From Prorocentrum cordatum (Eukaryota), in NCBI GenBank assembly GCA_963575745.1, contig CAUYUJ010000284.1, forward strand, positions 62,001 through 115,872: 53,872 nucleotides of DNA. Reading direction: 5' to 3'. Under the pieces are notes generated by a model, which searched no databases, had not been told where the DNA came from, and worked only from the letters and a program-made list of their open reading frames with translations. Of this stretch, positions 1-53,872 are shown one piece after another. The first letter of the stretch is position 1. Each line of letters opens with the position of its first letter. The translations under genes and the position numbers were made by a program.

Positions 1-25
1 CTCTTGTAGAGGGACAGGCCCGACG
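1..25 (+). mobile_element. Family A MITE, right end only
   Basis: TGTAGAGGGACAGGCCCGACG followed by TAA matches the right TIR of the other copies. Confidence 0.7.
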
Positions 26-203
26 TAAGTGTAGCCGACCGAGACCCGGGGGAAGCCCATGAGTGTGCGCCGCCCCAGGGCCCAGGATGGCCCCGAGCCA
101 GGCACGGCGGTGGTGTGCAGACGCCCTCTGCGGAGGGCCTTCTCAGACGCCTTCCGAGAGACTCCCGATTCCTTCTACGCGGCACCACTGCTGAAACCAA
201 AAG

Positions 204-401
204 TCGGCGGCGAGCGAGGGGGGGAAGTGAGAAGGAGAAGGCCTTCTGAGAAGGTTCGGAAGTCCTGCGGCCTTCTGAGAAGTTCTCTAAGCTCTTCCTG
301 AAGACACAAAAACTTCTCAGAAGGCGCGAGGGCTTCTGAGAAGTCCTTCCGCCTTCTGAGAAGGCCGTCTCCTTCTCACTCCCCCCCTCGCCCGCCTCCG
401 A
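204..401 (+). mobile_element. Family B MITE (about 200 bp, CTTCTSAGAAG-rich)
   Basis: TIR TCGGCGGCGAGCGAGGGGGGGAAGTGAGAAGG / CCTTCTCACTCCCCCCCTCGCCCGCCTCCGA. More diverged or partial copies lie at about 23122-23305 and 26405-26555. Confidence 0.8.
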
Positions 402-1002
402 AAAAAGGTACCGATACCGCTGCTCCATGGAGCTCTCCCAGGGTGCGTTCTGGCGAGAGCTTCGAAGGGAATCCAGGAGGTGGCGACAAAGGGCCTCCCA
501 TGGGGCCCACAGATGCGACCACGGAGCAGGGGCAGCGGTATCGGTGTCCTTTCCCCCTCTGAACCATGGCTTCTCAGAAGGTCGCCCCTAGAGGCCTCCT
601 AGACGGGTCGGAGTAGATGGGGTCGGAAGGTCGCGCCGCATCGCCGATACGTTCGCGATACATCGCCGATGCATCGGCGATGCATCGGCAACATCGGCGA
701 TGCATCGGCGACGCCAGCGTGGAGAGCATCGAGCTCCACATCGAGCTCCACATCGAGCCGCATCGCCGATGCATCGGCGATATGGCGCAATCCCCCGACC
801 CCCCTGGCGGCGCCTCGGGCGCCGCCCCTGGCGCGCTCCGCGCGCCAAGGAGGGAGGTCCAGCGCCGATCCGAGAAGTCCGCGCGGACCTCCGAGTTGTC
901 GTGTTAATGTGATTGCTCGTTCCCCTGCACTCGGACCCCATCTAGGAAGCCTAGAGCCCCTCCTTCCCACCAGCCTGCCTCGTGCGAGCCACCCACGCGG
1001 CC

Positions 1003-1154
1003 TCAGACGTCGAGCGGGCCCGAGCTCGCGCGCCCAGCGGCCAGGTGCCGCCGCAGGTGGTCTGGCTCCGGGGCCCGGTCCTCGAAGATCTGGTCGAACT
1101 GAGTCGGCCGCGGCGGCGGCTGCCGGGAGGCCAGAGCAGCGCACGAGCACTGAG
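1003..1154 (-). CDS. Gene A probable last exon (...RQPPPRPTQFDQIFEDRAPEPDHLRRHLAAGRASSGPLDV*)
   Basis: GC3-rich frame that repeats the PDHLR motif of exon 6 and ends at TGA (1003-1005). The acceptor is uncertain: the exon may start at 1154 or 1119. Confidence 0.6.
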
Positions 1155-2615
1155 CTGCAGACGCTCGAGGACTTCGACGGAGAAAGAGCAGCTCGGGCGG
1201 GACCCCAAAGGGGCCCTTTAGGGCCCCTTCTGGGCCCCTGCTGGCTCCACCAAAAGAGCCCTAAAGGGCCCCTGTAGGGCCCTTTAGAGCCGTGCAGTGC
1301 TGGTATGCGTCGAGGCCCATTTTGGAGGGTGAGGGGGCCGTCCGACCCGCTGTTCGTATGATTACAACAAATGCATGCTTGAACGATTTCCGAGCGAATG
1401 GAACACTATGGATCATCAATTTACTCATCATGCATGATCGTCGTCTTCGTCCTTCTTCACCTTCCTGGTTTTTTCTTCAGAAGTCTTTTGTAACGCATTT
1501 ACAAAGGATTCCTTTTGTGGCGACCTTTCAAAAGGCCTTATGTTTGGAGGATCATCTGCACCTGCCTCCACAAGTGGAAACATGTTGTAGCAGCCTGTAT
1601 AAAGGAATTCCTTTGGTGGCGGCCTTGCAAGAGGATTTTGAATATGAAATATCAATAAAGTTCTCTACGGTTAAAGCAACATGAAAAGCCACACAATCAA
1701 GTCCATATTGCAAATCCGTACAATCGAAATCAATATTAAAACCCCTCAATAAAATTAAATTTGTACATCCCCACAAACGAATTCAATTTCTTCTCAATTT
1801 ACACATTGATTTTGATTGTAATGGATTTCCAGAGGCGGCGCCGTGGGGCCGCGGAAGATTAACCAGGAAAAAATGAAAAACTGGAAAAAACATGAAAAAA
1901 ACTGCATCTCCACAGGAATAAGAAAAAACTAAGGAAAAACTGTGCCTGTCAGCGCTTTTATAGCGCAACCCATAAAAATACTAACAATCACAGGCTTCCT
2001 GCTGCTTTTTAAAATTTGATCTTGTTTTTCCCTGTGACAGCATCAGTTTTTTCATGTTGTCGTTGTTTTGATTGCGTTCCTGGTATGCTCTCGAGGCCCC
2101 ACAGCGCCGCCTCTGGAAATCCATTACAATCAATCAACGTGCACATGTATTACACATTGACTTTATGTGTGGGCATTTAAAAACTGAATTTGATTGTGGG
2201 GAATTTCACCGTGATTTCTTGTTGCAACGCCTTTACACAAAGATTCCTTTTGTGGCGACCTTACAAAAGGATTTGCACGTGTGGAGGATCTGCAGTGGCC
2301 TCCACAATTAGAATCGTGTTGTAGCAGCCTGTACACAGGAATTCCTTTTGTGGCGGCCTTGCAAAAGAGTTTCAATTGCGGGGGATCAGTACAATTCCCC
2401 ACACATGCAATCCTTTTGTGAGGTCGCTTTTGTAAAGGCGCTACAAAAAGAAATCACCGTGAAAATCCCTACAATCAAACTCAATGTGCAAATCCCCGCA
2501 ACTGAAGACACGGATGCAAGGGTACCCTCGGGAAGGTTCAACCATCCCTTTATTATCGGTTTCGACTGCGCGGTGCGTAGCAGGTCGTCCGCGCACAGAG
2601 GGCGGCGTACAATGA

Positions 2616-3033
2616 GGTCGGGCATGTCCCTCGACAGGCGGATATTCAAAGAGGATCATAAAGAATAGTCAAACAGATGCTCAAGACTCGTCAAAAACAG
2701 CCGAAACATCGTCCCCGGATGATTTGCAGGACTACTTTTAAATATTCCACCTTATGGGTGACCCAAAAGAGGGTCCAGCTGAAAGGGGGTGGTGCAATCG
2801 AATTGGGGCAATGTTTTACGAATGTACTGCGCCGGAAAACTGCATTGCATTGTATTGCAAGTAATGCATTGCACGCGAAAATCCAGCAATACTTCTGCGC
2901 CCCGGAGTGTACTGCACGCCCCAAGTGTCTTGCAACCACACACAGCTCCATTGCGCCAAGTCCATTGCACCACCCCCTTGTCGCTGGACCCCTTTGGGGT
3001 CAACCCGACATCTGCAGAGGGACCTGCCCGACT
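2616..3033 (+). mobile_element. Family A MITE with a nested TIR element (about 2756-3006)
   Basis: GGTCGGGCATGTCCCTCGACAG ... CTGCAGAGGGACCTGCCCGACT. The inner TIRs are GGGTGACCCAAAAGAGGGTCCAGC / GCTGGACCCCTTTGGGGTCAACCC. Confidence 0.75.
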
Positions 3034-3078
3034 TCGGCGCACCCCCCATTGAGCAGGGACCGACCGTCCCGGCATTCC

Positions 3079-3254
3079 TATAGTCCTACCACGAAATGTT
3101 CGTAGAACCCAAAAATGTTCTAAGAACAAAGACAACGTTCTGAGAACATCATTAACCCGATGCAATAAACCACGACAGTCTCAATCAGAAATACTCTAAG
3201 AGCATTCCGTGAAAACCACACAAGGTTCTTAGAACACTGCTCGGTAGGGCTATA
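3079..3254. mobile_element. TA/TATA-flanked MITE-like element
   Basis: TATAGTCCTACC...GTTCGTAGAACC / GGTTCTTAGAAC...GGTAGGGCTATA. Confidence 0.65.
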
Positions 3255-3435
3255 GGCGAGCCAGGACGCTTCGCCACTGCTTGACCCCAGCGAGGCGCCA
3301 GAGGGGGCCACCGCTCCAGCCGGCGGGAAGCGCCGGTGCGCCCCGGGATGCGAGGGCCCCGTGGGCCCCGCGAACTGGGCGGGCCCGTCTGCGCCGGGGG
3401 GGCGCTCGACCTCCCAGGCCCGAGCTGGATCGGAC
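3255..3435 (-). CDS. Gene A exon 7 (SDPARAWEVERPPGADGPAQFAGPTGPSHPGAHRRFPP...SWLA)
   Basis: AAG|G acceptor and GC3-rich codons. The frame runs up to the TIR element at about 3079-3254. The donor is uncertain. Confidence 0.55.
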
Positions 3436-5287
3436 CTTCTGCTGCTCCCCCATCGCACTGCTGAGGACCACGTCCCAGGAATATAGTGTCGGGCACCCAG
3501 CAGTGTCGAACGAGCAGAAGAGCCTCCCCGGGCCCGACGCGCAGAGTCCCTGCGGTTTCGGGGCTTCCTTGGCGCTCGAGATTCTTCCTGGTGATCTAGG
3601 CTGAAGCAGGTTGGAACATCAGAAAATCGAACCACGAAATCGGATCGGCTCGGAAACGGATCCGATCGCCGGCGAACCGTCCCGAGTCAAACATCGAACT
3701 GAGCTCGTCGCGCCCTGTTCCAGCAGGCCCCAGCCGATGCCAACGAGTCGAGCCGAATCGGATCGAATCAGAATCGCGGCCCCAGCCAGCGAATCGAATC
3801 GCATCGGATCGGGTCGTCGGCGGTCCTGCCTCCCACGAGGTCTCTCCGCCCGCTGCAGGCCCCGCTCCGCACCTCAGAGCCTCTCAACGCAGAAAACATC
3901 GATTTCCCTGTGCCCTTTGCAGTGAGCCGTGGATGCCCCGTTCTTCCGGGGCGTCCGCAGGATGGCCCGAAGAGAGCCCCGCAGAACGGCCCAGGGGGAG
4001 CCCCCACGACGCGCCCCGAAGCACTCAGGATCCAGCATTGGCACTACACACACCCTTGATGCCACGCCCCCTCCTACCTCCAGCAGCAGGGCGACGTCGG
4101 CGATGCATCGCCGCCGCTGGCGTGGCGCACATCGGGCTCCGCACATCGACCCGCATCGCCGATGCGCCAGCGATACGGCACGACCCTCCTGGGAGACCCG
4201 CATACAATGCACCACCCTAGTTCCCAGAGGTTTAACAAACAACAAAAGAAAGCGCTGCACAATCATTTTAATGCAAACGCAGCGACGGCCTTTCCAAAGT
4301 GATGGCCCTGGACAAACAGAGCTCGCGCTAACAAGCGAACTTCGACTTCGTAGATCCCCGGCCGCATGGTACGTCACAACCTCAGGGCCATTGCGATTCC
4401 CCAATACCGCTCCCTCCCCACTCCGGACTTTCAGGGCCGTTTTCAGCTGGCATAGGGACAAAGTGTCCAGTTACGCACAACGCACTGGTGTATATCCCAG
4501 CACTGGTGTATACCCCGCTCAGAAGAAGTAACAACGACAGGCCGAAATAATAAATGTCACGACAGGCGAAGTGTGAATATACACCAGGAGGGGAAGGGCA
4601 GGGTGCTCATACAACACAGGGACGGGCCAGCCCTGGATACACCAGATTGACGGGACAGGTCAATCGATACACCAGCCACGCCCAGAATAAACGCGCCAAT
4701 GAACTCACATCCTTGGACACATCGTCCGCCGCTGAGCTCCAACAAGGGGAACGCGCTGGCAAGGGGCCCAAAGCCCTACAACATATACATAATGAACCGA
4801 CACGCAGGCGCGCGATCGCGCTTCCGCAAACGAAAGTACCTGGTAGCATGTGTAACGGCCAGGAGGTAGGAAGCAACACGATACTAGTTCCCAGGATACT
4901 AGTTGGGAAGAAACCATGTAAAGGCCAGGAGGGAGATACCAGGAAGAAGTGTGCAGCACACCGACAAGGTAAGGGAGCTTAGCTTCTCAACCTTTTTTCG
5001 GGAAGGCAAACCGACGTGGTGCACTGCACGCGGGCCACCGACCTCCGACCCCCGCAGGCCTTCTCTGCTGGGCGTTGGAGCACCGTGCGGGGCCTGCTCA
5101 TAGAACGAGAAGACAGTACCGTGGACGGATCAGCCCTCTCTCCGACCCTGCACTGCGCCGAGCGCGAACGGCCGAGTGTTGTCCATGGACGTATCCACCC
5201 CCCATGCGTGCATAGACGTCACGGCACCCAATGTTTCCATTGGCGCTTGTGGCTAGAACGTGAGAACGGAATTGGGCACTGGCCTCA

Positions 5288-5440
5288 GGTCGGGCATGTC
5301 CTCCTGCAGGCAGATCTTGGACGAAGAAGGAAACAGAGTCGAAATGTCTCCAAAAATACCCAAGAATAGTCGACAAGCCGTCCCCATATTATTTTCTGCC
5401 TACGTTTGAACGTTCCTCCTGTAGAGGGACACGCCCGACC
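5288..5440 (+). mobile_element. Family A MITE (PIF/Harbinger-like TNA flanks)
   Basis: TIRs of about 23 bp, GGTCGGGCATGTCCTCCTGCAGG / CCTGTAGAGGGACACGCCCGACC, flanked by TCA and TAA. Confidence 0.85.
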
Positions 5441-5740
5441 TAAGACTGGTCCCTGAGATTCGTCGTCCAGCAGCTGGCAGCCTTGACCCTCCAAGTGGGG
5501 CGCTCTGCGCAGGAGACCCCAGAATCGAATCGATAAGTCGGATCGGCGATCGAAATGAATCGGATCGGCGGAAATCGGCAGCCGAGTCGGGAAAGTCGAA
5601 TCGGCGGAAATCGGCAGGCTGGTACGCGTCCAATAAGGAATCGGAACCCAAATCTGAAAACCAAGTCGAATCGAATCGGGATCGGAAGCCATCGAGACCG
5701 AATCGAATCGATGCGGAGGAATCGACAGAAGCACTGTCTT

Positions 5741-6100
5741 CGGGGGGAACGCAAGGGGGGGGGATAGCAAAGGGTAGGGTAGAGAATCAGCTCTCGCAGC
5801 TGATTATCCCGGCGCCAGCAGGCGCCCATGCATCGAGGAATGGGCCCTGCGGCGGGGCCGAAACCAGCTGCATGCAGCAGACTTCGCGACCCATGACGAT
5901 TAATAAATGACCGTGGGTCGTGTTCACGCGGCGGCGCCCGGGATGACGATTAGAAAAAACCGGCCGCGGGCTGGAAAACTATTTCTTAAATCGTTCTCCT
6001 CCAGTCAGAAACTTGTGCAGAAATACCAGAAAACTATGTTTTTAATCGTTCTCTCCCATTTTTTATTAATCGTCATCCCGCATTAATCCCCCCCTTTCCC
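5741..6100 (+). mobile_element. Family E element with a nested AT-rich TIR insert (about 5893-6076)
   Basis: An uninterrupted homologue lies at about 23464-23641. The insert is bounded by ATGACGATTAATAAA / TTTATTAATCGTCAT. Confidence 0.7.
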
Positions 6101-6107
6101 TATCGGC

Positions 6108-6314
6108 CCGATGTCTGTGGCGGCCCGCTGCACCCGTGCGCCTCTCCGCCCTCCCGGTGGCTGCGGCGAGCCCCCGAGCCCGGCCACCGCGGCGGCCGCA
6201 AACGGGTTCGTCGGCGCGGCCCACCAGGCCGACGAGTCCCCCTCCGCCTCCGCCAGGGCGCGCTCGGCGCTGCGGAAGGCGGCCCGCAGATGGTCGGGGC
6301 CAGTTCTCGTACCC
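6108..6314 (-). CDS. Gene A exon 6 (GPDHLRAAFRSAERALAEAEGDSSAWWAAPTNPF...AATDIG)
   Basis: This frame is not in the ORF track. It is GC3-rich and resembles exon 4 (LRAAVRRAELAVAE). A phase-2 GC donor at 6107 matches the phase-2 acceptor at 3435. The 5' boundary is uncertain. Confidence 0.65.
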
Positions 6315-6362
6315 CTGGCGACAACTCAGCGGGCGAAGAACGGGGAAAGAGAAACTGCTCCG

Positions 6363-6705
6363 TCACCGGGGGCGCCGTCCCCAGGGCGGCTGGAGAGTTT
6401 ATACCTTGACGTGCCACCGTAAGTAGGGCGGGCAACGAGCTCTATACACCGACGCTTTTTCCGACCCTGCGCTGAAATTCGCACAGGAACGCGGATCCTG
6501 GTGTATACGGGATCCTGGCGCATACACGTTTCGTTGCTTCCCTTGGAAAACGAAGGAGAAGTATACACCACACAACCCCGACGTCGTCCCCGACCCTCAA
6601 AAAGTCGTGGGTTTGAAAAAACAGCCCGCCACTGGTAATGTACATGTTCCAGTTTCCGAGTAAGGGTATAAACTTTCCAGCCGCCCTGGGACAGGCGCCC
6701 CCGAC
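6363..6705. mobile_element. MITE-like element with TIRs of about 40 bp
   Basis: GGGGGCGCCGTCCCCAGGGCGGCTGGAGAGTTTATACC / GGTATAAACTTTCCAGCCGCCCTGGGACAGGCGCCCCC. Confidence 0.7.
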
Positions 6706-6885
6706 AGCGAAAAAGTCAATTTTATAGCGCTGCTCGCCCGTTCAATGACGCCCGTGGCTGGCCTCGCCCACCCCGCCCCGCTGGTCGCGTCACGATTCGC
6801 GCCGGCGCCGTGTTCTGAGAAAGAGCCGTTCCCACGGGCATGTCCGCACGGCACCGGCGCGGATCGTGACGTGACTTGACTACCT

Positions 6886-8225
6886 ACCAGACCACCCCAG
6901 CCGAACCCGAAGACCCCGATTTCGGGTTGGGGGGGTACGGGCTTCATGTGTGCGTGTTTCCCATGTTTTTCGACCCCACCCCCCACTGGAAATGGAGGGC
7001 AAGTCGGGGCCCTCGGGTTGGGTTGGGGTGGTTTGGTGGGCGCTGAGACTGGCCCCCTGCCCCCGGAACACGCCCGTTGGCACCAGGAGATATGAGAACT
7101 GCCTCTCGGAAGAAGAACGAGCAGCACAGACATAAACTGTCGAAGGGCCGCGCGGATTTCTCGAACCCGCGCTGGAGACCCCCCTCCCTGGCGCGCGGAG
7201 TGCGCAGGGCGGCGCCGGAAGCGCCGCCGAGGGGGCCCCAGCGCAGATCCGCGAAATCCGCGCGGCCCTCCGATTTGGACGCCCGAAGTGGGCACGGAAA
7301 ACAAAAACGACAGCGGCCGCTTTTGGGCATGCGGCCTTCTGCTGCAGATGGACAACGTCCGCGGCGACACCGCTGGCGAGTCCTGCCCATTGTGAACCGG
7401 GAATGCCATCGGTCTTCGCACCATTGCTTCCCCTAGCGAACGTTCTCTTAATCGGCGCTTCGACATTGGGCGGAAGGGGGGGAGGGGTGGGGATCTGGCT
7501 CCGGACCTCTGCTTAATGCGACTGTTTGCAGCAGTGCGCCCTATGTGGGCGACTCCACCTGCTCGAAACGGGCGCCAAAAAACAGCCAAGATCTGCTCCC
7601 ATGGGGGGGTCAGGGGGCGCGATGCGAGGGCCCGCGCCGATCGGAAAAAACAAAGAGTAAGAAAACGACCACCAAGGCATCCCCTGAAAAGTTTATGCTT
7701 ACGCCGCACGTGTCTTCTTCGAAGCTGGTGCGCGCGCTCGAGCTCCGCCTTCTCGCCGCCCGGCACGGCGCGCTCGTCGCAGCGGGCGGCGGGCCGCAGA
7801 TGGCTGGCGGCGCGCACAGATCGGAGAAGCGCGAGGGGGGCGGCCCTTCTTTCGGGGAGACGTTGACCACCTACCAAACCACCCCAACCCAACCCGAAGA
7901 CCCGAATTTGACCCGAATTTCGGGTTGGGGGGGTAACGGGTTCCACGTGTTTTTTCGATGTTCCCCGACCCCCCCCCACTGGAAATGGAGGGCAAATCGT
8001 GGCCTTCGGGTTGGGTTGGGGTGGTTTGGTGGGCGGTGAGACGTGGGACCGGGGTTCGGGGGACTCGGGTGGTTCTGCCTGACTACCTACCAGACCACCC
8101 CAACCCAACCCGAAGACCTGAATTTCGGGTTGGGGGGGGGGGGGGCATGGGTTCCATGCGTGTTTTCTCCCTGTTCCAGGTCAAGTTGAGGCCTTCGGGT
8201 TGGGTTGGGGTGGATTGGTGGGTGG
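6886..8225 (+). mobile_element. Three family F foldback elements (about 6886-7040, 7871-8032, 8087-8222)
   Basis: TIRs CTACCARACCACCCCARCCSAACCCGAAG / CTTCGGGTTGGGTTGGGGTGGTTTGGTGG with a shared core. Gene A exon 5 lies between copies. Confidence 0.75.
7725..7803 (-). CDS. Gene A exon 5 (HLRPAARCDERAVPGGEKAELERAHQ)
   Basis: Nearly all codons are GC3 in this frame, and a CCAG| acceptor ends at 7804. The donor is uncertain. Confidence 0.6.
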
Positions 8226-8537
8226 TGAACTGACGGGGCCGTCAGGGAAATGACGAGACCCAGTCGTCACGCGAGCCCCCGCTGCAGACATCTCGGGAAA
8301 ACTGAACCGTCAGTGTCCAGGACCCGTCCATCAGAAATACTTAGGCAGACCCAAGTTATGGCGAACTCGAGTCGTACGTTTCCCCGATGCGTAAAAGGCA
8401 GCGGGAGCGTCTCAGAAGGTACGGGGCCTGCTTAGAAGCCCGCCCGGCTTCGAAAAGGCCTTCTTGGGAGCCCCCAGGCCCTTCTGAGCGGGCCCGTGCA
8501 CTCTAAGAAGCCCGCCGCAACGGGGGCTGCCTTCTTC

Positions 8538-8670
8538 TCGCCATAGCTCGGACGTCCATTCCCCGTGCATTTATCAGTTTCGTGCGCGTCGTTTTTTTTC
8601 GCAGGATGATCCTCCGGACGCTCCTCAATGATCCCAGCAAAAAAAAAACACCCGTCCGAGCGATGCCAAG
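8538..8670 (+). mobile_element. Family I MITE
   Basis: TIR CTCGCCATAGCTCGGACG / CGTCCGAGCGATGCCAAG. Homologous copies lie at about 37120-37265, 41157-41278 and 42672-42800. Confidence 0.7.
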
Positions 8671-9499
8671 TCTTAGAAGGCTTGGGGAGCTTCAGAGAAG
8701 GAACAGACCCTTCTTAGAAGCCCTCCTACGTGATGTATAAAACGATGTCTGAACGAACTCAAAATAATGTGTTTGGATGAATACCAAAAACCAAAGCCGC
8801 TGCTTATGAACCTGACAATATACATTCCTTTTCGAATATTCCTACAGCGGAACATCCCGGGTGACCCCGCCCACCCCCTACATAAATTCGGCCCTGGGCG
8901 TTCCGATCGGGAAGAAATTTGGATTTTCGGTTCCAGGCAAGACGGCCGCAGAAGCTCCCCAAACGGCACAAGACAGCCTCAAGAGGGCCCTGAGAGGCCC
9001 CAAGAAGGAGAACACAAACTTATAGGTCGAGCCTTATTCCCCAAAATGACCCCAAGAGCACCCCCGACGCCCCCGAGGCACCAACGAGGCCCAAGAGGCT
9101 CCCAAGGGGCCCCCGAGAAGCCCTCAAGAGGCCCCCAAGAAGGCCTCAAAGGCCCCCCATGATGTCCCCAAAAGCACTCCGAGAGGCCCCTGAGACGCAT
9201 CCCACGAGCCCCATCACATGCATCCAAGAAGCCCCTGAGCCACCAGATAACTTCCAAGATCGTCGCAAACACTCGTTCCTTCTGCGGGGTCAGTGGACTG
9301 GCTAAAGCCACTTGAGCGACACCATGCGAACCCCTTGCGCGAGGTCTACAAGCCATTCCGAGCTTTCTGAGCCCTACGAACCCTATGAGCTTGGGCCCCA
9401 AAGTCCCTATAAGCCATACCAGCCCTGCGAGCCCTATAAGATCTACGAACCCTCCGTTGCCCAATGGGGCCTAAGAGCCAGATGATCCCGAAGAACGTT

Positions 9500-9584
9500 G
9501 CCAGCATCATCACCATCACCATCCTCAAGGCTTCTACGTGCGTGTGAGTTCCATGTTCCCAAGGATCATCATCAGTATCATCAA

Positions 9585-9661
<77 letters not shown>

Positions 9662-9771
9662 ACAATAACAGCAGCATCAGCATCATAAACAGCAGCATCA
9701 GTATCATGATCATCATCAGCAGCATCATCAGCATCATCAGCATCATCATCAACGTCATCATCATACTCATC

Positions 9772-9802
<31 letters not shown>

Positions 9803-10045
9803 TCAGCAGCATGATCATCATCATCACTATCATCATCACCACCATCACCACCACCACCACCATCATCATCATCATCGGCAGCATCATCATCATCATCAGC
9901 AGCAGCATCATAATCAGCAGCAGCAGCATCATCATCATCATCATCAGCATCATCATGATCAGCAGCAGCATCAGCATCGTCATCATCAGCAGCATCATCA
10001 CCGCCACCACCACCACCACCGCAACCACCACCATTATCATCATAC
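9500..10045. repeat. Compound (CAT/CAG/CAC)n array
   Basis: Direct inspection. Confidence 0.95.
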
Positions 10046-10904
10046 AGCCAAAGCGCATCGCAGTACTGGCGTGTACCGGTCGCGGCGAGCCTCTCTGGCG
10101 CCACGCGATCAAGATTTGCCGATACTGGCGGTGCGCAGAGGGGGTAGGGGGAGGGGGGAAGACTTCTAGGAGAAGGCTGTTTCTTAGAAGGCGCGGGCCT
10201 CACATCTGCAGACAAGGCCTGCGCCTTCTAAGAAGCAGCCTCCTTCTGAGAAGCCTCGCCCCCTCCCCCCGTACCTTGAGGGCAACGAGAAGGGGGACTG
10301 GAAGGGGGCACCCTCCCCTGTGCCCATCCCCCCTATCGCTGCCCCTGATGCCCCCCTCTGCGCGTGGCCGAGAAGCAAAGCGAGCCGATGCTCTCTCTCA
10401 AAGGGGCCCAGTTACACACAAATGAATAGACACGAATCCCAGGATTCACCATATGTTCCCATATGTTATCGGTCTTCGTCTTCCCCCCCACTCCCCGTGC
10501 TTTCTTACATTTTCCAGGGAATCGATAACTCATTGTGTCTATGTGCTTCTTCCCCTCGTCGTCGTGTTTGTTTCCATACGGGGCCCTCGGAAGTCTCGAC
10601 CCATTCCCCTGGACCAGTTGTCCATCCTGAGTCGTTTTTCGAGGGTCCTGGGGCCCGGCGAGGTCCCCCAACCTCCGTCTTGATTCTTTCGATGCGTTGG
10701 ATTACTAGGCACTGCTACTCCCCAGACCTCTCCTGGGAAGCGTTCTGACCAGGATTTCGAGGCGAATCTAGCGGTGGCGACGAGTGCCGCACAGGAGGCC
10801 CAAAAAGGTGGTGGGGGGGAGGGAATCAACAAACCCAAAAGAAAAAAATCCTGGCGAAGGACCCAACCAAGTGCAATTGTGAATAACGCTTTGTGGGTGC
10901 CGCT

Positions 10905-11870
10905 TTCGGTGGGGCTCCATATGCGGCCACGAAAGGCGTGCCACGAAACGCTGTCCTGGGCGTACGGGACGCATGCGGGCGGTAGCACTGGGGCCTTCGG
11001 TGGAGCTCCCTATGGGGCCACGAAACGCTGTCCTGGGCCCTCGGCGACGAAACGTGTGAGGGGTGTGCCGAAATGGGTGCGGTGCCGCCATGCCAACGCA
11101 GCCACTGGGGCCCTCGGTGGAGCTCCCTACGGGGCCACGAAACGTGTGAGGGGTGTGCCGAAATGGGTGCGGTGCCGCCATGCCAACGCAGCCACTGGGG
11201 CCCTCGGTGGAGCTCCCTATGGGGCCACGAAACGTGTGAGGGGTGTGCCGAAATGGGTGCGGTGCCGCCATGCCAACGCAGCCACTGGGGCCCTCGGTGG
11301 AGCTCCCTATGGGGCCACGAACGTGTGAGGGGTGTGCCGAAATGGGCGCGGTGCCGCCATGCCAACGCAGCCACTGGGGCCCTCGGTGGAGCTCCCTATG
11401 GGGCCACGAAACGTGTGAGGGGTGTGCCGAAATGGGTGCGGTGCCGCCATGCCAACGCAGCCACTGGGGCCCTCGGTGGAGCTCCCTATGGGGCCACGAA
11501 ACGTGTGAGGGGTGTGCCGAAATGGGTGCGGTGCCGCCATGCCAACGCAGCCACTGGGGCCCTCGGTGGAGCTCCCTATGGGGCCACGAAACGTGTGAGG
11601 GGTGTGCCGAAATGGTGCGGTGCCGCCATGCCAACGCAGCCACTGGGGCCTCGGTGGAGCTCCCTATGGGGCCACGAAACGTGTGAGGGGTGTGCCGAAA
11701 TGGGTGCGGTGCCGCCATGCCAACGCAGCCACTGGGGCCCTCGGTGGAGCTCCCTATGGGGCCACGAAACGTGTGAGGGGTGTGCCGAAATGGGTGCGGT
11801 GCCGCCATGCCAACGCAGCCACTGGGGCCCTCGGTGGAGCTCCCTATGGGGCCACGAAACGTGTGAGGGG
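10905..11870. repeat. 90-bp tandem repeat, about 9 near-identical copies plus degenerate leading units
   Basis: GGGGCCACGA recurs at 11131, 11221 and 11311 and continues with this period. Confidence 0.95.
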
Positions 11871-12230
11871 TTTGCTGTGATGGTGGGAGGAGGGAGGGGG
11901 CAGAGGGAGGATGGAAGGAAAGAGTGAACGCGGGGCGCTGTCTCTTCAAAACGAGGACCCAACACCACAGGATGGTTGGGAAAAAAGGGTGGAGGGTGGC
12001 GGTATCGGTACCCTGTCCTCCTCTGAAAAATGACCTTTATCTGTGGCCGTGTTTTTTAGACGAGCGCGGTCCGCTACTCGCAAAGTAACTACTCGCAAAT
12101 GGCCTGGATCCGCCGCGGGGGATCTACGATGAATCTCATCGGAGCGAAAATCTCTGTTCTTTGCACGTGTGCGAGTAGTGGAACGCGCCTGGTGATTTTT
12201 GCTTCCCTCCCCGAGTATTGTGCGCGCCGC

Positions 12231-12389
12231 CGGATCGTCCTCCGCCACGGCCAGCTCGGCGCGGCGCACGGCGGCCCGCAGCCGCCGCGCGCGCTCCCCG
12301 CTGGGCTCGCCGCGCAGCTGCTCCAGCTCCGCCTCCGCGCGGCGCAGCGCGAGCAGGTCCCGCCGCTGCCGCCGCCTCTCGGCGGCCAC
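12231..12389 (-). CDS. Gene A exon 4 (VAAERRRQRRDLLALRRAEAELEQLRGE...AEDDP)
   Basis: Coiled-coil-like with high GC3. The GAG|GT acceptor is supplied by a MITE target-site duplication. The exact donor is uncertain by a few nt. Confidence 0.7.
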
Positions 12390-12392
12390 CTC

Positions 12393-12812
12393 TCGGCGGC
12401 GAGCGACGGGGGGGAGGGAGCAGCAGAAGAGGAAGAAAAAGCCATGCAAACATCAACTTTTGGCGCTCCGCGCGGACTGCTTGGCTCTGCGCCTGGGCCC
12501 CCCCGGCGGCGCCTCCGGCGCCGCCACTTGGTGCGCGGAGCGTGCCAGGGAGTGGGGCCCAGCGCGAATCCAAGAAATCCGCGCGGAGCGCCAAAAGTGT
12601 ATGTCTATGTGGTTTGTTCTTCTTCTAGGGAGGTGAGAAGGGGCGGGTCTTCTCAGAAGGCTCTGAATTTGCTGGGGCCTTCTGAGAAGTTTTCGACGCC
12701 TTCCCCGAGAACACAAAGAAACACTTCTCACAAGGTGTGAGGGGGCTGAGAAGTGTCCCTTCCTTCTGAGAGGGCCTTCTCCTTCTCACTTACCCCCCTC
12801 GCTCGCCGCCGA
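12393..12812 (+). mobile_element. Family B MITE with a perfect 5-bp TSD (ACCTC) and a nested family G element (about 12455-12610)
   Basis: ACCTC at 12388-12392 and 12813-12817. The inner TIR is ACTTTTGGCGCTCCGCGCGGA / TCCGCGCGGAGCGCCAAAAGT. Confidence 0.85.
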
Positions 12813-13068
12813 ACCTCTGCATGGGATCCAGGGGGACACTAATATCCGCTTCCCGCATGTTCCCATATCTTCCTGGGAGTCGACGATGATCTGCGCCTGT
12901 GTGCCTTATATTCCCTCCTGGACCTCCAGCAGCGCTTCCCTGCGCCGCGCAGAATCCCCCCCTATGCTTGCACACTTCTCCTGGAACTTCGTCCTCCCCG
13001 TCCACTTCCAACACCTTCCTGAGCATCGACGACTCCCTGCGACGTTGTGCCTGCTCCCCCTCCCGAAC

Positions 13069-13116
13069 CTCCAGCAGCGCCTCCCTGCGGCGCGCCTCCA
13101 GCGGCTGGGCGATGGC
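13069..13116 (-). CDS. Gene A exon 3 (AIAQPLEARRREALLE)
   Basis: 48 nt, phase 0/0, with a GAG|G acceptor and a GAG|GT donor. It joins exons 2 and 4 in frame. Confidence 0.7.
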
Positions 13117-14116
13117 CTCGGGGCTCTCTTGCGATGTCTGCCCGAGAGGGAGTGCCAGAGAGAGGAGTGCCGGCGCGCGTGGCGCACAAGGGGTCCTGCG
13201 CAGGGGGTCCGCATCCATCGTGCCTGCTCTGCGCCTCCTCAAAGGCCAACCTAACGGCGATGCTGCTCAACGGTGATTCTGAGAACCCAAGTGTAGGAAG
13301 CCACGGACCGCACTTTCCCACATCTCCTCGATGCGAACGTATCGAACGAGAACGACACAGAACATTGTAGGAAAGCGCGGGCCACGCGTTCCCACAATAC
13401 CGAAACCTGCATCGCCATTACCTACATCGCCGTTAGCGTGTCGACGGCTCTTCCCCCTTTTCCTGCATGCGCACGCTCGCGCGGATCCAATCCCAAGGAC
13501 ATTCACAAGACCCCCGCACAAGGCGCACAGTGTTCCCCGCAGAAGGCCTACAAGACTCGCGCGCGTACTTTTTCTACTCAGAGTAATTAGCTGGGCCAGC
13601 AATTCAGAGGAGAAACAGCAGGTGGCGACATCCGAACTCTGCACCCACCAACCATCGATTCCCCTGAATCGATGGGGGGCGGGGGTGGGGTTCGAATTTC
13701 GCCGCGTGTTCAACACATCCCGACCCCACCCCCCGCCGCCCATCGAGCTGCCTGAATCGTTCATCGGCGAGGGTAAGGGTTCGGATGTCGCCGCCGAAAC
13801 CCAGAGGACAACCGCCACCGAAAACCCAGCGAAGGGGCCCACCCCTGGGCGGTGGCACGCCCGAGCGTCGTCCTGTACTGGGAGACGCTCGGGCGTGCCC
13901 CCGATGGGCTCTCGGTGGCGAGGGTCCCCACGTCTCCCTCTGAACCACGGCCCGCTCACTGTTCCAGCGCTTGCGGAGAGCCACCTGCTCTGTAGCGGGG
14001 CTGCAGTTGGGGTAGGCAGAGGGGTGCGCTGTGGCTGCTCGGCCTCGCCGCGAAGCCGCGGATAGGCTGGTGCGTCCGCGGCCATCCGCGCAGCCTCAGC
14101 ACCGCAGCAATGAAAG

Positions 14117-14279
14117 AGGGGCCCAGGAACACGCAAATAAATAGACACGACTCCCAGGATTCCCCCTCACTTTCCCGCATTCTCTGGGTTTTCGTCTTAC
14201 CCCCCCCCCACTTCCCCTATTCTCCTACATCTTCCTGGGAGTCGACGATACATGGCGTCTGTGTGTTTTTTCCCTCCCG
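14117..14279 (+). repeat. Family C dispersed repeat (about 160 bp)
   Basis: AGGGGCCCAGGA...TTCCTGGGAGTCGACGAT...TGTGTTTTTTCCCTCC. Copies lie at about 10402-10557, 12830-12920, 12950-13064, 16452-16608, 41950-42113 and 42523-42595. Confidence 0.75.
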
Positions 14280-14495
14280 AGCAGCTGCTGGCTCGAGCTC
14301 CGAGCCGAGCAGGTCCCGAAACCGGTCCCGTGCACGCAGCCGCGCGGGGGCACGGGCGGGTAAAACAAGCTGGGCCCCCCCTGCACCGTTTCCCCGGGGG
14401 GGAACGCAAGGCTCGAGCTTGGGGAACTCGGGCTGGCTGGGAAGGGCTCATACGCCATATATATATATATATATATATTATGTGTGTACGCTCCG

Positions 14496-14635
14496 GGCTG
14501 GACCTAAGCGGTGTTTGTCGTTTTCGTTGTGTTGTTCGCCATTCCTCGTTTTGCCTTCGCTTCGCCTCGAATGCAAAACAAGACTGAAAGCAAAGCGGCC
14601 CACGAGGTGGCCAAAACACCGCTCAGGTCCAGCCC
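14496..14635 (+). mobile_element. Family H MITE
   Basis: TIR GGGCTGGACCTAAGCGGTGTTT / AAACACCGCTCAGGTCCAGCCC. A second copy lies at about 42161-42300. Confidence 0.7.
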
Positions 14636-14951
14636 TGCACCACGTCAGCAGGTGGGCCAGGGAGCTTGGTGTATAGACGCCCCAGCTGCCCGACCTGCGG
14701 GAGGCTGGAGCGTCTGGACACCGATTGCCTTCGCCGAACTCCCTGCCCCCCTGGCCGACCAGACGATGTGGTGTATGCATCGAGCCCCTCCGATTGGCCT
14801 GGCGGGGCTGTCGAAAAAATGGCAGGGCCTTGTCCGAACATCGACGCTGAAACTCTCGATGCAGACATCTCACGGAACCTGGACCGTCAACGTGCGCGCT
14901 GGGACCGCCGAACCGCTTCGAAAGAGCCCCATGTTTCCCCGATGAGAGGGC

Positions 14952-15269
14952 CTCGGAGGCGGACACCTGGGCCTGGACGGAGGAGTTCAGCCGGTTGATC
15001 TCCAGGAGCTCCTGCTCGGACAGCGCCTGCAGCTCCTCCAGAAACTGCAGCTCGTCCAGGCAGAGCGACCGCTCCCCAGTCACGCCCGCCTTCTCGAGGC
15101 TCGTGGTCCGCCTCCTCCGCAGGAGCTCGGCCTGGTACCTGGCGCGCTGGAGCTGGCTCTCGCACGCCTGCTTCTGCTCCGACGCGAGCTGGTGCTCCGC
15201 GGTGGCGAACAGGACCTCCTCGTGCAGCTGGCTGCACTGCTGCCGCAAGACCCGGAGCTCGTCGTCCAT
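14952..15269 (-). CDS. Gene A exon 2, coiled-coil (MDDELRVLRQQCSQLHEE...QVSASE)
   Basis: Heptad-like L/E/Q-rich sequence with high GC3. It follows CCAAG| and ends at a GAG|GC donor. Confidence 0.8.
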
Positions 15270-15275
15270 CTTGGT

Positions 15276-15475
15276 TCGGCGGCGAGCGAGGGGAGGAAAT
15301 GAGAAGGGGCGGGCCTTCTCAGACGGCGGCGGGACTTCTCAGAAGCCCTCGCGCCTTCTGAGGAGCGTTTGGCGGCTTCGGGGGAGGCTCAGACAACTCC
15401 TCAGAAGGCCGGGGGACTTCCGAGCCTTCTGCGAAAGCCCTCTCCTTCTCCCTCCCCCCCTGGGCTCACCGCCGA
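15276..15475 (-). mobile_element. Family B MITE between gene A exons 1 and 2
   Basis: TIRs are present, with flanks TTGGT and TTCGT. The internal sequence is inverted relative to the 204-401 copy. Confidence 0.85.
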
Positions 15476-15489
15476 TTCGTGACTTCGTC

Positions 15490-15846
15490 CTGGATCCGGC
15501 GCGAAAAGTCGCAGTCCGCCGCCATCACGGCGCCCAGGTAGGCGACCCCTCCGCCCAGGATGTCGGCGCCGCGTGCGCTGGGGCTGCCGTCGCCCTCTCC
15601 GGGAGCACCCGCCGGCGGCCGCAGTCCCGCGAGGTCGGCCTGCGCAGCAGAGGCGTCGAGGCCGCCGTCGAAGCTCGGGTCCTCGCGGTGCGCACGCCTG
15701 CTCTTCTTCTTCTTTTTCTTCTTGGCGTCCGGGTCCCCGTCCACGAGCAGCTCGCCTCCAAAGCCTCCGAAGGCTCCGCCGCCGAGGCCGCTGCCGTCCG
15801 CGCCGCAGAGGTCGTCCGCAAAAGGGTTCTCGGGGTCGCCGAGCAT
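15490..15846 (-). CDS. Gene A exon 1 (MLGDPENPFADDL...DAKKKKKKKSRR...DFSRRIQ); uncharacterised protein
   Basis: GC3-rich, protein-like frame within ORF 15466..16005. ATG at 15846 lies about 70 nt downstream of a spliced-leader-like motif, and the frame contains a poly-Lys stretch. The 3' boundary is uncertain: CAG|GA at 15490, or extension to the MITE at 15475. Confidence 0.7.
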
Positions 15847-15916
15847 CCCGAGCCCGGCTGCCAGGCACGAGCTCGGGTAACGGCTCCGGCTCTGCCGAAG
15901 AGACGGCAGCGGCGGC

Positions 15917-15935
15917 CTTGAGCAAAGAAAGCTAC
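15917..15935 (-). promoter_or_regulatory. Dinoflagellate spliced-leader relic / trans-splice acceptor
   Basis: The minus strand reads GTAGCTTTCTTTGCTCAAG, versus the 3' 19 nt of DinoSL, GTAGCCATTTTGGCTCAAG (15/19 identical, ungapped). It lies just upstream of the gene A start. Confidence 0.65.
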
Positions 15936-16627
15936 ATAAGCACATCTGCGCATGTGCCTGTGAATGAACATGTACTACGCGCGTTGCGTGGAGGAGAGCA
16001 TGCACGTGTACAGCCGGCCCGTATCAGAAGGATGCGCGATGAGGATGCAAGGTCCTTGGAAGGCCATGTCGAAGCTTTTCGAGCGCGGTGCGGCCGACGA
16101 AAGCGGCGAAGGACGGACCGAGGAGGTGAGGATGCAAGGGTGCCCTTCGGATTGGTTGCCCTCCTTGCTGTGGGTTGACCGCACGTGCGCGTGTGCGCGT
16201 GCGCGTGCGCGTGCGCGCGTGCGCGTGCGCCAAGGCACAGCCCCCGCGCACGCACAGCCCCGCCGGTCGCCCCACGCGCGGCCCACTCGGGCGCGCGCGG
16301 CCGCCGGCACCCTGCCCTTCCAGGGACAAGATCCGCGGCGGCCGGGCCTCGGGCCAGGGGTGCAAAGCTGACACGCGCGCGCTCGCGCCACCCTCGACCC
16401 GCTGGGGCCGCGTGCGGAGCTCCCCGTGGGGCACGATCGCCACGAGAGTGAAGGGGCCCCAGGACACACAAATAGATACACACAAATAGAAGCATTCCCT
16501 ATATTTTCCCATATTTTCTGGATTTCTGTCTTCCCCCCCACTTCCCGTAGTTTCCCATATTTTCTGAGGAATCGAGGATTAATTGTGTCTGTGTTTTTTC
16601 CTCTCCTGAGATAGGTGCCCCGACGTA

Positions 16628-16806
16628 CAGTCAGCCCGTAGCAGAAGGATGCACGGCAAGGATGCAAAGCCTTGGAGGCCCATGTTGACGTTTTGTCTAG
16701 CGAGGTTGGCCAGCGAACGTCGCTGAGGATGGGCCGAAGGGGCAAGGATGCAAGGGTAGCCTTGGACCTTGGGAAGCTTCCCCGTCCTTACCATGCGGGT
16801 CGACTG
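16628..16806 (+). mobile_element. Family J MITE, Tc1/mariner-like (TA|CAGT...ACTG|TA)
   Basis: TA-flanked TIR CAGTCAGCCCG / CGGGTCGACTG with internal GGATGCAAGG motifs. Relatives lie at 16011-16181, 31659-31829 and about 2510-2570 (partial), with an inverted copy at 24523-24681. Confidence 0.75.
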
Positions 16807-17241
16807 TAGGCGACGAAGTACGCACAAGTTCCCCAACCGAGGCCGCAGGTGGAGCCCCTTTTATGGGGCACGATCCGCACGAGGGGTGCGCGTGCGAGGT
16901 CTCTCGCTGGGGCCACAGGCGGAGCTACCCACGGGACACGATCCGCGCGAGGGGTGCCGAAGAGGGCGCGGGGCCAGCAGGAACAGCGACGGCCGGCAGC
17001 GACGAGGCAGCAGAAACATGCGGCGGCATGCGGCATGCGGCGCAGCAGCAGGGAGGAGGGCGGAGGGAGGAGGGGATGGAGGAGGCAGGGCGCAGCAGGC
17101 AGCGCATCAGAAGCAGCAGGGAGCGGGCGGAGGGAGGGGGAGGCATGACAGCATCGGCGGAAGACGCCCGGCGCTGCGAGCCGAGAGCAAGGGCCCGGTG
17201 GCGCAGGAAGGCAGGGGAAGAAGACATGAGGTGCCGACAAG

Positions 17242-17364
17242 TCACAGTTGCTCGTCCCACCCGAAGCTCCTCGAAGATGGGGGATCCACAGGACTTTTGA
17301 TGCTGGCCCCCGAGACGCGATCCATGTGAGGGGCGTGCGAGAGAGCTGGCCCGTGGACGCCGGC
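17242..17364 (-). CDS. Gene B candidate last exon (RPASTGQLSRTP..., or ...MDRVSGASIKSPVDPPSSRSFGWDEQL*)
   Basis: CTCAG|G acceptor. The frame is ambiguous: two plausible frames differ by 1 nt at a C4 run. Confidence 0.4.
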   Translation of the reverse strand, partial: AGVHGPALSHAPHMDRVSGASIKSPVDPPSSRSFGWDEQL

Positions 17365-17434
17365 CTGAGGCCCGGGCGTCCGCCGCCGGCCGATGGTTCG
17401 GAGAGATGCCACGAGCCCTCTGGGCGTGGGTTTA

Positions 17435-17583
17435 GATCGGGCATGTCCCCCTACAAGCGGATTCGGGGAGGACAAAGTAACAAACACGTGCTGAAAACTG
17501 ATTCAGAGGGGCACAGAAACTCGTCCCCCGACGATTTGTTGGCCGGTCTTGGATATTCCTCGTGTAGAGGGACATGCCCGATT
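17435..17583 (+). mobile_element. Family A MITE
   Basis: Same TIRs and internal TCGTCCCC / ATATTCCT motifs, with TTA and TCA flanks. Confidence 0.8.
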
Positions 17584-17719
17584 TCAGCGTAGGCGGTTGA
17601 AGGTCTTCTCTCGTCTTCTTCCACCTTCCCCTCTTCCCCTTCGGGGACTGGTGTACCCCTCCCCCTACCCCTACCCCCTCCCCCTGACCTGGACGGGGCG
17701 CCCCGCGACCGATTGGAGC

Positions 17720-18545
17720 GTCCAAGATCGCCCAAGATGGCTCCAAGGGGACCTCAGATTCCAAGATGGCCTCCAAGAAGGCTCAAGGTAGCTCAAGATA
17801 GCCTCCAACGTGAGCCAAGAGGCTCCAAGACCGCCCCAAGACGGCTCCAAGTGACCACGGAACACCCCCAAGAGAGCACCCGATTGGCGAAAATCCTCCC
17901 ACAACCGTAAAGGAGATCCATGTGTTGTGCTGTCTCGCGTTTTCGCTTCTGACGGCGTTCCGAGGCGTCAAGATGGATCCAAGATGGGCGAAGCGGGCCC
18001 CAAGAGAGGCCCAAGAGCCCCAAGAGGGCCCCAAGACGGCCCCAAGAGCGACCAAGAGCGCCCCAAGAGCGCCTCAAGAGGGCTCCAAGAGGCGACTTTA
18101 GGGAGCTCCATAGTGGCGCCGCTAACCAAAGCTCCCACTTCCATGAGCGACCTCCTCCAAGATGGCCTCAGGAGGGCATCCAGGGCTCACAAGAGAGCCC
18201 CAAGAGAGCCCCACGAGACCCCCAGGAGGCCAACAAGGAGGCCCCTAAGCGGCCCCCAAGACCCCACAAGAGGCCTCCCAGGAGGCTCTCAAGAGACATC
18301 CCAAGACGGCACCAAAAGGGGCCCAAGAGAGGGAACACGAACCAAAAATCCGAGCCTTCCGCCCAGAGAGGCCTCCAGGAGGCCCGAGGAGGCACCCAGG
18401 AGGCCGCCCCAAGAGGCCCCTAAGAGGCCCCAAGAGGCACCCAAGAGGCCCAAAACAGGCCCCCAAAGGCCCCAAAACGGCCCCCAAGAGGATTCAAAAC
18501 TGCCTCCAATTGCCCCCGAGAGGCCTCCCACGAGATCCCAACGAA
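17720..18545 (+). repeat. CCAAG-array element (units of about 11 bp, GGCCCCAAGA)
   Basis: The same motif arrays occur at about 8955-9260, 39600-39780, 48660-48980, 49360-49960 and 51750-52310. Confidence 0.85.
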
Positions 18546-19025
18546 CATCCAATAGGCTTCATACCTGGCCACGACATACTGCAAAACCTAGATTGCCCCA
18601 CAGATATTGCAACACGTACTATGCTAGAACATACGATGCGATCACGCTTGCACACAAAACAACATATGGAAAAAGGAAGGAAACACCAGAAAGGACCCCC
18701 ATGCCTGGCGCGCGAAGAGAACCAGGGGCGGGCGCCAGAGGCGTCGCCAGGGAGGCCTGGCTCATATCCAAATGTTTATGCAGCTTTTCCGCCGCCAAAA
18801 CCAGCGGTCCGCCCTGTGGGTTAAGACGGTCTACCCTACTGAGCTTTTTTTGTCCATCCTCCGAGGTGCTTCACTATGTGTCTCTTTCATGGGCGGGGTT
18901 TGTGACTTGGCCGGTGGGGATACGCGAAGCGTGACGGCTTCCGCGGTCCTCACTCCACCGCGCCGCGCGCGTCCCCGTCACGGCGCCCAAAGCGCGGCGC
19001 ACAAAGCGCGGCGGCGGCGGCGCGC

Positions 19026-19061
19026 CGGAAGATGCTGGAGCCCACGGTGGTGCGAACGTGC
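19026..19061 (-). CDS. Gene B exon (RHVRTTVGSSIF)
   Basis: GAG|G acceptor in phase 2. It ends at a GC donor at 19025, or reads through to TGA at 18950-18952. Confidence 0.65.
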
Positions 19062-19284
19062 CTCGGCCGCGCGGTCGGCGCGTCGGCCGCTGGGACGGGC
19101 TCTCGGACGTCGCCACCGCCGCCGTCGTCGCCACCGTCGTCGCCGCCAACGCAGTCGACGTCGCCGCCGCCGTCGTCATCGTTGTCCCCGTCGCCTCAAC
19201 CTGAGCTCCTCCAGCTCAACCTGACCCTCAGACGGCCTCTGCAGGCCCCATCTTGTCGTCCTGCTGCTGCTGCGTTCCTCGTCC

Positions 19285-20420
19285 ACCTCCTCCTCCTCCT
19301 CCTCCTCTTCCTCCTCCTCCTCCTCCTCCTCCTCCTCCTCCTCCCCCTCCACCACCTCTCCTTCCAACCCTCCCCCTACCCCTCCCCCTCCCCCTTCCCT
19401 CCTCCTCCTCCTCCTCCTCCTCCTCCTCCTCCTCCTCCTCCTCCTCCCCCTCCTCCTCGATCTCTTCTTCCTCTCCTGCTCCTGCTCCTGCTCCTGCTCC
19501 TCCTCCTCCTCCTCCTCCTCCTCCTCCTCCTCCTCCTCCTCCTCCTCCTCCTCCTCCTCCTCCTCCTCCTCCTCCTCCTCCTCCTCCTCCTCCTCCTCCT
19601 CCTCCTCCTCCTCCCCCTCCCCCTCCCCCTCCTCCTCCTCCTCCTCCTCCTCCTCCTCCTCCTCCTCCTCCTCCTCGTCTTCTTCTTCATATTATTACTA
19701 GTATGTTTCTTCTTAATATTATTAGTATTATTATAAGTATTAGTATTATTATTACTACTATTATTATTGTTGTTAATAGTATTATTATTATTAATAATAT
19801 TAATATGATTATTATTAGTATTATTATTAGTATTATTATTATTCGTATTAGTATTGTTACTATTATTATTATTAATATGATTACTACTATTATTATAATT
19901 GTTATTATTATTGTTATTATTATTATTATTCGTTTCTCCTTCCGTTATTAGTATTAGTATTAGTACTATTCTTCCTATTAGTTTTCCGATTACTATTATT
20001 CTTCTTAGTATTATGATTAGTCTTCTTAGTATCATTATTACTCTTCTTACTATCATCAGTAGTAGTATCCTTCTTATCCTTCGTAGCATTATTAGTATTA
20101 CTCATATTATTAGTATTCTTATTATGATTATTCTTATTTTTTATTTGTATTATTAGTGTTATTCGTATTATTAATATTACCAATAGTATTATTATTGTTA
20201 TTATTATTATTATTATTAATATTATTATTATTATGATTATTATTCGTCTTCTTATTATTATTCGTGTTATTATTAATATTCCTCCTCCTCCTCGTCCTCC
20301 TGCTCCTCCCCTCCTCCTCCTCCTCCTCCTCCTCCTCCTCCACATCCTTGCTCTCGTTCCCCTTTTCCTCCCCCTCCCCCTCCTCCTCTTCCTCCTCCCC
20401 CTCCTCCTCCTCCTCCTCCT

Positions 20421-20451
<31 letters not shown>

Positions 20452-22310
20452 AGCATCATCATGATCATCATCATCATCCTCATCCTCATCATCATCATCA
20501 TCAGCATCATCATCCTCATCATCATCAGCATCAGCATCATGATCATCATCAACAACATCAACATCAACATCACCATCAACATCATCAGCATCCGCATCAG
20601 CCTCACCAGCAGCATCAGCATCATCGGCGTCGTCGTCATCATCAGCATCAGCAGCATCATCATCATCAGTAGCAGCAGCGGCATCATCATCATCAACATT
20701 AGCTTCATCATCATCATCAGCATCATCATCATCATCATCAGCATCGCCAGTCATTATCACCATAGTCAGGATCAGCATCATCATCATCGTCGTCATCATC
20801 AGCATCAGCCTCAGCATCAGCATCACCAACATCACCATCATCATCATCATCAGTCGTCAGCATCAGCATCATCAGCATCATCACCATCATCATCATCATT
20901 TTCATCAGCAGCATCATCATAATAACCACCACCACAATCATCAACACCATCAGCATCAGCATCAGCATCACCATCATCATCAGCATCAGGATCATCATGT
21001 GAATCAGCATCATCATCAGCAGCAGCATCAGCAGTATAATTAAGCATCATTACCATCATCAGCATCATCATCATCATCAGCATCATCATCAACAACATCA
21101 GCATCAGCATCATCATCAGCAGCATCGTCAGCATCAACACCATCGCAAGCATCATCATCATCAGCATCAACATCATCATCAGCAGCAGCATCGTAATCAG
21201 CATCATCAGCATCAGAATCATCATCATCAGCATCAGCAACATCATCAGCACCATCATCATCAGCATCACCAGCATCACCATCATCAGCAGCAACATCACC
21301 GGCATCAGCATCATCATCATCGTCATCAGCATCACCATCATCATCAGCATCATCATCAGCAGCATCAGCATCAGCATCAGCATCAGCATAATTATCATCG
21401 TCAGCATCACCATCATCATCACCATCAGCATCATCATCATGATCATCCTCATCATCATTATCACAACCACCACCAGCAGAAGCAGCAGCAGTAGTATAAG
21501 CATGTTCACCATCGTCATCAGTCATCAGCATCATCACAACCACCAGCCTCAGCATGTCATTGTCATCGTTATCATCAGCAGCAGAAGCAGTAGCAGCAGA
21601 ATCATCATCACCATCGTCATCATCATCACCAGCATAATCATCGTCATCAACATCACCATCATCATCACAATCATTATCATCGCCATCGTCCACATCAGCA
21701 ACACCATCAGCATCAGCATCAGCATCACCGTCATCAGCAGCATCAGCATCATCAGCATCATCACCATCCTCAGCATCCTCATCATCATCACCAGTATCTT
21801 CATCATCAGCATCAGCTTCACCTGCATCATCATTACCTTCATCATCAACATCATCATCAACATCAGCATCATCAGCATCATCGTCAGCATGATCAGCATA
21901 ATCATCAGCATCAGAATCAGCATCATCATCAGCATCATCATCGTTGTCGTCGTTGCCCCCACCATCATCACCATCGTCATCATAATCATCATCAGCAGCA
22001 GCTGCAGCATCATCAACACCATCATCATCACCATGTTCGATCATCACCACCCCATCCACCAGCATCATCATCAGCAGCATCACCATCGGCATCATCATCA
22101 GCATCATCATCAGCATCACAATCGTCATCATCACCATCATCATCAGCATCATCATCAACCTTATCGTCATCACCATTATCATCATCATCGTCATCAGCAG
22201 CATCATCATCACCGTCACCATCACCATCATCAGCGTCAGCGTCAGCATAGTCGTTGTCATCGCCATCGTCGTCACCGTCGCCAGCGTCATCGACATCGTC
22301 GGCGTCATCA
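19285..22310. repeat. 3-kb compound triplet array: (CCT)n-(ATT)n-(CCT)n-(CAT/CAG)n
   Basis: Direct inspection. Confidence 0.95.
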
Positions 22311-22324
22311 GCGGCACCCGAATC

Positions 22325-23065
22325 CTGACCAAACTGATATGGATGTGAACCTCGAGCTGCCTGAGCGCATACGAACCCAGAGAGGGTTGCGGTCGGAAAC
22401 TTGCGGGACGCTCAACCAGCTCGAACTCAAGACCCGACTCAGTTCCGAAATGGGCAGAGATGGCACGGGGCGCAGGGCGCATGGTCGCCCCACGGGATGT
22501 GCCAGGGGCGCGCTAGGGGCTGCGCCATGTCAGGGGATGTACTAGAGGACGTGTCGTGGATGTGGCAGGGACCTGCCACGGTACGTGCCAAGGCACGTGC
22601 CACGGGGCGTGCCAGAGGACGTCATGCCAGGGGATGTCCCAAGGGACGCCCCAGGGGACGTGACAAGGGACGCGCCAGGGGACGTGGCAAGGGACGCGCC
22701 ACGGAACAGGCAGAGGAGGCGCCAGGGGGCGAGCCGTGGATCACGACACAGGACGAGCCAGGGAACTCGGAACGTGCCACGGACGCGCCGAGGGGCGTGC
22801 CAGTGGGCGTGCCGGGGAACGTCACGCGAAGGGACGCCCAGGACGCGCCAGGGAACGCGCCAGCGCGCCAGAGGACGCACCACAAGACGGGCAGAGAAAG
22901 CGCCAGAGGACAAGCCAAGGAAAGCGCCACAGGACTGACCACGGGACGTTCCCGGGGCCTCGAGACGAGACGTGCCAGGAGGTGCGCCAGGGCACGTCAT
23001 GTCAAGGGACGCCCCGGGGGACGCGTTAGGGGGCGCGGCAAGTGACGCGCAACGAAACGAGCAGG
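22325..23065 (+). repeat. Dispersed element: conserved head followed by a GCCAGGGGACG array
   Basis: A homologous head and array lie at about 27225-27530, with an array remnant at about 28790-28890. Confidence 0.7.
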
Positions 23066-23380
23066 GGACCCAACCTCCCTATCACCCGAAGGGTGGCCGT
23101 ATAGGTATGATATGGATAGCTCCGGCGGCCATCCCAGGGGAAATTGAGAAGCGGCGGGCCTGCTCAGAAGGCTCTGCAGTCCCTCGCCCTTACGACGTCA
23201 GACACAGAGAACCTCTCAGATCTCAGAAGGCCAGAGGCATTCTGAGACCCGCCGCCTTTTCAGCGGGCCTCCTCCTTCTCACTGCCCCCCCTCGCCCGCC
23301 GCCGACTGCACGCCGTGCACGCGGCGTCCGCGCCGCCGAGCTCCGCCCTCCGACGGAGGAGGAGGGGAGCCGCCGCGCGC

Positions 23381-23421
23381 CTGGCGTCCTCGCTCTTGCC
23401 CGCCTGGACGAAGCCGCTGGC
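23381..23421 (-). CDS. Gene B exon (ASGFVQAGKSEDA)
   Basis: 41 nt, CAG|G ... CAG|GC, phase 0/2, all codons GC3. Confidence 0.7.
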
Positions 23422-25380
23422 CTGGCGGCGCGGGCGGGGAGGAGGAAGAGCAGGATCGGGCCGGGCGAAGGGGGGGGAATAGCAAAGGGGGGGGGTGAGA
23501 ATCAGCTCACGTAGCTGATTTTCCCGGCACCAAGAGGCGCCCATGTATCCAGGAATGGGCCCGGCGGCGGGGCCGAAGCCAGCTGCATGCAGCAGATTTC
23601 GTAACCCCCCCTTTCCCCATCCCCCCCCCTTTCGTTCGCCCCGAGCCTGGCGGGGCGGGCGGGGCGGAGGAAGAGCAGGAGGATGCGGGTGGTTCGCGCG
23701 GCGTCGGCGCGCGCAAAGGTTTTCGACGCCGCGTCGATCGTTCAACCTTGCACCGATCGCGGCCCCGATCGTCCAAGGTTGAATCCCGCCGGGTCCAGGG
23801 GCGCCACCGCGTCCCTTGGTGCTGCAGCGTCACAGAGTTTAACCCTGAGGGCCTTCGCCGGCGTCGCCGGCGCGCCAACGCCGCATGAACCTACCTGGGC
23901 GGTCTGCGTTGGCCGAGGGACCGCAAGGGTTCATTCGTTGGCCGAGGGGCCGTAAGAGATCCGTGCCGGTAAATGGCAAGATCTAAGGTTGACTTGTGGA
24001 GGAGCAGGGCGAGCAGGACGACCGGTGGCGCTTCGGAGAGGTCGCAAGGGACGGGAGGGGGGGGGCGGAAGAGGACGAGCGGGACGAGCAGCACGATCAA
24101 CGGCGCCTGGGAGGGGTCGGAAGGGACGGGAGAAGGGGGGGGGACGAGGAGGACGAGGAGGACGAGCAGGACGACCGACGGCACCTCGGAGAGGTCGGAA
24201 GGGAAGGAAAGGGAAGGCAGGGGGGGGAGGGGACGAGGACGATCGGGACGAGCGACGGCGCCTCGGAGAGGTCGGAAGGAAGGGGCGGGACGGGGAAGGG
24301 TGAGGGGAGGTGAACGAGCAGGACGGTCGACGGCGCCTCGGAGAGGTCGGAAGGTCACCCCGCCCACACGAGGGACAGCACCAGCAACCGCCGCCTTCGA
24401 AAACTCGACGGGGGATAGAGGAGGGGCAGGCCCCTGGGCGGCGGCACGCGCGATCGTCACAGACTGCCCGACGAAGCTCACGCGTGCCAGGTGCTCAGCG
24501 ACGGGTCCGCCGATATGATCTACAGTCAACCCGCACAGTAAGCCGACGGTAACCCTTGTATCCTTGCCCCTTCGGCCCATCCTTCGCGACTCTCGCTGGC
24601 CAGCCTCGCTCGAAAAACGCGAACGTGGCCCTCCAAAGCCCTTGCATTCTTACTGCGCATCCCTGTTATACGGGTTGACTGCATGAGGGCGAGGGAGGAG
24701 GACGAGCGGGACGATCGGGACAAGGAGGCGAGGACGGGGAGGACGAGGACGCGAGGAGGCGAGGGAGGCGAGGGCGAGGAGACGAGGGCGAGGGCGAGGC
24801 GAGGAGACGAGGAGGACGTCGGGGGAAGGCGAGGGAGGAGGTCGAGCAGGACGGTCGCCGGCGCCTCGAAGGGAGGCCGAAGAGAGCTGCCCACCGACGC
24901 GAGGGAGTGGAAGGGGCGAGCCGAGGCCCCGGGCGGGAGGGGCCTCGGGCGCCTGCCGGGGCCGCGGGTGGCCTCGGCCTGCGCCAGATCAGCGAGGACC
25001 ACCCGCTGCTCGCGGGGCGAAAGCAGGGCGAGGAGGGGGAGGGGGGTAGAAGTAAGAGAAAGGGGGAGGGGGGTAAGCAGGGCGAGGGGAACGAAAGCAG
25101 GGCGAGGAGAGCGAGGAGGGGGAGGGCGAGGAGGAGGGGGGGTAAGAGCAAGAGTAAGAGGAGACGCGCTCGCAAGTGGAGCCCCTTCTGTGCTCTGGAG
25201 GCCTTCTGGGTCTGACTGTAGACCTTGGGCCACAGGGATTCACGAAGTCTAGCAAGATGTCCAGATCCAGGAGGGGGAGGGAGGAGGAGGGGTGGGGAGA
25301 GAAGAGAGGGAGGGTGGGAGGGGAGGCAGCGGTGCTGCAACCGACCCTCCTGTCCCACGCGCCCTCCTCATTAAGTCTCA

Positions 25381-25587
25381 GGTCGGGAATGTCATCCTAC
25401 AGGCGGGCTTTGGAAGAAAAATGAGAAGCAGTCTAAACATGACCGAACACAATAAAGCACTATCAAAGATAGCCAAAACAATATATAATACGTTTGTTTC
25501 CTGAAGAAAAAACGTCACCAGACAATTGCTGTTACTCTTGTTTTTACTCTTATTGAACATTCTTCCTGCAGAGGGACACGACCGACG
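25381..25587 (+). mobile_element. Family A MITE (diverged, longer)
   Basis: GGTCGGGAATGTCATCCTACAGG ... CCTGCAGAGGGACACGACCGACG. Confidence 0.75.
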
Positions 25588-26687
25588 CAGCAGGAGTCCC
25601 CGCGCCTCCGCTGCCCCTGCGCGAAGCGCGCAGCCCCCCTCGAGAGGCGAGCGGCCCCTGGGCCCACAAGTCCCGGCGGGAGCCCCGCTGCGAGCGCAGC
25701 CGCCCTCCCCCGGCGGCGCGCACCAGGGGGGGGGGGGGGCAGGGGGAGAAGGGGGGGGGGGGGGGCTTCTTCAGAGGAGGCTGCCTCTTGGGATTCTGAG
25801 AAGCAGCCCCCTTCTGAGAGACCTTCTAATTGTGAGGCGCCGGCCCAACACCTAAAGACAAGGCCCGTGCCTCCTGAGAAGCAGGGGTGCTTCTGAGAAG
25901 CCTCTCCCCTTCCCCCTACCCCCCCCCTTCTGCGCGTGGCTGACTCCCTCCTTAGAGCTACCAGGGATGCAACAGGGAGCTACAAGGAGTGCACCAAGGA
26001 GCTACAAGGAGCTACAAGGAATGCAACAAGGAATGCAGCAAGAAATGCATCATTGAGGGAGTGCCGAGGGACAACCCCGCCTTGAAAAAGAACCACCATG
26101 CGTTCGTGACACTGCTGGGTAACTGGCTGGACGACTGTGGTCATACATGTGAGGAAGTCTCGAACGAGAACGCCCCGTTTTGAAAACGCGCCCGCATCCA
26201 TCCGCGCAACTCTTGGGAACTTTTACGACGAACGTGCGCGGCGTCACGGCGAGAGCCACATCGTGAAAACGAAAGGCCTTCCATCCGCGGAACAGGTGAA
26301 GATGATCGAGACGAGAGTGTGCGCGGCGTTGCCATCCATCCGCGTAACGGATAAACCTTGTAGCCTTCGGGATAATATGGAAGGAGGTTCATATTAGGAC
26401 ACAGAGAGCTCGGAAGTCGTCGGGCCTTCCGAGCAGCTCTCTCAGCCTTTGAAGACACACGAGCCTCCTCGAAAGTCGCAGGGGCTTCTGAGCAGCCCCG
26501 CCGCCTTCTGAGGAGGTCCTCTCCTTCTCACCTCCCCCCCCTCGCTCGCCGCCGAAAGGTGGCGGAGGAGGGCGGGGGAAGCGCCGTGCAAGCAAGCCTG
26601 CCTGCGCCTGAAGAGACACAGCCCCCTTAGAGGGCGGAGGAGGGGGTGGGAGCCGGAGGCCGAGTGCGGCGCTGTCGGGCGAGGTGC

Positions 26688-26746
26688 CTTCTTCTCCATC
26701 TGCTCATAGTGGAACTTCGTGAGCTGGTTGCACTGGTCCCGGGGGC
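26688..26746 (-). CDS. Gene B exon (GPRDQCNQLTKFHYEQMEKK)
   Basis: 59 nt, GAG|G ... AAG|GC, phase 1/0. Strongly protein-like and nearly all GC3. Confidence 0.75.
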
Positions 26747-26948
26747 CTCGCCGCGGGAACGCACCGCTGAAAGGGGGGAGAGCGGGGGGGGGAGCGGGGG
26801 GAGGCAGTGGTAGGGGAAGGAGGGGGAGAGAGAGAGAGAGGGGGAGAGACAAGCAGAGGTGGGAACGCGCGAGAGGCAGGCAGAAAAAGAGAGAGATGGA
26901 GGGAGACATACACGCACACAAACAATCATATACACACGCATCCCAAAC

Positions 26949-26987
<39 letters not shown>

Positions 26988-27544
26988 CATGTTTTACGTC
27001 GCAGCGCGGCAGAGGCAATACGCACGCGCGTCCGAGTGACGCCGGACGCACGGGCAAGGTATCAGTGATGATACTGTGCCAGGAGCTGTGTTGTGCTGCT
27101 CTGCGCGGTGCCGCACCGGATTGTGGCGTGCCAGGGGACGCGCCACTGAACGTGCCAGGGGACGCGCTAATGGACGTTCAAGCGCGCCGCGCGATGTACC
27201 ACGGGGGAAGCGCCACGGTATCTGCCCGAGCTGATTTGATATTTGGCTCGAGCTGCCTGACGGCCCAACTCGCCCCGAGCTAGCTCAAGTCGAAGGTCGC
27301 AGAAGAAACAATCAACTCGAGCTCAAGATCCGACTCAATTCCGAAGCGAGACGACGAGACGACACGGGCCGCAGGGCGCATGGACGCGCCAAGGAATGTG
27401 CCAGGGGCGCACTAGGAGATGCGCCAGGGGACGTGGCACGGAACGCGCCACGGAACAGGCAGGGACAGCGCCAGGGGACAAGCCAAGGAACGCGACAGAG
27501 GATGAGCCATGGGACACGCCGAGGGAGGAGGGGTGTACGCCGTG

Positions 27545-28280
27545 CCGCTCTGGGGCGAAAGGAACCCACTCGTTTTCACGCTTGTCCCGCTCAGGGGCGT
27601 TAGGAACCCACGCGTTTTCACGCCTGTCCCGCTCTGGGGCGTCAGGAACCCACGACATTTCACGCTTATCCCGCCCTGGGGCGTTAGGAACCCAAAAGTT
27701 GTCGCATCTGTCCCGTTTTGTGGCGTTAAGGCCGAACGTGTGTGCACGCTTGTCCCGCTCTGGGGCGTTAAGAACCCACATGTTCTCAGATGTGTCCCGC
27801 TCTGATGCATTGGGAACCCACGTGTGTTCACGCTTGTCTCGCTCTGAGGCGTTAGGAACCCACGTGTGCTCACGTTTGTCCCTCTCTGGGGGGTTGGGAA
27901 CCCAAGTGTATTCACGCTTGTCCAGCTCTGGAGCGTTAGGAACCCACGTGTTCTCGCGCGTGTCCCTCTCTTGGGCGTCAGGAACCCACGTGCTATCGTG
28001 TGTGTCCCTCTCTTGGGCGTCAGGACCCCACGTTTTTCCCCGCGTGTCCCGCACTGGGGCGTGAAAGCCCACAGGGATTCACGCTGGTCCCGCTCTGTGG
28101 CGTCATGAACCCGCTTGTGCTCACACGTGTCCTGCTCTGGGGCGTTCGGCACCCACGTGCCCTCACGTTCGTCCCGCTCTGGGGCGTTCTGGCCCCCGCG
28201 AGTGTGTGCGTGCTCACGCTCGTCCCGCCCTGGCGCGTGAGGAACTCACGCGTCGTCACGCGCGTCCCGCCCTGGGGGGC
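27545..28280. repeat. 42-bp minisatellite, about 17 diverged copies
   Basis: The unit is approximately GGGGCGTTAGGAACCCACGYGTKTTCACGCTTGTCCCGCTCT. It produces the 14-aa repeats in ORF 27335..28072. Confidence 0.9.
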
Positions 28281-28929
28281 GTGAGGAGCCGTGGCATGTC
28301 CGCTCCCGTCCCGCCCTGAGGCGTCGAGACCGCACGTGCCTTCGCGCGTGCCCAACTCTTGGGCGCCGGGAGCTCGACTGCGTGACCGCGCGTCCGCGCT
28401 CCCAGAGCCACCGGGGTCGTAAAAAACAAAACAAAAAACCACCACCAAAAACGAAATTCCTTTCTAACTCTTGAAATTCCTTATTAAATTCATTTCTAAC
28501 TCCTTTTTCCTTCCTGGCCCAGACCTCCCGGCGTCGTTTCTTTTTTGTTTAAAAACAACACCCAAAACGAAATTCCCTTCAAACTCTGGAAATTCCTTAT
28601 CAATTTCCTTTCTAACTCCTTTTTTTCCTTCCTGGCCCAGACATCTTGGCGTCGTTGAAAAAAACAAAAAAAACGACCCCAACAACGAAATTCCTTTCTA
28701 ACAGAGGTTGCAAAGCGGCAGTTTTTTGCGCAGGACATCCTAAAACAATTGCCTCGCGCAGGACACGCAGGTCTCGAACGGGCACTCCGCAAGTCCAGGG
28801 GGCGTGCCAAGGGACGCGTCGGGGAACGTCCACGAGACCCGGCACGGTACGCGCAAGAGACGCGCCAAGGGGCGAGCCGCGGATCATCTGGAACCTCCTA
28901 GGGGCCAGCGTCCCGTTCTTAGTCGAGAT

Positions 28930-31316
28930 CTCAAGGGCCACGCGATCCCTCGCAAATTACGCTGCGTCCGCGCTCCCTGGGGTACAGTCCATCGCAAATT
29001 CGGCTGGGCCCACACTCCCAATGCCACTATCACTAGTAAGTGGTGCTGCGTCCGCTTCGCCAAGGCCACGAACCCTTGTAAATTACGCAGCGTCCGCGCT
29101 CCCAATGCCACGAACCCTTCGTAAATTACGCTGGAGTCGCGCTCCCAGTGCAGATGCATTGTAAATCACGCTTGATCCCTGATAAATTACGCAGGCATGC
29201 CGAAGATATGCCGAATGTACTCTGAGGGTACGTCGGACACACTCGTTGAAGGTAGGCCGAAGTTACGCTGAAGGCGCGCAGTTTCTGTATTGCGGTTGAT
29301 CAGAAACGTGATTGAAGGTACGCCGAAGGTACGATGAAGGTACACGCGTCCAAATCAGCGAAGGTATCCTGAAGGCACGCCGAAGGTAGACAGGAGCGGG
29401 GGGAGGGGACAGACCCCCCACTCCCCCTGCTCCACCAGACCCTCGCTCCCCCAGACCCCGCGGACCCAGAGAAGGGCAACACGCGACGTACCCAGAAACG
29501 AACGCATTCATTACCACGGGGCCGCGCTTCCAGGGCCACGATCACTCGTAAATCGCGCTGCGCCCGCGCTCCCAAGGCCGAGATCCATCGTAAATCTCAT
29601 CGCGTCCGCGCTCTCGGGGCCACGATCCTTCGCAAATTGCGCGCCCACTTCCCCCAGGACAACGACCCATCTGCAAGTGCAGCTGGATCCGCGCTCCCAG
29701 AGCAGCGACCCCTCGTGAAGCACGCTGGGCTCACGCTCCGAGGAGCTGCGGCCCCCTGTGAATGGCGCTGCGCCCGCACTACCAGGGCAGCGATCCCTCG
29801 CGAGTTGCGTTGCGTCCGCGCTCCCAGGGCCCAAATCCCTTAAAAATCACGCTCGGTTCGCGCTACCGCGGCGACGATCCTTCGTAAAGCATACAGGATT
29901 CACGCTCCCGGGTCCACCGGCTCCTTGCAAATTACGCTGGGTTCGCGATCCGAGGGCGGCTGAAGTGAGGTTCTGCGGTGCGGATTGTTGATGTTGTTGG
30001 TGCTGCTATTGCTGCTGCTGCTGTTGTTAGTGTTGCTGTTGGTGGTGATGCTGCTGTTGTTCATGGTTTTGTTGCTGTTGTCGGTTACTTTTGTTTTTGG
30101 TGGTGGTGTTGTTAATATTGATGCTGGTGGTGTTGTTGCTGGTGTTGGCGCTGCTGCGGTTGTTGGTGTTGGCGTTACTGGTGCTGATGTTGTTGTTGGC
30201 GGTGGTGGTGTTGCTGTGGTTGGTAATGATGGTGTTGTTTGTTGTTATGTGTTGTTTGTTGTTTGTTGTTCGCTGTTCGTTGTTTGTTTTTTAGTGTCGT
30301 CGTCCCCCCCGCGAACCGGCCCGCGACCCACCCGCGATCCACCGACGACCCACCCCGCGACCCGCCCGCGACCCACCTGCGACCCGCCCGCGACCCACCC
30401 GCGACCCGCCCACGACCCACCCCGCGGCCCACCCACGACCCACCCGCGACCCACCCCGCGACCCGTCCACGACCCAGCCCGCGACCCACCCGCGACCCAC
30501 CCGCGACCGGGCCCGCGACCCACCCACGTTGCGTTAACCAGAAAGTCTGCGCCTGCGGCGAGCTCGTTGTATACTTTGTAAAAGTTTGAGCGCCTGCGGC
30601 GGTCTTCTTCAGAGCCTCGCAGACTGTCGACGCCCCCGTCGGCCCCCTCGCTCTTATCCGCAGCTGCGGGGGGCTGCGTAGAGTACATAGTTCCAGCGCC
30701 TCAAGGGAAGCGGTTCTCGCAACTTGCCGAGGGCTCGCGCTACCAGGGCAACGATCCTGTGTAAAACACACTGTGTCCGCGGTCACTTGGCAACGACCAG
30801 GTGTAAATCATGAAGGATTCACGCTTCCACTGCCAGGATCCATGGAAAATTACGCTGCGTCCGCGCTCCTTGGGCCACGATCCCTTGTGAATTACACTGC
30901 CTCCGCGCCCCCGGGGCCACAATACCCCAAGGGCCACGATCCCTCGCAAATTACGCTGCGTCTGCGCTCCAAGGGACACGAAGCACCGCGCGGAGGTTGC
31001 CCAAAAGGGTCCCCCCCCTCCCCAGAGCAGAAACCAATACTTTTCTGGTTTGGCTCGGCCCCCCTTCATTTCCTCAAATTCAAGCGCTGGATCCGAAGCC
31101 GCGCATTCTCGTAAATTACGCTGGGTTCGCCCGCCCAAGATAGCGATCCCTCGTGAATTACGCTGGATCTGCTCGCTCAAAACCACGGGATTCGCGCTCT
31201 CAGGGCAGCGATCCGAGCGAATTCCGCAGGAGTCTTGTAAAGTATGCTGAGTTCGCCTTCCCAGGGCCACGACCCCTCGCGAATTACGCTGAGTTCGCGC
31301 TCTCGGGGCAACGATC
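28930..31316. repeat. Degenerate minisatellite of about 42 bp in two blocks (about 28930-29955 and 30725-31316)
   Basis: Recurrent GGGCCACGATCCCTCGYAAATTACGCTGCGTCCGCGCTCCC. Confidence 0.75.
30594..30615 (-). CDS. Gene B micro-exon (ALKKTAA)
   Basis: 22 nt, GAG|G ... CAG|GC, phase 0/1, compatible with both neighbours. Confidence 0.55.
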
Positions 31317-32179
31317 CTTCCTCCTCCTCCTCCTCCTCCTCCTCCTCCTCCTCCTCCCCCTCCCCCTCCCCCTCCCCCTCCTCCTCTCCTCCTCCTCCTC
31401 CTCCTCCTCCTCCTCCTCCTCCTCCTCCTCCTCCTCCTTTTCCTCCTCTTCCTCCTCCGCCTCCTCCACCTCCTTCTCCACCCCCTCCTGCCCCCCCCGA
31501 CGTCGGCGCCCGTCGCCGTCGCCCGTCGCCTCCGCCGCCCGCCGCCGCCGCCGCCTCCGAGCCCCGATGCCGTCTCAGAGCACAGCCGCCCGTCGTGCGC
31601 CGCCCGTCGTCGCCTGACGCCCGTCGTCGCCCGTCGCCCGTCGCCCAGCGTTCGAGCACAATCGACCCGGCTCACAAGGATACGCGGCAAGGATGCAAGG
31701 GCCTTGGAGGGCTACGTTAGCGTTTTCGAACGAGGTTGGGCAGCGATGGTCGCCAAGGATGGGCCGGAGGGGCAAGGATGCAAGAGTACCCTTGGGAAGG
31801 GCGCCCATCCTTACCAGGCGGGTTGACTGTAAGGAATCGACGGCAGAATTGGTTGACTCAAGACTTCTCGCCCGTTGAATCTACACACAATCGAGCTCCG
31901 TAGATCTACGGAGCATTATTGACATGTTGCATAGAACCGGCGAAGAAATCAAGTTTGGGGCAAGTCAATTCCGTAGTCGATACCCTACTCGAAGCATGCG
32001 TCGTCGTCGGCGGCCGCGCTGGCGGCTGGCCTCGGCCAGCGTCGTGCGCGGTGTTCCGTCGTCATGCGCCGTCGTCGTGCGCCGCCGTCGTCGCGCGCCA
32101 TCGTCGTCGCGCACCGTCGTCGGCGGCGGCCGGGGAGGAGAAAGTCTGGCTGCGGCGGCGGTCGGCCTCGGCCACCGGC

Positions 32180-32201
32180 CTGCATCTTCATCACGGAAGC
32201 C
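32180..32201 (-). CDS. Gene B micro-exon (GASVMKMQ)
   Basis: 22 nt, GAG|G ... CAG|GC, phase 2/0, compatible with both neighbours. Confidence 0.55.
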
Positions 32202-32278
32202 CTCGGGGCGCCGGGGTGTCGCATCCCCCCCTCTGGCCCCCGCGTCGTCACAGCACAAAAGCCAGAAGAAGAACGACC

Positions 32279-32313
<35 letters not shown>

Positions 32314-33430
32314 AATAATAATAATTTTAAGACCGTTCGCCCTTATATGCTCGAGTGTCCAATAACGCGTATTTCCCAAACCCTCGATACCCGCCCTCTT
32401 CGTCTTCGATCGAACCCCTTTTGGGGGGTACACCTTTCTTCTCTGCAGGCCGGGCCCCGGCAAGCGGCGGGGCGGCCGCGGACCGTCAGCCTGGCCAGTG
32501 GCAGCGCTGATCGGCGGGGCGGCCGCAGACCGTCGACCCGACCCCAAGAGGGACGGACAGGGGACCGACCACGACGACGAAGACGACGAGGACGACGACG
32601 ACGACGACGTCGAAGACGACGGCGACGACGACGACGACGAAGACGACGACGACGACGACGACGACGGCGGCGACGAGCGAAAGCGAGAGCGAGAGAGAAC
32701 GACAGCAGGGCCACGAAGGGCACGAAGTAGGCCACGAAGGGCGACAGCGGGGACACGAAGGGGATGCGTATGGGGCCACGAAGAGCGCAAACGAGCAGGG
32801 GCCACGAAGTGCAGATAATGCGTGGCCACAGAAGGCAACTATGGGGCCACTGAGGGTAGCAACTGGGCCACGTAGGACAGTGAGGGGGACACAAATGGCG
32901 ACAGCGGGGCCACGAAGGGCATGCACATGGGGCCACAACGGGCGCGACTCCTGGGTGCCTGGGTGTCGGGAGCGCGGCGCTTGGGCAAATTGCAGGAAAT
33001 TCCAACGCAAGGCCATTCTTCAGTAAGTTGCAGGCAAATTTCCAGCGAGAGCGCGACTCCAGAGCGCCGGGAGAACGATTCCTTAATCAATTGTAAGGAA
33101 GTCCCAAGCGAGAGCGCGATTCCTGAACAAAATGCGAGGACGTCTCGGGCGGGAGCGGGGGTCCTGGCTAAATTGTAAGGAAGTCTCAGGCGGGAGCCAT
33201 TGTCGTTGTAACCCGGGGGCCAGGGGCCCAGTTTGAGCAGAAAGACTTTCCCTGTCAAAAAACAGGGTGCGAGCGTCGAGGGGCACACTTTGATTGAGAA
33301 AAAAACATGCACCGGTGAGGGGGGATCAACAAGAACTATTCTTCAGAAATGAGAATCCAACAACAACAGCAGCAGCAGCAACAACAACACCAACAACAAG
33401 AACGACGACGACAACAACAACAACAACAAC

Positions 33431-35095
33431 AATCACTTTACCCGAACGCTCAGTGTTCTCACCAGTGCCAGGGTTTTCATGCGACGCCAGCCAATACCCC
33501 CACTTTGTGGGGGGGCAGTGCAAGCTCTACCAAATATCCACACGACTCTTCGCCACCACCCACACCCAGCTTCCCGCCCTATGACGTTCGGACACTTCAC
33601 TTCGTGGCCTGCGGACGACCGTGGCTACTACACTGGCGTGGAGTACACACCCACAGAAGTTGTTAAGCCTACGTTCGTACACCCACAGAAGTTGTTAAGC
33701 CTTGTTAACCCACAGAAGTTGTTAAGCCTTCCACAGAACATCTGTTGCATATGATGCATATGGTACAGATTTCGGCGTGCGCGAGCGAAGAAAAAACGAA
33801 TGTGTCCCGCATGGTATTATTTGACAGGGATGATGACCCTGGCAGGTGCGCAACCGTTGTCGCAGAAGTTCGAAAAAGTTGCTCGCAAAAGCCCGTTTGA
33901 CAGAAATGTTTAAAAAGTGTTGGGTTTCCTACGAATCCGCAAGAGCGCGCGGGATGAGATTTTGACATTTTTTTGTTGAAAAACCATTGGTTTTTTGATG
34001 TTTTTATGTTAAAATCGCTGCGAACACTAAGGTTTTGGAAGGATTTCGTCTTGCGCGCGCGAATGTCCACTTTACCTTGTTTTTTTGCAAGGGATTCTTG
34101 AAATTTGATTATATTAGAACAAGAAATGTCATTTTCTATTGTTTTTTGCAAGGGAAAGCGGATTACAACAAAACAACCGGATCCTGTACACACCCTCTTT
34201 TCTGAGGCTTCCTCACGAAAATGATGAAAATGTAGCTGCGGCCTAGGCGGCGCAGGGGGGGCGCGCACCAGGGGGCCCAACAATAATTATTCTTTAGAAT
34301 AAATAATGTTCAACAACAACAATTACTAGCACGTGGGGACACTCCGTTCTCACCAGTGCCAGGGTTTTCATAGGAGGCGGGCAATACCCCCACTTTGTGG
34401 GGGGGCCGGTTCAAGCTCTACCAAATTTCCAAACGACTCTTCGCCACCACCCACACCCAGCTTCCCGCCCTATGACGTTCGGACACTTCACTTCGTGGCA
34501 TGCGGACGACCGTGGCTACTATTCAGGGCCCCGCGGCCGACGACGACGGCGTGCGCGCGCGAAGAAAAAACGAATGTGTCCCGCATGGTATTATTTGACA
34601 GGGATGATGGCCCTGGCAGGTGCGCAACCGTTGTTGCAGAAGTTCGAAAAAGTTGCTCGCAAAAGCCCGTTTGACAGAAATGTTTAAAAAGTGTTGGGTT
34701 TCCTACGAATCCGCAAGAGCGCGCGGGATGAAATTTTGACAATTTTGTTTTGAAAAACCATTGGTTTTTTGATGTTTTTATGTTAAAATCGCTACGAAAA
34801 CTAAGGTTTTGGAAGGATTTCGTCTTGCGCGCGCGAATGTCCACTTTACCTTATTTTTTGCAAGGGATTCTTGAAGTTTGGTTATGTTAGAACAAGAAAT
34901 GTCCACTTTAGCTTATTTTTTGCAAGGGAAAACCGATCGTAACAACACAACCGGATCCGGACTCCCCCGTTTTGCCTGAGACTTCCTCACGAAAATGATG
35001 AAAATGAGGCTGCGGCCTAGGCGCGGCGGGGGGGTCGTGCACCAGGGGCCCCAACAATAATTATTCTTTAGAAATAATAATGTTCAACAACAACC

Positions 35096-35139
<44 letters not shown>

Positions 35140-35905
35140 TACTAGCACGTGGGGACACTCCGTTCTCACCAGTGCCAGGGTTTTCATAGGAGGCGGGCAA
35201 TACCCCCACTTTGTGGGGGGGCCGGTTCAAGCTCTACCAAATTTCCAAACGACTCTTCGCCACCACCCACACCCAGCTTCCCGCCCTATGACGTTCGGAC
35301 ACTTCACTTCGTGGCATGCGGACGACCGTGGCTACTATTCAGGGCCCCGCGGCCGACGACGACGGCGTGCGCGCGCGAAGAAAAAACGAATGTGTCCCGC
35401 ATGGTATTATTTGACAGGGATGATGGCCCTGGCAGGTGCGCAACCGTTGTTGCAGAAGTTCGAAAAAAAAGTTGCTCGCAAGAGCCCGTTTGACAGAAAT
35501 GTTGAAAAAGTATTGGGTTTCCTAAGAAATCCGCAAGAGCGCGCGGGATGAATTTTTGAAACTTTTTTTTGAAAAACCATTGGGTTTTTCATGTTTTTAT
35601 GTTAAAATCGCTACGAAAACTGAGGTTTTGGAAGGATTTCATCTTGCGCGCGCGAGTGTGCACTTCGTGTCATTTTTTGCAAAGGATTCTTGAAGTTTGG
35701 TTATGTTAGAACAAGACATGTCATTTTATATTGTTTTTTGATAGGGAAAGCGGGCGTCAACAAAACAACCGGATCCGGACTCCCCCGTTTTGCCTGAGAC
35801 TTCCTCACGAAAATGATGAAAATGTGGCTGCGGCCTAGGCGCGGCGAGGGGGGCGTGCACCAGGGGGCTCAACAATAATTATTCTTTAGAAGTAATAATA
35901 TTCAA
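33431..35905. repeat. Three tandem units of about 0.8 kb, each followed by (CAA)n
   Basis: AATTACTAGCACGTGGGG at 34321 and 35137 (period 816). The first unit is more diverged at its 5' end. Confidence 0.95.
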
Positions 35906-35934
35906 CAGCAACAACAACAACAACAACGACGATC

Positions 35935-35970
<36 letters not shown>

Positions 35971-37296
35971 CCAACGACAACAACAACCACATCAACTACA
36001 ACAACAGCAGCAGCCAGCAGCAGCAGCAACAAAAACAGCAACAACGACAAAAAAAACGCGAATGATACTACAAGCAACATCAACAACAACGACAACGACA
36101 ACGAACAAGGACAACGACAACAACAACAGCAGCAGCAGCAGCAACAACAACAACAACAACAACAACAACAGCAACAACCACGACATCGAAACAACAACGA
36201 CAACAACAACCACAGCCAACCAAACACAAGACCAACCAACCAACAAACCAATGAAACAAGCAACAACACCAACAACAGCAACAGCAACAGCAGCAACAAC
36301 AACAACAGCAACAACCAACGTACCAACCAACCAACCAACAAACAAACCAAGCAACCAACCAACCAACCAACCAACCAAGCAAGCAACCAACAAACCAACC
36401 ACAACAACAGCAACGAAAATACCAGCAGCAGCAGCAACAACACTCAGTTTAAGAATGTTCGCTCATATCTGATCGTATGCCATTCAACACGTACATCCCA
36501 AACCCTCGGTACCCGCCCTCTTCGTCTTCGATCTTACCCCCATTGGGAATACATCTTTCTTACCTGCCACTTGCATTTAGCGCAGCCCCTAAAACAGCCG
36601 AAGAGAGAGGACGGATAGAACGGGGAGAAAGAAGGATGGAACACGCCAGAAATTAGCAGGAGGGGGGCTGGGAGCAAAAAACACGTGACAAAACCAGACG
36701 GGCAAATCGGGCGGGCAGACCCTGGAGAAATTGAAGAGATTAGAGTGAGCGGCCAACCCTCCCGCCCAATTCCCGCCCACCCACCCGGCGCCTATAGTGC
36801 TTCACGTTGGATCCGGCCACGAGAGAAGGATAGAAAAAGAGAGGCAGAGAGAGAGAGAGACAGAGAGAGACAGAGAGAAAGAAAGAGAGAGAGAGGGAGA
36901 GAGAGAATGAGATACTGACGCTCCACTCCGTAGCGCCCGCGGCTTGCCTTCGCGAGAGAGAGAGAGAGAGAGCGAGAGCAACAACATCAGCACCACAAAC
37001 AAAACACTTGATCTATCTATATGTATATAAATATATACGTGTGTGTAACCGAAAACATATACCGATATATCCAGACATACAGATTTCACGATACACAAAC
37101 AGAACAACCAGAAGAAGAACTTGCCGTCGCTCGGACGTCAAGTTCCCGTGCATGTGTCGGTTTCGTGCGTTTTTGTTTGTTGCGCGATGGTCCAGGATGG
37201 TCCTCGATGGCTCTCGCCGAGAAAGAATACCGAGAAAGAATACACACGCCCGAGCGACGCCAAGAAGCGTGAGAAGCGAGGAGGGCGGCGGCGCGC

Positions 37297-37372
37297 CCGG
37301 TGGAGCGAAGTCCCGGGCTGCCAGGGCTGCGCGACCCGCTGGGCGAGATCAGGGCGGGGAGACTCTCGGAGC
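37297..37372 (-). CDS. Gene B exon (SESLPALISPSGSRSPGSPGLRST)
   Basis: 76 nt, GAG|G acceptor, GC donor, phase 1/2, GC3-rich. Confidence 0.6.
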
Positions 37373-38480
37373 CTCGGCGGGGGGGCGGCTCGGAGGGCGA
37401 GGGCGGAGGCCGAAGCTTCTCGTCGGAGAGGGAGGGAGGAGGAGGAGGAGGAGGAGGAGGAGGAGGAGGAGGAGGAGGGAGGAGGAGGAGGAGGAGGAGG
37501 AAGAGGAGGAGGGAGGAGGAGGAGGAGGAGGAGGAGGAAGAGGAGGGAGGAGGAGGGGCGACCGGTTGTTACTGTGGCCCGTTGGGTGTTAGTGTGGCCC
37601 GTTGGGTGTTAGTGTGGCCCGTCGCGCGGCGGGATGGGAGTTACTGTGGCCCGCGCAGGCCGCTCAATGAAAAGTAATGCGTAAAGGTATCCCATGGCAG
37701 ATCTGGAGAGATTCGCAACCCTTAAGGGAATGCACTCCCGCGCAAGCAAAAGTGGCCACAGTAACTCCCACCTGGAACCAACGTGGTAGTAGTGCTGTGT
37801 TAGTGGTGTGGTGGTCGCCGTGCTGTGTTAGTGGTGTGGTGTTGGTAATGTTGTGTTAGTGGTGTGGTGTTGGTAGTGGCTGGTTGTGCTGTATGCTGTG
37901 TTAGTGGTGTGGTGTTGGTAGTGGTGTGCTGTGTTAGTGGTGTGGTGTTGGTAGTGTTGTGTTAGTGGTGTGGTGTTGGTAGTGTTGTTGAGTTGGTAGT
38001 AGGTAGTAGTGTTGTGGTAGTGGCAGTGGTGCTGTGGTAGTGGTGTTGTGGTAGCGGTGTTGTAGTGTTGTGGTTGTGATATTGTGGTAGCGGTGTTGTG
38101 GTGTTGTGGTAGCGGTGTTGTGGTGTTGTGGTACTGGTATTGTGGTAGTGGTGCTGTAGTGTGGTAGTACTATGGTGCTGTAGTGTTGGTGCTAGGTAGT
38201 ACCATTCATAGGGAGTACTAGTCCTACGGAGTACTAGCCGCAAGGAGTGCTAGCCCCAGGGAGTACCAGTCCTAGGAATTACTACCCCTAGGGCGTACTC
38301 GTCCAAGGGAGTACTCGTCCTAGGGAGTACTCGCACTACGGAGCACCAGCCCTAGGGACTACAAGTCCTAGGAAGTGTTAGTCCGAGCGAGTGCCAGGAA
38401 GTACTGGCACTAGGGAGTGCTAGCACTAGGAAGTACTGGCGCTAGGGAGTGCTAGCCCCAGGGCGCTAGGGACGACGAGA

Positions 38481-39590
<1,110 letters not shown>

Positions 39591-40552
39591 ATAGTTCGGA
39601 GAGCCCAAGAGGCTCTTCGGAGAGCCCAAGAAGCGCTTCGGATGCCCCAAGAAGCTCTTCGGAGGTCCCACGAGGCTCTTCGGAGAGGCCAAGAGGCTCT
39701 TAGGCGGCTGCAAGAAGGTCTTCGGAGGCTCCAAGAGGCTCTTCGGAGAGCACCAGAGGCTCTTCCGAGAGGCTCTTCGGTGGGGGGGGGTGGCGGAGCC
39801 TTTTTGGACCCCACCCCACCCCTTCACCGTACTCGATAATTAAAACACTCCGGAGGACCCCTGGCCATACTAACACCCACCGGGCCGCAGTAACAACCAA
39901 CGGGCCGCAGTAACACCTTATCTCAGGAGGAGGGAGGAGGAGGAGGAGGGAGGAGGAGGAGGAGGGAGGGAGGAGGGAGGGAGGAGGAGGGAGGAGGTGG
40001 GAGGGAGGGAGGGAGTGAGGGAGGGAGGAGGAAGGAGGAGGAGAGGAGGAGGAGGAAGAGGAGGGAGGGAGGAGGAGGAGGAGGAGGAGAGGAAGGGGGA
40101 GGAGGAGGAGGAGGACGGAGGGAGGAGGAAGAGGAGGAAGAGGCGGAGGGAGGAGGGGAGGAGGAAGGAGGCGGAGGAGGAAGGAGGAATGAGGAGGAGG
40201 CGGATGAGGATGAGGAGAGGATCGGAGGCGGGAGAGGAGGAGGAAGGGAGGAGGGAGGGAGGTAAGGGATGGGGAGGGAGGGAGGGAGGAGGGAGGAGGA
40301 GGAGGAGGAGGAGGAGGAGGAGGAGGAGGAGAAGGAGGGAGGGAGAAAGAGGAGGAGAAGGAGGAGGGGTACTGGCGCCTGGGGCCAGGGTAGCACAATA
40401 GCCCAGGGCGCCACGACGTCGCCGAGCCAGAGGCCAGGGCTTGGGGCTGACGTCGAACCCCAGCCACTGTCCCGACGTCGACCTGATGGCGATCCCTCCA
40501 AAAGCCTACCCTGACGCCGAAACCCTCGGACCTGCCCCAACGCCAAGACTTA

Positions 40553-40709
40553 GGTCGGGCGTGTCCCCCTACAGGGGGGGGGGTTGGACGAAAAATAAGA
40601 AGTACCCCAAAAAATGCCCAAAACATACTCAGGAATAATCAAAAAATCGTCCCCGGAGTATTTCTCCCCTACTTTTGAATATTCCTCCCGTAGAGGGACA
40701 AGCCCGACT
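40553..40709 (+). mobile_element. Family A MITE
   Basis: GGTCGGGCGTGTCCCCCTACAGG ... CCCGTAGAGGGACAAGCCCGACT. Confidence 0.85.
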
Positions 40710-43700
40710 TAGGCCAAAAGAACCCTCCAAGAAGCTTCTGCCCGAGTGAAGACAGCAGTCTCACCACCAACGACAGGGGGCAAGGGGGTGCCCCCCCCCC
40801 CTCGAGGAGTAAGGGGATGAGGAGGAAGGGGAGGTAGGAGGAGGAGAAGGAGGAGGCTAGAAGGAAGAAGCGCGGCGCTGGGGGAGGGCGGAGGAGGGAG
40901 GAGGCGGATGAGGGAGGAAGGACGGAGGATGAGGAGGAGGAGGAGGAGGGAGGAGGGAGTGAGGCGGAGGAGGGGAGGAGGGAGGATGGAGGAGGGAAAG
41001 GTAGGGGAGGAATGGGAGTAGGGGGAGGGGAGGAGAGGAGGAGGGGCGGGAAGGAGGGTTTCGCCTTCGCCTCAGCTCGGGCCCCGCGACCCTCGCGGGA
41101 CCCGGCAGCCGGGACCGAGCCGGCAAGAGAAAGAGCGGCAGGAAAAAAATGCGGGCCTCGCCATCGCTCGGACGTCCGTTCCCCCTGTGCTTTTTTCAGT
41201 TTCGTGCGTGGTGTTTTTGCCAAATGATCAAGGATGCTCCTCGATGGTCCTCGCCGAAGGAAGAATGCGATGCCAAGGGCCTGGGGCCCCGGCCGCGGTT
41301 CCCTGCGATGCGGCAACTCTCTGAGGGGCACCGACAGGAAAGACTGGCACAGGGGGGGAGGCATCGACCTGGAATCGGCGACGCATCGCCGATGGATCGG
41401 CGAAAGACCCACGACAGCGAAGCCGCAGCTTCCTGGGCGGGTGGGGCTATCGGGCCCTCTCGGCGACGAATGGACGCTTGGGGGTCGATCCATCTCCCCC
41501 TGTGCCTCTCTCCCCCCCTCGTTGCCCCCGAGTTCCTCGTGACGTCAGGACTCAGGGAAGTGGCCGCGATTGCTCGGGGTGCTCGGCACCCGAGGGGGCC
41601 CCCCGTTGAGATCCCCAGACCCCCGACACACGCTGGAAGGACACCGACGATCGCGCTCCGCGGAGCGCGGAGCGCGATCGTCTTCGCGCTTTCGCGACGC
41701 CCCCCCCAGCCCCCGCCCACCCACCCCCGCGCTTGCGCGCCGCCCCCCCAGCCCCCCCCCCCTCGAACAGCACGAGGGGCTCGTGCCTCGCTCTCTGAAG
41801 TCGCCCGGACCGCGAAGCGCGGTTCGCAACCAGCCTCGCACCCTCGTGGTGGCCCCAGAGGCAGCAGGGCTGACCAGCAGACACGCAGGGCAGCCCGGTG
41901 AGGGCAACTTGTGGACGACGTGGTGGCTTCTCCTCCCTCGACAGATAGAAAGGCACCCAGGAAGATATAAACAAAGAGGCACCAATTCCAGGATGCCCAT
42001 AGAAAGTTTCTACATGTTCTGGGTGTTCGTTTTCCGCTCAAGTTCGCATCTTTCGCATGTTGCCATGGGAAATATACGCTCTTGCGTGTGTCTGTGTCTG
42101 CTTTTTCCTCCTGAAGGTACGTGAGTGATGCCCAGCAGCAGAGCCTGACCACAACTGACCAGGGCTGAACCTAAACGGTGTTTTTCGTTTTCGTTGTGTT
42201 TTCATGTTCCCTCGCTTTTGCCTCGAATCCGCCCTTGCCGCAAAACGAAGTCGAAACGAAAACGGCCCACGACATCGCCAAAAACACAGCGGCCCTGAAA
42301 CTGACCGCGGCCGCCCGCTGCTGGGCAGACGACGCACTGCCCCAGGCGGACGGCGCCCGCGGCGGCACACCGACAGCAAGCCCTGCCCAGGACCGGAGTA
42401 CACCCGCCGGGGGCCACAGAGCGGACGCATCGCGCCGCACCGCCAGGTGCACAATGAGCCGACGCGTCGGCGATGCGCCGGCGACGGCGGCATCGAGGCG
42501 AGCGGGCTCTGGAGATCACTGAAGGGGCCCTGGGACACACAATTTTTTCTGGGGAACCGACGATTAATTGTGTCGGTGTGTTTCTTCCCCTCCTGAATCA
42601 CGCCGCATCGCCGCTTCATCGGCGGCGCGGCACGATGCCCCTGGCCCCACGTGCTCTGGCCCCGTCTGGGACTCGCCGTCGCTCGGGCGTCCACTCCCTG
42701 TGTTTTCTTCGGTTTCGTGCGTGGCTTTTTCGCCAGATGATCAAGGACGCTCCTCGACTGTCCTCGCCGAAGGGAAAGTGCACACGTCCGAGCGATGCCG
42801 GAGGGGAGGCCTGAACATGTGGGCAGGAACCGATGCCGGCACTCGTCCACGTTCTGCCCGCCCGCAGGGCGGATCGTCGCACCGACAGGACACGCCGCCG
42901 AGGCTGGCGCGGAGGCGGCCACACGTGCCAACGCTGCAGCGGAGGCCAGCCCAGAGGAGACCTTCCCCGAGAAGCCCACCCCTGAGACGCCAGGGCTGTC
43001 ATTGATTTTTGGATCGGGAACGTCACTCTTTCCATAGCAAAACCATCGAAACCCAAGAAACCCAGGGCACTCTGGAGGCAAGCAGGGTCTCCACTGTACC
43101 ACTGCAGATCAGATGGTGCTCAGAATTTGAAGCACGTCTGCAGCCAGGGGAATCCCAGCGGGGCCGATATCAGGGGCGAAGCGCGCCGTCCGTGAACGAG
43201 CCCCCAGAGCCTGATACGTGCAGGGCTCCTCGCTCAAGATCGTGCCGACTGGACCCGCAGTGGTAGGCCCCCGAGGGGGGAGGGGCGGGCGACGACAGGG
43301 GACCGAAAGACAGCACAAGTATATAAACGTTCGGAGGTCCGCGAGGGGCGCGCCTGCGGCGGCGCCGGGGGCGCGGCCAGGGAGCCCCGCGCCGACCGGC
43401 GCCGATGCGAGAGCTACACGCGGAGCTCCGAGAAACTGCGCATGGTGATGCCGTGGCTCTGCTCTTCGCGGCCACTGGGGGAGGGGGGGCGGGGAGGGGG
43501 AGGCGGAGGCGGCGACGGCGCTCCACAAGAGTCCGATGACGATCGAACGCGGGAGGAATCTGGGGGTCCCCTCACTTGAGCAGCTCTACGCCACGAAGGT
43601 ATATACACATACACCCATCCGACGAATCGTGCACGTACCTTCCGAGAGGGCGGCGGTGTGTAAGATCGCTTGCTTCAAGTGGTGATTTATGCACCGCCAC

Positions 43701-43843
43701 CCTCCGCTGAGGCCAAGAAACAGTCCGTTGGAGGGTGTCCGTGTACAGATATGTGTATACATGTAGATATACATATACATGTGTATATATATATATATGC
43801 GTTTTTGTGGCGGACGCTCGGTACCTCTCTGCCCGAGGGGCAC

Positions 43844-43943
43844 CTGCGGCAGCTCCGTGCCGGCCCGCGGGGGAGGCCGGCGAGCAGCCCGTGCCGAAGA
43901 AGTTCCTGCTGCGGAGATGGGCGGAGCTGCAGAGGCACGAAAC
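43844..43943 (-). CDS. Candidate exon (VSCLCSSAHLRSRNFFGTGCSPASPAGRHGAAA)
   Basis: CAG|G ... CAG|GT, phase 0/1. It is phase-compatible with the 45383 exon upstream and the 37372 exon downstream. Confidence 0.3.
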
Positions 43944-44555
43944 CTGGGTGGCGCGGGCGCCACAAGCAACGACGCGGAAGCAGGCGGAGGCGGAGGCGGC
44001 GGAGGCGGCGGAGGATGCGGAGGAGGCGGAGACGGAGGCGGAGGAGCGGAGCAGAGCGGAGCGTAGGCGAAGGAGGCGAAGACGGAGGAAGCGGAAGCGG
44101 GGACGGAGGCGGAGACGAAGCAGGAGGCGGAGACGGAGGAGGAGCGGAGCGGAGCGTAGCGTCGAAAACGCCGCGGAGGACGGCCCTGCTGGAGCGCGGG
44201 GCAGTAGGGCCGCAGCCCACAGCTGGTGAAGAGGGTGCCAGGCGTGACGAAGCCGGTCGGGGCACATGCGAGTGAGCTCCTCCGCCCCGCTCTGACAGCT
44301 GTGATGGAGACGGCGGAGGAGGCACAGGAAGAGGAGTAGGAAGAGGGGCCGCCCTCCGCCCCCACCGCTGCCGCCCTCCGCCCCCCCCCCCGTCGACGTC
44401 GCCCCCACGGCCCGCCGGGCCAGCGGCGCGGGAGGCGCCGCCCTGCCCCACCCCGTCGCTAGCGCCCTCCCCAGCCCCCGCCGACCGCGGCCCGACGGGC
44501 CGGGTCGAGCCTCGAAGCTCGAAGGTCGACGAGGAGACCACGGAACATCGAAAGA

Positions 44556-44586
<31 letters not shown>

Positions 44587-45004
44587 GAAGGAGGAGGAGG
44601 AGGAGGAGGAGGAGAGGAGGAGGAGGGAGGTCAGGAGGGAAGGAGGAGGGGAGGCTCCATCCTGAAGAGCTTGCAGCCACCAGGTAACCAGGAACCAGGA
44701 GGAAGGAGGGGAGGAAGAAGAGGAGGAAGAGGGGGTGGGGGGAAGGATGGATGAAGATGGAGGGAGGAGGGGAGGGGCGGAGGAGGTGAGGAGCGGAGAG
44801 GGCGGGCACGAGGGCCACCCACTCAGAGCCCCCGCGGCTCGAGCGACCGGAGCTCGAGGGTGGTTCGGCAATGGGCCCTCCCTGTGGCCAACGGACACGA
44901 CTGCGGCGGCTGCGGATCTCGGCGGGCTCCGCTGGGGGGCCAAGACCGCTGGCTGCGCCAAGAAACCTCTCGAGCCTCTCTCGCGAGCGGAGGCGGAGGC
45001 GGAT

Positions 45005-45042
<38 letters not shown>

Positions 45043-45049
45043 CGACGAC

Positions 45050-45161
<112 letters not shown>

Positions 45162-45382
45162 CGCCGCGAGCGCTCCGGGTCCGATGGAGCGCCCGCGGCG
45201 GCGAGCACGGACGCCGGCCGCCGAGCCCGCGCGTGCGCGCGGCCCCGCAGCCACTCCCCCGCAGTTCCGCGCCTCCGCCGCCTGCGCGGCGCGTGGCGCC
45301 CCCCGGCCTCCCGCGGGGCGCCTCGACCCATCGCCCCCGCCGCCCCTGGGCGTGCGGGCCCCTCCACGCACTCGCGGGGCAC

Positions 45383-45514
45383 CTCGTTGGCCTCCCCGTC
45401 CTCGTCGGCCGCCTTGGCCCTCGCCACGCGGCCGTGCTGCACGGTCCCATCGGCGCTCACGCCACGTGCACGGAGCATGCTGTAGAATCCAGGAGCTTGG
45501 GCCCGCCGCCGTAC
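45383..45514 (-). CDS. Candidate exon (VRRAQAPGFYSMLRARGVSADGTVQHGRVARAKAADEDGEANE)
   Basis: TAG|G ... GAG|GT, phase 0/0, with a GC3-rich second half. Gene assignment is unknown. Confidence 0.35.
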
Positions 45515-46349
45515 CTAGCAGCGTCGGCCTGCGGCCTTCCTCCTCCTCCTCCTCCTCCTCCTCCTCCTCCTCCTCTTCTTATGTTCTTTCTTCTCGTTTA
45601 TAGTAATAAGAATAATACTTGTCTTACTGTTACTATTCGCATTGCTATTATCAATGTTAGTATTAGTATGGTTATTACTCGTATCGTTATTATTCGTAAT
45701 AGTTGTCAGATTAATAGAATATGATTGTTGATATGAGTAGTAAGTCATTGATAGTCGTAGGAGTAGTAACAACATTAATGTTATTAGTATTAGTCGTCGG
45801 ATTCGTCCCTTTTCGCATTAGTAACATTATGGTTATTACTAGTAGTGTTCGTCTTCTTCGTCGTGCGTTTATTGTTATTCTTATTCGTATTCGTCATATT
45901 ATTATCATTATTATTTTATCATTGATATTATTAGTATTATATTATTAGTATCGATATTATTAGTACTACTACGAATGATAACATTATTATTCCTCCTCAT
46001 CCTCCTCCTCCTCCTCCTCCTCCTCCTCCTCCTCCTCGTCCTCCTCCTCCTCTCCTCCCCCTCCTCATCCCCGCTCCTCCTCCTCCTCCTCCTCCTCCCC
46101 CTCCGTCCTCCGCCCCTCCTCCTCCTCTTCCTCCTCCCCCTCCCCCTCCCCCTCCTCCTCCCCCTCCTCCCACTCCTCCACAGCTGCTGCCCATGGCAGC
46201 GCTCGCGGCCGCGGGCGCGCCCTCTCCTCTTGCTGGCGGCGCAACGGCCGCCTCCCGTGCACTTCTCACCTCTGGGCCTACCCCGCCGCGCAGGGCCACC
46301 CTGGCCGCCCTCCTGCACGGCAGCGGCATCGGCCCCCTAGTGAGCCTCC

Positions 46350-48010
46350 TCCCCCTCTGCTCCTTGGTCCCTGCTGCCGGGCCACCTCGGCACTCGGCGA
46401 ACAGGCACCCCGTCCTCGATCACAGCATGCTGAAGCTCGTCGCCGCCCCGCTCGTCCCGCACCTCGTGCAGGCCACCCCGACCACCTCCTGCCAGGCCGG
46501 GCCGCCGGACTGGACGAGGTGGCGGCCTTGGTACTGCAGCGCCTCCGCGAGCCCTGGAGACTCTGCGCCTCCTGGTCCTCAGCGCCCTCCTGCGGGGCCC
46601 CGCCACCCCTTCCTCGTGGTCTGCCTCCGACTGCACCTCCAGCGCCCGAAGCGTCCTCCATCCCTGCCCTCGGGGAGGCCCGCAACGTCCTCCTCCTGCG
46701 CCTGCAGCGGCACCGTGGACGTGGCAACCCATCGCGCCGTCCCCTTCGGCCAAGCGTAGGCTCCCGCGGCCACCAGCCCCCTCCTCCTTGGTGCCCCAAG
46801 CCGCAGCCCCCTTCTTGGCGAAGGCGTCAGCATTCCAATTACTGCCTCCTCCGCCTCCTCCTCCTTCTCCTCGTCCTCCGGTCCTCCGCGGTCTTGCAGT
46901 CCGCCTCCGACCTGTGGCCCTTGATCGTCACAACCTGGATGCCCATGTCGCCGAACTCGGTCCACCTCCTTTCCCACATCCTCTTGCGGTCATTCTCAAA
47001 ACCTGGAGCCCTCCCCCTGTTCGTGGCACAATCGATGGACCCCCGGCAATTCGAGAAGGCCGCCGCTGGAGCCGCGCAGCACCTCGACAGCATGTGGAAC
47101 GCGTGGTCCTCGCAGTCCCGAACAATCTACATTGGCGCCCACCGCAGCTGCACCGTGCCGCACCGCGCGCCGTTCAGCGTCACCACCGCCCAACCCGCGC
47201 GCGGCAAGGCGTCGTCCTCCACGCGGACCGCCGACCCGTCCAGGAAGACGTCTGCCAGGAAGGTGCCCAGCGGCGGCCCCTCGGCGGTGGAAAAACATCC
47301 CTTTGGTACACCTCCCCTGAGTGAAAACGTCCCGGGACCGAAACCGACGGACCTGGACCCGCAAAACTGACGGCCGCGACGCCCTCTCGCGAACCGAAAA
47401 CGGCCAATTCCTTCATCGACGTGTCGGGGTAGGAGGCCCGTCCGCCTCCCAGAGCGGCGGCCCCGTGCACCAGCGCTCGACCTCCCTCTCCGGCCTCCCG
47501 TGCCCCTGAAGCCGCCACCAGGCGATCTCTGGGAGGAGCCCGCGCGCGCACCCCCTCGCCCCTGCCTCTTCGCACCCCCTCGCTCCTCGCGCGGCGCGCC
47601 GCCTGGCGGCACCTCGGGCGGACACGGGCCCCGCCCCGCCGCCCCGGTGGCGCCGCCCTCGAAGTGCCCGTGCTGGGAGGCCTGGAGATGGGCACCGACA
47701 CCAACACAGGGGGGGGGGGGCCTCCACAGGGGGAAGATGATCCTAGACTTCGGTGCCGGTGGTAATAGGTCGGCCACCTATAGCTATAGGAAGACCAGAT
47801 CTTACCACCATCACCGAGATCCGGATCGCCATCCCTCGGTGGAAGCACACCGCCGATGTGGGTGTTGGTTTCAACCTCCAGGCCTGCGATGTGCCACAAC
47901 GTGTCTCGAGCCGCCCTGCACCTCCCGCGCTCGTCCGACGCCGCGCGGCCCCTGTCGTAGAGCCTGGTCTGCGACCACCGAGGCCCTCCTGCGCAGCACC
48001 TCAGCGCCAT
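46350..48010 (-). mobile_element. Decayed non-LTR retrotransposon ORF fragment (zinc-finger-like segment, RNase H, CxxC tail)
   Basis: WSQTRLYDRG..RC...DTLWH at about 47890-47990. DVFLDGS..AGWAVV, then IVRDCED, FSNCRG and VVTIKGH in one frame (about 47255->46870) with an in-frame stop at 47127. ACTRCG lies near 46460. It is interrupted by a TIR insert. Confidence 0.7.
47678..47885. mobile_element. MITE-like insert in the retroelement
   Basis: Inverted termini AGGCCTGGAGATGGGCACCGACACC / GGTGTTGGTTTCAACCTCCAGGCCT. Confidence 0.65.
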
Positions 48011-48381
48011 CTTGTGCGCCGGGCCCAAAGTGGTATGCACGGCCCGACACGGGCCCCACCCAATCCAAGATGGCCCCAACACGGCCAGCAAGGCGTCGCG
48101 GACGGCCCAGGAGGGCCGCCAGAGGCCCCATGGAGGCGTCCAAACGGTTCCCAAAGGACCAACTCCACGGGAGCCCCCTGCGAACGGTGCCTGGGCGCCC
48201 AAGACGTGTCAATGGATGTGGCGCAAGCCTGTAGAATAATCATCCACGTCTGGAGGTGACGTGCTGAGCGGGAGCGCTTTGCGGCGAACTCCTGAATGCA
48301 ACGTATCCACTGTATCCAGTGATTGCAGAACTGCTACAGATTCTGTCGTTGTACGTGTAATGTAATGCCCTTGTACCCTTA

Positions 48382-48533
48382 GGTCGGGCATGTTCTCCTG
48401 CAGTCGGACTTTGGGCGAAAAATGCACATGATCAGAAAATGATCCAACATAGTCAGAAACAATCGAAGAATCGTCCTCAGACTGTTGTTTTACTATGTTT
48501 GGTTATTCCTCCTGTAAAAAGACATGCCCGACC
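48382..48533 (+). mobile_element. Family A MITE
   Basis: GGTCGGGCATGTTCTCCTGCAG ... CTGTAAAAAGACATGCCCGACC. Confidence 0.8.
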
Positions 48534-50355
48534 AAATGTTACCCACCTCCCCCCCTCCCCGAGGCCACGCCACTTCCGCCGACCAGGGTGCCCCCGCCCA
48601 ACCCCTTCAGGGGCCCAAGAGCTTGCAAAAACCGATGGTCATCTGTGATTGGGACACCCTGGGCCTCTTGGAGCTCCAAAAAGGGCGTCAAGACGGCCCA
48701 AGATGGCCTCAGCACGGGCCAGCACGGCCCCAAGACGGCCCAAGATGGCCCCAAGAGGGCCCCAGAAAGCCCCCGAGACGGCCCAAGAGGTCCTCAAGAG
48801 CACCCCCAAGAGCGCCTCCAGAAGCCAAAAAGCATGGATTGTGTTCGGCAGGTTGTTCCATCACCTTGGCGTTCTCGCCCTTCCTCGACTCGTCGACGCC
48901 CCTGACGGCCTAGGCAGCCTCCGAAGGGGGCACAAGACAGCCCAAGAAGCTCCCAGGAGGGCCCCAAGACAGCCCAAGAATGGGAGAAGGAGGAGGAGGA
49001 GGTGGAGGAGGAGGAGGAGGAGGAGGAGGAGGAGGAGGAGGAGAGGGATGCGGAGGAGGGGGAGGAGGAGGAGGAGGAGAAGGAGGAGAAAGGAGGGATG
49101 AAGAACAGGATGCGAGTAGTAGACATGAGGAAGAGGGAGGGAGGAGGTAGGAGGATGAGTATTAGGAGGAGGATGAGGATGAGGAAAGATGAGGAGGAGA
49201 AGATGAAGGGATGCGAAGAAGGAGGATGGATGAGGAAGGAAGGAGAAGAGGAGGAGAGGATGAAGTAGGAGGAGGGTGGAGGAGGAGGAGGACGAGGAGG
49301 AGGAGGAGGAGGAGAAGGAGGAGGAGGAGGAGGAGGAGGAGGAGGAGAAGAAGGAGGAGTCCCAGGACGGCCCCAAGAGGCCCCCAAGACGGCCCAGGAC
49401 GGCCCCCTGGAGGGCCCCAAGAGAACGGACGGCCTCCGACGGGGCCAGGCGGCGCAGAAGCGCCCCGAGACGGCCCAGGACGCCCCCCGAGAAGTCCCCA
49501 AGAGGCCCTCAAGAGGCCCCCAGGGGCCCCAAGCCCAAGAGGCCTCCAAGACGCCCCCAGGAAGCCCCAAGGGCCCCCAAGAGGCTCCCAAGACGCCCCC
49601 AAGAAGCCCCAAGGAGCCTCCAAGACACCCCCAAGAGGCGCCAAGAGGCCCCAAGAAGCCCCAAGAGGCCTCCAAGACGCCCCCAAGAGGCCTCCAAGAC
49701 GCCCCCAAGAAGCCCCCAAGAAGCCCCCACGAGGCTCCAAGAAGCCCGCAAGACGCCCCCAATAGGCCCCAAGGGGCCTCCAAAGACGCCCCCAAGAGGC
49801 CCCAAAAGGCCCCAAGAAGCCCCCAAGAGGCCTCCAAGACGCCCCCAAGAAGCCCCCAAGAAGCCCCCACGACGCCCCAAGGAGCTCGCAAAACGCCCCG
49901 AAGAGGCCCCAAGGGGCCTCCAAGACGCCGCCAAGAGGCCTCCAAGAGGCCCAAAAGAGACCCCCACCAGGCCCCGCGACGACTGGACTCTGCGCGATCC
50001 AGAAGGGCAGCCCGCGAAGCGAGAGGAATCCACGTCCGGAGGCGAAGTGCTGACCAGAAGCGTTTTTCGGCGAACGCCCTAATGCAACGTATCCAACGCC
50101 TGCAGGTATTGCATATGCGCTACATTTTGTATTGTATGTATCTGTCGACCCCAAACATGGGGGAGAGAGTGCGTTTCGTGGACGCTTGTCTTGAAAAAAC
50201 ACCTTGACACGTTGGAGCTGGGGGGGGCCCTGAGCGCCCCTGGAAAACCGCCCCCCCCCTTGGACACCGACCTCCCTAAACGGGGAGGGGCGCCCCCCAG
50301 CCTCCCTAAACAAGTTAAACAAGGGGAGCCGCCCCTCCAAATAGGGCTGGGGTTA

Positions 50356-50461
50356 GGTCGGGCATGTCCCCCAAAAATGCTCAAAAATATACGTAAAATA
50401 GTCCCCAGACTATTTTTGCAATATTTTTGAATATTCCTCCTGTAGAGGGACAGGCCCGACT
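50356..50461 (+). mobile_element. Family A MITE (internally deleted)
   Basis: GGTCGGGCATGTCCC ... CCTGTAGAGGGACAGGCCCGACT, with TTA and TCA flanks. Confidence 0.8.
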
Positions 50462-50701
50462 TCAGGCTGAGGGCTTGAACCAAGGGAGGGCCCCCGCCCC
50501 CTGTTCAAAGGGGGGGGGGTCGAACCGGGGGAGGGGCGCCCCCCCCCCTCCTGAGTTGCCAGGGGGGGGGGTTCGAACCTAGGGGGTGCCGCCCCCCCCC
50601 CTGAACTGCAGGGGGGGGGTTCGAACTGGGCCCCCCCTCCCCCCCCCCCCTGTGCACGTCGTCGTCGCCGTCGCCGCGGTCGTCCCCGTCCACGTCGCTG
50701 C

Positions 50702-50732
<31 letters not shown>

Positions 50733-50764
50733 ATCGTCATCGCTGCCGGACGGCGCCGGCGCCA

Positions 50765-50798
<34 letters not shown>

Positions 50799-51023
50799 TG
50801 TCCGACGCCGCCTGCGCCAGCGCCAGCGCTCGCCGTCGTCGGTTGCAGAAAGAGGGCCCTTTCCCTGTTCGAACCCCCCCCTGCAACTCAGGATAGGGGG
50901 GAAGGGGACCCTGTGCGCGTCGTCGTCGTCATTGCCGTCGCCGTCGCCGTCGACGTCGCCGCCGTCGCCGTCGCCATCGCCATCGCCGTCGCCGTCGCCA
51001 TCGCCGTCGCCGTCGCCGTCGCC

Positions 51024-51104
<81 letters not shown>

Positions 51105-52379
51105 GTCGCTGTCCGACGGCGCCAGCGCCTGCGCCAGCGCCAAGGGGGGGGCCTCCCAGTTCGAACCCTCCCCTGCAGCTCAGGGGGGGCCCTCGTGTGA
51201 GCGTCGTCGTCGCCGTCGCCGTCGCCGTCGTCGTCGTCGTCGCTGCCCGACGGCGCCAGCGCCGGCGTCGTCGTCGTCGACGACGTCGTCGTCGACGTCG
51301 TCGTCGTCGCTTCCCGTCGGCGACGGCGCCAGCGCCAGAGCTCGCCGTTGTCGGTTGCACGGGGAGGCCATCCTCGCCGTCGCTGCCCGACCCTCCTGGT
51401 TCGAACCCCCCCTGCAGCTCGAGAGGGGGGCACCCTCCCGGTTCGAACCCCTCCCTCTTCTTGGACAGAGGGGGGGGTCCAACCCGGTTCGGACCCTACT
51501 CCCACTGGACAGAGGGGTGGGGCTGCCCCCCCCCGTTCGAAACCCCTCCCCCCCTTGGACAAGGGGGGGGGCCCACCCCGGTTCGAACTCCCCCCTCTCC
51601 TGCAACTCAGAGGGGGGGCGCACCCCGGATTCGAACCCCCCTTTCGTTCGAACCCCCCCCCTTCCCGGCGTCCACAGACGCGCTCTTTCAAACATGGAGG
51701 TCCCCTAACCTACAAAAGCCTTAGAGAAATCTATGATTTTGTCCCCTGGGGCATCTTGGAGGTCTAAGAGGGCGTCAAGGCAGCTCAAGATGGCCTCAGT
51801 ACGGGCAAAAACGGCCCCAAGACAGCCCAAGATGGCTCAAAAAGCCCCCAAGACGGCCAAAGAGGGCCCCAAGAGCACCCCCAAGAGCGCCCCCAGAAGC
51901 CAACAATCATTGATTTTCCGTATGTGTTTCATGGATTTTAGCGTTCTCGCCTTTTTCGACTCTCAATGGCCCGTGACGGTCCAAGCAGCCTCCAAGATGG
52001 CCCCAAAACGGCCCCAGAGACCCCCCAAAGGAGGCCCAAGACTGCCGAAGAGGGCCCCAACATGTCCCAAAGAAAATCCAAGACGGTCCAAAATGTCCCC
52101 AAGACGACCCAAGACGACCCAAGAGAGCCCCAAGGCGGCCAAGAAAAGCATCAAAAACAACTTCCAGAAAGGCCAGACGGCACATGAGCGCCCCAAGACT
52201 GCCCAAGAGGCCCCGAAGACGCCCATGGAAACTCCAAAGAGGCCCCAGAGAGGACCACTTCTGGCCCCCGAGAAGCCTCCAAGAGCTCCCGAGAGGTTCC
52301 CAGGAGGCCCCACAACGACTGAATTGTACGTGCTCCAGACGTGCACCCCGCGAAGCGAGAGGAATCCTGATCAATATCG

Positions 52380-53670
52380 CCACCATCCTCACCACCACCA
52401 TGACATTGATAATCGTCATCATCATCATCCGTCAGAAAACGCCATCAACATCATCAGAACCATCAGCATCATCAACATCACCCACATCCACATCCACATC
52501 GACATCATCATCAGCATCATCAGCAGCAGCATCACCAGCATCATCATAATCAGCGTCGTCGTCGACGTCGTCAACCTCCTCCTCCTCCTCATCATCATCA
52601 TCAGAATAATCATCGTCAGCAGCATCATAAACATCGTTATCATCATGAGTGTCATTATCGCAGTCGTCGTCGCCGTCGCCATCATTATCCTCCTCAACAG
52701 CTTAATTATCCTCATCGTCACAATCATAACGACCCTCATCCACAACCTCATCCCCATCACAAGCATCATCACCAGCATCACTAGCGGCAGCATGATGATC
52801 ATGATGTTGATGGTCATCATCATCACCATCATCCTCATCATCATACCCATTGTCACCCTCAACGTCCTCCGCATTGACAACCTCATGATCCTCATCCCAC
52901 TCTTGTACATCATCAGCATCGTCAGCATCAGTATCATCGTCAGCAGCATCATCACCGCCTTCAACCTCAGCCGCACCCTGAATATCCTCCACCTAAACAT
53001 CATCCCCATCATTACCCTCCCTGGCGTCATCGCAACAACTACGTATCATCATCCGCATCGTCGTCAGTGCTGGTATCATCATCAACAACACCATGATCAT
53101 CTGCATCATCAGCATCATCATCTCCATCATCACATCAGCATCATCATCATGCTCATCATCAGAATCGTCAATATTACCAACATCACGACCTCAACCAACA
53201 TCATCGTCATCATCATGACCACCACCATCACCACTACCGTCATCGGCATCGTCAGCCTCAGCATCCTCGTGGTCAACAGGATCCGCTGGGTATTCACAAT
53301 AACAACAACAAGGACAGCATCACCACCACCACCTTCATCGTCATCATCATCAGCTTCGTCTTCATCATCAGCATCATAGACGTCGTCGTGTTCATCAATA
53401 CCACTGCCATCATCACCGTCGTCGTCAACGTCGACGTCATCATCATCACCACAACATCCTCATCCTCGTCATCATCAGCAGCATAATCAGCATCATCAGC
53501 AGCAGCAGCTGCAACATCACTACCATCATCATCAGCATCATCATCACCATCACCACCACATCGCGACCACCATGGTGCTCATCCTCATCACCATCCTCAT
53601 CACTAGCATCATCATCATCAGCATCTCCATACTCCGCCTCCTCCGCCTCCTCCTCCTCCTCCTCCTGTTC
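52380..53670. repeat. Degenerate (CAT)n array
   Basis: Direct inspection. Confidence 0.9.
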
Positions 53671-53872
53671 CTCGTCCTCCTCCATTCGTTCCCCCTATGG
53701 ATAACTCCTCCCTGTCGCACCCCGAGGCAGGTCGAAAGCGCGGGCTGGGCGTTTCGCCCGAGACTTCCTCGCCAGTAATGACCATGATGCTTCAAAACTG
53801 ACAACAGCGTCACACATGGAGGGCGAATTATTTTCAAGATGTGGCTCTCGACTTCGCGCCGCGAACACTCGT

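What the first reader, a model, noticed from the sequence alone, without database searches (positions are those of the whole stretch)
12388..13071. Intron built as a stack of three GT...AG modules joined by GAG|GT junctions (candidate introner-built, recursively spliced intron)
Seen: ACCTC (GAG|GT on the coding strand) occurs at the donor (13067), at two internal module boundaries (12922 and 12813) and at the acceptor (12388). These divide the 679-nt intron into segments of 145, 109 and 425 nt, each starting GT and ending AG. The 425-nt segment is exactly a TIR element plus one copy of its perfect 5-bp TSD. The other two are family C repeat pieces. Known: introner transposons can take their splice sites from TSDs, and recursive splicing uses AG|GT ratchet points. 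Inference: repeated insertion at one proto-splice site builds a long intron that can be removed piecewise.
Basis: partly seen in the sequence, partly recalled or inferred. Interest (0 to 1): 0.85.

Follow-up and report, generated by a model that had tools for sequence, protein, structure and literature searches.

The report
Transposon-stacked intron in a dinoflagellate gene
A real 679-base intron in a Prorocentrum cordatum gene was built from small transposons that landed on the same five-base site plus a local duplication, leaving internal splice-like joints whose stepwise use remains untested.

Summary
GAGGT occurs four times on the minus strand, at 13067, 12922, 12813 and 12388. This cuts 13068..12390 into GT...AG pieces of 145, 109 and 425 nt. 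The intron is real. Contigs from three runs of three studies join 13069|12389 with no mismatch, and the NCBI protein model of Prorocentrum cordatum uses the same junction.

The "three insertions" reading is only partly right:
- The 425-nt piece is a family B MITE (12393-12812, 37-nt TIR, perfect TSD GAGGT) carrying a nested palindromic MITE (12421-12627).
- The 109-nt piece is a deletion copy of family C whose ends abut GAGGT on both sides.
- The 145-nt piece is not an insertion. It is a tandem duplication that copied the last 27 nt of the exon (25 of 27 identical), the donor and the 5' part of C.

Recursive splicing could not be tested. TSD-derived splice sites are already described for dinoflagellate introners. 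The new twist is that two MITE families reused the same pentamer.

A second family B copy in the same transcript (15276-15475) is removed with one TSD copy at non-canonical borders, and the public gene model misses this.

The parts
13069..13116 (-). Upstream exon (48 nt, ...AIAQPLEARRREALLE). Its 5' border is ambiguous within an 8-nt boundary repeat.
   Evidence: Contig pieces and joints in X2, X8 and X9. Border enumeration. Matches P0001 and P0002.
12390..13068 (-). The 679-nt GT...AG intron, flanked by GAG|GT on both sides (5-nt ambiguity).
   Evidence: Joint 12387->13067 skips 679, 'CT..AC cut +2', both=5, one contig in each of X2, X8 and X9. for borders. P0001 reads ...EALLE|VAAER....
12951..13066 (-). 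Family C element, 5' part (about 116 nt), starting directly after the donor GT.
   Evidence: Alignment A1 with three other C copies. Sequences.
12924..12950 (-). 27-nt copy of the upstream exon's last 27 nt (pseudo-exon end), followed by a copy of the donor. This is the breakpoint of a 145-nt tandem duplication.
   Evidence: D1 repeat 12913-12950 vs 13058-13095, 89%, spacing 145. 25 of 27 identical.
12818..12921 (-). Family C element, internally deleted copy (104 nt), flanked by GAGGT (12922-12926) and GAGGT (12813-12817).
   Evidence: 5' part aligned in A1. 3' end resembles the C 3' terminus: end-to-end score reached by 2 of 5000 shuffles and 5 of 5000 random 25-mers. A stricter local test was not significant, 327 of 2000.
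12393..12812 (-). Family B MITE (420 nt) with 37-nt TIR and termini TCGG...CCGA. Its perfect 5-bp TSD GAGGT lies at 12813-12817 and 12388-12392.
   Evidence: Inverted repeat I2. TIR motif found 7 times in the window vs 0.22 expected. Flanks. Alignment A2.
12421..12627 (.). Nested palindromic MITE (family P, 207 nt) inside B, flanked by GGGAG/GGGAG.
   Evidence: I1 arms of 94 nt, 71%. The insert is absent from B1 and B3. Borders. DNA contigs of other copies skip 12414-12633. Related copies at 7109-7265 and 799-887.
12233..12389 (-). Downstream exon (VAAERRRQRRDLLALRR...).
   Evidence: Contig pieces 12233-12387 with 0 other letters in X2, X8 and X9. P0001 and P0002 mapping.
13117..14951 (-). Neighbouring 1835-nt intron, best read as GC...AG, with an 8-nt identical boundary repeat CCGAGGCC.
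   Evidence: Joint 13113->14949, both=8. Enumeration. No TIR at its ends.
15276..15475 (-). Second family B copy (B3, 200 nt) inside the coding sequence of the same gene. It is removed together with one TSD copy (15271-15275), 205 nt in all, at non-canonical borders.
   Evidence: Joint 15270->15476 skips 205, both=2, on the same contigs. Possible borders are TC..AA, AT..CA or AA..CC. The restored frame matches P0002 and P0003.

Best explanation
This is an ordinary working GT-AG intron of a conserved coiled-coil gene of Prorocentrum cordatum. Its body was assembled by mobile-element activity around one pentamer, GAGGT, which spans codons Glu-Val. Most likely a family C MITE inserted at GAGGT and duplicated it, so that GT and AG both came from the TSD. 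A family B MITE then inserted into one copy of that same pentamer and duplicated it again; the order of C and B could be reversed. A 145-bp tandem duplication copied the last 27 nt of the exon, the donor and the 5' part of C. A palindromic MITE (P) landed inside B. The four GAG|GT sites are therefore the original site, two TSD copies and one duplicated donor. Splicing joins 13069 to 12389 and restores the uninterrupted coding sequence exactly. Shown here: the junction, the elements, their TSDs and the duplication. Inferred: the order of events and the origin of the intron by insertion. Removal may occur in one step or in several, and either route gives the same mRNA. The B hairpin is predicted to bring the internal site at 12815 next to the final acceptor.
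For: Junction: one contig in each of three runs from three studies skips exactly 12390-13068 with 0 mismatches in the flanking pieces. The NCBI model P0001 and homologs P0002 and P0003 read ...LLE|VAAER... without an indel. B: the TIR motif occurs 7 times against 0.22 expected, its TSD is a perfect 5/5, and the same termini are seen in B1 and B3. C: its 5' terminus (TC[AG]GGAGGG), defined by copies C14, C16 and C42, starts right after GAGGT in both tandem units. C42 has a perfect 5-bp TSD, GTGAT. The seg2 tail matches the C 3' end, with 2 of 5000 shuffles as good. Duplication: 145-nt spacing and a 38-nt repeat at 89%; the exon-derived part is 25 of 27 identical. Fold: the B arms pair; MFE -331.2 kcal/mol, z -8.3 against 20 shuffles. 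Precedent: a 5-nt NAGGH TSD supplying both splice sites is described for Polarella glacialis introner class 12 (preprint text).
Against: The C 3'-end match was tested post hoc, and a stricter local alignment test was not significant: 327 of 2000 shuffles were as good. A GAGGT direct repeat around C is partly forced by the dinoflagellate AG|G splice consensus, so it is weaker TSD evidence than for B. Copy 1 of C holds about 55 nt that copy 2 lacks, so the duplication model needs a later deletion in copy 2. Exact reuse of one pentamer by two families is unexplained: the other TSDs of B (AAAAG/AAAAA, TTGGT/TTCGT) and of C (GTGAT, CTATC/CTCTC) share no motif. No ortholog DNA was available to show that the intron is absent elsewhere. 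The runs with the spliced contigs have no recorded library kind; I infer they are RNA from the contig depth of 18-27 in runs of about 100 million letters.
Confidence: 0.62

Rival explanations
1. Three separate element insertions at one proto-splice site built the intron, and it is removed piecewise by recursive splicing at the internal AG|GT points at 12924|12923 and 12815|12814.
For: All three joints are GAG|GT. After splicing to 12815 the regenerated donor GAG|GTTCGG equals the original donor GAG|GTTCGG over -3..+6. The site at 12815 would be the former acceptor if C came first, and its upstream context is intact. The two modules C and B do look like insertions into the same pentamer.
Against: The 145-nt module carries a 27-nt copy of the exon end, which a 5-bp-TSD insertion cannot produce. 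The site at 12924 is preceded by purine-rich exon-derived sequence.
Confidence: 0.1
2. Only family B is an insertion. The upstream 254 nt is an older intron that happens to contain family C debris and an internal duplication. B landed on its 3' splice site, and the GAGGT around 'C' reflects the splice consensus, not a TSD.
For: The strict local test of the seg2 tail against C 3' ends is not significant, 327 of 2000. AG|G at both intron ends is usual in dinoflagellates: 79.7% AGG acceptors in P. cordatum (Table 2 passage). The neighbouring 1835-nt intron also has an 8-nt boundary repeat without TIRs.
Against: The C 5' terminus abuts the donor GT to the base in both units. The end-to-end test of the 3' terminus was reached by 2 of 5000 shuffles. 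Another deletion copy of C (C42) has the same architecture with a perfect TSD.
Confidence: 0.2
3. Family B elements are removed by a border-defining mechanism guided by the TIR hairpin and TSD rather than by GT-AG recognition, as proposed for Amoebophrya introners. The 679-nt intron would then be cleared in two different steps: hairpin-guided removal of B plus one TSD, and normal splicing of the remaining 254 nt.
For: In the same contigs the B3 copy plus one TSD copy (205 nt) is missing although no GT/GC/GA...AG border fits. This restores ...IQDEVTK|MDDELR..., which matches P0002 (..AEVTRMDDELR..) and P0003. Both B copies fold into long hairpins: z -6.7 against 200 shuffles for B3 and for B2. 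Amoebophrya introners with 8-20-nt inverted repeats and 3-5-nt direct repeats at non-canonical borders are described (passages).
Against: This rests on one case only. Reverse transcriptase can skip a stable hairpin between short direct repeats and mimic this joint (recalled knowledge, not tested). B2 itself has canonical GT...AG, so nothing here requires a special mechanism. A very recent paralog without B3 cannot be strictly excluded.
Confidence: 0.25

Closest known systems
Dinoflagellate introners (Introner-Like Elements) of Polarella glacialis and Symbiodinium, especially class 12 (5-nt TSD NAGGH/NNAGG) and classes 13-14 (AGGH TSD). Roy et al., bioRxiv 10.1101/2020.10.14.339549; whole text parts 1-2 read.
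   Same: Non-autonomous TIR elements with short TSDs. Both splice sites are recruited from the TSD, and GAGGT fits NAGGH. Removal restores the pre-insertion coding sequence.
   Different: Here two different families plus a tandem duplication are concatenated in one intron, sharing one pentamer. The species is P. cordatum. Presence or absence in orthologs is not shown. The parts read do not mention stacked or serial insertions at one TSD.
Introner elements reported for P. cordatum (Dougan et al., Genome Biol 2023, PMC10666404; passages and supplementary note).
   Same: Same organism. Introns with inverted repeats and 3-5-nt direct repeats at their ends, found in 2.4% of its introns.
   Different: Their screen required the repeats within 30 bases of each intron end and gene models limited to GT/GC/GA-AG. 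It would therefore miss this compound intron, whose left TIR arm lies 254 nt inside, and the non-canonical B3 intron.
Amoebophrya non-canonical introner elements (Farhat et al., BMC Biol 2021, PMC7789003; passages).
   Same: Inverted repeats forming a hairpin, and 3-5-nt direct repeats overlapping the borders. B3 behaves this way, with no canonical dinucleotides.
   Different: The intron under study has canonical GT-AG. Amoebophrya is a syndinean parasite, and no family-specific inverted-repeat motif was found there, whereas B has a defined TIR.
Recursive splicing at ratchet points or zero-length exons in Drosophila and vertebrate long introns (recalled from memory; no paper on it was read here).
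   Same: Internal AG|GT sites that regenerate a donor after the first ligation.
   Different: Known cases lie in very long introns with conserved ratchet sites preceded by a pyrimidine tract. Here the intron is 679 nt, the sites are insertion or duplication scars, and no intermediates are shown.
Stwintrons of Hypoxylaceae fungi (abstracts in the listings).
   Same: Nested spliceosomal introns that need consecutive splicing reactions. Some are repeated, introner-like families.
   Different: In a stwintron the internal intron interrupts a splice signal of the outer one, so two steps are obligatory. Here the modules are end to end and one-step removal is possible.

Membership tests
Introner (intron-generating non-autonomous DNA transposon) | Multi-copy family of similar elements | tested here: met
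   Family B: 7 TIR matches in the window vs 0.22 expected, giving 3 complete and 2 partial copies. The word depth of a DNA run is in the thousands over B and P against 1-7 over unique parts. Family C: 4 copies outside the intron.
Introner (intron-generating non-autonomous DNA transposon) | TIRs and target site duplication | tested here: met
   B2: 37-nt TIR at 84% and TSD GAGGT 5/5. B1 and B3 TSDs are 4/5. C42 TSD GTGAT is 5/5.
Introner (intron-generating non-autonomous DNA transposon) | Splice sites supplied by the element and/or TSD, so that element plus one TSD copy is removed from the mRNA | tested here: met
   The mature junction 13069|12389 equals the sequence with all inserts and extra GAGGT copies removed. 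B3 plus one TSD copy is absent from the same contigs.
Introner (intron-generating non-autonomous DNA transposon) | The insertion created the intron (absent at the orthologous position in relatives) | not testable with these tools
   Only homologous proteins P0002 and P0003 were found. No genome of this or a related species is held.
Recursively spliced intron | Internal juxtaposed acceptor and donor (AG|GT) | tested here: met
   GAG|GT at 12924|12923 and at 12815|12814.
Recursively spliced intron | Splicing intermediates: exon joined to the internal site, segment lariats, or a saw-tooth nascent RNA profile | not testable with these tools
   Only assembled contigs could be laid, once. 15 joints were listed and 27 were not shown. 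Contigs drop rare forms.
Amoebophrya-type non-canonical introner (applies to B3, 15271-15475) | Borders other than GT/GC/GA...AG, with an inverted repeat near the ends and a 3-5-nt direct repeat across the borders | tested here: met
   Possible borders are TC..AA, AT..CA or AA..CC. The hairpin has z -6.7. The direct repeat is ACGAA/ACCAA. The caveat of a reverse-transcription artefact was not tested.

The most novel reading that the evidence does not exclude
In P. cordatum, a core dinoflagellate, family B MITEs are cut out of pre-mRNA at borders set by their TIR hairpin and TSD, whatever the dinucleotides. TSD reuse lets such elements pile up end to end. The 679-nt intron would then be cleared stepwise, module by module, through regenerated GAG|GT joints, combining canonical and structure-guided removal. 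Many P. cordatum gene models restricted to GT/GC/GA-AG would be wrong in the way P0001's N-terminus is.
Probability: 0.22. Interest if true: 0.75.

Novelty: new variant of a known kind. Interest (0 to 1): 0.5.

Why it matters
It gives a concrete, transcript-verified example of how introner insertion sites can be reused. Because the TSD itself carries AG|GT, each new insertion into it leaves a joint that is both an acceptor and a donor, so an intron can grow by modules without changing the mRNA. Such compound introns escape screens that look for repeats only at intron ends. The non-canonical removal of a sister copy in the same transcript suggests that annotation pipelines limited to GT/GC/GA-AG mis-model some P. 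cordatum genes. It also suggests that hairpin-plus-direct-repeat introns, so far described for Amoebophrya, may exist in core dinoflagellates.

Tried and rejected
- Whole genome: none is held, so genome-wide TSD statistics for B and C were impossible.
- Sequencing runs: no RNA holder was listed; 22 runs were listed, all with shares of 0.12 or less.
- Intermediates: among the 15 joints listed, none joins 13069 to 12923 or to 12814, or 12815 to 12389. A further 27 joints were not shown, and contigs drop rare forms, so this says nothing either way.
None extends beyond 28 nt of B, so these are chance GC-rich matches with no family B copies.
- Pfam on 27 long ORFs of the window: no family above its cut-off. 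Two weak sub-threshold hits (Mucin, SSB_1) were ignored.
- Earlier-findings look-ups by place, sequence and words: nothing.
- TIR search at the ends of the 1835-nt intron: not better than shuffles, 249 of 1000.
- Strict local alignment of the seg2 tail to C 3' ends: not significant, 327 of 2000. Only the end-to-end test was.
- Second protein search with the first exon: it found only P0002 and no transcript-derived P. cordatum protein spanning the B3 junction.
- B-like 3' half at 26402-26555, flanked by GAGGT...AAGGT on the plus strand: considered as a further TSD but dropped from the counts, because its left end is not a B TIR.
- Canonical alternatives for B3: GA...AG would be 209 nt, and the model's GC...AG is 203 nt. 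Both are rejected because the contigs skip 205 nt.

Full report
**1. Observation**

On the minus strand, GAGGT occurs at 13067-13071, 12922-12926, 12813-12817 and 12388-12392. The stretch 13068..12390 is 679 nt. It divides into 145, 109 and 425 nt, and each piece begins GT and ends AG. The window has 49 minus-strand GAGGT, so 0.62 are expected in 684 nt. Four are seen, Poisson P = 0.004.

**2. Organism and gene**

No genome is held for the window. The translation of 14952-15269 (minus strand) is 100% identical to P0001. NCBI names this protein "unnamed protein product, partial [Prorocentrum cordatum]". Two unnamed transcript-derived homologs were also found: P0002 (75% identity) and P0003 (57%). 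tblastn places the gene on the minus strand from about 15846 to about 1006. The window's G+C of about 0.6 agrees with the 59.7% reported for this genome (passage). Pfam finds no domain in 27 long ORFs, including this gene's exons. The protein looks like a coiled coil of unknown function.

**3. The intron is real**

No run is recorded as RNA, and the word shares are small. When laid, however, runs X2, X8 and X9 (three studies) each contain one contig of 1359-1673 nt on the minus strand, with no mismatches. Each contig covers 15270-14949, about 13113-13067 and 12387-12233, and skips 205, 1835 and 679 nt.

- The 679-nt skip is 12390-13068 with GT...AG ends and 5 nt of ambiguity, which is the GAGGT repeat.
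- Contig depth of 18-27 in runs of about 100 million letters cannot come from DNA of a 4.75-Gb genome, so I take these contigs as cDNA. This is an inference.
- P0001 uses the same junction (...EALLE|VAAER...), and P0002 and P0003 align across it without an indel.

**4. Anatomy of the 425-nt module**

- 12393-12812 is a MITE (family B) with termini TCGG...CCGA and a 37-nt TIR at 84%.
- The 18-nt terminus occurs 7 times in the window against 0.22 expected. This gives three complete copies (B1 204-401, B2 here, B3 15276-15475) and two partial ones.
- B2's flanks are a perfect 5-bp TSD: ACCTC on the plus strand, which is GAGGT on the coding strand. B1 and B3 TSDs are 4/5 (AAAAG/AAAAA, TTGGT/TTCGT).
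- Compared with B1 and B3, B2 carries a 207-nt insert at 12421-12627. This is itself a long-armed palindromic MITE (family P) flanked by GGGAG/GGGAG, with relatives at 7109-7265 and 799-887.
- DNA contigs of other B copies skip this insert (X1 joint 12413->12634).
- GAGGT fits the NAGGH 5-nt TSD from which class 12 introners of Polarella glacialis take both splice sites (preprint text).

**5. The 109-nt module**

Family C is a roughly 165-nt dispersed element (copies at 14281-14117, 16610-16451, 10557-10401 and 42596-42520).

- Its 5' terminus, TC[AG]GGAGGG, begins directly after GAGGT at 12921.
- The last 25 nt before the next GAGGT resemble the C 3' terminus. End to end, the score is reached by 2 of 5000 shuffles and 5 of 5000 random genomic 25-mers. 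That test was chosen after seeing the similarity, and a stricter local test is not significant (327 of 2000).
- The copy at 42596-42520 is a comparable internal-deletion derivative with a perfect 5-bp TSD, GTGAT.

I therefore read 12921-12818 as a deleted C copy flanked by GAGGT on both sides. The pentamer at 12813-12817 would then be both the right TSD of C and the left TSD of B.

**6. The 145-nt module is a duplication, not an insertion**

- It starts with the 5' 116 nt of family C (13066-12951).
- It ends with 27 nt (12950-12924) that repeat the last 27 nt of the upstream exon (25 of 27 identical), followed by GT and again the C 5' end.
- The period is exactly 145 nt. The intronic parts of the two units are about 70% alike.
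- A transposon with a 5-bp TSD cannot bring a copy of 27 exon bases. A tandem duplication of [exon end + donor + C 5' part] can.
- Copy 2 must later have lost about 55-60 nt of C that copy 1 retains.

The GAG|GT at 12924|12923 is therefore a duplicated donor, preceded by purine-rich exon-like sequence.

**7. How it works**

Shown: the mRNA joins 13069 to 12389 and so restores ...CTGGAG|GTGGCC... (Leu-Glu|Val-Ala).

Inferred: the site was a proto-splice site within codons. C and B both used it, order unknown, and the duplication and the P insertion followed.

The folded intron (MFE -331.2 kcal/mol, z -8.3 against 20 shuffles) pairs the two B arms. This places 12815 next to the final acceptor at 12390.

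Stepwise removal is plausible on sequence grounds. Splicing to 12815 would regenerate GAG|GTTCGG, identical to the original donor over -3..+6. Removing B first would regenerate the former acceptor. Every route gives the same mRNA, however, and no data here distinguish them. I put measurable stepwise removal at roughly 0.2-0.3.

**8. A sister copy removed at non-canonical borders**

- The same three contigs skip 205 nt, from 15271 to 15475. This is B3 (200 nt) plus one copy of its imperfect TSD (ACGAA/ACCAA on the coding strand).
- The only border pairs compatible with the joint are TC..AA, AT..CA or AA..CC.
- The joint restores ...RRIQDEVTK|MDDELRVL.... This matches P0002 (...RIQAEVTRMDDELRVL...) and P0003, and the first exon in this frame is 67% identical to P0002 (E = 1e-32).
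- The NCBI model instead uses a GC...AG pair 203 nt apart and reads the first exon in another, arginine-rich frame.
- B3 folds into a long hairpin (z -6.7 against 200 shuffles).

This is the pattern described for Amoebophrya introners (passages). Rivals are reverse-transcriptase skipping of the hairpin between direct repeats (recalled knowledge, untested) or a very recent paralog without B3. Against a dead gene: B3's arms and TSD have diverged, yet the downstream exons remain open and conserved.

**9. Comparison with what is known**

- Introners with TSD-derived splice sites are established in dinoflagellates.
- P. cordatum is reported to have inverted-repeat/direct-repeat "introner elements" in 2.4% of its introns. 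That screen required repeats within 30 bases of the intron ends and canonical or GC/GA donors.
- A search for "introner" plus "recursive splicing" found 5 papers, of which 4 were listed. By title and abstract start, none describes introner stacks.
- Gozashti et al. 2022 contains none of the words nested, tandem, recursive or "same site".
- The parts of Roy et al. that I read do not mention serial insertion at one TSD. I did not read the published Current Biology version or its supplements, nor parts 3-4 of the preprint, which may bear on this.

**10. Verdict**

It is an introner-built compound intron: two insertions into one pentamer, one nested insertion and one tandem duplication. This is a modest new variant of a known kind. 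Recursion is unproven. The most interesting lead is the non-canonical, TSD-precise removal of the sister copy B3.

Noticed in passing
window 15271-15475 (minus strand): Family B copy B3 plus one TSD copy (205 nt) is absent from the spliced contigs, although no GT/GC/GA...AG border fits. Its removal restores a frame conserved in homologs. The NCBI model P0001 uses a 203-nt GC...AG intron and so reads the first exon (15846-15476) in a wrong frame.
   Followed up: partly
window 13117-14951 (minus strand): An 1835-nt intron, best read as GC...AG, has an identical 8-nt boundary repeat CCGAGGCC and no TIR at its ends. It contains a full family C copy (14281-14117).
   Followed up: partly
window 12233 and 6098-6305, 7732-7833: The contig's exon runs to 12233, 4 nt beyond the junction implied by P0001. 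A second exon-D-like segment at 6298-6098 matches homolog P0002 better, in a frame different from the one P0001 uses there. The 3' half of the public gene model is probably also wrong.
   Followed up: no
window 11043-11875: A 90-nt tandem repeat, 9.3 copies at 98% identity, lies just downstream of the exon at 12233-12389.
   Followed up: no
window 12421-12627, 7109-7265, 799-887: Family P: a palindromic MITE with long arms (94 nt, 71%). The copy nested in B2 is flanked by GGGAG/GGGAG. With it, three MITE families here (B, C, P) have 5-bp flanking repeats.
   Followed up: partly
window 42520-42596, 16451-16610, 14117-14281, 10401-10557: All family C copies seen, including the two in the intron, lie in minus-strand orientation. 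The copy at 42520-42596 is an internal-deletion copy with a perfect TSD, GTGAT.
   Followed up: partly
window 26384-26560 (plus strand): A B-like 3' half (26402-26555) lies between GAGGT (26384) and AAGGT (26556) on the plus strand. This may be another AG|GT-flanked module, but its left end is not a B TIR.
   Followed up: no
window 9349-10227, 19246-22318, 38478-39595: Long low-complexity or simple-repeat tracts (an Asp/Ile-rich GAT-type repeat, and strongly GC-skewed low-GC blocks) interrupt the otherwise roughly 60% G+C sequence.
   Followed up: no
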